Of a stretch of 64,000 nt of DNA, positions 1 through 64,000 are shown piece after piece. The notes beneath the pieces were generated by a model. It was not told the origin of the DNA, ran no database searches, and saw only the letters and a program-made list of their open reading frames with translations. The stretch comes from an uncultured Gammaproteobacteria bacterium (GTDB lineage Bacteria > Pseudomonadota > Gammaproteobacteria > CAWCPV01). The DNA is taken from the NCBI GenBank assembly GCA_963797555.1, contig CAWCPV010000014.1:96001-160000 (forward strand), read 5' to 3'. Numbering within the stretch: the stretch's first letter is position 1; each line of letters begins with the position of its first letter. A program made the position numbers and the translations under genes.

Positions 1-118
1 ATCTCGAGGGTTGGCGCCGCTACCTGTCAGCCGCGGGTTTCGTCGAACTTACCCACTATTACCGCCTGCCGCGCGAACGGCAACCGTGGCTGGCGAGCGT
101 CTGGCGCAGGCTCGCATC

Positions 119-874
119 ATGGTCGAGTCGCTGCTGCTGGCCGTGACCCGCGTCACGACGATGTTCGGGCAGCAACACCTGTCCAACGCGACCGGCTTCT
201 TCTTCGAGCGGGATGGCCGGTTGTTCCTGGTGACCAGCCGACACGTGGTGCTGGACGAGGCGAGCGATCATCGTCCGGACCGGCTGGAGATCGAGCTGCA
301 CGTGGCGCCGGAGAACGTGGCGATGACAAGGCAGTTCTCCATTCCGCTCTATTGGGACCGGAAGTCGATCTGGCGGGAGGCGCGCGACGCGGCCGGCACC
401 ATCGACGTCGTCGCCCTGGAGATCGAGCGCCCTGCCCTGCCGGAGACACTTCTTTATCATGCATTTGCGCCCGCTCACCTGGTCAAGCAGCTTGACCAGA
501 TCGAAGTGGGAACGTCGGTGCTGATCGCCGGTTTTCCGCTGGGCTTTCACGACACGCTGCATCGGCTGCCGGTCGCACGGCAGGCGGTCATCGCCTCGGC
601 GTTCGGGCTGCGGTTTCAGGGCCACGGATACTTCCTGACGGACGCGCGGATGCACCGCGGCACGAGCGGCGCACCGGTCGTCGCGCGAGAGCCGACTCAA
701 CGCGCCGGCCGGGCGGAGTTGCCGTGGGTGCTGCTCGGGGTCCACGCTGCCCGGATGGACGTAGCCAACCGTGACGCCCAGCAGGACGAACGGCTGAACC
801 TGAACTGCGCCTGGTACGCCGACGTGCTCCTGGCCCTCACGCAGGACGCCACGTTCGAGCGCGCCAGAGGATAG
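119..874 (+). CDS. Trypsin-like serine protease (Trypsin_2-type), cytoplasmic
   Basis: ATG at 119 in ORF 11..874. Motifs ATGFFF, LVTSRHVV (His), IDVVAL (Asp), GTSGAPV (Ser). Confidence 0.8.
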   Translation: MVESLLLAVTRVTTMFGQQHLSNATGFFFERDGRLFLVTSRHVVLDEASDHRPDRLEIELHVAPENVAMTRQFSIPLYWDRKSIWREARDAAGTIDVVALEIERPALPETLLYHAFAPAHLVKQLDQIEVGTSVLIAGFPLGFHDTLHRLPVARQAVIASAFGLRFQGHGYFLTDARMHRGTSGAPVVAREPTQRAGRAELPWVLLGVHAARMDVANRDAQQDERLNLNCAWYADVLLALTQDATFERARG

Positions 875-1156
875 CGGTGCCAGCCCAGCGCAAGCAGCGC
901 ATGGCGCGAGTGCTCACCGACGACGGTTTTTTCCAGGGAGGCCCCGGCGCCGTTTGCGCGAAGCGGCGGGGACGGCGCTGCAATCTCTCGCTGACCTCCT
1001 CGGCGAGGACTCCGGCCACACGGTCCCGGCGCCTTCGTGAAATCCGGGCTGGTCGTGGAGGGTTTGGCGCCCCTCCGCCGCGGGTGGGCTTTCCATACAT
1101 CTTTTTATCACGCAAAGAGCCCCTACTCTAGCGGAATGGACGAAGCCAAGCCCCTT

Positions 1157-1411
1157 TCACGCGCCCCCCAGGCCGCGGTAAGCGCGGTCCATCGCTTCGC
1201 ACAGTAAGGCGCGCCGCCACTTCTCATCGCCGACCGCCTCTAGCTCGGCGAAGGTGGCGTCGAGCAGCGGCCCGGCCAGCTCCCCCGGTGGCGTCTCGTC
1301 ACCGTAGAGGTAGCGCAGATAACGCCCGATCCTGAGCGCGCCTTCCGCCCGGGTGCGCGGTGGTGGCGGCTTCTTCCCCGCCCTGGTTGCCCGTCGTGCC
1401 ATGCCTGCCAT
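1157..1411 (-). CDS. Small hypothetical protein
   Basis: 84-aa ORF with a protein-like helical C-terminal half. No family recognised. Confidence 0.35.
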   Translation of the reverse strand: MAGMARRATRAGKKPPPPRTRAEGALRIGRYLRYLYGDETPPGELAGPLLDATFAELEAVGDEKWRRALLCEAMDRAYRGLGGA

Positions 1412-1448
1412 TACGCCAAGCCCTTATGCTTGTCTCCTGCCTTAACGA

Positions 1449-1461
1449 AATCAACATGTTA
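1449..1461 (+). promoter_or_regulatory. IHF-binding consensus site
   Basis: AATCAACATGTTA matches WATCAANNNNTTR exactly, in an AT-rich patch of GC-rich DNA. Confidence 0.45.
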
Positions 1462-1474
1462 TGTGTTAACAGGA

Positions 1475-1506
1475 AGCCGAGCAAAAGGGTTCCCTTTTGC
1501 TCGGCT
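1475..1506. repeat. Perfect 15-bp inverted repeat
   Basis: AGCCGAGCAAAAGGG-TT-CCCTTTTGCTCGGCT. Confidence 0.9.
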
Positions 1507-1592
1507 GTTTGCCATAGTGTTTTCATTGATCAGTGCGCGTTACTGTTATATACGACCCCCCTCGGCGTTCCGTGGTCCTGACCGCCCCCCGA

Positions 1593-2176
1593 TCATTGCC
1601 GCTCCGGCACAATGTTCATGGCGTCGTCGAAAGTGCCGTCCAACACGTTTTCGCGCCGATAATGTCGGGAGGCGAACATCTTGCGTGCACCGCTCAGCTC
1701 GTCGTAGCCGAAGACAAACACCCTTATCCAAGCATCCGACCCAAGGCTCAGAAGGTCAATCAGCTCGCACGCTCCCTCCGCGAGACGTTCACGAACGCCA
1801 TCTCCGTAGGCAGAGAGAGCGAAGCGCGGTGTCTTCTCTGCCTCGAGGAAGATCATTCGGCCCTTTTGCGGTGAAAGCAGCGGGAAGCGAGACCCGTCCA
1901 GGTGCAGATACGCGATCTCCCAGATTTCCGGACGGTTATGGTGAAGGCCCTTGACGTTGAGTTGGGCAATCACTTCAACGTCTATCACTCCACGCCGACC
2001 GGTGTTCATGACTTTCACTCTGTAGAGACGCCCGCACGGACTGTCGGGGTACGCAATGCGACTCACGGCCTCACTGAAAGCGATGTTGGGCACGAGAAGC
2101 CGGTAAACCACCCACCAGGCCGCGAGCGCCCCAGCACCCCGATGGGGATGCCCAGGATTATCCCTACAAAGTCCAT
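1593..2176 (-). CDS. Single-TM membrane protein with a domain resembling the Kir-channel cytoplasmic domain (1-nt frameshift near 2130)
   Basis: ATG at 2176 gives MDFVGIILGIPIGVLG. Restoring one G in a G-run joins it to ALAAWWVVYRLLVPNIAFSE... of ORF 1593..2276. Confidence 0.55.
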
Positions 2177-2391
2177 CGGCAGGCCCCCAACCAATGTGCG
2201 CACGAACGCCACACCTCTTTGTTGCTGGCGACCAGCATGCGAAAGCCGCTACGCTTCCCCTACCCCGGCTGCCCAAGCCGCTTTTTCAGCAGCCCGCCGC
2301 CGAGCCGCCGCGATGGCAAGCCACGCCAGCACGCGCACGACGCAGCTTTAACGACGACCTTGGTCACTAAAGTTCTTCAAGATGTCTATGG

Positions 2392-3082
2392 CTAATACCG
2401 AAGCGTCCGAAGCCACTCAATATGAGAGGCCAAGCCATCCAACCCAGGGAACATTGATGCTCGGGTTACTCCATACCTGTATAGAATAAATTTGAACTGA
2501 CGCCTAAAAGAGCTGGCAATGATGTATTTGTCAATCTTGTCCGATTCAAAAGGCTCCCTTCGGTTTAGGATAAATAGTAAATAGTCCAGCTTGGGATGTA
2601 ATTCGCTCCGTAATATGTGAGGGCGTGAAGCGTCAACGGTGTCGATCGCAAATGGGTCAGGATTCACCTCAAGATCGATAGGGGGGCCAATATCGTATGC
2701 GTATACCACACTGTCTCGCGCATGCTCTTCGGCAACTGCGAAGTATGCAGCGACTAAGGGATTTAGAGTCCAGTCTAGGAGTCGGGTTGGTAGGCCATGG
2801 TGTTGCGCCAGTGCGTAGCCAGATGCAAGTGGTCGAGCACGCTACTCGGAGATACGGTAGTGCATGGGCTCGAAAGCGATCAAAGATAACTCGCTCCTCG
2901 TGCGCAAACATCTTGCTCTTGTTGAGAAATTCAATGCGCCCAATCTTTGGAATAAGAAGGTAAGACGCGTCGCGTACTCCACGATAAGCGATAATACGTT
3001 TTCCATACGAAAGGATAGCTTCGTGAAACATGTTAAACGAGTCTATCAAGATCGTGCTGGCCACATATCCCTCGGACTTCAC
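2392..3082 (-). CDS. FRG domain protein (frameshift near 2815-2840)
   Basis: IAYRGV motif, then in the other frame [27 protein letters not shown] and C-terminal [15 protein letters not shown]-rich relative to the flanks. Confidence 0.85.
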
Positions 3083-3373
3083 CGAAACCTAACGCTGGAG
3101 TGAAAAGAGCGACCTTTGATCTGCCAACCGTCTTACAAGCGGTCGGCCATGTCCTCGCACGCAGCCTGGGGCTGGTCCCAACAGTCTAGCCCAATGCCCC
3201 GAATGCGGGTAGGTCGTGCGAAAGTGGCGCGCTGCCCGTGCCGGACGGCCAAGCGTGACGCTCGCAAAAATTCACCGGCGTATGGCCGGGTATGCTCACG
3301 AAAACTGGACGCGCCGGGTTTCCGGGGACACACTGCCTTTAAGCTCGTCGACCAATTCCCCTCCCGGCACCGG

Positions 3374-5659
3374 ATGAACCGACCACGCCTTTTTCTGTCC
3401 GCGGTCAGCGAAGAGCTACGCACGCCCCGCCAGGCTGTGGCCGCCACGGTCCGCACCCTAGGCTACGACGCTGTGTCGCAAGACAACTTCCCCACCGGGT
3501 ACGGCGAGCTGCGCCAATGGCTGCGCGAGCAAATCGATTCCTGCGAGGGCCTCATCCAACTCGTCGGCCATGGCTACGGGGCGGAGCCGCCCGAGGTGGA
3601 CCCCGACTACGGCCGTGTCTCCTACACCCAGCTCGAATTCCTCTACGCCCACCGCCACGGCAAGAAGACCTGGATAGATTCTGGTCGGCGAACAGTGCCA
3701 CCGCGACAAGCCGCTCGACCGGCTCGACCTGCCGCGTGAAGCTGTTCATGGTGACCCCGCCGGCTACCAGGCCGAGCGGCGAAAGCTCCAGCAGGACTAT
3801 ATCGCCCGCCTCAAACGGGAGAATCACCTCCGCCATACCGCGAACAACGACACCGAGCTGCAAAACATCGTCCTGCGCCTGCGCGACGAGCTTCGCGAGC
3901 TGCGGCGACAGTGGGAAGAGTGGCTGGCGCAGGATGCCGATTTCAAAGCGCGTACCACAGGCCGTCTGGACGAACTAGCCGAAGCGGCCCAGCTGACCAC
4001 CGAGAAAATCCGCGCTCACCTCCTGCGGACCACCGAGGAAACCCATCGCCGGGAGTTGGCTGAGGCCGAAGCAGCCACCGACTGGAAGGAGAGTCAGCGC
4101 CTGCGCGAAGCGGCTGAGACGGCCCATGCCGCCCGGTTGTCCGCATCGAGGACTTGGCCGCCTCCTTTGCCAGATCGAGGGTCGCGGCGCGGCCACCAGT
4201 GTATTCAAGCAGATGAGCCGCACCTTGAGCAAACAAGGCGTAGACGAGGCTATCCACTACGTAGCGACGCAACGCCCCTCCATCCTCCGGACCGTCCGTG
4301 CCCGCGCCGCTGCTGCCCGCGAGCGCAACCGCGGCGACCTCCGGCCCTTGTTGCGGATCGCCGCCCTGTATGAAACCAAGGGCGAGCCGGCCAAGGCGCC
4401 GCTCTCTTTATACCGACATCCTGGCCTCCTGAGCCGGATTGGCCGGAGGCCCTCCACGCTGCTGCCTTGTTCCTCGTCAGCCAGGGGGATCTCGCCTGTG
4501 TTCGCACCACCCTCGCCGATGCTCGGCGCGACTACGACGAAGCCTACCGCGTCGCCCAACGTCTCACCGCTGCCGATTGCACCAACACCCAATGGCAGCG
4601 CGAGCTTTCGGTCTCCTACGAGCGACTCGGCGACGTGGCGGCGGCCCAGGGCCAGATGAGGAGGCCGCAAGGCTTTACGGCGAGGACCTGGCAATCGCCA
4701 AGCGCCTGGCCGCGGTTGACCCCACCAACACCCGATGGCAGCGCGACCTCTCGGTGTCCTACAACAAGCTCGGCGACGTGGCGGCGGCCCAGGGCCACCC
4801 GGAGGAGGCCGCAAGGCTCTACGGCGAGGCCCTGGAGATTCGCAAGCGCCTAGTGGCGGCGGTTGACCGCACCAACACCCAATGGCAGCGCGAGCTCTCG
4901 GTCTCCTACGAGCGACTCGGCGACGTGGCGGCGGCCCAGGGCCAGATGGAGGAGGCCGCAAGGCTTTACGGCGAGGACCTGGAGATTCGCGAGCGCTTGG
5001 CCGCGGCTGACCGCACCAACACCCAATGGCAGCGCGAGCTATCGGTGTCCTACAACAAGCTCGGCGACGTGGCGGCGGCCCAGGGTCATCCGGAGGAGGC
5101 CGCAAGGCTCTACGGCGACGGCCTGGAGATTCGCGAGCGCCTGGCCGCGGCTGACCCGACCAACACCCAATGGCAGCGCGACCTCTCGGTGTCCTACAAC
5201 AAGCTCGGCGGCCTGGTGGCGGCCCAGGGCCACCCGGAGGAGGCCGCAAGGCTCTACGGCAACGGCCTGGAGATTCGCGAGCACCTGGCCGCGGCTGACC
5301 CGACCAACACCCGATGGCAGCGCGACCTCTCATTGTCCTACAACAACCTCGGCGACGTGGCCGCGGCCCAGACCCAAATGGAGGAGGCCGCACGGCTCTA
5401 CGGCGAGGGTCTGGAGATTCGCAAGCGCCTAGCGGCGGCTGACCCGACCAACACCCGATGGCAGCGCGACTTGTCGGAGTCCTACTGGAAGTTGGCCGAT
5501 CTGGCTGAACAGCAGAACAAAGCCGACGAAGCACGTGGCTACTGGAAGCAGGCATTGGATGTGCTCTCGGGCATCAAGGATCGGGGCCTGCACCTATCGC
5601 CGGAGGATCACCAGCGGCTGGAGACCCTCCGCCTGCGCGCCGGTGCCGCTGCGCCGTGA
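3374..5659 (+). CDS. DUF4062-like N-terminal domain + helical linker + TPR repeats (several 1-nt indels)
   Basis: [15 protein letters not shown]...[11 protein letters not shown]...VSYTQLEF. Indels near 3677, 4140-4175, 4400-4430 and 4657, the first and last confirmed against the paralog at 60158 and neighbouring repeat units. Confidence 0.75.
4581..5470 (+). repeat. Tandem 144-bp (48-aa) TPR-like coding repeats, about 6.3 units
   Basis: ACCAACACCC recurs at 4581, 4724, 4871, 5015, 5159, 5303 and 5447. Unit approx. TNT[QR]WQR[ED][32 protein letters not shown]. Confidence 0.95.
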
Positions 5660-5802
5660 CGCCCTGTGAGCGGCGCACGACGGCTACACTTCCGTCCCCC
5701 GCGGGCGTAGGGGTGCCAGCTTCGTATCCCGTCTCACCCCCTCGACTTCCCTTTCCTCCTGCCCTACTTCCTTTCGCCGGAGCCGTAGGAAAGGAAGCCA
5801 GG

Positions 5803-6300
5803 ATGCAGAAGGAGTTCAATTTCCGCTCGCTGATGGTCAAGGACCAGAACGGGAGATACCGCCCCGCCTCGGGCGATGAAATCATCGAGGCCGCCCTGGG
5901 GGAGATCAGGAAGCGGTTTGCCCGCGGCGCGGCCCTCACCTCGCCGCAGGCGGCAAGGGAGGCCATACAGCTTCGCCTCGCTCCCCTTCCGCACGAGGTG
6001 TTCGCGGTCCTGTGGCTCGACAACCGCCACCGGGTCCTCGCCTTCGAGGAGCTGTTCCGGGGCACGATAGACGGGGCGAGCGTGCATCCGCGCGAGGTGG
6101 TCAAGGCCGCGCTGCGCCACAACGCCGCGGCCTGTATCTTCGCCCACAACCACCCGTCCGGGGACCCCACCCCGAGCCCGGCCGACAAACAGATCACCCA
6201 AAGGCTCAAAGAGGCCCTCGGCCTGGTGGAGGTGAGAGCGCTCGATCACGTGGTCGTGGCCGAAACCACCTGTTCGTTCGCCGAGCTGGGGTTAATGTAG
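5803..6300 (+). CDS. radC: RadC-like JAB domain protein (short, mobile-element type)
   Basis: [54 protein letters not shown] precedes ATG 5803. Confidence 0.9.
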
Positions 6301-6309
6301 GAGGCCGCC

Positions 6310-6531
6310 ATGGATGACAAACCGGAAGTCATGAGCCCGGACATCTTGCAGTTTCATTGCGAGGAGCGCAGCAGGGAGCTTTACGCGGCCTTCGATGCGG
6401 TGCGCAGGCTCGACCCCGACGGCCAGGCCGCCGTGCTCAAGGCCCTGCGCGAGGAGCGCGACCTGCCGCTGCGGCAGGACCTGGCGCGCTATCGCCAGGC
6501 GCTCGCACTGGCGCTCGGCCGGGAGCCTTAG
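6310..6531 (+). CDS. Small hypothetical helical protein
   Basis: AGGAGG RBS directly after the radC stop; 73 aa. Confidence 0.5.
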   Translation: MDDKPEVMSPDILQFHCEERSRELYAAFDAVRRLDPDGQAAVLKALREERDLPLRQDLARYRQALALALGREP

Positions 6532-6561
6532 TACAAGGAGGCCGAGGCGGCCGCGCCCTTT

Positions 6562-7103
6562 TTACCCGTCTTCTTTTCCTGCCGCCTGCAGCGCGTTCTG
6601 CGCCGCTCTTGCCCGCAGCCATGCCTGTCCCCAACTGGCCACGAGCCACAGGACAAGGCTCGGCCCCACGATCAGCGCGAGCGACGCAGCGATCATCTTC
6701 CGTTGTTCCCGGCGGCGAACGCTGCGCCCAGTTGGCCGAGCATTCCCGCATCCTGGCCCAGGACATAAACGAAAAAAGCCGCCGTCACGCTCACGACCAT
6801 AACCCAGAGCATCAGCGCGTACTCGGCTCCATGAAAGGTTACCCTGAGCCATAGCGCGGGCTTTGGGCCGCTGCGCTTCGGCTGCCGCGGGCGCATCCAG
6901 TCTAGCGCCATCCACAGCACGAGGCCCGGCACCAACAGAGACAGCATAATCACGTGCTGGGTGTGCGTAGTTCCGGCACTTGCGTCCACTACCGCTTTCA
7001 GACGGTCAATGCTGTGCGCATCCTGGCGTATCAGAAAAACCAAACTCGCCGTCACCGCATGGACGACGCCGAGCCAGGCGGCCAACAGCAACGCCAGGGT
7101 CAT
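6562..7103 (-). CDS. Hypothetical multi-pass membrane protein (frameshift near 6700)
   Basis: Hydrophobic segments in ORF 6693..7190 from ATG 7103 continue as KMIAASLALIVGPSLVLWLV in ORF 6562..6915. Confidence 0.5.
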
Positions 7104-7485
7104 AAAGATTTGCCCGCGCCCACAGCGCAGGCTTCGGGATGGGAATGGCGGCCATGGCTCTCCTCTGTCTTGTCCCGTGCGTGCAAGCATATTCCGCCCC
7201 CCTTCCCCGACAATCTTCCTTTCCTACTGCCCTTTCCTGCTTCCTGCGGGGGAACGCCTTCCCCCTGGCCCGAGCCTGTAGTCTCGGGCGCACCCCCTTC
7301 TGCGGGGACACCCCGGAACGCTGCCATGGCGCGCGGCGTGGCGCACCACTGCGGTGCGCCAGCTCGCGACTTGCGTCGCCGTGAGAGGAATGCTTCCGCC
7401 AGCCGGGCGCATCTGCGCGCCGGGCTGGTGAGCTAACCAGTTGTAAATGCGGATAAACTGCTATAGGCGAGACCGCCCGGCGGTA

Positions 7486-7500
7486 TGGCACAAAGTTCGC
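7486..7500 (+). promoter_or_regulatory. Putative sigma54 (-24/-12) promoter
   Basis: TGGCACAAAGTTCGC (GG-N10-GC), 45 bp before ATG 7546. Confidence 0.5.
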
Positions 7501-7545
7501 ACGGCCCATGTTGCCGTATCTCTGTCTACAGGCCGTGAGGGAACG

Positions 7546-7722
7546 ATGGCAGGAAGTGGCCTGGGGTCGACTGCTGGCACAGGTTCGCGACCGTCGTCCT
7601 CGCGCGCCCAGGACGCTATGGAGCCATGCATGCTGCGCTTAGTGGTGGCACTCGGGTTGGGCACGGTTCTGCTGATCATCAGCATCACCGCCATCCTGCT
7701 CGGCATCGCAGAGCCGATCTGA
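7546..7722 (+). CDS. 58-aa small membrane protein
   Basis: GAGGGA RBS, one C-terminal hydrophobic helix (LRLVVALGLGTVLLIISITAILLGIA), upstream sigma54 motif. Confidence 0.4.
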   Translation: MAGSGLGSTAGTGSRPSSSRAQDAMEPCMLRLVVALGLGTVLLIISITAILLGIAEPI

Positions 7723-7937
7723 TCGCCGCGGCGGCGCCGTTCAGGCGCTGGGTCGCTTCGACAGCCCGGTCTACCGGTGCCCTTCTGACTCAGCCGGAAG
7801 GCCGGCCGGCAAGGCCGGGAGAGCGATCCTGCCGCGCGGTGCTGCGCTGGACTCGAGCGTGCCGAAAACAGGGCCGCCCTTCGGCGGGGCAGGGCCAGCG
7901 CGGGGGATTGCGACCGATCGAGGTTCCGCCTGCGTGC

Positions 7938-9563
7938 TTAGAGACGGGGACCGGCGTCCTGCAAGCGGCTGTCTCTCGGGAAGCGAGTGAAGTTCGTCAC
8001 GAATTTATGGATCAGCTCCCGCGCCTGGCGGTCGTATGCCGTCCTGTCACGCCAAACGTTGCGAGGATTCAGGATGTGGCTGTCCACGCCGCGAACGTAT
8101 TTGGGGACCTGTAGGTTGAGGCCAGGCAGAGCGTGCAACTCCACGTCCACGAGGTCCCCGCGCAGAATCGAGTGGATGAGCGTGCGGGTAGTGGCGATCT
8201 CGAAACGCCGTCCGTCCTCGTGGCCATAGCTTCCCCCCATCCATCCGGTGTTGACCAGATAGACCGGCGTCCCGTGACGCTGGATGCGCTCCATCAGGAG
8301 CTGCGCATACTCCTGGGGCCGTCTCGGGAAGAACGGGGCACCGAAGCACGCACTGAAGGTCGGCCGCACCTCCTTGAACTGTCCCACCTCGGTTCCCCCG
8401 ACCAGCGCCGTATAGCCGCTCAGGAAATGGTAGGCCGCCTGCTCCTTGGTGAGGACCGACAGAGGGGGAAGCACGCCGTAAAGGTCGCAAGTGAGAAAGA
8501 TGATCGCCCGCGGGTGCGTGGCGCGATTTCCCGGCATACGCATGTCGACGTAAGCACGCGGGTAGGCCACCCGGGTATTCTCGGTGATCGAGGCGTCGTC
8601 GTATCGCGGTGCATGGGTGATGGGGTCGAGGAGCACGTTCTCCATGATGGCCCCGAAACGGATGGCGTTCCAGATGACCGGCTCGCGCACGGGTGAGAGG
8701 TTGATGCACTTGGCGTAACAACCCCCTTCGAAGTTGAACACGCCGGCGTCGTTCCAGCCGTGCTCGTCGTCGCCGATGAGGAACCGGCCGGGATCTGCGG
8801 ACAAGGTCGTCTTGCCGGTCCCGGACAGCCCGAAGAAAAGGGCCACGTCACCATCCTCGCCAACGTTGGACGCGCAGTGCATGGGCAAGACTTCGTAGCT
8901 CGGCATGAGGTAGTTCATGACCGAGAACATGGCCTTTTTCATCTCGCCGGCGTATGGCATGCCGCAGAGCAGAACGCGCCGTTTGCCGGGGTGGATGACG
9001 ACGACACCGTCGCTCGCGGTGCGATCGCGTTTCGGGTCGGTCAGGTAAGAGGGTGCGGCGGCGATGGTCCAGTCCACGCGCGGCGGCAGCGCTGCCGCTT
9101 GGTGGATGAAGAGCTGACGCGCGAATAGGGCCTGCCATGCCGTCTCGCTCGTGACACGCAGCGAGAGGGTGTGATCGGGGTCGGCCCCGACGCGCGCGTG
9201 GGTAATGAACAGATCACGATCCCTGAGGTGGGCATGGGTGCGGGTCCAGAGCGCGTCGAACGCCCCCTCGTCGAACGGCTGGTTGATGGCCCCCCAATCG
9301 ATGTGGTCGGCGCTGCTGGGCTCGTGCACGATGAAACGGTCTTGAGGGGAGCGGCCGGTGCGTTTTCCGGTGGTGACCACGAGAGCCCCGTTTGACGCCA
9401 GGACCCCTTCTCCCCGCTCGATGGACGACGTGACCAGGCGGGGTACCTGGAGGTCGACATGGAAACGGGTCGAGTCGGCGAAGTGCGAGTCGGTGCCGTG
9501 CTCCCTATCGCCGCTGATTGGCTCGGGGGGTGCCGCGTCTGAACATGGGCGTGGACAGCTCAT
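7938..9563 (-). CDS. pckA: Phosphoenolpyruvate carboxykinase (ATP)
   Basis: TGRSPQDRF, YAGEMKK, FFGLSGTGKTTLS, LIGDDEHGW, FNFEGGCYAK. AGGAGG RBS. Confidence 0.97.
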   Translation of the reverse strand: MSCPRPCSDAAPPEPISGDREHGTDSHFADSTRFHVDLQVPRLVTSSIERGEGVLASNGALVVTTGKRTGRSPQDRFIVHEPSSADHIDWGAINQPFDEGAFDALWTRTHAHLRDRDLFITHARVGADPDHTLSLRVTSETAWQALFARQLFIHQAAALPPRVDWTIAAAPSYLTDPKRDRTASDGVVVIHPGKRRVLLCGMPYAGEMKKAMFSVMNYLMPSYEVLPMHCASNVGEDGDVALFFGLSGTGKTTLSADPGRFLIGDDEHGWNDAGVFNFEGGCYAKCINLSPVREPVIWNAIRFGAIMENVLLDPITHAPRYDDASITENTRVAYPRAYVDMRMPGNRATHPRAIIFLTCDLYGVLPPLSVLTKEQAAYHFLSGYTALVGGTEVGQFKEVRPTFSACFGAPFFPRRPQEYAQLLMERIQRHGTPVYLVNTGWMGGSYGHEDGRRFEIATTRTLIHSILRGDLVDVELHALPGLNLQVPKYVRGVDSHILNPRNVWRDRTAYDRQARELIHKFVTNFTRFPRDSRLQDAGPRL

Positions 9564-9653
9564 GGCGTGCCTCCTCTGCTTGGAGCTTGTGAAGAATTCG
9601 TCTTTAATTCACAGGCGCTGAGATTGCCGTGGGGTTCTCTGAACCATCGAGGC

Positions 9654-10919
9654 TCACTGGGCCTGGAGTATAGATGCCGGGCTCTGCCTCCTCGCCCGCG
9701 CCTGCAGTTCCACCAGCTCTTCCTCCACCCCGGCGGCGTGCGTCAACTGGGCCACGTTGTGCTTGGCGAAGAACCCCTGGAACGAGCCGAAGCGCTGCAC
9801 GTACTCGACGATCAGAGACGAGTGCTGCGAGGCGCCCGAGAAGATCTGCTTGAGACCTTCGTCCTTGGAGCCGATCACGTCCAGCAGAAACTCCTTGCCT
9901 TGGTCGCGCAGCGCATGCACCACATACTCGATGTTTTCCATGCCGTCGCGATCGCCGTCCGCGACCCGGAAGGCGATGTGGTGCAGACGCGGGCCGTAGT
10001 TGCGCACGAAGTTCTCGGTCGGCGAGGGCAGACGCTCCAGGTGGCCGACGAAGTAGGGGGTGTTGTTGGCTGTAAAAACCTTCGCTGGGCTGCGGGTCTC
10101 GTCCGCGTGGTGCGTGCTCTTGGTGACGTTGGTGGAAGAGTTCTGATCGACGATGTCGTAGGAGCCCCAATAATAGTAGCTGGACCAGGAGAGGTACTCG
10201 AGGATGGCTACCTCGCGGTTCTGGCTGTAAACTCGGGTCGCGAGATGGTCGATGGGCTGGACGAGGTCCGCGATGCGCAACTGGTGCTGCAGCGTCTTCG
10301 CCGCCTCGTATACCTCCTGCACCTCTGCACGTATCGAGCCCAGGCCCAGGGCGTACACCCGCAGCTCGTGAGGCGGGCGCTCCCAGTACGCGACGATGTT
10401 GTGCGTGTATGGCGAGGGCTTGCTCACGGCCATGTTGCCCGGCAACTCCAGCTTGCGGATCTCGTCCTGCGAGAAGAAACGGAACTCCCGCTCCTCCTGC
10501 AGGGTGACTACGCTGTGCAGGTCGGTGACCCGCAACACCTCGCCGATGTAGCGGCAGTTGGGCCTCTTCGCCCCGATGGGGTAGACCTCGTTGAGGCTGC
10601 GAAAGATTCCGCGTGTGTTCGGGTCCTTCACCTCACGCACCAGGAAGTCGGGCGAATCCATGTTGACACGCAGGACGTGGGTCCAATGGGACTCGCTCTC
10701 CAGGGTCACGAGATAATGGTAGGGTGTCATCAGCGACAGCTCGGCCACGTACTGGACGGAGTGGCCCGGCTCCACGGTGAGCATGACCGCGTCGATCTCT
10801 CGGATCATCTCCGTCAGGCCCAGCCGGTCCCGCTCTTCCAGGAGGCGCGCCAGGTAGTCCTCGAAGAATTTGGAGTTGGTCTTGTCTCCGTTGCGGGGAA
10901 ACGCCAAAGAGTGGGTCAT
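9654..10919 (-). CDS. VOC-fold, HPPD-like metalloenzyme of unknown substrate
   Basis: C-terminal IDHLATRV, LHHIAFRV and GLKQIFS...VEYVQR...GFF parallel the HPPD 2-His-1-Glu motifs. The N-terminal half is divergent. Confidence 0.7.
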   Translation of the reverse strand: MTHSLAFPRNGDKTNSKFFEDYLARLLEERDRLGLTEMIREIDAVMLTVEPGHSVQYVAELSLMTPYHYLVTLESESHWTHVLRVNMDSPDFLVREVKDPNTRGIFRSLNEVYPIGAKRPNCRYIGEVLRVTDLHSVVTLQEEREFRFFSQDEIRKLELPGNMAVSKPSPYTHNIVAYWERPPHELRVYALGLGSIRAEVQEVYEAAKTLQHQLRIADLVQPIDHLATRVYSQNREVAILEYLSWSSYYYWGSYDIVDQNSSTNVTKSTHHADETRSPAKVFTANNTPYFVGHLERLPSPTENFVRNYGPRLHHIAFRVADGDRDGMENIEYVVHALRDQGKEFLLDVIGSKDEGLKQIFSGASQHSSLIVEYVQRFGSFQGFFAKHNVAQLTHAAGVEEELVELQARARRQSPASILQAQ

Positions 10920-10964
10920 AGGCCGGTAGGGTCCTCCCGGAGTCGTGGGTTACCCGGATGACAT

Positions 10965-10980
10965 AGCAAACTCCGTGCCT
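10965..10980 (-). promoter_or_regulatory. Putative sigma54 promoter for the VOC-pckA operon
   Basis: Minus strand AGGCACGGAGTTTGCT, near consensus, 45 bp upstream of ATG 10919. Confidence 0.7.
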
Positions 10981-11205
10981 CACGATCCGGTGCCAGGCGG
11001 ATTGTCGTCGCAAACGGCCCGAGCGCCTGATTCTGCTCGGAAAATGTCTCGGTGACGCCTCGTGGTGCGGCGTGCTCCGGGCATTTCCGGAGGCAGCCAT
11101 GGCGCCTAGTTGGTGCGATGCCGCACTGCTGCGGAGCAGGGTGCCGAGAGGACGCAGGCCAGACCACGCACTGGCCCAAGTATCGCGGGATCGGTCGCCG
11201 CTGCT

Positions 11206-11220
11206 TGGCACGGAACGTGC
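11206..11220 (+). promoter_or_regulatory. Putative sigma54 promoter for the M14 hydrolase operon
   Basis: TGGCACGGAACGTGC, 48 bp upstream of ATG 11269. Confidence 0.6.
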
Positions 11221-11268
11221 TGCCTGCATGAGCCGGAGGACTGCCTGCAAATCCTTTGAGGACAACGG

Positions 11269-12231
11269 ATGCGGATATGGCGTGAGGATGTTCTGGGTTT
11301 CGAGATGCCCTACGGCGGAGCGCGTACGGTCAGGCGTATGGCGTTCGCCGGCGCCGATCGGCCGAAGCTCGCCGTGGTGGCCGGCATCCACGGTGACGAG
11401 CTGGACGGACTCTACCTATGCCAGCGGCTCATGGCGTGGCTCGAGGGCCTGTCGCACGAACATCCGCAGGCGCTGCTCGGGAGGGTCGATCTCTACCCCG
11501 CGGCGAATCCCCTCGGGACCGATGTGCTGGCGCGCGAGATGCCGCCCTTCGAGGCTGACCTGAACCGGGCCTTTCCAGGCCGCGGCGACGGCAGTTTGCC
11601 CGAGCGTGTGGCCGAATGCCTGCTGCGCGATCTGGAAGGCAGCGCACTGGTGGTGGACGTGCACGGGAGCAATCGGTTTCTGCGGGAGATTCCCCAACTG
11701 CGCCTCCCTCCCGAGCACGCCGAGACCCTGTTGCCACTCGCCCGCCATCTCAATGTGGAGCTGGCATGGCTGCAGCCGTCGCCGCTCAGGACGACGTTGC
11801 GCAGCGTGCTCAATGCGCGGGGTATCCCGTGCATCATCGTGGAGACAGGGATTGCCCAGCGCGTGCACGCTGCCGAGGTGGAACAGCTCCTGATCGGAAT
11901 ACTGAGCACCTGCCGAGCGCTCGGTATCCTTTCCCAGGCACTGGAGCTGCCTCCGTGCTGCTACAGCGCGCACGTGGTCCGGGAAAGCGACATCTCCTAC
12001 GTGAACTCTCCTGCAGCCGGCCTGTTCGTGCCCGCAGCCGCTCACGGCAGCTCGGTGTACCAGGGACAATCGCTGGGACACATCGTTTCGCCCGAAGAGG
12101 CGCAGCCGCTAGCCGAGGTGCAGGCGCCCGTGGCCGGGCGGCTGTTTAGTCTGAGGGAGGTCCCGATGGTTTATGAAGGCTCGCTGCTCGGGCGCATCGC
12201 GGACGCCCAGGCATTGGGACAAGTCCCGTGA
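11269..12231 (+). CDS. Succinylglutamate desuccinylase/aspartoacylase (M14 ASTE/ASPA-like) hydrolase
   Basis: AGIHGDE, DLNRAFPG, VDVHG, IVETG, plus a C-terminal barrel-sandwich hybrid domain. Confidence 0.9.
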   Translation: MRIWREDVLGFEMPYGGARTVRRMAFAGADRPKLAVVAGIHGDELDGLYLCQRLMAWLEGLSHEHPQALLGRVDLYPAANPLGTDVLAREMPPFEADLNRAFPGRGDGSLPERVAECLLRDLEGSALVVDVHGSNRFLREIPQLRLPPEHAETLLPLARHLNVELAWLQPSPLRTTLRSVLNARGIPCIIVETGIAQRVHAAEVEQLLIGILSTCRALGILSQALELPPCCYSAHVVRESDISYVNSPAAGLFVPAAAHGSSVYQGQSLGHIVSPEEAQPLAEVQAPVAGRLFSLREVPMVYEGSLLGRIADAQALGQVP

Positions 12232-13166
12232 CGCGCCGGCACTTAAGACAGGTGGCGGCGCCGCTAGGCGAGGCCGATATCCCGTACCACGACCTCGGGG
12301 GGGACGGCGCGCCCCGGGCCGTTCTGGTGGCCGGGTTGCGAGGGAACGAGGTGAACGGGGTGTTCGTGCTGGCGAGACTGGCGGCGTACCTCGGCGCGCT
12401 CGGCAGGGGCGAGCAGCAGGGGCGCCTGGGCGGGCGTACGCTGATCGTTCCCGCCGTGAACGTCGCCGGCCTGCACACCTCGACCCGGACCTGGCCGGTC
12501 GACAACACCGACATCGACCAGATGTTTCCGGGCAATGACCGGGGCGAGACCACCCAGCGCATCGCCTACGCGCTCTTGGAGATGAGCAAGGGTAGCTACT
12601 TCCGGATCGATGTGCGGGGCGGCTCAGAGGGCCTGGAAGAGGTCCCTCACGTGCGTCTCGTGGAACCCCACGACGACGAACGCAGCACGGCCTGCCAGTT
12701 CGGCCTGCCGGTGGTGGAGGCGCTGCCGGAGGAGGCTCACGGGACTAGCCTGTACGCGGCCTGGCGGCCTTGGGGTGGGGAGTGCTTCGTGCTGCACGCG
12801 GGTCTGGCGGGCACCTTGCAGTTGCGTCACTGCGAGCGCCTGTTCCATGCCATCGTGGCCTTCCTGCACCGCACCGGGATTCTGCAAGACATCACCCTCT
12901 CGGAGGAGGACGACCTCCACTACTTCGGCGTCGACCAGCGTGTGACGCTCCGTGCCGAGCGGGCAGGCATGTTCGTCTCCCACCTGGACGTGGGGCGCTG
13001 GGTCCAGGCGGGCGAGACCATCGGCCACGTGTACGACGGCTTCGAGGGGGAGTTGCGGGCCGAGGTGCGGACGCCGGTATCGGGCCTGGTGAGCAGCCGG
13101 CGCAGACAACCCGTCACCTTCGAGGGTGATGTTCTGGCGCAGATCCAGCGGCCGCGATCGGGCTGA
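12228..13166 (+). CDS. ASTE/ASPA-like paralog, predicted catalytically inactive
   Basis: Same fold, but LRGNE, DIDQMFPG, IDVRGG and VLHAG replace the Zn-binding and catalytic residues. GTGA overlap with the previous gene. Confidence 0.8.
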   Translation: MTRRHLRQVAAPLGEADIPYHDLGGDGAPRAVLVAGLRGNEVNGVFVLARLAAYLGALGRGEQQGRLGGRTLIVPAVNVAGLHTSTRTWPVDNTDIDQMFPGNDRGETTQRIAYALLEMSKGSYFRIDVRGGSEGLEEVPHVRLVEPHDDERSTACQFGLPVVEALPEEAHGTSLYAAWRPWGGECFVLHAGLAGTLQLRHCERLFHAIVAFLHRTGILQDITLSEEDDLHYFGVDQRVTLRAERAGMFVSHLDVGRWVQAGETIGHVYDGFEGELRAEVRTPVSGLVSSRRRQPVTFEGDVLAQIQRPRSG

Positions 13167-13229
13167 GTCGCACTCGACGCGGCCGTTGTGCCACACTGGT
13201 GCCGCCATCACGCACCGAGTTCCCGGGCC

Positions 13230-14921
13230 ATGTCCGAGTTGCGCTTCGATCGCTACTACCGTTACGAAGACCTCTCTCGTGTCTTGCATGCCTTGCCTGC
13301 ACAATACCCCGACCTGGTTCGCATCGAGAGCATCGGTCGCAGCTTCGAGGGGCGGGATCTGTGGCTGCTGACCCTGACTCGCTTCGACACGGGCGCCGAT
13401 GCGGACAAGCCTGCCCTGTGGGTGGACGGCAACATCCACGCCGCCGAGGTGGCCGCTTCCAGCGCTTGCCTGTATTTCCTGCATCGTCTGATCACGGGTT
13501 ACGGCAGCGACCCGGACATCACTCGTTGCCTGGATACACGGGTGTTCTACGTGTGTCCGCGAGCGAACCCGGACGGAGCGGAGTGGGCACTCGCCGATCG
13601 TCCGCGCTTGGTGCGCTCCAGCACGCGCCCGTATCCGTTCCCGGACCCTCTGCCCGGTGGAATGACGCCCGAGGACGTCGACGGCGACGGTCGCATCCTG
13701 TGGATGCGGATCGCCGACCCCAACGGTCCATGGAAGAAGTGCCCCGAGGAGCCGCGCCTCCTGGTCCGACGGGAGCCTGCCGAAACCGGTGGCGAGTACT
13801 ACCGGTTGCTCCCGGAGGGGCTCGTCGAACACTACGATGGTGCGATGATCCGTCTCAAGGATAGCGAGCAAGGCCTTGACTTGAATAGGAACTTCCCAGC
13901 TCAATGGCGTCTTGAGCAGGAGCAGAAAGGGGCGGGACCCTACCCGACCTCGGAGCCGGAGGTCAGAGCCTTGGTGGAGTCCATCTGCGCTCACCCGAAC
14001 ATTACCGGCGGCGTGTCTTTCCACACGTACAGCGGCGTCCTGCTGCGCCCCTACAGCGACCGCGACGACGATGCGTTCCCGGCCGAGGATCTCTGGACCT
14101 ACGAGAAGATCGCGCAGAAGGGGACGGCGGTCACCGGCTATCGCGCGGTCTCGTCTTTCCGGGAGTTCCGCTATCACCCTCGACAGGTGACTACCGGGGT
14201 TTTCGACGACTGGCTCTATGAGCACCGCGGCGTCTTCGGCTGGACGGTGGAGCTGTGGAGCCCTCAGCGGGAGGCGGGGATCGAGGGGTACCGTTTCATC
14301 GAATGGGACCGCGAGCACGCCGTCGAAGATGATCTGAAGCTGCTCCAGTGGAGCGACCGGACGCTCGGCGGCCGGGGCTATGTCGCGTGGTACCCGTTCG
14401 AGCACCCACAGCTCGGCCCGGTGGAGTTGGGGGGCTGGGATTACTTCCACGCGCTCCAGAACCCGCCCCCGGAACTCTTGGAGAAGGAGCTGAGGCCGTT
14501 CCCCGAGTGGTTGGTCTGGCACCTGCTCATCTCCCCGCGTCTCGAGCTGTGCGAGGTCTCCGCGGTCTCCTTGGGCGGGGACCTTTACCGGATACGTCTG
14601 GTGGTCCAGAACACGGGCTGGCTGCCCAGCTATGTGACCAAACGTGCCGTGGACAAGCGGTTGGTGCGGGGCGTGCGCTGCGCGATCGAGCTGCCCGAAG
14701 GCGCGCGTCTCACCATGGGGGAGCCGGTGCAGGAGCTGGGACAGCTAGAGGGCCGTGCCTACAAGCCATCCGCCCCGAGCGGGTGGATGGCGGGTACTTT
14801 CGATACTACCGACGATCGCGTCAAGGCCGAATGGGTGGTGTGCGCCCCGACCCGCGGCACGGTGCACCTCACTGCCCGCCAGGAGCGCGCCGGGACCGTG
14901 CGAACGGCACTCCCGCTGTAG
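13230..14921 (+). CDS. M14 zinc metallocarboxypeptidase
   Basis: GNIHAAE, NPDG, DLNRNF, SFHTY, WTVELW, and a DVDGDG Ca-loop insertion. Confidence 0.9.
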   Translation: MSELRFDRYYRYEDLSRVLHALPAQYPDLVRIESIGRSFEGRDLWLLTLTRFDTGADADKPALWVDGNIHAAEVAASSACLYFLHRLITGYGSDPDITRCLDTRVFYVCPRANPDGAEWALADRPRLVRSSTRPYPFPDPLPGGMTPEDVDGDGRILWMRIADPNGPWKKCPEEPRLLVRREPAETGGEYYRLLPEGLVEHYDGAMIRLKDSEQGLDLNRNFPAQWRLEQEQKGAGPYPTSEPEVRALVESICAHPNITGGVSFHTYSGVLLRPYSDRDDDAFPAEDLWTYEKIAQKGTAVTGYRAVSSFREFRYHPRQVTTGVFDDWLYEHRGVFGWTVELWSPQREAGIEGYRFIEWDREHAVEDDLKLLQWSDRTLGGRGYVAWYPFEHPQLGPVELGGWDYFHALQNPPPELLEKELRPFPEWLVWHLLISPRLELCEVSAVSLGGDLYRIRLVVQNTGWLPSYVTKRAVDKRLVRGVRCAIELPEGARLTMGEPVQELGQLEGRAYKPSAPSGWMAGTFDTTDDRVKAEWVVCAPTRGTVHLTARQERAGTVRTALPL

Positions 14922-14968
14922 GGCGACCGTTCAACGCGGTGACTTCCCGAATGGTCAGACCGGCCGGC

Positions 14969-15844
14969 CTACTGGGGAACTACCCGTAGATCGATCTTCG
15001 GCATGACCGGCTCCTTGCCCTGACCCTTGAAGACGCCGCGCCGTGGCGCCGCGTCGTGGGAGTCGCGGCCGCAGGCAACGGCGATATAGCTGGCGTCGAT
15101 AGGCGCCCGACGCACCACATCGAAGCCTTGCCATCCGGTGCCGGGCACCAAGATCTCGGTCCACGCGTACAGTCCATAGCTGGAGGACTCACTGTCCCGG
15201 AGCGGCTCCGCGCGGTATCCGGTGACGTAACGGGCGGGGATGCCCCAGCCGCGAGCGATGCTGATCATCAGGTGCGCAAAGGCCTGGCAGTCCCCGGTCT
15301 TGTGCTGGAGCGCCGCCTCGAGGGCTGTCCCCTCGACTCCGAACTGGGGCACATACTGCATCTCGCCGGCGATCCATTGCATCCCCTGGTGGATCGCATC
15401 CGTCAGGGGCTGCGCCGGGTCGCGGCCGGGCACCGCGAAGTCCAATTCATGAGCGAGATTCGGCAGCAGCGGCGTGCTGGGACTGCGATAGTAAAGGTAA
15501 GCGAGCAGCCGCGGCTGCTCGCGGATGGTCTCGGCCAGCCACGCGTCCTCCATGGCGGGCGTCAGCGGGGTGCGCGCGGGCGGCTCGCCGTTGAGCGTCT
15601 GCACCTCGCTCGAGGTTTCGATCGTCACGTGCTCGTGGTGGGGCAGCAGACCGAAGCAATGGACGCGATTGCCGAAGGCGTCCTGCCAGCTCCACATCTC
15701 GTTCTCCGGCTGCATGTTGACCGTGGAACCGAGAAGGCGTTGCTGCCCGTCATCCCGCGGCACCATCCGCAGCTCGCAGTGGTGCTCGCGGACGGGGCCT
15801 TCGGCGAAGGTGACTTCCATGCGGTGTTCGATCAGATAGCGCAC
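14969..15844 (-). CDS. Transglutaminase-like protein with altered catalytic His
   Basis: Bact_transglu_N-like DAFGNRVH; GDCQAFAH; ARYVTGY; LYAWTE where HAW is expected; WQGFD. Confidence 0.85.
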   Translation of the reverse strand: MRYLIEHRMEVTFAEGPVREHHCELRMVPRDDGQQRLLGSTVNMQPENEMWSWQDAFGNRVHCFGLLPHHEHVTIETSSEVQTLNGEPPARTPLTPAMEDAWLAETIREQPRLLAYLYYRSPSTPLLPNLAHELDFAVPGRDPAQPLTDAIHQGMQWIAGEMQYVPQFGVEGTALEAALQHKTGDCQAFAHLMISIARGWGIPARYVTGYRAEPLRDSESSSYGLYAWTEILVPGTGWQGFDVVRRAPIDASYIAVACGRDSHDAAPRRGVFKGQGKEPVMPKIDLRVVPQ

Positions 15845-16806
15845 AGGGTTTCCTCCACGTGGGCCTCGAAGTACTCCGCCGCGAGCGCCGAGTGCACGGC
15901 CAGCACCCTTTCCAGGAACGCCTCCAGGAACTCATGCAGTCCTTGAGCGAACACTGTCTGGGGCGTGTTGCGGGTGAGTATGTCGGCAAGCCCCTGGAGG
16001 GCGCCTTGGCTCACGCTCTCCGGGCCGGGCTGTTCGATTTTTTGCACGGCACCGCTCAGGCGGTCGACGCAAAAACGCAGTGACCGCGGGAAGTCCGCAT
16101 CGAAGATGATGAACCCAGCGATATCCAGGGGTCTCAGCCCGCTCTGGTAACGGCGACGGAAGGCCTCGAACCCGGAGAGGCTCTTCAGGAGTGCCACCCA
16201 CTGATAGTAGTCCAGGGGTGAGCCCACCATGGACAGCTCGGGCAGCAGCAAATGGTACTTCACGTCCATGATGCGCGCGGTCATGTCCGTGCGCTCGAGG
16301 AAGGTCCCGAGGGTGTAGAAGCTGAATGCCTCCCCGCGCATCATGCTGCTCAGCGTGACGCCGTGGAAGCGGCCCACTTCGTCGCGCACCAGAGCGTAGA
16401 AGGGCGCCGCCCGTTCTGGAATGAGTGGCGTCTTGAGGCGCTCCGAGGCGGCGAGCCACAGCTCGTTCATCGCCTCCCACATTTCCTTGGAGATCCGGTC
16501 CCGCAGTACCCGCGCGTTCTCACGGGCCGAGCGCAGGCTGTTGCGGATGCTCCCCGGATTGGCCCGCTCCTGGGTGAGGAACTGAATCACCCGGTTCGCC
16601 GTGACCTCGCCGTCCGGATAGAGCTCGGCGTACGTCTCCTCCGACCCGGTGATGTTGAGCAGCGGCCGCCACTGGGCCTCTGCGGGGAGGGAGTCCTCGG
16701 CCTCCACCAAGTACAGGAGGTTGATCTGGAGCATGCGGGCGGTGTTGTCCGCACGCTCCAGGTAACGGGACATCCAGTGCAACGACTCGGCGATCCGGCT
16801 CAACAT
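15832..16806 (-). CDS. Alpha-E domain protein (DUF403-type)
   Basis: MLSRIAESLHWMSRYLERADNTAR, GTFLERTDMTAR, FPRSLRFC. Confidence 0.92.
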   Translation of the reverse strand: MLSRIAESLHWMSRYLERADNTARMLQINLLYLVEAEDSLPAEAQWRPLLNITGSEETYAELYPDGEVTANRVIQFLTQERANPGSIRNSLRSARENARVLRDRISKEMWEAMNELWLAASERLKTPLIPERAAPFYALVRDEVGRFHGVTLSSMMRGEAFSFYTLGTFLERTDMTARIMDVKYHLLLPELSMVGSPLDYYQWVALLKSLSGFEAFRRRYQSGLRPLDIAGFIIFDADFPRSLRFCVDRLSGAVQKIEQPGPESVSQGALQGLADILTRNTPQTVFAQGLHEFLEAFLERVLAVHSALAAEYFEAHVEETLCAI

Positions 16807-17017
16807 GGTTCGTGACTCGACTTGTGCCCAGTACCCCGCCGTCTATGCAAACGGGCGGTGCGATACGCTCCCATGGTCGGCACTCAGGGCTCGTGAAGAA
16901 ATCGTCGCTGCGCCATCACTACACTTCGGGAACACGCATGTGGCACGCTGATGTGTGGGGTCCGGTCGATCCGGCCGCAGGGTGACAAATCCCGGCCTGC
17001 GGATTTATTAGGCTCCC

Positions 17018-18463
17018 TCAGTCCATCAGCACCCACGTATCTTTGCTGCCGCCCCCCTGCGACGAGTTCACCACCAGCGACCCCTCGCGCAGCGCCACGC
17101 GGGTCAGTCCCCCGGGGACCACCTCGATGTCCTCGCCGTAGATAACGAAAGGCCGTAGGTCCACGTGGCGTGATTCTAGCTCGCCGTTCAGGTAGCAGCT
17201 GTGCACGGAGAAGTTCACCACCGGCTGGGCGATGTAGTTCCGCGGGTTCTTCTGGATGGCGTCGGAGAACTCGCCCCGTTGCTTCGGGGTGGAGGCGGGC
17301 CCCACCAGCATGCCGTAACCCCCGGACTCGTTCGCCGCTTTGACGACCATCCGCTCCAAGTTGTCCAGAACGAAGGCCTGCTCCTCCGGGTTGACCATCT
17401 CGTAAGTGGAGACGTTCTCGAGGATGGGCTCCTCCGCGAGGTAATAGCGGATCACGTCCGGCACATAGGGATAAACGGCCTTGTCGTCGGCGATGCCGGC
17501 CCCCGGTGCGTTCGCCAGAGCGACGTTGCCGGCGCGCCAGGCGTTGATGATCCCGCTGACGCCCAGAGACGAATCGCGGCGGAAGCAGAGCGGGTCGAGG
17601 AAGTCGTCGTCCACCCGCCGGTAGACCACGTCTACCCGCTGCAGGCCGCGCGTGGTCTTGGTGTAGACGGTGTTGTTCTTCACCACCAAGTCCCGGCCCT
17701 CGACCAGCTCGATGCCCATCTCCTTGGCCAGGAAGGTATGCTCGAAGTATGCGGAGTTGTAGATGCCGGGCGTGAGGACCACGACCTCGGCCTGCTCTCG
17801 CCCGCGCGGCGAGATGTGTCGCAGCGCCTGGAGAAGCAGCGCCGGGTAATGCTCCACCCGGCGCACGCGGTAGCGGGCGAAGAAGTTCGGCATGATGGAC
17901 CGCTCCAGCATGCGGTTCTCGATCATGTACGATACGCCCGAGGGGGTGCGCAGGTTGTCCTCCAGCACCACGTAGCGGCCTTGCTCGTCTCGGATGAGGT
18001 CGATCCCGCTGATGTGCGTGTAAACGTTTTGCGGGGGATCGATATCCATCAGCTCGAAGCGCAGATGCCTGCCCTGGTAAATGAGGTCGGCCGGAACCAC
18101 TCCGTCTCGGAGCACACGCTGCTCGTGATACAGATCCTTCAGGAACAAATTGAGCGCCCGCACCCGCTGCTTCAGCCCCGCCTCGATGGCGACCCATTCC
18201 TGGGCCGGGATGATGCGCGGGATGATGTCGAAGGGCCAGATGCGTTCGATGCCATCCTCCTGGTCGCCGTAGACGGTGAAGGTGACCCCCTCGCTGAGCA
18301 GGGCCAGATGCGCCTCCCTCACCTTTTCGGCGAGTGCGCTCTTGCCCGCCTTGCGGATATGCTCCCACAGCGGGAGATAGTGGGTGCGGGGCTCGAAGTC
18401 GTCCTGGAAGAACTCGTGGTAGGGGACGTCGTCCGCCTTTTCGCCGCTCTCCGGAACGTACAT
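17018..18463 (-). CDS. Circularly permuted type 2 ATP-grasp ligase
   Basis: PFDIIPR, VLEDNLRTPSGVSY, TPGIYNSAYFEH, YRRVDDDFLDP, VNSSQGGGSKDTW. Confidence 0.95.
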   Translation of the reverse strand: MYVPESGEKADDVPYHEFFQDDFEPRTHYLPLWEHIRKAGKSALAEKVREAHLALLSEGVTFTVYGDQEDGIERIWPFDIIPRIIPAQEWVAIEAGLKQRVRALNLFLKDLYHEQRVLRDGVVPADLIYQGRHLRFELMDIDPPQNVYTHISGIDLIRDEQGRYVVLEDNLRTPSGVSYMIENRMLERSIMPNFFARYRVRRVEHYPALLLQALRHISPRGREQAEVVVLTPGIYNSAYFEHTFLAKEMGIELVEGRDLVVKNNTVYTKTTRGLQRVDVVYRRVDDDFLDPLCFRRDSSLGVSGIINAWRAGNVALANAPGAGIADDKAVYPYVPDVIRYYLAEEPILENVSTYEMVNPEEQAFVLDNLERMVVKAANESGGYGMLVGPASTPKQRGEFSDAIQKNPRNYIAQPVVNFSVHSCYLNGELESRHVDLRPFVIYGEDIEVVPGGLTRVALREGSLVVNSSQGGGSKDTWVLMD

Positions 18464-18495
18464 GCTGACTCCAGTGGATGGCCCGGCAGCACTGA

Positions 18496-18511
18496 TGCAA
18501 GGTTCGCTCCA
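18496..18511 (-). promoter_or_regulatory. Putative sigma54 promoter for the ATP-grasp/alpha-E/TGase operon
   Basis: Minus strand TGGAGCGAACCTTGCA (GG-N10-GC), 32 bp upstream of ATG 18463. Confidence 0.55.
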
Positions 18512-18688
18512 GGCACCGGCGCCAGACTCGGCAGGCCGGGCGCAGAGGGTGCACTATTCATTGTCGGCCCGGATGCCGGTGTGCTCGACAAGGTCCTGCG
18601 CTAGCTCCGCGAATCCGAGCGCCAGCCGTCTCCGGCGACGGCGCGGATTCAGGCTCCAGGGCCGTGCGTGCACCGGCGCCGGCCGGCT

Positions 18689-18705
18689 TGCACCAGCATG
18701 GGGCA
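18689..18705. promoter_or_regulatory. Putative NtrC-binding site
   Basis: TGCACCAGCATGGGGCA, one mismatch to TGCACCA-N3-TGGTGCA, between two divergent sigma54 motifs. Confidence 0.6.
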
Positions 18706-18747
18706 GGCCGTATGGTGTTCGGGAGCGGGGTCGCTGCCGCGGACTCG

Positions 18748-18763
18748 TGGAATGGTTATTGCA
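18748..18763 (+). promoter_or_regulatory. Putative sigma54 promoter for the TGase-DUF2126 gene
   Basis: TGGAATGGTTATTGCA, 52 bp upstream of ATG 18816. Confidence 0.6.
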
Positions 18764-18815
18764 ACAGTCCGCCGTGGCCTCGCAGGCCCTCCGGGCGCAT
18801 GAGGAGCCCCAGCCC

Positions 18816-21800
18816 ATGGCGATTCTCGTCGCATTGAGCCACCAGACCCACTACCGCTACGACCGGCTGGTGACCCTGTCGCCGCACGTGATTCGGCTGC
18901 GCCCGGCCCCTCACAGCCGTACGCCGATCCACGCCTATTCGCTCAAAATCCGCCCGGAGAAGCACTTCATCAACTGGCAGCAGGACCCGTTCGGGAACTA
19001 CCTGGCGCGGCTGGTGTTCTTGGAGCGGACGCGGGAGCTCTTCGTCGAGGCGGAACGTCATCGCCGACATGACGGTAATCAACCCCTTCGACTTCTTCAT
19101 GGAGGAATACGCCGAGCACTATCCCTTCGACTACGAGCTGCAGCTCAAGAAGGAGCTCGTTCCGTATCTGGAGCTGAAGGAGAGCGGACCGCGGCTGCTG
19201 GAGTGGCTGTCGCGTGTGGACCGCTCGAAGAAGAACATCGTCTACTTCCTGGTCGATCTGAACCGGCGCCTGCAGCAGGACATCGGCTACATCATCCGTA
19301 TGGAGCCTGGCATCCAGACCTGCGAGAAGACCCTGGGACGCGGACTCGGCTCGTGCCGGGACACCGGCTGGCTGCTGGTGCAGATCCTCCGCCACCTGGG
19401 GCTCGCGGCGCGTTTCGTTTCCGGCTACCTGGTGCAGCTTACCGCGGACGTCAAGTCGCTGGACGGGCCGTCGGGGCCCGAGCAGGACTTCACCGACCTG
19501 CACGCCTGGGCCGAGGTCTATGTACCGGGCGCCGGCTGGGTGGGTCTGGACCCGACCTCGGGCCTGTTCGCGGGCGAGGGACACATCCCGCTGGCCTGCA
19601 CTCCCGATCCGGTGAGTGCGGCGCCTATTACCGGCTCCACCGACGATGCCGAGGTGGAATTCCATTTCACCAACCGGGTCACCCGCATCCACGAGGATCC
19701 GCGCGTCACCAAGCCCTACCGCGAGGATCAGTGGGCGACCATCGATGCATTGGGCCGGGCGGTGGACGCCGAGCTGTCCGCGCGCGACGTGCGCCTCACC
19801 ATGGGAGGCGAGCCCACCTTCGTCTCCATCGACGACATGGACGGTGCCGAGTGGAACATCGCCGCCCTGGGCGCCGCCAAGCGCGAGCTGGCGGGCGACC
19901 TGTTGCGGCGGCTGCGCGAGCGCTTCGCGCCCGGCGGCGTGCTGCAATACGGACAGGGCAAGTGGTATCCGGGGGAGCCTCTGCCCCGCTGGTCGCTGGG
20001 CTGCTTCTGGCGCGAGGACGGACAGCCGGTGTGGCGGGACCCGATGCGCATGGCCGACGAGCAGCGTGACTATGGCTACGGGCCGCACCACGCCGAGCAG
20101 TTCGTGCGGCAGCTCGCCAGGCGGCTCGGTTTGGGTGAGCGCTACATCGTTCCGGGGTACGAGGATCCGGTCTTCCACCTGTGGAAGGAGCAGCGGCTGC
20201 CGGCCAACGTCGACCCTCTGAAGAGCGACCTCAAGGACGCCGAGGAACGCCGCCGCCTCGCACGGCTGCTGGCCGGCGACCTGGGCAGCCCGGCAGGCTA
20301 CGCGCTGCCGCTGCGCGCCCGCCACGGCACCGACGCCGCGCGCTGGGAGAGCAGCTCCTGGACCTTCCGTCTCGGCACCATGTACCTGACGCCGGGCGAC
20401 TCTTCGATGGGCCTGCGGCTGCCGTTGGAGTCACTGCCCTGGGTCGCCCCCGAGAAGCGCGAGGTGCGGCCGGAGCGCTCCCTGTTCGAGCCGCTCCCGC
20501 CGCTCGGCGACTACTACGGGGAGGTCGCCCGCCGTTACAGCCAGCCGCTCGCAGAGCAAGGGACGCGCGGGGATATTCAGGAGCAGGTGGTCAACGGAGC
20601 GGGCGAGAACGGGGAGAACAACGAGCCCGCGGAGGTCCTGCACACGGCCCTGTGCGTCGAAGTGCGTGAGGGACGGCTGCATATCTTTCTGCCGCCCCAG
20701 ACCCACCTGGAGGACTACCTGGACTTGGTGGCCAGCATCGAGGCCACTGCCGCCGACCTCGACATGCCGGTGATGCTGGAGGGCTATGAGCCGCCCCGCG
20801 ATTGGCGATTGCTGCGTCTGCTGGTGACGCCGGACCCCGGGGTCATCGAGGTCAACATCCACCCGGCGCACAGTTGGGAGGAGTTGGTCGAGAACACCTC
20901 GGCTCTCTATGAAGAGGCCCGGCTGGCCCGGCTCGGCACGGAGAAGTTCATGCTCGACGGGCGCCACACGGGCACCGGTGGCGGTAACCACGTCACCATC
21001 GGCGGTGCCACGCCCGCCGACAGTCCCATCCTGCGGCGGCCGGACCTGCTGCGCTCGCTCATCACCTACTGGCAGCACCATCCGTCCCTTTCCTACCTGT
21101 TCTCGGGGCTGTTCATCGGCCCCACGAGCCAGGCGCCCCGAGTGGACGAGGCCCGCGACGAGAGCGTCTACGAGCTGGAGATCGCTTTCCAGCAGATGCC
21201 GGCGGGCGAGGTGCCCCAGCCGTGGCTGGTGGACCGCTTGCTGCGGCACTTGCTGGTCGACCTGACGGGCAATACGCATCGCGCCGAGTTCTGCATCGAC
21301 AAGCTCTACTCCCCCGATAGCCCGCCGGGGCGCCTCGGGCTTGTGGAGCTGCGCGCCTTCGAGATGCCTCCCCATGCCCGCATGAGTCTGATGCAGATGC
21401 TCCTGCTGCGGGCGCTCATCGCGTGGTTTTGGACGCAGCCTTACCGCCACCCGCTGGTCCGCTGGGGCACTGAGCTGCACGATCGCTTCATGCTGCCGCA
21501 CTACGTGTGGCGTGACCTGGAAGAGGTCACGTGCGATCTGCGGCGCGCCGGCTACCCGTTCCAGGCGGAGTGGTTCGCCCCCTTCCAGGAGTTCCGCTTC
21601 CCGCACTACGGCAAGGTCACCGTGCGGGACATCGAGCTGGCTCTGCGCATGGCGGTCGAGCCGTGGCATGTGCTCGGGGAGGAGGTGACCCGCGCCGGCA
21701 CTGCGCGATTCGTGGATTCCTCCGTGGAACGGCTGGAGGTCAAGGTGACGGGTCTTACCGACTCGCGCCACATAGTGGTGTGCAACGGCCGCCGCGTCCC

Positions 21801-22212
21801 GCTCCACAACACGGGGACTCAAGGGGAGTACATCGCCGGGGTGCGCTACCGGGCCTGGCAGCCTCCTTCCGGGCTGCATCCCACCATCCCGGTGCATTCG
21901 CCCCTCGTCTTCGACATCATCGACGGCTGGAGCGGGCGCGCCATCGGCGGCTGCACTTATCACGTGGCGCACCCGGGCGGGCGCCACTACGAGGACTTCC
22001 CGGTCAACGCCTATGAAGCCGAGTCACGGCGCATCACGCGTTTCTGGGGCTACGGGCATACTCCGGGGGTGCTGCAGCCGCCTCCGGAGGTGACGAGACT
22101 CTCCCAATTCTTTCCCGAAGGGCACCCGCCCGGGCCCATGCAGCCGCCGGCCGAGACACCCGACGCGGAGTACCCTTATACGCTCGATCTGCGCCGCCGT
22201 GCCGGCTGCTGA
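18816..22212 (+). CDS. Transglutaminase + DUF2126 (putative amidoligase) fusion (frameshift near 19055)
   Basis: MAILVALSHQTHYRYDR...QQDPFGN joins ORF 19069. GSCRD, DLHAWAE, GLDPT; TMGGEPTFVS, PDPGVIEVN, GTGGGNH, VELRAFEM. Confidence 0.92.
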
Positions 22213-22728
22213 CCCCATCTCGCGTGGGGTGGCCGCAGTTCGATCCAGCCCATCGCCAGCCCTGCCGACCAGCGCGCAGGGCGGGTGGAGCGGCGCGTAA
22301 CCGATCGTCTACCCCTGTCAGGACGCCCTCCGAATTACCGGTGATCGCGGAAGCTTCGTACCTGGGGCAGCGCTTCTCCGGCATGGCGCCGGCCGGTCGA
22401 ACGTTTCGCCTGCTCACGTCGGAGGCCAGCCGCACGCCCCGCCCGACGCCGCTCGCCGCCCGAGCATGCCGTGTGCGTCCTGAGGAGGACCGGGTGCAAC
22501 ATGGGCAGTCTGTCCATTACAATTCGCTCCGACAGGGCCAGGTAGCCCAGATGGCGGACGGACCCGATGAGTCCTTCAGCGTGACGTTCGGCTCGGAATG
22601 TTCGGCAAGGATTGAACCGCCAGAAAGCGACGGCCGGCACGTACGGCACGCGGCACCCTGTTACGGTAGGGACGATGGGTGGCGCTGCGCTCCATCCATC
22701 CTGACGAGGTCCGCTACGAGGTCCACCC

Positions 22729-25275
22729 GTGAATCCTATGCCTGACGCGGGTACGACTCTGCAGCGCCACGAGGGCGCGCGGCTGCTGGAAGACTATCAG
22801 CCGGTCCCCGGGACCTACGACGAGATGTGCTCCGAGCCCGGGGCGCTGCGCTCCCACTGGGAGTATTTGGCGCGCTGCCTGGCAACGCTGGGGCCAGGCG
22901 CACTGGTGGAGCGCCGCCAGGAGATGCTGCGCCTGCTGCGGGAAAACGGGGTGACGTACAACGTCTACGGCACCCCCGAGGGGATGGAGCGGCCCTGGGC
23001 GCTGGATCCGATCCCCTACCTCATCACCAGCCGGGAATGGGCGGTCATCGAGCGCGGCCTGATGCAGCGGGCCGAGCTGCTGAACGCCATCCTGGCGGAC
23101 TTGTACGGTCCACGAGATCTGCTCCGCAAGGGCTTTCTCCCCGTCGAGCTGGTCCACGCGCACCCGGGTTTCCTGCGCGCGTGTGTCGGAGTTCCGGTGC
23201 GCGGGCGCCATCTGCTGCTCTATGCCGCGGATCTGACCCGTTCCCCCGATGGTGCCGTCTGGGTGATGGGCGATCGGGCTCAGGCTCCATCCGGTGCCGG
23301 TTATGCGTTGGAGAACCGCATCGTCGTGTCCCGGGTGCTGCCCAGCGTGTTCCGGGATTCCCACGTACACCGCCTGGCGCACTTCTTCCGCACCGTGCGC
23401 TCGGCCCTGGCGCTCGCCTCGCCCCGCCCCCTGGACCCGCCCCGCATAGTCCTTCTGACACCGGGGCCGGGCAACGAGGCCTATTTCGAGCACGCCTACC
23501 TCGCCAACTACCTCGGCTACTCCCTGGTACAGGGGAGCGACCTCACCGTGCGCAACGGCGTCGTGTGGCTCAAGACCCTCGACGGCCTGCAGCGCGTCGA
23601 TGTGGTTCTGCGTCGCCTGGACGATACCTTTTGCGACCCCCTCGAGCTGCGCGGCGACTCCCTGCTGGGTGCACCGGGATTGCTCGCTGCGGCCCGCCTG
23701 GGGAACGTGACGCTCGCCAATGCCTTGGGCAGCGGGGTCCTGGAGAACCCAGGGCTGATGGCGTTCCTGCCGGCCCTCTGCCGAAAAATCCTGGGAGAAG
23801 ATCTCCGCATCCCCTCCGTGGCCACTTGGTGGTGCGGCGGCGACAAGGAGAGAGAGTACGTGCTTGCCAACCTACATCGGCTCGTCGTCAAGCCCGTCTT
23901 TCCCCATCCCGCACGCTGCACCCTCTTCGGCAGCCGCCTGAGCGCCGCCGAGCGCCAGGCACTGGCCGAGCGCATCCGAGCCCGGCCCTATCTCTACGTG
24001 GGTCAGGAGCAGGTGCGCCTTTCCAATGCGCCGGTCTTGGCCGATGCTCGGATGGAGCCGCGGGCCATGGCCCTGCGGACCTTTCTGGTGGCCGGCGAGG
24101 AGGGCTACGCGGCGATGCCGGGAGGTCTGACGCGGGTCGCTGCCAGCGGGGACAGCCAGCTCGTCTCCAGCCAGGCCGGGGGGGCGAGCAAGGACACGTG
24201 GGTGCTGGCCTCGGAGCCCGAGAGGCACGTGACCCTGTTGCCGCCCGCAGGCAGGCCGCTGCCGCTCACGCGCACCGGGGGCGAGGTCCCGTCGCGCGTT
24301 GCCGACGACCTGTTCTGGCTCGGCCGCTATGCGGAGCGCGCCGATCACCTGGCCCGCTTGCTGCGCGAGACGATGCTGTTGTTGCTGGAGCCGGAGACCT
24401 CGGCGCCGGAGCTACAGCTCCCCGTGCTGCTGCGCGCCGTGACCAAGATGACCGCAACCGAGCCCGGGTTCGTGGGAGAAGGCGCGGAACGACGCCTCGC
24501 CGCACCGGAGCCGGAGCTGCTCTCCCTGGTCAACGACGGCGCGCGGGCGGGCACGTTGGCCTTTACCCTGGATGCCGCCGTGACCGCAGGCCGCTCGGTA
24601 CGCAGCCGGCTGTCCGATGATGCGTGGCGCGTCATCAACCGGCTGGGGATGCGGGCGGAGCCCCCGGCAACGCTGGGGCAAGGGGTGGCCATGACCGAAG
24701 GGGCCTTGACGGCCCTCGCCGCCTTCGCCAGCCTGAGCAGCGAGAGCATGAGCCGCGGCCAGGGGCTGCGTTTCTACACGCTGGGGCGGCGCCTGGAGCG
24801 GGCGCTCGACAGCGTCGCGTTGCTGCGCTTCGTGGCGACGCGGGCGGCAGAGGCGGGCCAGCCGGTCTGGGACGTCCTGTTGGCCGTGACCGACAGTGTG
24901 ACCACCTACCGCCGCCGTTACCGCGGGGCGGCCCAGGCAGGTGCGGTCCTCGACCTGGTGCTGTGCGATGAAAGCAGCGCGCGTTCCGTGGCCTACCAGT
25001 TGGCCGCCCTGGAGCGGGAAGTGGGCCGGCTGCCCCGGCGCGGGTCGATTCCACACCGCACGCAGGAGGAGCGGCTCGCCATCGAGGCGCTCGCGGCAGT
25101 CCGGCTGGCCGACGTCGAGCGCCTGGCGGATCTACCGGCCGACGCCGCCGGCCCCGGTGGGTTGGAGCCCTTGCTGGTCCGGGTGGCGCAGCTCGGGTGC
25201 GCTCTCTCGGACGCCATCACGGCGGCCTATTTCAGCCATGCCGAGCTGCCGCAACAACTGGTGAGCCTGGGGTGA
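22729..25275 (+). CDS. Circularly permuted ATP-grasp + alpha-E fusion
   Basis: QAPSGAGYALENR, TPGPGNEAYFEH, GGASKDTW, then PSRVADDLFWLGRYAERA. Confidence 0.93.
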   Translation: MNPMPDAGTTLQRHEGARLLEDYQPVPGTYDEMCSEPGALRSHWEYLARCLATLGPGALVERRQEMLRLLRENGVTYNVYGTPEGMERPWALDPIPYLITSREWAVIERGLMQRAELLNAILADLYGPRDLLRKGFLPVELVHAHPGFLRACVGVPVRGRHLLLYAADLTRSPDGAVWVMGDRAQAPSGAGYALENRIVVSRVLPSVFRDSHVHRLAHFFRTVRSALALASPRPLDPPRIVLLTPGPGNEAYFEHAYLANYLGYSLVQGSDLTVRNGVVWLKTLDGLQRVDVVLRRLDDTFCDPLELRGDSLLGAPGLLAAARLGNVTLANALGSGVLENPGLMAFLPALCRKILGEDLRIPSVATWWCGGDKEREYVLANLHRLVVKPVFPHPARCTLFGSRLSAAERQALAERIRARPYLYVGQEQVRLSNAPVLADARMEPRAMALRTFLVAGEEGYAAMPGGLTRVAASGDSQLVSSQAGGASKDTWVLASEPERHVTLLPPAGRPLPLTRTGGEVPSRVADDLFWLGRYAERADHLARLLRETMLLLLEPETSAPELQLPVLLRAVTKMTATEPGFVGEGAERRLAAPEPELLSLVNDGARAGTLAFTLDAAVTAGRSVRSRLSDDAWRVINRLGMRAEPPATLGQGVAMTEGALTALAAFASLSSESMSRGQGLRFYTLGRRLERALDSVALLRFVATRAAEAGQPVWDVLLAVTDSVTTYRRRYRGAAQAGAVLDLVLCDESSARSVAYQLAALEREVGRLPRRGSIPHRTQEERLAIEALAAVRLADVERLADLPADAAGPGGLEPLLVRVAQLGCALSDAITAAYFSHAELPQQLVSLG

Positions 25276-26246
25276 TTTGCTACCGCATCACCCACACCAC
25301 CTCGTACCGGTATAGCGGGACCGTGTCTCTTTGCCACAGCGAGGCCCATTTGGTGCCCCGTCGCGCCGGCAGCCAGCAGCTCCTGACGGCCGATCTGGCG
25401 ACGCAGCCCGCGCCGGCCGTGCGCTGCGATCGCGAGGACTTCTTCGGCAATCCCACGACGTACTTTTCCGTGGAGGTGCCCCACGATGCGCTGGAGGTGA
25501 CTGCTACCAGCGAGGTCAGCGTGATCTCCAACGGCGCCGGTGTGGATCTCACCGACGGACCGTCATGGGAGGAGGCGCGGGGGGCGCTGGCACTGGGTTC
25601 CGGCCAAGATCTCCGGGAGGCGCGCCAGTTCGTGCTGGAGTCGCCGTTCGTGGGCAGGATGCCCGAGCTTGCGAGCTATGCGCAGTCCTCGTTCACCACG
25701 CGCCGGCCCCTGCTGGATGCGGTGCGGGATCTGATGGGGCGTATCCACCGCGAGTTCGCCTACGATCCCGGATTCAGCACCATCGCGACCCCGGTGGAGA
25801 AGGTCCTGGCGCACCGCCGCGGGGTCTGCCAGGACTTCGCCCACCTCGCTATCGGCTGTCTGCGCTCCTTGGGTCTGGCGGCCCGTTACGTGAGTGGCTA
25901 CCTGGAGACGCTCCCGCCTCCCGGCCGGCCGCGGCTTCAGGGCGCAGACGCCTCCCACGCCTGGCTGTCCGCGTTCGTCCCGGACGTGGGCTGGGTCGAC
26001 CTCGACCCGACCAACGACCAGGCCCCCGGCGAGCGCTACGTCACCCTGGCCTGGGGCCGGGACTACGGAGATGTAACGCCCCTCAAGGGCGTGCTTCTGG
26101 GAGGAGGGGACCATGAGCTCACGGTCCGGGTGGATGTGCAGCCGTTGCGGGCTAGCGGTGGACCGGCGCCGGCCGCCCCGCGGGTTCCCTGCGGTGCCGC
26201 GCCATCGGGCGGCTGGGCGCCGCCACCAGGTGCTCTACTGGCGTGA
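25272..26246 (+). CDS. Transglutaminase-like protein (intact Cys-His-Asp)
   Basis: GTG overlaps the previous stop. YRITHTT, DFFGN, GVCQDFAH, ASHAW, DLDPTN, GRDYGDVTP. Confidence 0.92.
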   Translation: MICYRITHTTSYRYSGTVSLCHSEAHLVPRRAGSQQLLTADLATQPAPAVRCDREDFFGNPTTYFSVEVPHDALEVTATSEVSVISNGAGVDLTDGPSWEEARGALALGSGQDLREARQFVLESPFVGRMPELASYAQSSFTTRRPLLDAVRDLMGRIHREFAYDPGFSTIATPVEKVLAHRRGVCQDFAHLAIGCLRSLGLAARYVSGYLETLPPPGRPRLQGADASHAWLSAFVPDVGWVDLDPTNDQAPGERYVTLAWGRDYGDVTPLKGVLLGGGDHELTVRVDVQPLRASGGPAPAAPRVPCGAAPSGGWAPPPGALLA

Positions 26247-26738
26247 GCCACGTCGGCCTCCTGCTCGGCCGACGCGTGCCGCTCGAGGCGCTGGCGCAGC
26301 GGCGTGCAGCGTCCAAGGATGTGAGCAGACCGAGAAAGGATGATAACCGTGTCTGACCCCATTGTCTCTGGGCGCGTCCTCGGGAGGCCGCCATGTTCTA
26401 CGCCGCAAACAGTCCGGGCAGCGGGTGTATAATTCCAGGTCGTCGGGAACCGCTGGGAAGACCCGGGCGTTCCCGAGCAGAGCGGGTAGTGGCTACACTG
26501 GGGCATTGGAGTACCCATGGACGCAGCGAGACGCCGGTGGTGCGTCTCGGGAACGGTTGGGACCTGATGGACAACATCGGGCATCGGTAAGACACCGCCG
26601 GATGTTCGGTGCAGCGCTTCAGCGATCTCGTCTCGGCCACCAGACTGCGGAGCCGGGTTAGTGGCTGAGGACCAGCGGGCCGGAGGCGCTCACGGGACGA
26701 CCAAGAGAGTCCTGCGGGCTGTATCCGCGGACATCAGG

Positions 26739-27695
<957 letters not shown>

Positions 27696-27744
27696 CCCGC
27701 ATCGCTCAGCGCCGTCGGCAGGCACCGCCCTGCCGGGCAACTCG

Positions 27745-28482
27745 TCAAAGGGATTGGTGGTTCTCATGGCCCCCGTGCTCCAGATGCGCTCCTGAGTGTC
27801 TCGATGATAGGTTGCCGGCAGCGAGGCTGAGCACCGCGGCCAGCGCGACCAATAGCCCAACAGCCTGCCGTAGCTGACCCTTGGCCAGCAGGCGCGTCAC
27901 GTGTCCGGTGAGGACGCCGGCCCCAACGACGGCCGGTAGCGTGCCCAGCCCGAAGGCGAGCATGTACAAACTGCCCAGGCCGGCGCCGCCCGCGGCCGTG
28001 CTCCACGCCAACAGCGAATACACCAGCCCGCAGGGCAGCCAGCCCCACAACGCGCCGAAGAACACCGCCCGGCTCAGAGAGCGCACTGGCAGCAGGCGCC
28101 GTCCCACGGGCTCCAGCCGGCGCCACAGTGGAGTCCCTAGACCCTCCAAGCGGGCAAATTGTGGGAACCAGCCCGCGAGATAGAGTCCTATCCCGACCAT
28201 CAACACCGCCGCCAGCCCCTGCATGATGGCGTGGCCGGCAGCAGGTCCCAGAGCCTGCATGACGCCCCAGCCTGCACCTCCCGCCAGCGCCCCGGCGAAG
28301 GCGTAGGTCCCGACCCTGCCCGCACTGTATGCCAACGCATAGAGCAACAAACCGGTTCGGCGCGCCCTGATCTCCGGGGAAAGGCTCAGAGTCAATGCGC
28401 CTACGATGCTGCCGCACATGCCGAGGCAGTGCAGCGTGCTGGCGAGTCCCAGCACAAACGCGAGCAGTACGGAACGCTCCAC
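27745..28482 (-). CDS. DsbD_2 / TauE-SafE-like membrane protein
   Basis: [29 protein letters not shown]; multiple TM helices. Confidence 0.85.
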
Positions 28483-28936
28483 TATCGCCTACTCCGCCGC
28501 CTCCCGGCCATCTCCTAGTCAGGGCGCGCGCTCTCGACGGGCAGTCGGCAGCCATGGGCCGAGGCGGCATGGCGGCCGCTCACGGGCATTCATCCCTCGA
28601 CGAGGGAGAGCCATAGACGTGCCTGAAACGGCGGAGCGACTCATCAAGGAGCCCGAGGACGCGATTTTGGGAAACCGTTGGGGCGGCATTCGTCGGTGAG
28701 GCCAAACTGGATGGTCGCCGACATCGCTACGGTACCACCCCCCCGTCTCCGTGGGCAACGGCCGCGATCTCCGGCCGGCTTCCCTCGCTGGTCCCTGCGC
28801 CGCGGGGAGACGGGCGGGGCCGGTTGTCACGGGATGCGGGCACTGGGAGCTGGAGTTACATGCCGAGATGGTGTACCGAGCACGGCGCAGAGGTGCCGGA
28901 GGTATTGCCGGGACCCGGAGCCGTGTGAGCAAGCGC

Positions 28937-28966
28937 TTGACAGGCATGTCAGGCGCGCAGCATGCT
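28937..28966 (+). promoter_or_regulatory. Putative sigma70 promoter overlapped by a palindromic operator
   Basis: TTGACA (28937) - 18 bp - CATGCT. TGACA-N4-TGTCA at 28938-28951. Confidence 0.4.
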
Positions 28967-28974
28967 ACTTTGCT

Positions 28975-29295
28975 ATGGTGCATCGCCGCCCTGTCGCCAT
29001 TGTCCTCCTCGCATTCCTGGTGCTAGTCGCCCAGGGGCGCGCGGCGGTGCATCCGCTCTCTCACCTGAGCGAGCCGCTCTCGGGACCGGGGCAGCCCGAC
29101 AAACACCTGCCGCATTCCCACGTATGCGAGCAGTGTGTCGCTCTTGCCCCATTGGGCGGGGCTCTGCCCTCGGTGCCGCAGGTGATCGAGCCGCCGCGGA
29201 CGGTGACTGTGCCCGTGCCGCCGATAGCCCCGCGCATCATTATCTGCCGTATCCGCCGTCCCTATTTCTCCCGCGCCCCACCGCCTCTCGCCTGA
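28975..29295 (+). CDS. DUF2946-type leader protein with CxxC and C-terminal RAPP arrest motif
   Basis: Signal-like N-terminus, HSHVCEQC, Pro-rich linker, ends YFSRAPPPLA; lies upstream of a TonB receptor. Confidence 0.75.
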   Translation: MVHRRPVAIVLLAFLVLVAQGRAAVHPLSHLSEPLSGPGQPDKHLPHSHVCEQCVALAPLGGALPSVPQVIEPPRTVTVPVPPIAPRIIICRIRRPYFSRAPPPLA

Positions 29296-29370
29296 GCCTC
29301 AAAGCCCGTAACGGCAGGCCCCCGATGGGGGGGTCTGTGTGGCCTTGTTGCCTGGCGGTGAGGAAAAACC

Positions 29371-31959
29371 ATGAACCAACGCACCCTGCGGGTGGCGCCT
29401 GAGACTATCGTTTTGCGCCCGTTCCAACCCCGCGAACCGTCGCACGCGCGTCCTCGATTCCCGGTATCGGCCCTGAGAATCCTTTGGTCCTGTCCTCGTG
29501 CACCTTTGGCCCCGATCGCTGATTTACCCAGCGCGTCTCCCATCTCCCGACCCACGCGTGACGGCACACATCTCTCGCGGCTCGCCTTCGCCGCGATCCT
29601 GCGCGCCGGGGTGCCCATCGCAGCGGCGGTTGCGACGATCGCCGCGCCTCAGCTCGCCCTGGCGCAATCCGAGCCGGTTCATGGCGTCGCGCGGGATGCG
29701 TTGCAGCGGCCGCTGGCGAATGTCGGCATCCGCCTGGAGACGCCCGAGGGCAAGGTTGTGGCGCGCACCACGACCGATGAGAACGGACGTTTCTCGCTCC
29801 GCGGCGTGGCGCCAGGCGTCTATTCGCTCATCGGCGACAAGGGCGGCTTCGAAACCGCCACCGCGATCGTGACAGTCGGCGCCAAGGGCGCGTCGAGCGA
29901 TCTCACCCTCGCCTCGAAAGAGGCGCTCGGTCTGCGCGTCACTGCCGAGCGGCTCGCGGCCGCGCGCAGCAATATCCAGCCGCCGATCGGCGCCAGCACT
30001 TATACGCTGAGCCAACAGGCCATCGCGAGCCAGCCTCGCGGGGAGAATACGCCGCTCAATCAAACGCTGTTGCAGGCGCCGGGCGTATCGCAGGATTCCT
30101 TCGGTCAAATCCATGTCCGCAACGACCACGCCAATGTGCAGTACCGCATCAATGGCGTGATCCTGCCCGAAGGCATCAGCTTTTTCGGCCAGAGCCTGAC
30201 CTCGCGTTTCGCCTCATCGATCGACCTCATTGCCGGCTCGCTGCCGGCGCAATACGGGCTGGTCACGGCCGGTGTCTTCGACATTACCACCAAGTCGGGC
30301 GCCTTCGAGCCGGGCGGGTCGGTCGGCATGTACGGCGGCAGCCATGCCTGGCTCGAACCCAGCATCGAGGATGCCGGCTCGGTCGGCAGCTTCAACTATT
30401 ACGTCGCGGGCGACTACCTTCAGAACGACATCGGCATCGAAAATCCGACCGCGTCCTATGATCCGATTCATGATTTCACCCAGCAGGGTCACGGCTTCGC
30501 CTATCTCGAGGATATTCTCGATCCTACCAGCAAGGTCAGCGCCATCCTGGGCGCTTATCACGGGTCATTCCAGATTCCGAACAGCCCCGGCCAGATGCCG
30601 AGCTTTCAATACGGCGGCCAGACCAACTTCGATTCCACGCTGCTCAACCAGAACCAGAACGAGAGCAACGACTATGCGGCGGTGTCCTATCTGAAATCGA
30701 CCCAGGACTACGACTTTCAGATTTCCGCTTACGCCCGCTTCAGCCGCCTTGCCTACTCGCCCGACCAGGTCGGGGATTTGATGTTCTATGGCATCGCGCA
30801 GAACGCAACCCGCGAAGACACCGCGGAGGGCCTTCAGGCCGACAGCACCTATCGCCTGGGCGGCGGCCACACCCTGCGGTTCGGCGCGCAGTTCGGTGCC
30901 GAACACGCGACCTCCGACACCAACTCCCTGGTCTTTCCCTGTTTCAATCCGGACTGCTCGAGCGTCGGCACGAGCCCGGTATCCGTCGCCGACAGCAGCG
31001 CCAAGAACGGGTACACCTATAGCGTCTATCTACAGGACGAATGGAAGGTGCTGCCGAAGCTCACGGTCAATTACGGCGGGCGCTTCGATCTCCTCAACGC
31101 CTACACGAACGCGAACCAGCTCAGCCCGCGCATCAACACCGTGTGGAAGCCCAACCCCGACACCACTTTCCATGCCGGCTATTCGCGCTATTTCACGCCG
31201 CCGGCCTTGGAGCTGATCTCCGGTCTATCCATCGCCAAGTTCGCCGGCACGACCGGCTATCCCGCGGGCTACACGCCGGAATCACCCCCATTGGATTCCC
31301 CGATCCTGCCGGAGCGCTCCAACTATTTCGATATGGGAGTCGACCACGTCTTTCTGCCCGGGCTGAAGCTCGGCGTCGACGCCTATTACAAGCGCGCGGA
31401 CGATCTGATCGACGAGGGGCAGTTCGGCGCACCGATCATCCTCTCGGTGTTCAACTACGCGCAGGCCAACGTTTACGGGGTGGAATTCAGCGGCAGCTAC
31501 AGTCGCGGCAACTGGTCGGCCTATGGGAATCTCGCCGTGGGGCGGGAGTTAGCCAATCAAGTCGATTCGCAGCAGTTCAATTTCAGCCCGGACGACCTCG
31601 CCTATATCGCGGACCACTACATCTACACCGACCACAGCCAATGGGTCACCGCCTCGGGCGGCGTGGCCTACAACTGGCGTGGCACACGCTTCAGCGCCGA
31701 CCTCATCTATGGTTCGGGGCTCAGGGAAGACAGCGATGATGTCCCCAACGGGGGCACCGTGCCGGGTTATGCGCAGGTGAATTGCGGTGTCTCGCACCGT
31801 TTCAAGGATGCGCCGGGCGGGCCCATCGAGCTGAGTCTCAGCCTGGTCAATCTGTCCGACAACATCTACCAAATCCGCTCCGGCTCCGGGGTCGGGGTGT
31901 TCGCACCGCAGTATGGGCCACGGCGCACCATCTACGCCGGGATCCGCAAGTTCTTTTAG
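29371..31959 (+). CDS. TonB-dependent receptor with N-terminal carboxypeptidase-regulatory-like domain
   Basis: QAPGVSQDS plug motif, YLQDEWK, SPRIN, PERSNYFD, C-terminal Phe. Start codon uncertain. Confidence 0.92.
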   Translation: MNQRTLRVAPETIVLRPFQPREPSHARPRFPVSALRILWSCPRAPLAPIADLPSASPISRPTRDGTHLSRLAFAAILRAGVPIAAAVATIAAPQLALAQSEPVHGVARDALQRPLANVGIRLETPEGKVVARTTTDENGRFSLRGVAPGVYSLIGDKGGFETATAIVTVGAKGASSDLTLASKEALGLRVTAERLAAARSNIQPPIGASTYTLSQQAIASQPRGENTPLNQTLLQAPGVSQDSFGQIHVRNDHANVQYRINGVILPEGISFFGQSLTSRFASSIDLIAGSLPAQYGLVTAGVFDITTKSGAFEPGGSVGMYGGSHAWLEPSIEDAGSVGSFNYYVAGDYLQNDIGIENPTASYDPIHDFTQQGHGFAYLEDILDPTSKVSAILGAYHGSFQIPNSPGQMPSFQYGGQTNFDSTLLNQNQNESNDYAAVSYLKSTQDYDFQISAYARFSRLAYSPDQVGDLMFYGIAQNATREDTAEGLQADSTYRLGGGHTLRFGAQFGAEHATSDTNSLVFPCFNPDCSSVGTSPVSVADSSAKNGYTYSVYLQDEWKVLPKLTVNYGGRFDLLNAYTNANQLSPRINTVWKPNPDTTFHAGYSRYFTPPALELISGLSIAKFAGTTGYPAGYTPESPPLDSPILPERSNYFDMGVDHVFLPGLKLGVDAYYKRADDLIDEGQFGAPIILSVFNYAQANVYGVEFSGSYSRGNWSAYGNLAVGRELANQVDSQQFNFSPDDLAYIADHYIYTDHSQWVTASGGVAYNWRGTRFSADLIYGSGLREDSDDVPNGGTVPGYAQVNCGVSHRFKDAPGGPIELSLSLVNLSDNIYQIRSGSGVGVFAPQYGPRRTIYAGIRKFF

Positions 31960-32126
31960 CGGGATGTCCGGTCCCATCGAATCACCCTTCGCTGTGTTTT
32001 CCGCAAGAGCGAGAACCCAGGACAAGCAAGGTGGGCTTGCCCTCGGTCTCTGCTATCGCGGGGACGACGAAGGGACTTTTCAACCTGAGCGCATTCGGCG
32101 CTAGCCGAACCGGGGGGGATCTGCGA

Positions 32127-32774
32127 ATGGAACGCTGGAGCGAATTGGTCGGGGCGCTGCAAGTAGGCGGCGTGGTGGTATATCCCCTCATGCTTCTGGC
32201 GGTGGTCGCCGTCGTCATCGTGATCGAAAAGGCGTTCGTGTTTTCGGTGCGGGCGCGCTTGTCGGCGAATATTGTCGACCTGGTCGAGACCTACGGTTTC
32301 CGCTGGGAGGATCTGGCGGGTGAAATCGGCCGGCTCGATGCACGCAATCACTTCGCGCGCTTCTTCCGCGTCATCCTCGACAATCGCGCGCATCCCCCGT
32401 GGTGGGTGGAATCGCGCGTCGCCGACGAAGCCAGCCTGATCGAGAAATCCTTGGCGCGCTGGCTGTGGATTCTGGAAACCATCGTCACCGCGGCACCGCT
32501 GCTCGGTCTTCTCGGCACCATCACCGGCATGATCCGTTCGTTCAAACTGTTCGGCAGCCAAGGCCTGGTCGATCCAGCCGGAGTCACGGGCGGGGTCGCC
32601 GAGGCCCTGATCGCGACCGCGCTGGGCTTGTTCATCGCGCTCATCGCGCTGTTCGCCTTCAATTATTTTTCCTCTCGGCAAGCGCAGATCATGGACGAGA
32701 TGGAGCGGCTCGGCACGCGGCTCATCGATCATATCCGGCTCGACGCCCAGGGCGGGGGCCATGAAGCTGCGTAA
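32127..32774 (+). CDS. exbB: MotA/TolQ/ExbB proton channel
   Basis: AAPLLGLLGTITGMI, GVAEALIATALGL. Confidence 0.9.
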   Translation: MERWSELVGALQVGGVVVYPLMLLAVVAVVIVIEKAFVFSVRARLSANIVDLVETYGFRWEDLAGEIGRLDARNHFARFFRVILDNRAHPPWWVESRVADEASLIEKSLARWLWILETIVTAAPLLGLLGTITGMIRSFKLFGSQGLVDPAGVTGGVAEALIATALGLFIALIALFAFNYFSSRQAQIMDEMERLGTRLIDHIRLDAQGGGHEAA

Positions 32775-33162
32775 GCTGCGCCAGCGGCGACGGGGCCGCA
32801 TCGAGATCATTCCCATGATCGATGTCATGTTCTTCCTGCTCGCGACCTTCCTGCTTGCCTCGCTCGCCTTGCAGAATCTGCATTCGCTGCGCGTCGATCT
32901 GCCGCAAGGGCATGCCGCGCCGAATCAGACCCGAAAATCCGTGACCCTGACCGTGACCAAGGCCGGCGACCTGTTGCTGAACGAGATACCGGTCACGCTA
33001 GACACCCTCGCCGTGGCACTGGAGCCGCTCTTGGGGCCAAGCGACAAGATGATCGTCGTCGCGGCGGACAAGGCGGCGCCGAACGGGGTGGTGGTTCAGG
33101 CCATGCTGCGGGCGCGCGAGACCGGTGCGGAACAATTCGTCTTCGCCATCCGCAAGGAATAA
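32761..33162 (+). CDS. exbD: ExbD/TolR protein
   Basis: IEIIPMIDVMFFLLATF, VDLP, AADK. Confidence 0.92.
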   Translation: MKLRKLRQRRRGRIEIIPMIDVMFFLLATFLLASLALQNLHSLRVDLPQGHAAPNQTRKSVTLTVTKAGDLLLNEIPVTLDTLAVALEPLLGPSDKMIVVAADKAAPNGVVVQAMLRARETGAEQFVFAIRKE

Positions 33163-33164
33163 AC

Positions 33165-33860
33165 GTGCCGGCGGGAAGGTGCGGGTCGGACGGACCGTGG
33201 GGTCGGCTGGTCTGGTCGCTGCCGGCCGCACTCGTCATCACGGCGCTCGGGGTTGCCGGGTTCCTCGATGTCCTGGCTCAGGCACCCCTCCCGCCTGCGC
33301 CCAAGCAGGTCGCGATGTGGATCGTCGAGCTGCCGCCCGAGCCGCCACCACCCCAGGCTCCGCCCGTGAGCGAAACCGCGCCCCCGCCACCCCCAAAAGC
33401 CTTGCCGCCACCACCCCCGGAAAAGCCGGAACCGCCGCGACCGCACCGCACCATTCCCCCCGAGGCGAGGCGGCCGCGACCGCGTCGCGCGATCCGGCAC
33501 GAGGCGACGCGGCCGCGCCACGCAGTACCGCCGGCGGCCGCACCGCCGCCACCGCCGCAGGCAAGCACAACCCGCAACCCGCCGGGCGGCGTCACCATGG
33601 GGGCTCGAGCGCTCTACAAGCCGATCCCGGAAATTCCCGAGGAACTGCGGCATCGCCATCTGAGCCTGGTGGCGATGGCGCGGTTTCGCGTCGCTGCCGA
33701 TGGCAGCGCCGATGTGGGGTTGATACAGACAACGCCCGACCCACGCCTGAACACGGCGCTGATCGCGGCCCTGAAAAAGTGGCGCTTCTTCCCGGCGATG
33801 GCAAACGGGCGTCCGGTCGCCTCGACCATCGACATCCGAATTCCGGTCGAGGTGCAATAG
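33165..33860 (+). CDS. tonB: TonB energy transducer
   Basis: TM helix, Pro-rich spacer, C-terminal WRFFPAMANGRPV. Confidence 0.85.
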   Translation: MPAGRCGSDGPWGRLVWSLPAALVITALGVAGFLDVLAQAPLPPAPKQVAMWIVELPPEPPPPQAPPVSETAPPPPPKALPPPPPEKPEPPRPHRTIPPEARRPRPRRAIRHEATRPRHAVPPAAAPPPPPQASTTRNPPGGVTMGARALYKPIPEIPEELRHRHLSLVAMARFRVAADGSADVGLIQTTPDPRLNTALIAALKKWRFFPAMANGRPVASTIDIRIPVEVQ

Positions 33861-34120
33861 CGTCGGATACGAAGTAGATGGCGTTTCTCGTCTTCATCGG
33901 GAGAGCACGGTGAGAAAAGTGACGATCAATTCTCGGCAGGAGTCCGGGCAGGCAAGGGTGCTGGCGGTTTGCTTCCAGCACACCTCCAATGCCCATCTTT
34001 AGAAGAAGAACCGCGCGTCGACCTTCCCATGGTACAGCTAGAGTATCGTTTCTGAGGCCGGCGGCATTGGGGATTGCGATGCGCATCCACTTGCCACAGG
34101 CAAGCACGGACGGCCGCAGG

Positions 34121-35026
34121 ATGCGGCCTGCTGTCCCCGTGGTAACCCTGTTGGCGCTGGCTGCGGCTCTGGGTGCGGGGGCGCGGGAGAGGGGTGTTGT
34201 GAATCCACCGCCGCTCCCCCCGCTCGTCAATCCGGCAGATCCCACGGTGCCCGCCAAGGAGCTATTCGCTCGCAAGCTCGAACCGGCACATTTGGCCGCG
34301 TAAGCCATCGGAACTTACGCGCGCGGCTGCCTGGCAGGCGCAGTCGCGCTGCCTATGAACGGCAAGACCTGGCAGGTGATGCGCCCATCGCGCAACCGCA
34401 ATTGGGGCCACCCAAGTCTCATCCGCTTCCTCGAACGCTTGGCCGATGCGGTCCCTCGATCGGCGGGCTGGCCGGGGCTTCTCGTGGGCGATTTCCAGCC
34501 GGGGGGGCCGACGCTGACCGGCCATGCCAGCCACCAGATCGGGCTCGATGCGGACATCTGGCTGACACCGATGCCCGACCATCCGCTTTCCCGTGCGGAG
34601 CGCGAAGAGATGTTGGCGACCGACGTCGTCGCCGCCGACGGCAAGGATGTCGACCCGAAGGTCTGGACGCCGGCTCAGGTCGCGGTGATTCGCGCCGCGG
34701 CCCGAGATCCGGATATCGAGCGCATCTTCGTCCACGCCGCCATCAAGAAGGCGCTGTGCCGCGACGCCGGAGCCAATCGCGCGTGGCTGCAAAAGGTACG
34801 TCCGTGGTGGCATCACGAGCGCCACTTCCATGTCCGGCTTCGCTGTCCAGCCGACAGTCCGGACTGTCACGGCCAACGACCGGCACCTGCGGGCGACGGC
34901 TGCGGCAAAGACCTTGACTGGTGGTTTACCGACGCCGTGCTTCATCCTACGCCCCAGCCGCCAAAGCCGCCGCTCAAGATGGCCGATCTGCCGCCAGCAT
35001 GCCGACAGGTGCTCATGGCACCCTGA
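34121..35026 (+). pseudogene. mepA: Penicillin-insensitive murein endopeptidase with in-frame stop
   Basis: TAA at 34301-34303 is in frame before AIGTYARGCLAGA. GHASHQIGLDADIW and HFHVRLRCP present; the QPRGGP motif is shortened. Confidence 0.8.
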
Positions 35027-35207
35027 GGAAGGGGCCGCGAAGTCGGGCTAACGACCCGACCACGGGCCAGATGCGCGCAAGCCGAACCTTTCCTCGGCGT
35101 GGTCCGGCCGGGCGCCGAGTGCGGGATATCCCGCAGTCCTGTGGGAAAGCGCGCAGCCCGCGTGCTTGTCACGCAGTTAACCGCCTGATTGCATGGGCGT
35201 GTTCGTT

Positions 35208-35223
35208 TGGCACGCTGGTTGCC
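35208..35223 (+). promoter_or_regulatory. Putative sigma54 promoter
   Basis: TGGCACGCTGGTTGCC, near consensus, upstream of the Tat-exported gene. Confidence 0.55.
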
Positions 35224-35340
35224 TAGCTGCCATGGGGCGGCGCGCACGCCAGGCCGTGGATGGTTCGATCCCTGCCCATCGCTTGGCGCGGCGGGTGCTC
35301 ATGGGGTTCGGGTACTCTTGAAGACAAAGGAGCGGAGCCA

Positions 35341-35694
35341 ATGAACGAGATCGAGAGCGATCGCCGGAAATTCATCCTGAAGGCCTGTGCCGCGGCTGCC
35401 GGATCCGTGCTGGGAGCAGGGATGATCGGGCGAGCGGTGGCAGGCGAGCACGAGAGTGGCGGGGCGATGGGCCACGGTAGCGCCGACGGCTACGTCATGG
35501 ACAGCACGGTCACCAAGCACTGCGCCACCTGCGAATTCTGGGGTGGGCCACGCCGCCTATCGCAAGATCGCAAGAGCATCACCATCACCGGCTTAGGTTG
35601 GTGCAACAACCCGGAGAGCCTGAACTACCAGAAGCTGACGAGCCCGGAGCACGGGCCCATGGACGCCTGGAAGAAGTGGCAGCTTATCGGGTAG
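35341..35694 (+). CDS. Small Tat-exported Cys-containing protein (HiPIP-like spacing)
   Basis: AAGGAG RBS, SDRRKFIL Tat motif, CATCEFW...GWC. Confidence 0.7.
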   Translation: MNEIESDRRKFILKACAAAAGSVLGAGMIGRAVAGEHESGGAMGHGSADGYVMDSTVTKHCATCEFWGGPRRLSQDRKSITITGLGWCNNPESLNYQKLTSPEHGPMDAWKKWQLIG

Positions 35695-36146
35695 CCTGGT
35701 TCGAGAAGAAGCCAACCGAGCCGCGCATGTCCGCCTCTGGCACATGGGGCGGACAGCGTTGGCGTGACCCCGCATGTCTCGTGCGGACTCGATTCGTCGC
35801 GACCGCCCCCAGGTGCTATCGCCGGTGTTGGAGGTCGGGACCCGTGCCATCTGCGAAGCATCCCGACGTGCGGATCACGCCAGGGGCGAGCGCGCCTCCC
35901 GGCCGGTAGTGGCGACACCACCTCTTAATCCCTTGCCAAGGAGCACCGAACGTGCATTTTGCGCCGCACCAGTCGCGCCTCTCGAGTCAGTCACCCCAAC
36001 AGGCTGATGGTCGAGATTTCCGGTCTTGCATCTTGGCCTCCTCACCAATCCTCCCCCTGCCCGGGGGAGGGGAGGGCAGGGGTGCGGCGACTGACTCGTC
36101 CAGGTCTGCGTGGCGTTGGCAGGTTATTCCGCTAACCGCTCTCCTC

Positions 36147-37082
36147 ATGCCGGCGGCGCTGTTGTTGGGGTTGTCGCCGGTAGCGGCGTGGTCTCACGGA
36201 TTTGCCGGCAAGCGCTTCTTCCCCGCTACACTGGCTACAGACGACCCCTTCGTCAACGACGAAGGTGGCTTTCTGCTGAGTAACATCAAGGAGCCGGGGA
36301 GCGAGGACGAGCCGTCCACCCTCGCCACCGAGATCTCAGCGGAATGGGCGAAGCGCATCACCCCTGACTTCGGTTTGGCCATAGGCGGTGCCTTCCAGCA
36401 CCTCGACCCCAAAGGGGAGCAAACTGTGAGCGGCTTCGGCAATATGGAGCTGGGTGCAAAATACCAGTTCCTAACCAACGCCGAACATGAAGCCATCCTA
36501 TCGGTCGGGGTGGGCGCTGAGGTGGGGGGTACCGGGGCGGAGCGGGTTGGCGCCGATCCGTTCTCTACCGTTTCGCCCACGTTCTTTTTCGGGAAAGGAA
36601 TGGGCGATCTACCGGACTCCGTGAAGATGCTGAGGCCGTTCGCGATCACCGGGGTGTTGGGCGTTGACTTCCCAACGGTTTCGACGGATGAGCAGACCGG
36701 AGAGAAGCCTCCGACCACCTTGAGCTGGGGATTTTCTCTCCAATACAATCTCCAGTACCTGCAATCCTTCGTCCGCGACGTGGGGCTTGGCCCCCCGTTC
36801 AACCGCATGATTCCGCTGGTCGAGTTTCCTATGGAGACTTGCATCAATCGGGCCTGTTCGGGGCAGACGACCGGCTTCGTGGACCCAGGCGTGATCTGGT
36901 TTGGCAAATATATCCAGCTCGGCTTGGAGGCCCAGATCCCGCTCAACTCTCGCACCGGCGACAACGTCGGAGTATTGGTCCAGGTGCATCTGTTTCTCGA
37001 CGATCTCTTCCCCAAGTCCATCGGGCGGCCGTTGTTCGGGGCGTCGGCCCCCAATCCGGCATGGTGGGGCGCCAGCCAGTAG
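36147..37082 (+). CDS. Exported putative outer-membrane protein upstream of copCD
   Basis: Signal peptide ending AWS-HGFAGKRFFPATLATDDPFV; amphipathic strands (GFGNMELGAKYQF). Start uncertain. Confidence 0.65.
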   Translation: MPAALLLGLSPVAAWSHGFAGKRFFPATLATDDPFVNDEGGFLLSNIKEPGSEDEPSTLATEISAEWAKRITPDFGLAIGGAFQHLDPKGEQTVSGFGNMELGAKYQFLTNAEHEAILSVGVGAEVGGTGAERVGADPFSTVSPTFFFGKGMGDLPDSVKMLRPFAITGVLGVDFPTVSTDEQTGEKPPTTLSWGFSLQYNLQYLQSFVRDVGLGPPFNRMIPLVEFPMETCINRACSGQTTGFVDPGVIWFGKYIQLGLEAQIPLNSRTGDNVGVLVQVHLFLDDLFPKSIGRPLFGASAPNPAWWGASQ

Positions 37083-37432
37083 CCAGCGCGACGTTGGCAA
37101 TGGTACTCGCGGCCCTGTGGCTTCCGAGCGCCTGGGGCCACGCGTTCCTCGACCACGCCGAGCCTGCCGTCGGCGCGCAACTCGCCGCGCCACCCGCTCG
37201 GATCGTGCTTCACTTTGACAGCGAGCTCGAACAGCCATTCTCCGGCTTTCGTTTGGAGGATCCGAGCGGCCACGTGATCGAGCGAAGCGGTGTGCAGAGC
37301 GAGTCGGAGGACGCCACACAGCTCTCGATGCCCTGCCCAGCGCTTGCGCCCGGTACCTACCGCGTCCTCTGGAGCGTCGTCGCGCGGGACGGACACCATA
37401 CCGAAGGTGATTTCAGCTTTACGGTCCGGTAA
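37061..37432 (+). CDS. copC: Copper resistance protein CopC
   Basis: Signal peptide then N-terminal His (AWG-HAFL), GTYRVLWSVV, DGHHTEG. No Met-rich Cu(I) site. Confidence 0.92.
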   Translation: MVGRQPVASATLAMVLAALWLPSAWGHAFLDHAEPAVGAQLAAPPARIVLHFDSELEQPFSGFRLEDPSGHVIERSGVQSESEDATQLSMPCPALAPGTYRVLWSVVARDGHHTEGDFSFTVR

Positions 37433-37443
37433 GGTCCTATCCC

Positions 37444-38508
37444 GTGCATGACCCACTGCTCCACAGCCTTCCCACCCTTCTGGATCTCTTGGCGCTGGTC
37501 ACGCTGCTGGGTGTCCTGAGCTGCCACTTGTGGGTTCTCCCGCGCGAAGCAGACGTAGAAGGACGGGGAGCCGGCTTCGTAACCTGGGTCGGACTGAGCC
37601 GTCTGCTCGGCTGGGCTCTGGTGCTGTTGACGTTCACGAGCGTTCTCGTGCTGGTGGATCGCACCGTCGAGATGAGCCAGCAGCCCCTGAGCGCTGCGAT
37701 GCCGTTCTTGCCCACCGTCCTCTTCAAGAGTCACTACGGACGGGTCTGGTGGGCCAGGACGGGCGCCGTGCTCGCATTGTGGTTGGGGTGGAGGATGCTG
37801 GTGCGACGGAGGCGACTCGATGTCTCGGCGCTGATGTTCTGCGCCGCGGCGCTCGTGGCATGGACCTACAGCGCGACGGGCCATGCCTCCGATCGGGGCG
37901 ATTTCACCCTGGCCGAGGGGATGGACTGGCTGCATATGCTCGCCGTTTCGGCTTGGGGAGGCAGCATCCTGGCAATCGCCATCGCGGTACGCCCGTCATT
38001 GCCCCTGGAACCGGAGGGACAGCGGGCCTTCATCGCCGATACCGCCGAACGGTTGTCTAGGCTCGCCGGGATCGCCGTAGCGGGAGTCCTGGTGAGCGGG
38101 GTCTACGCTACCGCAATGCGCCTGCACAGCCTCGGCGATCTCTGGACTACACAGTACGGCAAGATCCTGCTCGTCAAGCTATCGTTGGTGCTCGCCATGA
38201 TCGTGCTCGGTGCCACCAACCGCTACTTCTATCTTCCCCGCTTACGCCGGTGGGGCGGGGAGTTGACAGTCCCGACCTACGGGTGGGGTCTATCGGATTT
38301 GGCGCGCAGGCTGCTGCCGAATCTGGGACCGCGCCGGGGGTCCGATGTCGCCCGCCGTTTCCTGCACCGGCTAGCCATTCAAGCGATTCTACTGGTTCTC
38401 GTACTCGCGTGCGTCGCGTTGCTTATCCATACCGCCCCGCCCCACCGGATGACTGTCCCGGCATCGACGCGTCACGGTCTGCAAAACGAGTTTTTCGCGA
38501 GCGCCTGA
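37444..38508 (+). CDS. copD: Copper resistance/uptake membrane protein CopD
   Basis: SATGHA, DWLHMLAVSAWGG, TQYGKILLVKL; follows copC. Confidence 0.9.
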   Translation: MHDPLLHSLPTLLDLLALVTLLGVLSCHLWVLPREADVEGRGAGFVTWVGLSRLLGWALVLLTFTSVLVLVDRTVEMSQQPLSAAMPFLPTVLFKSHYGRVWWARTGAVLALWLGWRMLVRRRRLDVSALMFCAAALVAWTYSATGHASDRGDFTLAEGMDWLHMLAVSAWGGSILAIAIAVRPSLPLEPEGQRAFIADTAERLSRLAGIAVAGVLVSGVYATAMRLHSLGDLWTTQYGKILLVKLSLVLAMIVLGATNRYFYLPRLRRWGGELTVPTYGWGLSDLARRLLPNLGPRRGSDVARRFLHRLAIQAILLVLVLACVALLIHTAPPHRMTVPASTRHGLQNEFFASA

Positions 38509-38759
38509 AACGGCGTCCTGTGCACCGTGGCCCGCCCTGGTGCGGCTCGCAGCCCCCGAGCAGCCGGCCCGCGAAACCGGGATGTCCCGGCGCAAGGCCG
38601 GTTCGCCGCCGATGCCCGACCGCGCGCCAGAGAGATCACCAGATGTCGCCAGCGCCGAAAGCCCTCAACCCCGTTCCATTAGACACCCGCTAAAAGGACA
38701 TGAGCCTCCCGCGCGAACCGGACTCCCGCCGTCAGGTCTAACACCCCCTTTTGTCCTCG

Positions 38760-38890
38760 CCACGCCCGGCTCGTCGTTGCCTTTGCGGGCGAGGAATCCG
38801 CCGAGCCGAGAGAAGAGCCGCACCACCGCATTGGGTCGGGGCGGTCTGCGGGGCGCCTTCTTCTTGTTCAGGATGAAGGCTGCCTGCCCC
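38760..38890 (-). mobile_element. IS4-family (Tn5/IS50-like) transposase C-terminal remnant
   Basis: FILNKKKAP...VVRLFSRLGGFLARKGNDEPG. Confidence 0.7.
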
Positions 38891-39040
38891 AAGGACCTAT
38901 TGCGGCGCAGCACCGCAACGTCTAATCTTGTGCAAGCGGCGGTCCATCGGCGACGCTCCCGATCCCGACGGAGATGGGACGTGTGCCGGCTCATGCCGGG
39001 AACGGGCGGTAGAGCGCGTGCGGATTAGGGGTATCTTCGC

Positions 39041-40102
39041 ATGGACACGGCAACACTGCTTTGGGTGGATCTGCAGGCAGGCACTTCCGGTAGGGCTCTC
39101 GATCCCTTGGACGTGCCTAACTGGCGCGCGTTCCGCCATGTAGGCTGTGAGGGATTAACGGAGGCCATCCACAGGTCGAATCCGTCGGTGTTGTTCTTCG
39201 AATACGACTACCCTACCCCGCTCGGACTGCGCACGCTGGAACAGATAAGGAAGGCGTTTCCTCAGTTACCCTTGTTCATGGTGACGGAGGAGCATTCCGA
39301 GGACCTCGCCGTCTGGGCCTTCCGTACCGGCGTGCGGGATTTCCTCATCAAGCCTATCGAGGCCAGAGACATCACCTCACGACTGCAAAGACTGCCGGAG
39401 CCTCGTCAATCCAACTCCCCTGCCCGGTCGAACATCCTGCCGCAGCAGTCGATTCCCCCGGCAGCCCGCTATGCGGCTCCGGCGTTGCCGAAAATGACAG
39501 CGCGCGCGGTCCGCTACATGGAGAGCCGCCTGCAGGAACGGATCACTCTGGAACAGATGGCCCTGTTTTGCGGCATGAGCCCGTTCCAGTTGAGCCGCGC
39601 GTTCAAGCGCGAGCACGGCGTGAATTTCAAGGAATTCCTCACCCGACAGCGCGTCGCCAAAGCGATGGAGTTGCTTGCGAATCCTCGCGCTGCGGTGGCC
39701 GATATCGCGTCTGCAGTGGGTTTTTCGGACCCGTCGTATTTCGCCAAGGTGTTTCGACGCCTGGTGGGTCGTTTGCCGTCGGATTACCGGGAGGGCGGGG
39801 CCATCTCGGGGCTCGTCTGTCTCAGCCTCACAGGCTTTTACATTTCGACCAGTTCGCAAGCGTGCTCGCCACGCTCGCTTAGCGCGGCGCGTTGGCTCGG
39901 CCAGGAGGGCTTGGTGGTTGCAGAGCGCTGTCTCAAGCGGCGCTTTCGCGACGGAGATCGCGTTTGCCTGCTCGCGACGCTCGCGTGCCGCGGCGTCGAT
40001 GGGTTCCCCCCGCCCAGTCGCCGGAGCGCCAGCCGCCGCAAGAAACTCCTCCGTGTTTGCAAGAAATTCCTACCACCCGATTTGGGCGTCCCTCTAATCT
40101 GA
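39041..40102 (+). CDS. AraC-family regulator with atypical receiver-like domain
   Basis: AVWAFRTGVRDFLIKP; ITLEQMA...LSRAFK; IASAVGFSDPSYFAKVFRR. Sequence beyond about 39800 looks like a read-through tail. Confidence 0.88.
   Translation: MDTATLLWVDLQAGTSGRALDPLDVPNWRAFRHVGCEGLTEAIHRSNPSVLFFEYDYPTPLGLRTLEQIRKAFPQLPLFMVTEEHSEDLAVWAFRTGVRDFLIKPIEARDITSRLQRLPEPRQSNSPARSNILPQQSIPPAARYAAPALPKMTARAVRYMESRLQERITLEQMALFCGMSPFQLSRAFKREHGVNFKEFLTRQRVAKAMELLANPRAAVADIASAVGFSDPSYFAKVFRRLVGRLPSDYREGGAISGLVCLSLTGFYISTSSQACSPRSLSAARWLGQEGLVVAERCLKRRFRDGDRVCLLATLACRGVDGFPPPSRRSASRRKKLLRVCKKFLPPDLGVPLI
40038..40071 (+). promoter_or_regulatory. 13-bp direct repeat at 21-bp spacing (AraC-type operator candidate)
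   Basis: GCAAGAAACTCCT (40038) and GCAAGAAATTCCT (40059), upstream of the oxidase operon. Confidence 0.55.
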
Positions 40103-40450
40103 CTACGCGACCAGCGGGTGAACGGCCTGCCAGTGAGATGGGCGCCGGAGGTCATCCTGCCAGAGAGGTTGCTTTTGGTGTGAGACGAGACTATCGAGAG
40201 GCGAGGGGCGGAACGGACCGTGCCGGGTTAAGCGGCCACCCGGCGGCTATCGAAGGAGGTGTCCTCGTACAGAGTCGGGTAGCAAACCGGCTAATAGCTG
40301 ACCAAGTCCGGGCGAACTGCCGTGACCGCAACGGCCAGACCAGAGGGTCTGGCAGGAAACAGAGGCTCTTCCGACGTAGCCTCGCGGCAGAGGTGATATC
40401 TGAGGCAATGGCTCGGCTGTCGGGACGCGAAGATTGGAGGAGACTGGAGA

Positions 40451-42982
40451 ATGCGCTTTCCAAGACGTACACCCTTGGCCGTAGGCATGGCCGTGACCCT
40501 GGTCAGCGGACTGAGTGCGCCGAGCAGCTTTGCGAAGCCGCTGCCGGGCGGGACGCTAGACCCGCTGACCATCCCGAAGTACGTGACGCCGCTCGTCATC
40601 CCGCCGGTGATGGACAATACGGGCACCGCCAACACTTACGACATCGCGGTGCGGCAGTTCAAGCAGCAGATCCTGCCCGGCGGGATCTGGGCGACGCTGC
40701 CGGGCTGTACGCGCCAGAAGTGCACCTTCCCGGCGACCACGGTGTGGGGCTACGGGCCCAGCGCGGACCCGACGCCTGCGGTGGCGCCGGCGGCCAACTC
40801 GCAGTTCAACTACCCCGCTTACACCATCGAAACCACATCGACCGTACCTGTCAGCGCGCAGTGGCACAATGAACTCGTGGTCAACCCGGATGACTGCTTT
40901 GCCGCCGCGCGTCCGCGGAAGGCGGCGTCCTGCAACTACCTGCCTCACCTGCTGCCGGTCGACCGCTCGCTGCACTGGGCAAACCCAGAGCTACTACCAT
41001 GCATGGACGGTAACACGCCCCCAAATGCGCGGAAGCATACGGATTGCATGCCGGACCCAGCAGATAGTGGAACGCTCCTGCTGCAGCCCTATACCGGGCC
41101 GGTTCCCATGGTCGTTCACGTCCACGGCGCCCATGTGGACGGGAACAGCGACGGCTACCCGGATGCCTGGTGGCTGCCCGCGGCGAACAACATCCCGGCA
41201 GGCTACGCTACCAGCGGCACGCTGTTCTCGGACGCCATCGGCAACAAGACCGGCGCCGAGGGCTATGTCGACTTCCACTACCGCAACGACGGCCCCGCCA
41301 AGACCGACTGGTACCACGACCACAGCCTCGGCATCACCCGCCTCAACGTGTATGCCGGTCCGGCCGGCTTCTGGCTCATCCGCGGCGGGGACTGGGACGG
41401 CGCGACCGTCTATCGGGACGGCGCGACCGTCTATGGGACGAATCGGCCTCAGCCTGCGGTGCTGCCGGGTCCGGCGCCGGCTAGGGGCCAGCGCGTTCTG
41501 GACCTGAATGTTCCGGGAAATGCGGTCCGGAGCAAAATCCGCGAGATCCCGATGGTTATCCAGGACCGCTCGTTCAACGCCAACGGATCGCTCTTCTACC
41601 CGGCGAGCCGCGCCTTCTTCGACGGCTATACGGGGCCGTACGCGGGGTCCAGACCGATCTCCACCGACATCGCCCCGATCTGGAACACCGAGGCCTTCTT
41701 CAACGCCATGGTGGTGAACGGCGTGACTTGGCCGGTGCTGGAGGTGGCGCAGGCCAAGTATCGGTTCCGGCTGTTGGACGGCTGCAACTCGCGTTTCCTG
41801 AACCTGGCCCTGTTCCAGGTGGTCAAGGACAAGAAGAATCCCAAGGCACCCGACAAGCTTGGTGCGGAGCTGCCCTTCTACCAGATCGGTGCCGAGCAGG
41901 GGCAGATGCCCAAGGTGGTGGAGGTCCGCACCGGGTTCGCCACGACGCTGCCGGGTAACGGTACCCTCCCGGTGCCGACCCCGGCAGCCGACCCGGCCCA
42001 GGCCCTGCTGATGGCCTCGGCCGAGCGTGCCGACGTCATCGTGGACTTCAGCGGCCTGCCGAACGGGACCGTGGTGCGCATGATCAACACCGGGCCCGAC
42101 GCCCCCTTCGGCGGCTTCCCGGTCGAGCCCCCGGCCGATCCCTCCACTACCGGCCAAGTCATGCAGTTCGTCGTCAACTCGGCCCTGAACGGCATGAGCC
42201 CGACCGATCCGACGGGCGCCACGCCGGCGACCGCGGTGCAGAACTTGGTGCTGAAGTCCGAGGCCGCCACCAACCCGTTGCCCGCTCCCACCAACACCCG
42301 TCAGGTCTCGCTAAACGAGGAGGTCTCGGGTCAGGTCTGCGTCAAGGTGAACCCGGCCGGCAAGATCAAGGTCCTGCAGGTGCTGCCGCCCCCGCCGCTG
42401 ACCGAGGGCCAGATCCTGGCGGCCTGCGCCGCGGTGAAAGGTGTGCCCATGGGCCCGAAGTCGAACAAGGTCGGCATCGTCGACCTCACGAACACCGCAC
42501 TGCCTGCGGGCATCCCCCTCGACTGGACCGACGAGTCGGGAACCAGCCCGCTGGTGCCGGTGACCTTGACCAGCGGTAGGACCGTCAAGGTGCCGGTTAC
42601 GGAGAACCCCAGGCTGAATGCCGTCGAGGACTGGCAGATCTATAACTTCACCGAGGATGCCCATCCCATACACCTGCATCTGGTGGAGTTCCAGGTCATC
42701 AACCGTGCGGCCATCCCAGGTGTCGTGCCGGCCCCCGTTGTCCCCGTCCCGGCGGTGGCGCCCACCGAGGCGGGATTCAAGGACACGGTGATCGCCTATC
42801 CAGGTCAGATCACCACCATCCGTGCGAAGTTCGACATCGCCGGCCTCTACGTGTGGCACTGCCACATCGTGGAGCATGAGGACAACGAGATGATGCGGCC
42901 CTTCGTGGTGTCGCCACACCGTGGCCGCCGTCGGCCCTGGGCGCAAGATTCACCACACCAACGGAGAACAGCATCCCCATGA
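40451..42982 (+). CDS. Exported multicopper oxidase (CotA/bilirubin oxidase-like)
   Basis: Signal peptide; HVHG, WYHDH, HPIHLH, WHCHIVEHEDNEMM. Confidence 0.95.
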   Translation: MRFPRRTPLAVGMAVTLVSGLSAPSSFAKPLPGGTLDPLTIPKYVTPLVIPPVMDNTGTANTYDIAVRQFKQQILPGGIWATLPGCTRQKCTFPATTVWGYGPSADPTPAVAPAANSQFNYPAYTIETTSTVPVSAQWHNELVVNPDDCFAAARPRKAASCNYLPHLLPVDRSLHWANPELLPCMDGNTPPNARKHTDCMPDPADSGTLLLQPYTGPVPMVVHVHGAHVDGNSDGYPDAWWLPAANNIPAGYATSGTLFSDAIGNKTGAEGYVDFHYRNDGPAKTDWYHDHSLGITRLNVYAGPAGFWLIRGGDWDGATVYRDGATVYGTNRPQPAVLPGPAPARGQRVLDLNVPGNAVRSKIREIPMVIQDRSFNANGSLFYPASRAFFDGYTGPYAGSRPISTDIAPIWNTEAFFNAMVVNGVTWPVLEVAQAKYRFRLLDGCNSRFLNLALFQVVKDKKNPKAPDKLGAELPFYQIGAEQGQMPKVVEVRTGFATTLPGNGTLPVPTPAADPAQALLMASAERADVIVDFSGLPNGTVVRMINTGPDAPFGGFPVEPPADPSTTGQVMQFVVNSALNGMSPTDPTGATPATAVQNLVLKSEAATNPLPAPTNTRQVSLNEEVSGQVCVKVNPAGKIKVLQVLPPPPLTEGQILAACAAVKGVPMGPKSNKVGIVDLTNTALPAGIPLDWTDESGTSPLVPVTLTSGRTVKVPVTENPRLNAVEDWQIYNFTEDAHPIHLHLVEFQVINRAAIPGVVPAPVVPVPAVAPTEAGFKDTVIAYPGQITTIRAKFDIAGLYVWHCHIVEHEDNEMMRPFVVSPHRGRRRPWAQDSPHQRRTASP

Positions 42983-43713
42983 GACATCTGATCATTGCCC
43001 TGAGCGGTGCCGTCCTTTGCGCGGGCGCCTGGGCGGCGGAGGACAAGCCGCTCGATCCGAAGTCCGACACCGACCGCATCAACTACAGCGTCGGCTACCA
43101 GATCGGTGGCGACTTCAAGCGGCAGGGCGTCGAGCTGAGCCCCGAGGCCATTGTCAAGGGCATCCAGGACGCCATCGCCGGCGGTACGCCCTTGATGAGC
43201 CAGGAAGAGATGCGCCAGACCTTGGTGGATCTGAAGCGCAAGATCGTCGCCGAGCAGCAGCAGAAGGCGCGCGAGGATCTGGCCAGTCGGATCGACGAGG
43301 GCAAGGCGTTCTTGGCGGAGAACGCCCAGAAGGACGGGGTGGTCAGCCTGCCGGACGGGCTGCAGTACAAGGTGCTCCAGGAGGGTACCGGAAAGTCCCC
43401 CGGCCCAACCGATACGGTCACCGTCCAATACAAGGGCACCCTGGTGGACGGCACCGAGTTCGACAGCTCCTACCGGGAGGGCAAGCCGATGAGCTTCCAG
43501 CTCAACGGCGTCATCAAGGGCTGGACCGAGGGCCTGCAGCACATGAAGGAGGGTGGGAAGTACCAGCTCTTCATCCCGCCCGCGCTGGCCTACGGGGAGC
43601 ACGGACCGCTGGCGGACCGCACCCTGATCTTCGATGTGGAGCTGGTGTCGGTGGGAGCGAAGGAAGAGCCCAAGGCGGCGGGCGGCAGGACCCGGCCCGC
43701 GGGCCATCCCTAA
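42979..43713 (+). CDS. FKBP-type peptidyl-prolyl isomerase (FkpA/Mip-like)
   Basis: NYSVG, GLQYKVL, YKGTLVDGTEFDSS, VIKGWTEGL, IPPALAYG. Confidence 0.95.
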   Translation: MRHLIIALSGAVLCAGAWAAEDKPLDPKSDTDRINYSVGYQIGGDFKRQGVELSPEAIVKGIQDAIAGGTPLMSQEEMRQTLVDLKRKIVAEQQQKAREDLASRIDEGKAFLAENAQKDGVVSLPDGLQYKVLQEGTGKSPGPTDTVTVQYKGTLVDGTEFDSSYREGKPMSFQLNGVIKGWTEGLQHMKEGGKYQLFIPPALAYGEHGPLADRTLIFDVELVSVGAKEEPKAAGGRTRPAGHP

Positions 43714-43844
43714 GCCCCCTGCAGTCGACCGCAGCCGTTCGCGGCGGAGACGACACCCCCGCGCAGGACCTGCCTCAACCCTTGGCCCCCGACACGGGGC
43801 CGAGGGCCGAAGACGGACCCATTGTTCCAGCACTGCACAAAACT

Positions 43845-45518
43845 ATGCAGCCTAGGCAAGCACTTCGGCGAGCGGGCGGTGTCCTTCTGCGGGCCGCCCT
43901 GGCCTGTATTGGCCTCGACACCGCACTGGCCAGTACGGCAGATCCGCAAACCGAGATCGGCCGCCGGATTCTACGAGGAGGGTCTCCTCCCCGACGGCTC
44001 CCCCCTGCGCGGGATCCGACCGCAGGGTTTCGTCCTGGAGGGCCGGCAGGCGGCCTGCACGACGTGCCATCGTCGCAGCGGCCTAGGGTCGATCGAGGGG
44101 ACGATCCTGGTCCCTCCGGTGGCCGAGCGGCTGCTCTTTGCCCCGGCCCCCTCCTTCGGCTACGTCCTCAATCCGCGCGCGGGCAACGTCCCCAGCGACT
44201 CCTGGGCGCGGGCACTGACCCGCGGTGCCTACGACGAGGAGAGGCTCGCTCGCGCCCTGCGCGAGGGCCTGGACCCCGAAGGCAGGTCGCTTACCGCGCC
44301 CATGCCGCGCTATGCGCTCGACAACGACGCCTTGGCTGCTCTGTCGGCCTATTTGCGCCAGCTCTCCGTCGCTCCGAGCCCAGGCGTCGCGGCGGACGGG
44401 CTGCATCTGGCCACCGTGGTGACACCCGACGCGCCAGCCAGCCACGCAGATGCGGTAACGGGTGTGCTGCGGGCGTGGAGCCGCGACACGCGGAGTTCGG
44501 ACTCGGTCTGGCACCTGGAGGTGTGGACGCTGTCAGGACCGCCGGAGACCTGGACGGAGCAGCTCCAGGCGCGCTATCGCCGGCAGCCGGTTTTCGCCCT
44601 TCTTTCCGGGGCGGGCGGCGCCGAGTGGGCGCCCGTGCATCGCTTCTGCGAGGACGCGCACATCCCATGCATTCTGCCCTCGGTGGATGCGGCGCCCGAG
44701 GTAGGGAAGGACTTCTATTCCCTGTATTTCTCTCCGGGTGTGATTCTGGAGGCAAAGATGCTCGCTGGTTACCTGGATGCGGGGGCGAAGCGGGGGGGGT
44801 CTCGTCCGCCCGTCGTTCAGGTGACCTCGGACCCCTCCGGCCGGCGGGCAGCCGAGACGCTGCGGGTGAGCCTTGGCGGCAGCTCCGAGCCGCCAGCCGA
44901 GCGCCGCTACCGGCTGACGGCGCCGACGGCGGCCCTCAACGGACTGTCCGGGAACGATAATCTTGTGCTCTGGCTGCGTCCCGCCGAGCTTGCACAGCTC
45001 GCTGCGAGCTTCCCGGATGGGCCGCCCGCTGGGCGGGTTTTCCTTTCGAGCCTGCTTGCCCCTCCCGAGGCCGTCCAGCTCCCACCGGCGTGGAAGGCGC
45101 GCGTGACCTACGTATCCCTCTTCGATGACCCCGGCTATCAGGGTGAGATCGCCCGGCTTAGGCTCAAGCGCTGGCTCGACATCGCCGGTCTGCACGCGGG
45201 TCCGAGTCTCCGGGTGGAGGCGGATGCCTACGCCGCCTGCTACCTGTTCTCCGCCGCCCTGTCGCAGATTCGCATACAGCAGCTCCGCTGGCAGGCGATG
45301 CCCTTACGGCGCGAGCATCTGATCGAGACCCTGGAGACGGTGGTGAGCAAGTACAGCGACGGCACCGGCATCGTGGACCCCAACAGCCATGTGGCCTTCT
45401 ACGGGCGCATGAGCCTGGCCCCCAGCAGCGCACCGCCGTGCGCGGCGGCGTGCTCCTGCGCTACGCCTCGCCCGACTCCGACGCCCTGGTTCCGGCGGCA
45501 GGTCGCGTCGTGCGCTGA
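43845..45518 (+). CDS. Exported cytochrome c + periplasmic-binding-like domain protein (frameshifts near 43970 and 45423)
   Basis: Signal peptide from ATG 43845; CTTCH heme motif, PMPRY axial Met; QPVFALLSG; C-terminus continues QRTAVRGGVLLRY to TGA 45518. Confidence 0.75.
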
Positions 45519-45681
45519 CGGCCGAAGGCAGCGCCGGGCAGCACGGATCACGCGAGCAGCAGCTTGCGGCCCAGTGCATCGCCCTGGGCCGGTAGGTCGC
45601 ATCCCCTCGGGCCTGTTTCGCAAGCCTTTGCGATGCCCTCCCTAAAGGGCTCCAAGGCATTGCCCTCATTTCTCCGAAGAC

Positions 45682-46498
45682 CTACTTGCTCGGTTGCGCC
45701 GCGCCCGGCGGCTGGACGGTTGCACGGGGAGCGGCGGGCGCCACTGCCCGCGGCGGCGGGGTGTCGATAGAGACCAGGTCGATCTCGTAGATGAGATCCT
45801 TCTGGCGCAGCATGACGTTGCCCAGAAAGCCCATCTTCGCCGGGACATAGACCCGCCACCGGGCGCCCTCCGGCATCAGCAGCAGAGCGTCCTTGAGCCC
45901 CCGCACCGAGATCGTGGTGATCACCATGCGCGCCGGGCCGCCGTCCGACTCCGTGTTGTCGAACTCGACGCCGTTGGTTAGGGTCCCGCGGTAGCGCACG
46001 GTAACCTTGTCGCCCGGCCGCGGCTGCCGTCCGCTCCCGGCCTTGAGCACCTCGTACTGCACGCCGCTCGGCAGACTGATCACGCCTTTGCGCTTGGCGT
46101 TGAGTGCTCGCCGAAGTCCACGACGAAGGGATGCGGGGCAGATCCCGGTGCGGCCGCTGTCGTCTTGGCCTCCAGCCGCTCAAGAATCGCGCGCATCTCC
46201 TTGGGGGGAAGGCGGGGCGTGGTTCCCGAGAGGGCATCCAGCGCTCCGTGGAAGACCGTCTCGATCCCCACGCCCGTGCCCTGACGCCGGAGCGCGGGAG
46301 ATCGCTGCCGAAGGCGTATCCGACGCTGTAGTTGGCATTGTCCTGCTCCGTTCCGGGGTCGACATCCGTGTCTGCCGCCCATGTGCCGCCCGCGAGGACC
46401 GCGCCGAGGATGACCGCGGCGGTCGTGATCAGACCCGGGAGGCGGGGTGTCGGGCAGCGGTTCGGCCGGATGGTGTGGTTTCGTTGGACTCGGGTCAC
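45682..46498 (-). CDS. Second, divergent FKBP-type PPIase (frameshifts near 46300 and 46110)
   Basis: NANYSVGYAFG; LPSGVQYEVLKAGSG; YRGTLTNGVEFD. Confidence 0.8.
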
Positions 46499-46516
46499 GG
46501 CTGGGTACCTCCCGCC

Positions 46517-47158
46517 TCAGTGGGTGAGCATGCCGCGGGTCTCCTGGACTAGGTCTGCGGCGTTGGCGAAGCCATCGTAGCGCACCCATTGGGCCTTGGG
46601 ATTGGCGTGCAGGAGGGTGAGCGGGGTGTGGTTCATCTTGGCGCCGCGGTAGGCGTCGAATGCCTTCTGCGCGGCGATGCTGTCCTCCAGGCTTCCGGTC
46701 AGGAACGACCATTGGGGGCCGGCGTGGAAGCGCTTGGCATAGGCGGCCAGGGCCTCGGGGGTGTCCTGCTCCGGGTCGATGGAGATGGAGACCATCAGCA
46801 CCCGCCGCGCCTCCTCGCCGAGTCCCGACTGTACCTTCTCGAAGGTCGCGCTCATGACTGGGCAGATGACGGTGCAGGAGGTGTAGATGAAGTTCAGCAG
46901 CACCGGCCGGTCCGTAGCCAGTAGCTCGGGCAGGGAGACCCGTTGTCCGCTCTGGTCGATCAGGGTGACCGCGGGCACCGCGTAGGCGGCGAGGGTCCGA
47001 GTGAACCCCGGGGCGACCTCATGGTGGTAGTGATGGGCATGCTCCCCCTCATGCTCCCCGTGCGCCGCCTCCTCGGCGAGGGCGTTCGGCAGACCGAGGC
47101 AGCAGGTGAGTGCGAGGGCGCTCCGGGCGGACGATAGGAAAAGTTCTCGAAGCGACAC
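46517..47158 (-). CDS. SCO-family copper chaperone with His-rich N-terminus
   Basis: FIYTSCTVICP, SISIDPEQDTP, WSFLTG, MNHT; HGEHEGEHAHHYHH. Confidence 0.93.
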   Translation of the reverse strand: MSLRELFLSSARSALALTCCLGLPNALAEEAAHGEHEGEHAHHYHHEVAPGFTRTLAAYAVPAVTLIDQSGQRVSLPELLATDRPVLLNFIYTSCTVICPVMSATFEKVQSGLGEEARRVLMVSISIDPEQDTPEALAAYAKRFHAGPQWSFLTGSLEDSIAAQKAFDAYRGAKMNHTPLTLLHANPKAQWVRYDGFANAADLVQETRGMLTH

Positions 47159-47419
47159 GATGATCCTCCGTTGGCGATAGCCTGTTTGGTCGGGAAAGCT
47201 GGATCGCCACCGCAGCGGCGCCGGTGCTTTCCCCGGCGGGGCCTGACAATCCAGCGGTGCAATCCTATTGGGCAGACCCCTGCGGATCAAGGGAAGATCG
47301 CTCCTCCGACCTAGCGCCCGCCGCCCGCTGCTCTCGCCAGGAGGCGGTGAACCGCCCACCCGGGGCAATCAGCTCCGCGTGGCTGCGGGTTTCCGCGGCC
47401 CGCACCTCGTCCTCATCGA

Positions 47420-47621
47420 ATGGGCTCCCTGCTCCCATCGCTACAGCGTGACCCCGGAAGGCTTGCAAACAGCGCTCTTCTTCACCCGCGCTCAGGCCCG
47501 GTTCTTCCGGCTCACCTTCGCCCTCGACGGACCCATCGGCCCCGCTCGCGCCTCGCGTGCTTTCGCCCAGGCTAGCCAGGCGGTGGACCGGCTCATCGAA
47601 GAGGTCAATGTCGCCGCTTGA
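47420..47621 (+). mobile_element. C-terminal remnant of a putative transposase (unclassified)
   Basis: LIE...SHRYSVTPEGLQTALFFTR...AVDRLIEEVNVAA* followed by AAATTTGACTCA. Recalled resemblance only. Confidence 0.4.
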
Positions 47622-47960
47622 AAATTTGACTCAAAGATCCAGATTCTATCCCTCTCAAGGACTTCTAGGAGATACCGGAGATAACCGCCATCCGAGCACA
47701 GCCCGCGATGCGTGTCGGCTTAGCGATGCCTCTCTTGGTACACCTCGCGGCAGCACCCCTCGGCAAGGGGCACGGCAGCGTTCACGGCGCTCGCCGGGAA
47801 GCCCCCCACCGCAACCCCCAGCCACCCTCCTTGGGCCGGCTGGGCCGGCCCTCGGGCTGGCTCCGAAAGCCGGTTGTCGTCACTTACCCGCGGCCAGCCG
47901 TAGGAGGCAAGCCCCCGGGCTCCGCGGTTGCCCTGGGCAGTGGCTGAACGGGCGTCCACC

Positions 47961-49089
47961 TCATCCGCCCGAGACGACTAGCTTTTTCGGTCGTCTATCG
48001 AATGCCACGCGCTTTTCCATCTTAGCGGTCATGTAGACGGTGCCCTGGTCATCCACCAGAATGGCCTCTTCGATTCCCATGTGCTCGGCGATGCGGAGCC
48101 ACTCCTTCGGCCCGGCGATGACCAGGGCCGTTGCCGCGGCGTCGGCGATGGCACCGTTGGAGTGGATGACGCTGGCGGAAATGATGTGCTCGGAGGGCAA
48201 GCCGGTGCATGGGTCGACGATGTGCTGGTAGCGCTTTCCCCGGTATTCGCGATAGCGTTCGTAGTTGCCCGAGGTATGCATGGCCTCCTCCTGTGGGCCG
48301 AGCTCGACGACGGCCAGAACGCCGCTGCCTTGGGGAGCGCGGATGCCGATCCGCCAGCGGCGGTCGCCGTGCCGCCCCATGACCTGCAGGCCGCCCCCAG
48401 CATTGAGAATGGCGTTGCGTACCCCCTCCTGGCGCAGCTTGGCCAGAATCACCTGGCCCGCGTAGCCCTTGGCGATCCCGCCGAAGTCGAGCGCCACTTT
48501 GGGATTGCGCGAGCGCACCACATCGCCTTCGAGGTCAACGTCGTCCATGCCGGCGTGCTCTGCCATGACCGCTGCCACCTGCGCGCGGGTCGGCGGCGGA
48601 CCGGTCGGGGGCTCGTCCTGCTGGAAGCCCCAGAGCGCGAACAGGTGCCCGTCGGCCGGATTGAACAGGTGATCACTGCCGCGGTAGGTCTGCTTGGACA
48701 AGCGGATCAGGTCTGCCACATCCGGAGTCACACCGAACGGCTCACCGCGGGCGATGGCAGCGTTCGAGCTCTGTGACCTCGCTAGGCTTCCAGGCATGCC
48801 AGGTGTTATGCATGCGCTGGAGTTCTTTCTCGACCTGGTCCCCGATCTGCTCTGCCCGATGCGGCTCGACCCCCCACAGAGTGAGCGTCACCAGCGTTCC
48901 AAAGACGTAAATGGTGCGCTCGTAGGAGGACTCCGTCGGGGCCGGTGAGCAACCGACCAGCAAGGCCACGAGCATGGCGAGAAGCGGCAGCAAACCGGCC
49001 CGACACTGCGTCCCTCGGCCTCGCCTCTTTGCAAAACAGCCGCCGCGCTGGTCGCGGCGTTCCGCTGGACAAGCGTTGGAGGAACTCAT
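47961..49089 (-). CDS. apbE: FAD:protein FMN transferase lipoprotein (frameshift near 48765)
   Basis: LVGC lipobox, VFGT, LDFGGIAKGY, HTSGNYERY, HIVDP.TG, ADAAATA. Start uncertain. Confidence 0.9.
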
Positions 49090-49305
49090 GGGTGCGGTCA
49101 CCGCTAAGTGGACATTATCTATCGGCAGGCATCTGGAGCCGGTGCGGCTCCGGGCAAACTCATCTGAACGTCGGTCCCTTGGGGACTTGCACCCTACTGG
49201 AGCGCGATGATCTGGCCAGTGGGGACCGGGCACCCGTATTCCCGTGCTGATCATCGCGCCGCAGCTGCGCAAGGAATTCGCGGTGGACCGCGAAGTGCCT
49301 GGCTC

Positions 49306-50392
49306 CGCCTCGATCCGCGTCTCGTCAATGCTGCCGTGATGGCCAAGATCCACACGGTGGAATGGACACCGGCGATGCTGCCCCACCAAGCCGCTAACCT
49401 GGCCCTGAATGCGAACTGGTACGGGCTTGCCACCTTTAACTGTTGCGCCCGCGCAAGGAGCGCAAAACGCGCTCTATCCTTAAGATTCGTCAGCCCGAGG
49501 TGGGGGGAGTGGTGGGCAATCCCATCGATCGGCACGGCTCGGCCTTCGGTCTGCTGCCGGACATCCTGGTGCTGCGGTGCAGCGGGACGGGCGAGGTCAT
49601 GGCGCGGATTCCGCTGGCCGAAACCCGCCAGGCCGGATCGGTGAAGCTCACCCGCGCCGTCGCCATGCAGGACCTGCTTTGCTCCTTCGGCAACCAACAC
49701 CCCGGGCAACTGGTGCTGAACAACTATCCGCGCTTCATGCAGGCGCTGAGCATGCCGGGCAACCCCGTGTTCGATCTCGGCGCCGTGGACATCCTGCGCG
49801 CCCGCGAGCGGGGTGTCCCGCGCTACAACGAGCTGCGCCGCCAGCTCGGCCTGAACCCCATCCGCTCGTTCGAGGACCTGACCTGCGACGCGGAGCGGTT
49901 GGCAGCCCTGAAAGCCGTGTACGGCCACGGGCCGGATGCGCTGGAAGATCTGGATCTGCTCATCGGCACTCTGGCCGAGGACGCTCGGGAGCCGCCGGTG
50001 CGCCCGACGGGCTTCGCCTTCGGCGAGACGCTGTTCCAGATCTTTATCCTCAACGCCACCTGTAGGCTGCATGCCGTCGCTTCTATACCGACTGCTACGA
50101 CGAGGAAACTTACACCGCGGAAGGGTTGGACTGGATCGACGACGCCGATCTGAAAACCGTCATTCTACGCCACTACCCCGCACTCGCCTGCAGCGGGCTA
50201 GCGAACGTAAGCAACGCGTTCGAACACTGGGACACCGGGCCGCGCCTGGACCCGCAGCGGCACCCCCTGCGGGCCTGGGATGCCGACCTGCAACCCGATC
50301 CCTGGACTGGCGACACCTTGCTGGGGTCCTTAGGCGACCGACCCATTGACCACGGGCGTGGGGCCGCCAGAAGCGCGCTGACGGCTCGGTGA
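49306..50392 (+). pseudogene. Heme peroxidase-cyclooxygenase (alpha-dioxygenase-like) remnant
   Basis: RLVNAAVMAKIHTVEWTPA; DLGAVDILRARERGVPRYNELRR; FAFGETLFQIF. N-terminus missing, internal deletion and frameshifts. Confidence 0.8.
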
Positions 50393-50802
50393 TCACCCAT
50401 CTCCAGCTCGCCGAGGTCTCGCTGGCTCTCCCAGTCTGCGCCAGGATCCCATGGACCCTTTGCAGCGGGAAGGCCGCAGCAATGACACCCAGACTGATGA
50501 AGTCGCCGAGCCGAACCCTTCGAAGGAACCGTCAGTCTGCGCGACCACTTCAACGGTCGGCTCCCGACCCTGACCCGCCTGAACGGCCATTCGAGTCGCG
50601 CATTTGTGCGGCGGCAACGGAACTGACATCGGCCGCATCGGCGCTGTCTCTCACCCCGCTGGAGCTGGCCCCCAGTGTGAAGATATCGCCGTGCAGCCAT
50701 CGCGCTGGGGTGTGGACAGCATGGTGAGGGCCCGCAACAGGTGCTGTGAGTACGTCTCGACGTGGGGGCTGAAGAACGACAAACGAGGCAAGGGAGCAGG
50801 CC

Positions 50803-53328
50803 GTGGCATCGGTTCAGATCTTCCTGTCCACCGTGAGTGCGGAGTTCGCGAGCTACCGCGATGCCCTGCGCCGTGACCTCGACCGCCCCAACGTCACGGT
50901 CAAGGTGCAGGAGGACTTCATCGCCACCGGCACCGAGACGCTGGACAAGCTCGACGAGTACATCCGCCAGTGCCATGCCGTGATCCACCTGGTGGGCGAC
51001 ATGACCGGGGCGCTGGCGCAGCCGCCCTCGGTGGCGGCGCTTCGGCAACGCTATGCGGATCTCGCCGAGCGGCTGCCGGTGCTCGGCCTCTTCCTGAGCC
51101 CCGACGCACTCGCCCTCTCCTACACCCAGTGGGAGGCCTGGCTGGCGCTATATCACGCCAAGGTGCTGATCATCGCCGTGCCGCAAGACGGCGCCCCGCG
51201 GGACGAGCGCTACCGGCTGGAGGAGGCACAGCGCGCCGTCCAGCAGGCCCACCTGGCGCGCCTGGCAGAGGTCGAGCGCTACCCGGAGATCCGCTTCGCC
51301 AACGCCGACCGGCTGGCGGTCGACGTGCTGCGCTCCAAGCTGCAGGACATCCTCGCCCTGGCCGGGGCGCTAGCCAAGCCCAACAACCTCCCTTACACCT
51401 CCCTCGGCAGCCTGTTCAAGGGCCGCGAGACGTTCCTCGAAGCCCTGCGCACCGAGTTCCTACGCGAGCCCGCGCGCGCCGTGGTGGTGTACGGGCTGGG
51501 GGGCGTAGGCAAGACCCGCCTCGCCGTCGAGTACGCCTGGCGCCATGCAGCCGAGTACCGGGCGCTGCTCACCGCGCCGGCCGACAGCCCCGAGTCCCTT
51601 AACCGCGGCATCGCCGCCCTGTGCAAGCCGCTCGGGCTCCCCGAGCACGAGGCCCGGGAGGAGGCGGTGCAGGTGGAGGCCGCGCTCCGATGGCTCGGGG
51701 CGCACCCCGGCTGGCTGCTCATTCTGGACAACACCGACACGCGGGAGGCGGTGGCTGCAGTCGAGAATCTGCTGCCCCGGCTCCAGCGCGGACACGCGCT
51801 CATCACCTCGCGCGTAAGCGAGTGGAGCGGGGGCGTCAAGACACGGGATCTCGACGTGCTCGACCCCGACGCGGCGGTGGCCTTCCTGCTGGAGACCACG
51901 GCGGATCGCCGCCGAGTGACCGCCAGCGACGCCCAGGATGCCCGGGCGCTGGCGACCGAGGACCTGGAGGGGCTCGCCCTGGCGCTGGAGCAGGCCGGCG
52001 CCTTCATCAAGCACACTCGTTGCTCGTTCGGGGACTATCGCAGGCGCTGGCGCGCCCGTGAGGAGAAGGTGCGTGCGTGGCACGACGCCCGCCTGATGCA
52101 GCACCCGCGCAGCGTGCTGGTGACCTGGGATGCGAGCCTCGAGCAGCTCGATGGCGCCGCCCGGGCGCTGATGAACCTCCTCTGCTGGCTCGCCCCCGCG
52201 CCGCTGCCGCGTGCCCTTCTGGAGAGCGAGGCCGCCCGGGCCACGCTCGCCCGGGGGGTCGGCTGGCTGCAGGAGGCAGGCGAGGTGCTGGCAGGCGCCG
52301 ACCCGGAAGAGGCCCTGGCCGCGCTCGCCGCCTTCTCCCTGCTGAGGTGGGATGCCGGCAACGAGGCTGTGCGTCTCCACCGCCTGGTGCAGGAGGTCAC
52401 CCGCGAGCGCATCCCCGACGAGCGCCGCGCCGCCTGGCTGGGCGCCGCGCTGGAGCTGGTCGATACCTATCTCCCAGACGACCCGCCGCCCCAGGACGTG
52501 CGCGCCTGGCCCCGCTGGGAGCCCCTGCGCCCCCACGTGGCGGCGGTGGTGGCCGCCGCCGATGCCGCGGGCATCGAGGCGCCGACCGCCCGCCTGATGA
52601 ACGAATTCGGCCTGTTCCTGCAGACCAAGGCCGTATGGGCCGAGGCCGAGCTGCTCATGCGCCGCGCCCTTGCCATCGACGAGGCGAGCCTCGGCCCCGA
52701 ACATCCCGATGTCGCCCGCGACCTCAACAACGTGGCGCTGCTGCTCAAGGCCACAAACCGCCTAGCCGAGGCCGAGCCGCTCATGCGCCGGGTGGTGACC
52801 ATCTTGGAGAAGAGCTTGGGCCGGGAGCACCCGAGCGTCGCCACCGCCCTCAACAATCTGGCGCATCTGTCCAACCGTCCGGCCGAGCCGCTCATGCGCC
52901 GCGCCCTCGCCATCGACGAGGCGAGCCTCGGGTCCGAGCATCCCGATGTCGCCACCGTCCTCAACAACCTGGCGCAGCTGCTCCACGACACCAACCGCCT
53001 AGCCGAGGCCGAGCCGCTCATGCGCCGGGTGGTGACCATCTTGGAGAAGAGCTTGGGCCGGGAGCACCCGAGCGTCGCCACCGCCCTCAACAACCTGGCG
53101 CGGCTGCTTCAGGCCACCAACCGCCTGGCCGAGGCCGAGCCGCTGAGCCGCCGCCACCTGCAGATCCTCCTGCGCTTCACCGCCGACACCGGCCACCCGC
53201 ATCCGAACCTGGATGCGGCCATCCAGAACTATGCGGGCCTGCTGGCGCAGATGGGCCAGGGCCGGGAGGACATTCAGGCCCGGCTCGACGCACTGCCGCG
53301 CGCGTACGGTCTAGCGCGCGGTCGCTGA
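50803..53328 (+). CDS. DUF4062-like + NB-ARC/STAND NTPase + TPR protein (NLR-like)
   Basis: IFLSTVSAEF, SYTQWE; Walker A GLGGVGKT; Walker B LLILDN; LITSR; GLALALEQA; LHRLVQ; HPDVA..LNNLA repeats. Confidence 0.9.
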   Translation: MASVQIFLSTVSAEFASYRDALRRDLDRPNVTVKVQEDFIATGTETLDKLDEYIRQCHAVIHLVGDMTGALAQPPSVAALRQRYADLAERLPVLGLFLSPDALALSYTQWEAWLALYHAKVLIIAVPQDGAPRDERYRLEEAQRAVQQAHLARLAEVERYPEIRFANADRLAVDVLRSKLQDILALAGALAKPNNLPYTSLGSLFKGRETFLEALRTEFLREPARAVVVYGLGGVGKTRLAVEYAWRHAAEYRALLTAPADSPESLNRGIAALCKPLGLPEHEAREEAVQVEAALRWLGAHPGWLLILDNTDTREAVAAVENLLPRLQRGHALITSRVSEWSGGVKTRDLDVLDPDAAVAFLLETTADRRRVTASDAQDARALATEDLEGLALALEQAGAFIKHTRCSFGDYRRRWRAREEKVRAWHDARLMQHPRSVLVTWDASLEQLDGAARALMNLLCWLAPAPLPRALLESEAARATLARGVGWLQEAGEVLAGADPEEALAALAAFSLLRWDAGNEAVRLHRLVQEVTRERIPDERRAAWLGAALELVDTYLPDDPPPQDVRAWPRWEPLRPHVAAVVAAADAAGIEAPTARLMNEFGLFLQTKAVWAEAELLMRRALAIDEASLGPEHPDVARDLNNVALLLKATNRLAEAEPLMRRVVTILEKSLGREHPSVATALNNLAHLSNRPAEPLMRRALAIDEASLGSEHPDVATVLNNLAQLLHDTNRLAEAEPLMRRVVTILEKSLGREHPSVATALNNLARLLQATNRLAEAEPLSRRHLQILLRFTADTGHPHPNLDAAIQNYAGLLAQMGQGREDIQARLDALPRAYGLARGR
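52640..53150 (+). repeat. 126-bp TPR coding repeats in A-B-A-B order
   Basis: About 100 bp identical between 52756-52857 and 52993-53094; one unit shortened by 5 codons. Confidence 0.85.
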
Positions 53329-53429
53329 CCCATCCTCGCCGAGGCCCCCGAGCGCTGCCGCGATGGGGAGGGCGCGCAGGGGCGTCTGAGGCTCGCGGCA
53401 GCCTAGGAGGGCCGGGCGAGACTGCGCGA

Positions 53430-53670
53430 TCAGCTCCTCGATCTCGGCGTCGATGGCCGGCAGCAGCACAGTTCAGGCAGAACTGCTGCATGCTGTCCGG
53501 GGTGTGCTCGGCGATGTACTTGAGCTTGAGCATGCGGGGTTAGGGCAGGCGCAGGTTGTAGATCGTGGCGACAGTCCTCGCGCCCAGGCGCCTCCCAGGG
53601 ATAGCGCTCGACGGCTACCGGCGCCGGGACCTGCTCCGGCGGCGGGGTCGCCTCGGGCCTGGTCAGGGTG
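53430..53670 (-). pseudogene. Decayed small plasmid-type (ParG/RHH-like) protein
   Basis: Across frames: RYPWEAPG.RED / VATIYNLRLP* / MLKLKYIAEHTPDSMQQFCLN / VLLPAIDAEIEEL. Confidence 0.5.
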
Positions 53671-54379
53671 CCGACCCCTCGCATACCTGGACATGTGTAC
53701 GGCACAGCAGCCTCTTTGCGATCCGCGTCCAGAGCGCGCGTGCTGCTGGTGTCCGGTAGGTGGTGGGTTGCTGCCGTTTCACGGCCCGGCTTCGGGGGGC
53801 GGCCAGTCGCCTGCTGTGCATGCTCGGCGTGCGTGGTATGGTCTCCCATGGTGGTTGAGGAACCATCAGTGTGCGCGACCACCCGGACGGTCGGTTCACG
53901 ACCCCGAGCGGTCATTCAAGAACGCGAAAGTTAGCCGTGGGCGTTTATTAGCCCACGGTTGAAGCTTGAAGCTAGGTCGCCTCAAAATGCGGCTCTGGGA
54001 TAGCCGCTAAGGCCGCGTTCGCCTCCAGGCGCAGGTAATACAGCGGCATCTTCCTGCAAATCCACCGGCGCATCGGTGCACCCAGCACCCCATACACCCG
54101 CCGCGCCGCCTCCGCTCGCACCGGGGACTCGGTTAGCCGCACCTCCCACCGGAGCTCTCCAGCTCCCCCGCGCTCAGGGCACGCCTACGGAACCACCTGC
54201 GCAACCGCTTCGACATCTGCTCCCCCCATCACCTCGCGAACGATGGAGGGCATTGAATCAGCTTCTCGACGCTGTGCCCAGGGGGACCACGAATCTAACC
54301 GCGGGGGGCGTATAACGCCATGGCTACTACCCCGTCGCCGGCGGAGAACGGGTGTGCCAAATGTCACCAGCCAGCCTCG

Positions 54380-55945
54380 TCACGTCCAAAGACTCCATTT
54401 CCCGAAGCCTAGGACCGCCAAGACGATCAGGGCGTTGCTGGTCATGTGGGCGACGACTGCATCACCAATCTCACCGCACCGATAGAGAGCCACGGCAAAG
54501 CCCATGCCCGCAAGGGTTCCGGCAAGCCAGCGGTCATGGAGCAGTCCGAAAAGGACAGATGAGACGACAAACGAAAGCCATGTGAACTGCCCTGGCTGCA
54601 CGTTCTCGAAATTTCTTGCGACCAGCTTCCTGATTAGGTATCCGCGAAACGCGAGTTCCTCTGCGATCGGCACCGTAATCATGGACCCTACGACGCGACA
54701 CGCCACCCAGGCGACTGCAGCCCATTGCGGCAACTCCGCAAGGCCGCGAGTCAGTTCGGCGCCCCCCTGTTCGTTGGGCAGATCGAGAATTAGCCACATC
54801 AGAGACACGCCGACGCCGATCGCCACGCTATGCCAGGATCTTGTCCACCGAATCGGGCCATAGGACGAACGGAAATACCAAAGTGCCACCCCCGTTGTGA
54901 CAACTCCCAGTGGATAGAGAGCCTGGAATCCGCTAGAGAACGCGGCAGTCAGCAGAGTCGTTGCCATCAAGGTCAGTAGTGGAGCGAGTAAGGCGACGGC
55001 CAGCCGCATTCCTTCGTCGACCTGGTCGGCTGCTGCGTTCCCCACAGCGGAGAAGCCGAGCCGGTGTGACAGCCCGACGAGCGCGAGAGCGATAAGGGTA
55101 AACGTGATCCAACCGGCCAGAGAGTGGAACCCGCGGCCTGCAACTTCTGGCGATAGCCAGGCGCCGACCAGGACAAGCGCCGCCACCCGTACGATGTTTG
55201 CCAGCCAAATCGCAACGATGCCGATAGGGTACAGTAGCAATGCCTTCGGAAAGGCAAGATCCCTCCGAAAGAACCAAAGGTAGACCGTCACAAAGACGGC
55301 GATTAGCACGATACCCTCGTAGCCAGAGCAGACGGGCATGATCTCGACCGCGAAGGTATCAGTCCCGAGTAAGTTCTGCGCGGGGACGAATATCGCGTGC
55401 GGATAGATGAGACTCAAGAGTTGGCGACTTGCGAAGAAAGTCAGATCTGTAAAGAATCGCAAGAAGCTCTCTTTCCGAGCGAGTTCGTCGCCGAGCCAGA
55501 GGGCGACACCAGCGCTGGCACCGACCAGCAACGTCATCTTCTCAGCTCGGAGCAGGCGAAGCCACGCCCGGATCGGAGCGACGGCGAGGAGCCACAAGGC
55601 CAAGGCCACACCTCCGGCCGCAAGCCGCGCGGCGAGCCGCCACTCCTGCGGGACGTTGAAAGCCTCACCGAAAGCCTCGCCTGAAGTCCCGAAGACCGAG
55701 AGAGGAATCTGGCTCAAGATAAAAGCGAGTATGTGGCAAACGAGCCACGGCCACCGCCCCCGAAGCCCCTCTGTCTGGAAGGCTGCAACGACGCCTTGCG
55801 AGTGCGGACGAATGGCCAGTACAAAAGCCACCGAAAATCCTACGGCGACCGAGAGGGTGCTCCCCAGCAAATCGGAGCCGAGTTGGTAGCTGAACCAAAG
55901 GATCTCGGCAACGAGGATCGCGGCAAGAGCGATCCACCACCGCAT
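54380..55945 (-). CDS. xrtE: Exosortase E / CAAX-protease fusion (VPEID-CTERM system)
   Basis: VEIMPVCSGYEG, ANIVR, GFHSLAGW; VPIAEELAFRGY, LFGLLH, AHMTSN. Confidence 0.92.
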   Translation of the reverse strand: MRWWIALAAILVAEILWFSYQLGSDLLGSTLSVAVGFSVAFVLAIRPHSQGVVAAFQTEGLRGRWPWLVCHILAFILSQIPLSVFGTSGEAFGEAFNVPQEWRLAARLAAGGVALALWLLAVAPIRAWLRLLRAEKMTLLVGASAGVALWLGDELARKESFLRFFTDLTFFASRQLLSLIYPHAIFVPAQNLLGTDTFAVEIMPVCSGYEGIVLIAVFVTVYLWFFRRDLAFPKALLLYPIGIVAIWLANIVRVAALVLVGAWLSPEVAGRGFHSLAGWITFTLIALALVGLSHRLGFSAVGNAAADQVDEGMRLAVALLAPLLTLMATTLLTAAFSSGFQALYPLGVVTTGVALWYFRSSYGPIRWTRSWHSVAIGVGVSLMWLILDLPNEQGGAELTRGLAELPQWAAVAWVACRVVGSMITVPIAEELAFRGYLIRKLVARNFENVQPGQFTWLSFVVSSVLFGLLHDRWLAGTLAGMGFAVALYRCGEIGDAVVAHMTSNALIVLAVLGFGKWSLWT

Positions 55946-56205
55946 CACGGCCCTTTGGTTCGGTGCCACAGACAGACCAACACGCTTCCGTGACTACGAC
56001 GAGCCACGGAAGGAGCGACAAAGGGCCTCAAGCGAGCCACTGCATGCGGGCCTTCTACAGCGCTGTTAGAGTACGCTCGCGACTTGTCGCGAGGACTAAA
56101 CTCTCTCGCGCGCGGGTCCGCGAGACCGCCACACCACCGACACCCCAGAGTTATAAGAAAACGACGCCCCACCCCCTGGGGCCGATCAGAGATGCCACGG
56201 TATGA

Positions 56206-56439
56206 CTACGGTGTTGTTCGGCGGCGCCGGCGAGATCTTTCTGCGACGAGCACCAAAACCCCGCCCAGAAACGCAAGTGCTTGCGTGCCCGCCCCCACAT
56301 CTATCTCCGGAGCCTCTATTTTCTTGACATGCCCAGGCGCACAGGCGGGAGCGCACAAGCTGATCTCGCTCCTAGCAAATGCAGGCGACGCCGAACTGAT
56401 CGCAAGAACTGCTGCGAGAAGCGTCAGTTGGATTTTCAT
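56206..56439 (-). CDS. VPEID-CTERM sorting-domain protein
   Basis: AAGGAGG RBS; signal peptide, APEID, TM helix, RSRRRRR tail; next to exosortase E. Confidence 0.88.
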   Translation of the reverse strand: MKIQLTLLAAVLAISSASPAFARSEISLCAPACAPGHVKKIEAPEIDVGAGTQALAFLGGVLVLVAERSRRRRRTTP

Positions 56440-56737
56440 CGTGCCCTCCTTATCCCTGAGTGCAAATAACGACGCGAATTGCCCGTCCCGGCATATCCGT
56501 ACGCGGATATCACGAACTAAGTTCGTATCTATAGACCTCTGCGGTGCCTTTGTCAAGGAGGACGTTCGCACGGCCTGTTCAAGGTTACCAGCGCGATCTT
56601 CAAAGTCTCCGTCTCGGTCACCCCCACGGCTTTTGTGCTGCGCTAGCGAGCCCGCTCCGTTCAGACGGGGTCGGTAATCTCCCACCTAACGATCATTGCG
56701 TCTGGCGCCACCCCAGAGGATGAAAGAAGCTGTGGGG

Positions 56738-56911
56738 TGGGAGACGGCGGGAAGAGGTCGCGCAAGTTTTTGGCGGCTCGACCCCGCAACCTAACGTGAC
56801 CCGCCGGACCGACTCGTACCCCGGATTGCTTCCCTACAGAGCGCACGTTAAACAGGCCGTCGGCGGCTTGCCGCCTTCAGGCTCACTCGGTCCGGCACCC
56901 GCCGTCTCCCA
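56738..56911 (+). ncRNA. Candidate bridge/seek RNA of the IS110 element
   Basis: Nested stems 56738-56751/56898-56911 (14 bp) and 56803-56812/56887-56896 (10 bp) enclose target-like and donor-like sequences. Strand assumed. Confidence 0.7.
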
Positions 56912-56941
56912 TCTCTTGAGTGTATTGCGACGGGAGACGAC

Positions 56942-58130
56942 ATGGAACTGGTAGCGATCTTCAAGCGTCTCATCGGTCTGGATGTGCATCAGGGGCAAGT
57001 GACCGCCTGTGCCATCCTTGAGGAGGCCGACGGCCAAGTCTACATCGAGCAACGCCAATTCGGTGCCTTCAAGAAAGACCGCCGGGCGTTCGCGGAGTGG
57101 TGCGCGGGATTTCGCCCGGAGGAGGTGGTCATGGAGAGCACCGGCATTTACTGGAAAAGTCCTTACGCAGCCCTAGAAGGCGCACGGCATCCAAGCCAAG
57201 GTGGTCAACGCCCGCCACGTCAAGCAGGTCCCGGGACGCAAGACCGACATCGGCGATGCCCAGTGGCTGGCCATGTTGGCTCGCGCCGCTCTGTTGCGCG
57301 CCTCCTTCGTGCCGAAGGCCAAACTGCGCGAGCTGCGCCTGATCGCCCGGCAGCGACAGAAGCTCGTGGGCTTGGCTGCCTCGGAGAAGAACCGGCTGCA
57401 CAAGGTGCTCACCGATGGTGGCATCCGCCTGGGGGTGGTGGTGAGCGATATCCACGGCCAGTCGGCCCGTGCCATGCTGAAAGCCCTCATCCAGGGGGCT
57501 GCTGCCCACGAGGTCCTCCCCCTGGCCAGCCGCCGGCTGAAGGCGAGCCGCGAGGAGCTGCTCGATGCCCTGCAGGGGGACCTGACCGAGTCTCATCGCT
57601 TCGTCCTCGATGAATTGATGCGCCACATCGAGGAACTCGAAGCCCGCATCGCCCGCTTCGATGCTCGCTTGCTCGAAGGCCTGAAGGAGGAGGCCAACAG
57701 CCTGCTGTTGTTGCAGACCCTACCAGGGGTCAATGTCATCGGTGCCGCCATGCTGCTGGTGGAAATCGGTAGCGACATGAGCGCCTTCGGTCATGCCGAG
57801 CGGCTCGCTTCCTGGGTGGGTATCTGCCCCGGCAACCACGAGTCGGCCGGCAAGCGCCAATCGGGGCGCACCCGCAAGGGCAACCCCTATGTGCGTCGTC
57901 TGCTGTGCGAGTTCGCCCATGCCGCAAGCCGTACCCGCTTGCGCCGCGGCCGCAAACGAGCCATCATCGCTCTGGCCCACAAGATGTTGCGTATCATCTT
58001 CTGCATGCTCTCGCGCGGCCAACACTACCGGGATTCGGCCACTGACTATGAAGCCCTATTTGTGAAACGCAACGCCCCACGCTGGATCAAGGCCCTCAGC
58101 CGCTACGGCTTCCTGCCAGCCGCCGCCTGA
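56942..58130 (+). CDS. IS110-family DEDD recombinase (frameshift near 57180)
   Basis: IGLDVH, VMESTGIYW, GRKTD..DAQW, TLPGV, NHESAGK (catalytic Ser), KGNPY; apparent short deletion before RRGRKRAIIALAHK. Confidence 0.93.
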
Positions 58131-58513
58131 ACCCTTCACCCCCTCCTCCTATGGCCCTCATCGGCCAGGCTCCGTCACGCCCAAAAACCGGCTTCTTTCA
58201 CGTTAAAGATTGCCTTGACTGGCCGGCCCTGGCCGATTCCGGTCACTGGACCCAGTAACTGCAGTGAAGCGATTCCCGACGCGCGCGCGTAAGGTATGCC
58301 GTAGAGGAGACGCAAGGGAGGCCAGGCGCGGGCCAGAGGGCGGTGCCGTGGCCGTGGAGGCATCACCCGCGGGAAGCGCGCAGTACGCGGATGGTGTCCT
58401 TTCCGCGGTTTACGGGGAAGCTGGTACTCGTCCTCGACGTGAGGCGGCGGCACCGTGTCGCCGGCCGGACCGGCCGGGGGGGAGGGAAGAATGGTGATCA
58501 GGGCATCGAAGTC

Positions 58514-59062
58514 TCAGCGGCCGTAGGTTGCGGTCAGCGTCGCCTTGGCCAGGGCGTTCGAATTCAGATAGAAACCCACCATCGCGCCGCTGGCATCCTC
58601 TTTAAGAGGCAGTTGATCCACCTTCAATGCATAGACGGTGAAGATATACCGGTGAGGCTTGTCGCCCGCCGGCGGACAGGGCCCCCCGTAACCGTGTTGA
58701 CCGTAGTCGGTCCTGCTTTGCACCGACCCTTTGGGGGCCAACCCGCTCTCCGGCCTGCCCGCATCGGCGGGGAGCATATTCGCGGAAGGCGGGATATTGA
58801 AGACCAGCCAGTGCCACCAGCCGCTGCCCGTCGGTGCGTCGGGATCATAGACCGTCACCGCGAAGCTCTTGGTCTCCTTAGGGGCGTTCTGCCAGTGCAG
58901 CTCCGGCGAGACGTTGCCACCCGTGCAGCCGAAACCGGAGAAAACCTGCTCCATCCCGACCGTGCCCTTGTTTTTGACCACGGGGCTGGTAATTTGAAAC
59001 TCGGCCGCAGATAACTGCCCCGCCATCAGGACGATTACCGCCGCCAACCAGAGTCGAGTCAT
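58514..59062 (-). CDS. YbhB/YbcL (PEBP/RKIP-like) periplasmic protein
   Basis: Signal peptide; GNVSPEL, YDPDAPTGSGWWHW, YGGPCPP, HRYIF. Confidence 0.95.
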   Translation of the reverse strand: MTRLWLAAVIVLMAGQLSAAEFQITSPVVKNKGTVGMEQVFSGFGCTGGNVSPELHWQNAPKETKSFAVTVYDPDAPTGSGWWHWLVFNIPPSANMLPADAGRPESGLAPKGSVQSRTDYGQHGYGGPCPPAGDKPHRYIFTVYALKVDQLPLKEDASGAMVGFYLNSNALAKATLTATYGR

Positions 59063-59206
59063 TGTCTTCTCCTTCTCGAAATCGTTATGTCCGGTATCAG
59101 CCCAGGGATAACATCCCATCCATCGCCCGCGACGAGGCAGGGAAGGTGCCAAGCGCCGAGCCGAGAAGCCAGCGATAGCGCGGCGACGGGCTGCGTGCGG
59201 CCCGGC

Positions 59207-59659
59207 TCAGCCGGCTCGTGCGAGTGCCTCCGCGAGCCGCTCTAAGGCGTCCGTCCAACCCGCCTCATGGAGCGCGTGCCGAGCCTCGGTCTTGAACGGG
59301 CTCTGGTCGAGGACGAGCCTCGTACCTCCGTTCTCGTCGCGGAAGGACAGCGTCACCACCGTCTCTCTGTCGTCGGGATCCGGCTCCTCCCATACGAACG
59401 TGTAGACGAGACGCCGCGGCCACTCGACCTCGTGGAACTCACCGCCCAGGTGGAATGCATCCCCCTCGGGCGGCTGCATGGTGATCCGGTACCGGCCACC
59501 TTGGCGAACGTCAAGCTCAAGGCTTGGGCAGGTGAAACCCGCGGGCCCCCACCACTCCGCGAGCTTGTGCGGCTTGATGCACGCGGAGAAGACCTGCTCG
59601 GGGGACGCCCGCAGAACTTTCTCCAGATGCAGCGTCCGACCACCTGAGTCGCCGCCCAT
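59207..59659 (-). CDS. SRPBCC/AHSA1 domain protein
   Basis: SPEQVF, WWGPAG, DVRQGGRYR, ETVVTLSF, GWTDALERL. Confidence 0.9.
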   Translation of the reverse strand: MGGDSGGRTLHLEKVLRASPEQVFSACIKPHKLAEWWGPAGFTCPSLELDVRQGGRYRITMQPPEGDAFHLGGEFHEVEWPRRLVYTFVWEEPDPDDRETVVTLSFRDENGGTRLVLDQSPFKTEARHALHEAGWTDALERLAEALARAG

Positions 59660-59946
59660 ACCGCGATTATGCGTCCTTCCAGCCGGCAATCCAATGCGTC
59701 CCGCGAGCGTCACGTGTTGCGATCGCCTCCCGCCGCCTTGGTCTCGACGCTCACCACGGTCGCCCGTGGACCGGTGGCCCGTCTGGCGACGGCGGCCGGT
59801 CGGTTGCCTAAAGTGTAGCTACCGCGGGTTGCGTCGCCGCCTTCTCGGCCCCAGTTCCTCGCCCCAACTGTGGTCTTGGGCCAGCCCATTGCGGGGTGAT
59901 CTCATGGGCGCGTATGCTCGGCGAGTGGCATCGTGCGAGGCGCGGC

Positions 59947-60156
59947 ATGGACATCCGCAACGGATTGGTCGGGAGCATCGGCAGCACGGCGCTCATCGAG
60001 CTGAAGACCCTGTCGGACAGGACCGGCTGCACCATCCTGGGCAAGGGACGGCCGGAACGCAGATGACCTCGGCCAACGCCCGCGGTCTACAAGACCGTCA
60101 TCGTCATGCCCGACACCCAGTCGCAGGAAAAGAAGGACCTGCTGCGGCTGTTCGGT
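59947..60156 (+). pseudogene. cysK: Cysteine synthase N-terminal fragment
   Basis: MDIRNGLVGSIGSTALIELKTLSDRTGCTILGK, deletion, GTAG, YKTVIVMPDTQSQEKKDLLRLFG. Confidence 0.75.
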
Positions 60157-60157
60157 A

Positions 60158-60412
60158 TACAGCGAGCTGCGCCAGTGGTTGGGCGAGCAGATTGATTCCT
60201 GGGAGGGCCTCATTCAGCTCGTCGGCCCGGCTTACGGCGCGGAGCCGCCCGAGGTGAACCCCGACTATGGTCGTGTCTCCTACACCCAGTTCGAATTCTT
60301 CTACGCCCAGTGCCAGGGCAAGAAAACCTGGATCATTCTTGCCGGCGAACAGTGCCACCGCGACAAACCGCCCGAGACCGCCGAGGAAACCCATCGACGC
60401 GAGCTAGCCCAG
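60158..60412 (+). pseudogene. Internally deleted fragment of a paralog of the 3374 gene
   Basis: [21 protein letters not shown]...VSYTQFE...CHRDKP aligns to 3500-3715, then jumps to the equivalent of about 4030 (EETHRRELA). Confidence 0.85.
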
Positions 60413-60456
60413 AGGCAGCTCAGACTCTCAGGAGCGTTCCACGTGGGTAATGCCGG

Positions 60457-61402
60457 ATGATATCTGTTAGCTCGCCGAGGACCGAGGTGCGGATCATCGC
60501 AGCGGGTCTTGAGTTTCCCGAGGGTCCGGTCGCACTGGCGGACGGGTCCGTCCTGGTGACCGAAATCGCTGCAGGCACGCTCGCGAGAGTGTCGCCGAAC
60601 GGTCGTATCGAGCGCATCGCGTATCTCGGCGGTGGACCGAATGGTGCGGCCATCGGGCCCGACGGGGCGGTCTATGTCTGCAACAATGGCGGCAGCTTCT
60701 CGTTCCACCGTCAGGACGGCCTGCTCGTCTTTGGACTCGTGGCACCACCGACCTATTCGGGAGGTAGTGATCGACCGGGTCGATCTTTCGACAGGCGAGG
60801 TCAGCATCCTTTACCGCGCGTGCGGAGATCGTCCGCTGCGCGGTCCCAACGACCTGGTCTTCGACGATACGGGTGGCTTCTGGTTCACCGACCACGGTAT
60901 TCGCACCGAGCGGTCGAGCGATCGCACAGGGGTCTTCTACGCCCAACCCGACGGTTCCAGCATCACCGAGAAGATCTTCCCGCTCGACAGCCCGAACGGC
61001 ATTGCCCTGTCGCCGGACGGCAGCCGTCTCTATGTGGCCGAGACCCAGGTCGGGCGGATCTGGTATTGGGACCTTGATGCTCCCGGCAAGATCGCCACCA
61101 GTGCGGATGGCGAGTTTCACCGGGGAAAGCTTCTCTACGGTGCGCCGGGCTACGCGCTCTTCGATTCGATGAAAGTCGACGGCGATGGATGGATTTGTCA
61201 GGCGACGCTGATCGACGGCGGCATCACGCAGATCTCCCCGGACGGACGAACGGTCGAAACCCTGCCTCTGTCGGACCCGATGATCACCAATCTTTGCTTC
61301 GGTGGCCCCGATCGTCGCACGGCGTTCATCACGTGCTCGGGCACGGGGCATCTTATCGCGGTTGACTGGCCGCGACCTGGCGGGCGGCTGGCATTCCCCT
61401 GA
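60457..61402 (+). CDS. SMP-30/gluconolactonase/LRE family protein (frameshift near 60765)
   Basis: FPEGP, GPNGAA, GPNDLVF, SPNGIALSPDG, FDSMKVD, TNLCFGG. Confidence 0.9.
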
Positions 61403-61450
61403 CTGCCGGTCGCGAGAAAGTAGCACTTCGGCATTCGAGGTGACGATCCG

Positions 61451-63165
61451 ATGCGAACAGCAGACTATATAGTCTCCGCCATCCGCGACCAGGGGGTGAC
61501 CCACTGTTTCATCGATCTCGGCGGCCTGAACGACAACTTCATGCCGGCGTTGTCCGGAACCAAGGGCATCAGGACGATCGTCGCCGCGTTCGAGGGCGGT
61601 GCGGCCTATATGGCCGACGGCTACGCACGGGCCTCCGGCGGTCTCGGCGTGTGCTTCGGAATCGGCGGGCCGGGCGTTCTCAACATGACCACCGCGCTCG
61701 CCGCGGCAAGGGCGGACCGCACCCCGCTCCTTGCGATCAGCGGCGAGGTGGCACGATCGTGGGAAGGGCATGGGCGGCTTCCAGGATGCGTCCGGCGCCG
61801 GGATCGACGATATCGACGTGCTCAAGCGCATCACCGGGTTGTCGCTATCGGTATCCTCGTGCGCGGTCGTGTCCCATCACCTCCGTCACGCGATCACGTA
61901 TGCCTTTACGCGTCGTTCGCCGGTTCACTTGTCGGTGCCGGTCGACGTGCAGAAGGCGGAGATCGATTCGGCCTGGCAGCCGGTCTCCGAATCGCTGCGA
62001 TCGGCCCCGTTTCGTCGACGAGAATGCGCTCGACCGCGCGGTCGGTCTGCTCAACGCCGCGCGGAAATCAGAAGATTATCGTGCTCGCCGGCCCCGGCGT
62101 GTTGCACGCGCACGGAATCGACGCGCTGCGCGCTTTCGCCGAACGCTTCGATATTCCCGGTCGCAACCACGTTGTCGGGGAAAGGGTTGATCCCCGAAAG
62201 TCATCCGCTCGCGCTCGGCGTGTTCGGTTATGGCGGCTCGCGCTGGGCGATCGACGCGATCCGCTCGGACGAGACGGACATGCTGCTCGTCATCGGCTCC
62301 GGACTGTCCCAACGCGACACGATGCAATGGGACCCGAAGATGCTGCCCTCGAAGGCGCTGATCCAGATCGACGCCGACCCGCTGATCATCGGCCGCACCT
62401 GGGCCGGCGAAGTGGCGGTGGTGGGGAATGCCGGTGAAGCGCTGCAACGCCTGGCGGCCATCAAGGACGCCGCGGGGCTCGAGGCCGGGCGCGCGCAACG
62501 CCAAGCGTTCCTCGCGCAGATCCGCGCCCAAGGGCCATGCCAATACCGGCCGGAAGACACCAAGAGCGACGCCGTACCCATGCACCCGGCGCGGGGTCGT
62601 GGCGGAACTGCGAGCCGCCTTTCCCGACGACGGTGTGTTGTGCGTGGACTCGGGCGCACACCGGGCGTGGTTTGCCGAGTATTGGGATGTTCGCGAGCCG
62701 GGTACCCACTTCTCGCTGACCAACCTCGGCCCGATGGGCGGAGCGGTCCCGCTCGGCATCGGCGCAAAGCTAGCCCGTCCCGAGCGACCGCTGATGGTTG
62801 CCACGGGAGACGGCTGCATGCTGATGCACGGCATGGAGGTGCATACCGCGGCGCGCGAGAAGGTCCCGCTCGTCATCGCGCTGATGAATAACCAGTCCTA
62901 CGGCAACATTTACTATCGCGCTTCGAAGATGGGACCCGGCCCGGAACGGCTCACCGATATTCCCGGCATCGACTGGGTCGCCTTTGCCGGGTCGATGGGT
63001 GGCGAAGGCGAGCGCGTGGAACGGCCCGACGACATCGCCGCGGCCGTCGGCCGGGCGCTCCGCGCCACGGGTCCGTACCTGTTGGATCTCCATACCGACA
63101 AGACCTATCCCACGCCCGTAAATGTCTGGCGGGAACGCCAGCAGGAATGGGAGGACAACGACTGA
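61451..63165 (+). CDS. Thiamine-diphosphate-dependent enzyme, acetolactate synthase-like (several frameshifts)
   Basis: EGGAAYMADGYAR, GGPG, TTLSGKG, DSGAH, GDGCMLM...NN. Confidence 0.9.
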
Positions 63166-63726
63166 TGGCCAGCGTTACCCGATCCCACGGCTACACTGAA
63201 AGGTGCCGAACGCGAGCTGTTCGATCACATGGCGTCCGCACGCGCTCACGCCGAGGGCCGCACGCATCTCGGCGACGTCTACGTGCGTATGTTCAACAAT
63301 CCGGGAGTCACGGCGAAGGTGGGCGCGCTCGGCGAGCATCTACGCTTCCATGGCGTTCTGCCCGACGCCGTGCGCGAGTTGGTGATCCTGCGGTTTTCCG
63401 CCCGGCAGCGGTATGGCTACGAGTGGTCGCATCACCAGCGTCCAGCGAAGCTCGCCGGTCTCGGTCAGGACACGATCGACGCACTGACGGCCGGGCAGAT
63501 ACCCGACACTTTGCCCGACGCCTCGCAGGCGGCCATCGAGGCGGTCGACGCGGTCGTGGCCAAGCGATCGATCCCGGCGGAGGTGCAGCAGCGGTTCGTC
63601 GAGGTCCACGGCAATGCGGGCATCGTCGAGCTCGTCGCGCTTTGCGGCCTCTACGCCATCATGGGCAGTATGGTCACCGCCTTCGATATCGAGATCGAAG
63701 AAGGGTTGCCCGATCCGCCCTTGTGA
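63165..63726 (+). CDS. Carboxymuconolactone decarboxylase/AhpD-like protein (frameshift near start)
   Basis: TGATG overlap with the previous gene; RELVILR, YEWSHH, IVELVALCGLY. Confidence 0.85.
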
Positions 63727-64000
63727 CCCGCACGACCGGCCTCGGCCCGTGGACACGACCGGCAGCGAATGCCTGATCGGCGGCTCGGGGTGCGTGGTCA
63801 CGACCCAGCAGCCGGTGCTGCAGATCCCCGGCAGCGGCAACGTCTACATCGTCGACGGCTCATCGCCGAACCAAAATAACGCCTGGGTCTCGCCGTCCAT
63901 CACCCTGAGCCCCCAGCAGCGACTGCGGCGGCAACAGCCAGCGGCGGGAGCAGCCTGGGAGGAACGGTCAACGCGGGGGCCGGCGGCTCGGCCGGGGCTG

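Follow-up and report, generated by a model that had tools for sequence, protein, structure and literature searches.

The locus considered here raises the question of how an IS110-family element with a long non-coding region upstream of its transposase gene encodes its guide RNA. In the window (the whole stretch of DNA that was analysed, 64,000 nucleotides), a preliminary description had placed the element between two AGA trinucleotides (56715-17 and 58207-09) and proposed an atypical bridge RNA, in which whole sense copies of the target (a 12-mer, 56818-29) and of the donor (a 13-mer, 56844-56) stand nearly contiguously in shared loops, together with an antisense segment (a 14-mer, 56786-99). 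All of these strings, and the RBS-like sequence at 56932-39, are present where they had been reported. We find nevertheless that this is an ordinary bridge-RNA element with separate target and donor modules, very short guides and some IS1111-like traits. The atypical architecture was convincing but false, because one end of the element had been misplaced by 30 bases. The guides of IS110 elements become readable only after the ends have been fixed from several copies.

Ends and core of the element

A left-end probe matched 10 loci in the same genome, the window included; their common sequence begins at 56687 and is divergent upstream, with the CC at 56685-86 also present in 8 of the 10 left junctions. 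A right-end probe matched 7 distinct places in the genome, where divergence sets in past 58206. The same ends were obtained from an alignment of five full copies and from about 80 loci in relatives, and public contigs have their breakpoints at 56684/56685 and 58207. In one relative (L075), a right end, a single TAA and a left end are abutted. The window copy measures 1520 bp, compared with 1555 bp for its sister copies, and has non-coding ends of 255 nt on the left and 76 nt on the right (Table 1).

The trinucleotide TAA stands at each junction (56687-89 and 58204-06) and at both junctions of nearly all of the roughly 80 loci in relatives; the last A of the right junction is changed to T or C in L023, L054, L056 and L070. 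We take the core to be TAA, or possibly TA followed by a strongly preferred A. Insertion leaves no target duplication and involves a short core common to donor and target, as is characteristic of the IS110 family. The C and G following TAA at the left end are nearly invariant and positions 3-5 are variable, and the small hairpin P0 behind them has a pair (13/24) that is CG in 24 sequences and UA in 5. The left flank (56150-56686) had no match in any of 30 relatives' genomes, all of which are placed only in the same class, and among the contigs of X1-X4 there was neither one across an empty site nor a joint of right end to left end.

The preliminary description had itself listed different true ends among the findings that would speak against its model, and the ends are different. 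Its left end at 56715 lies about 30 bases too far in, as judged by the junctions in the same genome, in relatives and in contigs alike; its AGA core, or direct repeat, is coincidental, since both the AGA at 56715-17 and the preceding CACCCC are internal to the element. Because the left end was wrong, the target and the circle junction reconstructed from it are invalid, and the target joins IS-internal bases to the flank of a single copy. Altogether, the region is very probably one copy of a multi-copy IS110-family insertion sequence with a bridge RNA in its left end.

Table 1. Features of the element, in window coordinates.
Feature	Position	Strand	Evidence or detail
Whole IS110-family element	56687..58206	+	Own-genome junctions, relatives' loci, contig breaks, L075
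Left-end terminal region (donor right half) and small hairpin P0	56690..56709	+	P0 56698-56709
Subterminal inverted repeat, left arm	56721..56730	+	34 nt from left end
Bridge RNA structured core, 172 nt	56739..56910	+	Outer stem 56739-51 / 56898-910; RNAalifold, covariation
Target module	56756..56801	+	P2 56756-62 / 56795-801; Pt 56772-76 / 56782-85
Target module, 5' loop strand with U-run	56767-71	+	
Left target guide: sense copy of left flank -3 to -1 and TAA core	56789..56794	+	Covariation
Donor module	56803..56896	+	Stem P3 56803-12 / 56887-96 around multi-branch loop
Invariant single-stranded or stem-edge motif	56818..56829	+	Conservation in 32 families
Donor-module hairpins Px and Py		+	Px 56827-32 / 56839-43; Py 56856-82
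Left donor guide, between Px and Py: sense copy of last right-end bases and TAA	56844..56851	+	
Transposase ribosome-binding region	56932..56939	+	Complementary to outer-stem 3' arm (56903-10)
Transposase gene, broken in window copy	56942..58130	+	ORFs, Pfam domains, alignment with other copies
Subterminal inverted repeat, right arm	58191..58200	+	6 nt from right end

Transposase and subterminal repeat

Both PF01548 (DEDD_Tnp_IS110) and PF02371 (Transposase_20) are found in the window, divided over two frames of the gene. One extra A at 57177/8, which copies aligned with it lack, shifts the frame and splits the ORFs at 57184/57201, and 33 nt that are present in the sister copies and contigs are missing in frame after 57939. 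Because its transposase gene carries this frameshift and an 11-codon deletion, the window copy is non-autonomous; the catalytic D, E, D, D and Ser motifs are readable in its ORFs too. An intact relative (L021, 406 aa and 80% identical) scores 290.8 bits on NF033542 (NCBIfam), compared with a cut-off of 140 bits, and together with the two Pfam domains this bears out the assignment to the IS110 family made earlier. When L021 is aligned to ISCro4/IS621, the D (GLDV), E (MEST), D..D (KTD..DA) and S (ES) are conserved (IS621 residue numbering from PMC11208158). Against the IS621 PDB chain, which has 328 aa compared with the 406 aa here, the alignment is weak (E 8.6e-08). The best matches over the full length, at about 38-41% identity, are 'IS110 family' proteins from Streptomyces, Burkholderia and Alicyclobacillus; enterobacterial proteins align over 81-82% of the query at 24-27% identity. 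At 406 aa the protein has a length that fits the IS110 subgroup of 395-455 aa, compared with 330-350 aa for IS1111, as these classes are described in PMC11187229.

The subterminal inverted repeat that had been noticed in the window is likewise real. Its arms form a perfect 10-bp inverted match there, at least 7 bp are retained in 27 of 29 families (L038, with a substitution in the right arm, was left unscored), and matching changes in both arms are found in the Methylomarinum families.

Structure of the bridge RNA

The relatives' dataset used for covariation comprised 80 loci in 32 families. Left out before the covariation counts were L031, L054, L058 and L067, in which the left end is misplaced or missing, and L014, L016 and L017, in which it is diverged or truncated; also left out were L006-L010, L012, L015, L018, L020, L048, L049 and L059, which are without an anchor or a left end. 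RNAalifold predicted 46 pairs and found compensatory changes in 19. Our own structure has 51 pairs; 95.4% of its cells are paired, compared with 40-44% in slid controls, and 24 of its pairs are changed on both sides, compared with 12.4 in shuffles. On none of the five measures was it equalled in 500 shuffles. The structured core is similar in length to the 177-nt core of the IS621 RNA. It is closed by an outer stem of 13 bp, with compensatory changes, that encloses both modules. A hairpin at 56709-39 was rejected, being unconserved in several families and not called by RNAalifold.

In the target module, the left target guide is carried on the 3' loop strand, and changes on both sides are seen in P2 (pairs 80/123 and 81/122) and in Pt (pair 99/106). 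An alternative fold that pairs 56756-61 with 56773-78 fits about equally, and the modelled fold of this module is ambiguous between the two; the guide is single-stranded in both. In the donor module, both-side changes support P3 (133/224, AU 15 and GC 9; 136/221, UA 19 and CG 11), Px (157/168, UA 27 and GC 4) and five pairs of Py. A separate observation concerns the segment 56813-26, which includes a sense repeat of 56710-17, both being invariant.

A scan of 56300-58600 against Rfam with relaxed thresholds returned chance-level matches only, no family fitting the region, and a promoter and terminator scan of 56500-58400 found no sigma-70-like promoter. The upstream region has the structure of a bridge RNA, and we infer that it is transcribed and bound by the recombinase.

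Left guides and their covariation

When all variable RNA columns were compared with the left flank, the best columns for positions -1, -2 and -3 were 56791, 56790 and 56789, in register. Their match rates were 0.97, 0.78 and 0.57, compared with 0.76, 0.38 and 0.25 when families were permuted (z = 5.1, 5.7 and 4.7). The left flank of the window copy ends in ACC, which is also the reading of its guide at 56789-91. Flanks are not passed on with the element, which makes this covariation independent evidence for a target guide. For the donor, 56848, 56847 and 56846 match right-end positions -1, -2 and -3 in 0.99, 1.0 and 1.0 of 29 families, compared with 0.59, 0.72 and 0.87 after permutation; these rates relate two parts of one element and are inflated by shared descent, the independent changes, counted by eye, numbering only about 3 to 5. 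About three positions are guided in each left guide, compared with seven in IS621. As had been claimed, guide-like copies of both target and donor are present in the upstream RNA, and the two left guides emerged in separate structural modules, which resembles the known two-module model; guide definitions follow Durrant et al. 2024 (PMC11208160).

This arrangement is difficult to reconcile with complete target and donor copies in tandem. All 12 positions of 56818-29 are invariant or at least 90% conserved across 32 families with unrelated flanks, and the segment is therefore a structural motif, the last three bases of which form the 5' side of Px, and not a copy of the target. By our own random-sequence estimate, about 225 nt would contain a match of 11/12 with a probability of only about 1e-3. 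It arises without any guide, however: the left 8 bases are a repeat of a conserved motif inside the element (56710-17 vs 56818-25), and the right 4 fit the flank of the window copy only, TTGCC being limited to that copy and the right flanks of the others being different. The donor match fares better in its left half, which does copy the right end and TAA (56844-51); its right half compares IS-internal with IS-internal sequence. As for the proposed antisense reader, 56792-99 is complementary to the right end at 8 of 8 positions as sequence, but 56792-97 is invariant even though 13 families differ at the right end (at -2 in 5 and at -1 in at least 8), and compensatory changes show part of 56795-801 to be one strand of a stem. 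Pairing of 56792-99 with the right end or with 56844-51 was rejected, neither showing covariation. The string matches are real, yet the model built on them requires a left end at 56715 that all junction data contradict, and we regard it as practically untenable.

The preliminary description had also remarked on possible pairing between the 3' arm of the outer stem and the RBS of the transposase gene. The 8 pairs involved are formed in 76.8% of cells, compared with 45-64% in slid controls, and pair 238/271 is CG in 14 and UA in 6 sequences. This gives modest support to the idea that the arm may sequester the RBS. The whole region could then be read mainly as a 5' leader in which an anti-Shine-Dalgarno arm, in competition with the outer stem, regulates transposase translation, with protein and repeats choosing the target and with guides that are coincidental or vestigial. 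Such a leader would suit the RBS complementarity, including the pair changed on both sides, as well as the shortness of the guides, the failure to find right-hand ones and the conserved subterminal repeat, whose arms change together. A pure leader would not, however, be expected to have three consecutive flank positions that each select an in-register RNA column; the family is moreover annotated and shown to be RNA-guided (NF033542; PMC11208160), and regulatory and guide roles are compatible. We consider a leader without guiding function improbable.

The right side of target and donor

No convincing right target guide was found when all variable RNA columns were compared with flank positions +1 to +7 (best z 3.1; 24-32 families), and no partner column was found for left-end positions 3-5, where about 9 triplets occur by our own count, as a right donor guide (best z 3.5). 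Two of the four canonical guides are hence either absent or invariant. Across all families the right side of the target is rich in purines, at 48 of 65 unique sites for +1 and 47 of 65 for +2. The U-run on the 5' loop strand of the target module is a candidate for a fixed right target guide. A register model based on it agrees with the purine bias and fails in the Methylomarinum family, in which the C-containing strand predicts a G at +2 that is seen, again by our own count, in only 5 of 23 sites. Two further candidates were rejected: a bulged antisense match of 56813-26 to the core and two bases was too weak, and a 6-nt antisense match of 56857-62 to a recurrent right flank was judged to be due to chance.

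It is conceivable, if somewhat unlikely, that only the left guides are programmable and that the right halves are recognized through the fixed U-run or through protein contacts with the asymmetric subterminal repeats. Neither the right target nor the variable left-end bases covary with the RNA, the purine bias at +1 and +2 is independent of family, flank +3 gives a weak in-register hint at 56766 (0.67 vs 0.42, z 3.0), and 25 Methylomarinum sites have little in common beyond GC-TAA, all of which would fit a half-guided RNA. With 24-32 families, however, missing covariation is weak evidence, and the Methylomarinum sites do not follow the U-run. In wild-type IS621, too, the right target guide is just 4 bp, as reported in PMC11208160, and the distinction may be one of degree.

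Proposed mode of insertion

In the bridge-RNA reading, the element would insert at a shared TAA core without target duplication. The first module would present the left target guide, a top-strand copy of three flank bases and the core, and the second, multi-branched module would present the left donor guide, with the last bases of the right end and the core. On the analogy of IS621, a tetramer of the recombinase holding the RNA would bring a circular or abutted donor junction to the target, with strand exchange at the core. The expected form of the target would be (3 guided bases)-TAA-(purine, purine).

A populated lineage and its relation to known systems

The element adds a well-populated bridge-RNA lineage, found in Aromatoleum, Accumulibacter, Acidithiobacillus, Nitrosomonas and Methylomarinum, to those known, and a literature search at the level of listings found no paper on this particular lineage. 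A single Methylomarinum chromosome record holds at least 27 loci (L073, L074 and L076-L099), and one Aromatoleum strain has 8 loci with an open frame of 406 aa. The lineage is characterized by TAA as the core, programmable guides that are very short, an outer stem that closes the structured core and a long subterminal repeat. Each of its two left guides comprises three flank or right-end bases and the 3-nt core, about 12 guided nt in all, which places it at the bottom of the range, 12 to 40 programmable nucleotides, given for 32,190 predicted bridge RNAs in a preprint (10.64898/2026.10.21.760802). The lineage is of comparative use for asking how guide length sets target promiscuity, and opens no new question alone. 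More speculatively, it may represent a widespread proteobacterial IS110 lineage with a minimal, half-programmable bridge RNA, in which about 12 nt are guided, the right halves are recognized by U-run or protein, and the architecture is mixed, an RNA in the left end and a long transposase (IS110) going with the repeat length, guide order and multi-loop donor module of IS1111. If so, it could be a living intermediate in the relocation that has been proposed for the bridge RNA, from one element end to the other, and would illustrate how a low guide content allows dozens of insertions in one genome.

Like IS621, as described in PMC11208160 and PMC11208158, the element has a DEDD/Ser recombinase with PF01548 and PF02371, an RNA in a long left end upstream of the gene with separate target and donor modules, left guides that are sense copies including the core, and no target duplication. 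The canonical IS621-type layout of two simple loops, each with a 5' left guide and a 3' right guide, and a CT core is nevertheless not the one found here. The core is TAA (or TA followed by A) instead of CT, the left target guide lies on the 3' instead of the 5' side of its loop, the donor guide sits in a multi-branch (three-way) loop instead of a simple internal loop, one 13-bp stem encloses both modules, and the subterminal repeat has 10 bp compared with 2-3 bp in IS621.

Several of these traits recall the IS1111 group (ISEc11, ISPa11 and ISKpn4; Siddiquee et al. 2024, PMC11187229). The repeat falls within its range of 7-17 bp, and the segment pairing with the bottom strand is 3' in the module as described there, provided that the U-run is the top-strand partner; donor-binding bases in a multi-loop are reported for many IS1111 members (PMC11208160). 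The RNA, however, lies in the left end here, whereas IS1111 elements have it in a long right end and have a short left end (PMC11187229). In ISEc21, according to the same source, an upstream non-coding region likewise supplies the guide RNA, with short matches to both target strands, and a promoter formed at the junction is reported; its bottom-strand match, unlike that here, is 5' of the top-strand match, and the text of PMC11187229 describes no comparable subterminal repeat for it. The combination of subterminal repeats with an upstream non-coding region, which had first been presented as unusual, is indeed present, but it is no novelty, as PMC11187229 already records it for ISMtsp17 and other exceptions among IS1111 relatives. 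In that account ISMtsp17 clusters tightly with IS1111 transposases, whereas the protein described here has the length of the long IS110 subgroup.

Boundaries and core of the element

The element has 36 matches within its own genome, the one that supplied the window. A left-end probe retrieved 10 loci there, the window copy included, which are identical back to 56687 and diverge only further upstream, while a right-end probe retrieved 7 distinct places in which divergence begins after 58206. Five full copies from this genome, aligned with their flanks, gave the same left and right boundaries. About 80 relatives' loci in named genomes start with a conserved TAACG and finish with a common end motif followed by TAA, and contigs from four public metagenome runs have breaks at both 56684/56685 and 58207, as expected for repeat borders. 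Taken together, the divergence points of the copies, the ends of the relatives and the contig breaks therefore define an IS110-family element at 56687-58206, with TAA at either junction. These ends contradict the preliminary description, which had placed the element at 56715-58209 with an AGA core (56715-17 and 58207-09). The strings it quoted are all present where it placed them; its target CACCCC-AGA-TTGCC, however, fuses IS-internal sequence (56709-17) to the right flank of the window copy, and the right flanks of the sister copies are unrelated.

In one relative (L075), the right end, one TAA and the left end are directly joined. This joint fits a 3-nt core common to both ends and shows that the base preceding TAA belongs to the flank. 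At four loci (L023, L054, L056 and L070) the right junction reads TAT or TAC instead of TAA, so the core in the strict sense may be only TA, with A strongly preferred after it. Comparison of the left flank with 30 relatives' genomes found no empty site, and no junction form (right end joined to left end) was found in the contigs of metagenome runs X1-X4. The target guide of L075, in its head-to-tail arrangement, resembles this locus's own right end. Head-to-tail copies were also seen at the Methylomarinum loci L087 and L091, where the second copy begins 2 or 8 nt past the first.

The two pieces of the broken transposase gene in the window carry PF01548 and PF02371. An intact relative of 406 aa (80% identical) reaches 290.8 bits with the NCBIfam model NF033542 ('IS110 family RNA-guided transposase'; cut-off 140). 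It aligns weakly with the solved ISCro4 and IS621 transposases and retains their D, E, D, D and S residues. Among plasmid proteins, its best full-length matches come from Streptomyces, Burkholderia and Alicyclobacillus (~38-41% identity); enterobacterial matches reach 24-27% identity with 81-82% of the query aligned.

A predicted two-module RNA in the left end

RNA structure was tested on an alignment of 32 family representatives. RNAalifold predicted 46 pairs and found compensatory changes in 19. The curated structure has 51 pairs, with 95.4% of cells paired compared with 40-44% when the partners were slid, and 24 pairs altered on both sides compared with 12.4 in shuffles; none of 500 shuffles reached any of five measures. 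An alternative fold of module 1 (56756-61 with 56773-78) fits about equally, and 56786-94 is unpaired in both folds. A relaxed-threshold Rfam scan of 56300-58600 retrieved no matching family.

Features of the element and its predicted upstream RNA
Feature	Coordinates	Strand	Basis
Subterminal inverted repeat, 10 bp	56721-30 / 58191-200		
Outer stem, 13 bp, enclosing both modules	56739-51 / 56898-910	+	RNAalifold and curated structure
Module 1 (target), stem P2	56756-62 / 56795-801	+	Curated structure
Module 1, 5' loop strand ending in U-run, hairpin Pt, 3' loop strand	U-run 56767-71	+	Curated structure
Module 2 (donor), stem P3 around three-way loop with hairpins Px and Py	56803-12 / 56887-96	+	Curated structure
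Predicted left target guide, core included	56789-94		Covariation with left flank
Predicted left donor guide, core included	56844-51		Covariation with right end

The RBS region of the transposase gene (56932-39) has its complement in the 3' arm of the outer stem (56903-10). This pairing, already proposed in the preliminary description, found modest support across families: the paired fraction of cells is 76.8%, compared with 45-64% in slid controls, and 6 sequences carry a two-sided change in one pair. As an arm containing CUCC will match any RBS of the GGAG type, sequestration of the RBS by the arm is suggestive only.

Predicted left guides that covary with target and donor

The 80 loci were grouped by RNA into 32 families, and for each target or donor position the best-matching variable RNA column was sought, sense or antisense, against permuted families. 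Flank positions -1, -2 and -3, counted 5' from the TAA core, found their best columns at 56791, 56790 and 56789, in sense and in register, with match rates of 0.97, 0.78 and 0.57 compared with 0.76, 0.38 and 0.25 in permuted families (z 5.1, 5.7 and 4.7). This flank covariation is independent of descent. No covarying column was found for flank -4 in the same scan. Positions -1 and -2 of the right end are best matched by 56848 and 56847 (0.99 and 1.0 against 0.59 and 0.72), rates which compare two parts of one element and which few independent changes underlie. Right-end position -3 equals 56846 in all families, only two of which vary there. The covariation of flank and right end thus identifies a predicted left target guide and a predicted left donor guide. 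Both are sense copies containing the core, as in IS621, for which PMC11208160 defines guides in this way. In the window copy, the flank ends in ACC, exactly as the guide reads.

These assignments preserve only part of the earlier ones. Of a donor copy proposed at 56844-56, the first 8 bases hold and the remainder does not; a guide does lie inside 56786-99, but not the guides suggested there. The complementarity of this segment to the right end arises because the donor junction is near-palindromic. Pairing of 56792-99 with the right end was considered and rejected, as 56792-97 is invariant while the right end varies (5 families differ at -2 and 8 or more at -1). Across 32 families with differing flanks, each of the 12 positions of the supposed target copy (56818-29) is either invariant or conserved to at least 90%; the segment is a motif for structure or protein binding and no programmable guide. 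Its 11/12 match to the 'target' is mostly explained by its first 8 bases, which repeat the conserved internal motif 56710-17. This left-end motif immediately precedes the left arm of the inverted repeat and reappears, in sense, within the invariant RNA motif; in the relatives L028 and L064 the match extends to 9 contiguous bases.

Among all variable columns in the 32 families, no RNA column tracks the variation of the right flank (best z 3.1) or that of left-end positions 3-5, which also vary (best z 3.5). Whatever the family, the 65 unique sites favour a purine at +1 (48/65) and +2 (47/65), C at -1 (62/65) and a pyrimidine at -6 (53/65) and -5 (44/65). The bias on the right side would follow if the fixed U-run paired with the core A's and two purines, a reading that fits the Methylomarinum family poorly. 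The right target guide of wild-type IS621 is only 4 bp (PMC11208160), and guide totals predicted for 32,190 bridge RNAs lie between 12 and 40 (preprint 10.64898/2026.10.21.760802, section 8), so the element, with ~12 guided positions, falls at the lower end of the known range. Four loci from four genome records and four RNA families (L004, L071, L033 and L079; families 0, 28, 8 and 30) share a near-identical right flank for ~10-15 nt past TAA, and their left flanks have only the guided bases in common. This right flank may mark a right target that is preferred or ancestral; alternatively, it may belong to a short repeat that is conserved.

State of the copies

One extra A at 57177/8 splits the transposase gene in five near-identical copies, namely that in the window and four others (L002-L005). 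It is absent from L006, L007 and one run-X4 metagenome contig, where the frames read through. After 57939, 33 nt (11 codons, in frame) are also missing from the window copy; L002-L004 have them, as do contigs from runs X1, X3 and X4, and judged by alignment length L006 lacks them too. Open full-length frames occur in two own-genome copies, both on another contig and both missing the guide-bearing part of the left end, one being interrupted by an IS21-type element and the other truncated at ~56864, so in this assembly RNA and protein could be supplied only from different copies. Since in one contig of run X4 an intact left end is followed by a gene that has no extra A, autonomous copies probably exist in the population, and the system would be open to study without a repaired transposase.

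On another contig, L016 (from 1677 onward) and L006 (1-1500) make up one copy that is split at about window position 56856-61, inside hairpin Py, by a 2.46-kb insert that encodes IS21-type IstA/IstB-like proteins and has six bases common to both edges. A ~470-bp derivative in the same genome (L013, the same place as L019) has no transposase gene and retains both ends, the left over element positions 1-252 (93% identity) and the right over 1310-1520 (83%); it is possibly a non-autonomous element with its own bridge RNA. The flanks of the sister copy L002, read from ORF translations, look like two halves of an ISL3-type transposase gene.

Comparison with IS110 and IS1111 elements

The element resembles the IS110 group in having its RNA in the left end and a long protein, the 406 aa of the intact relative falling in the subgroup with 395-455-aa transposases described in section 6 of PMC11187229. 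It resembles the IS1111 group in three traits. The first is the subterminal inverted repeat. Its arms lie 34 nt inside the left element end and 6 nt inside the right one, its length reaches 7 bp or more in 27 of 29 families, and both arms have changed together in the Methylomarinum families. The second is the 3' position of the bottom-strand-pairing segment in its module, provided that the 5' strand is the top-strand partner (for the IS1111 segment order, see PMC11187229, sections 9 and 12). The third is the location of the donor guide in a multi-loop, as for many IS1111 members (PMC11208160). Exceptions combining subterminal repeats with an upstream non-coding region were already listed by Siddiquee et al. 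(PMC11187229), and many bridge-RNA models depart from the IS621 shape (preprint 10.64898/2026.10.21.760802). The element is therefore a further bridge-RNA element within the known range, not a new architecture, and a close relative, such as the ISAar29 named in PMC11208160, may already be on record.
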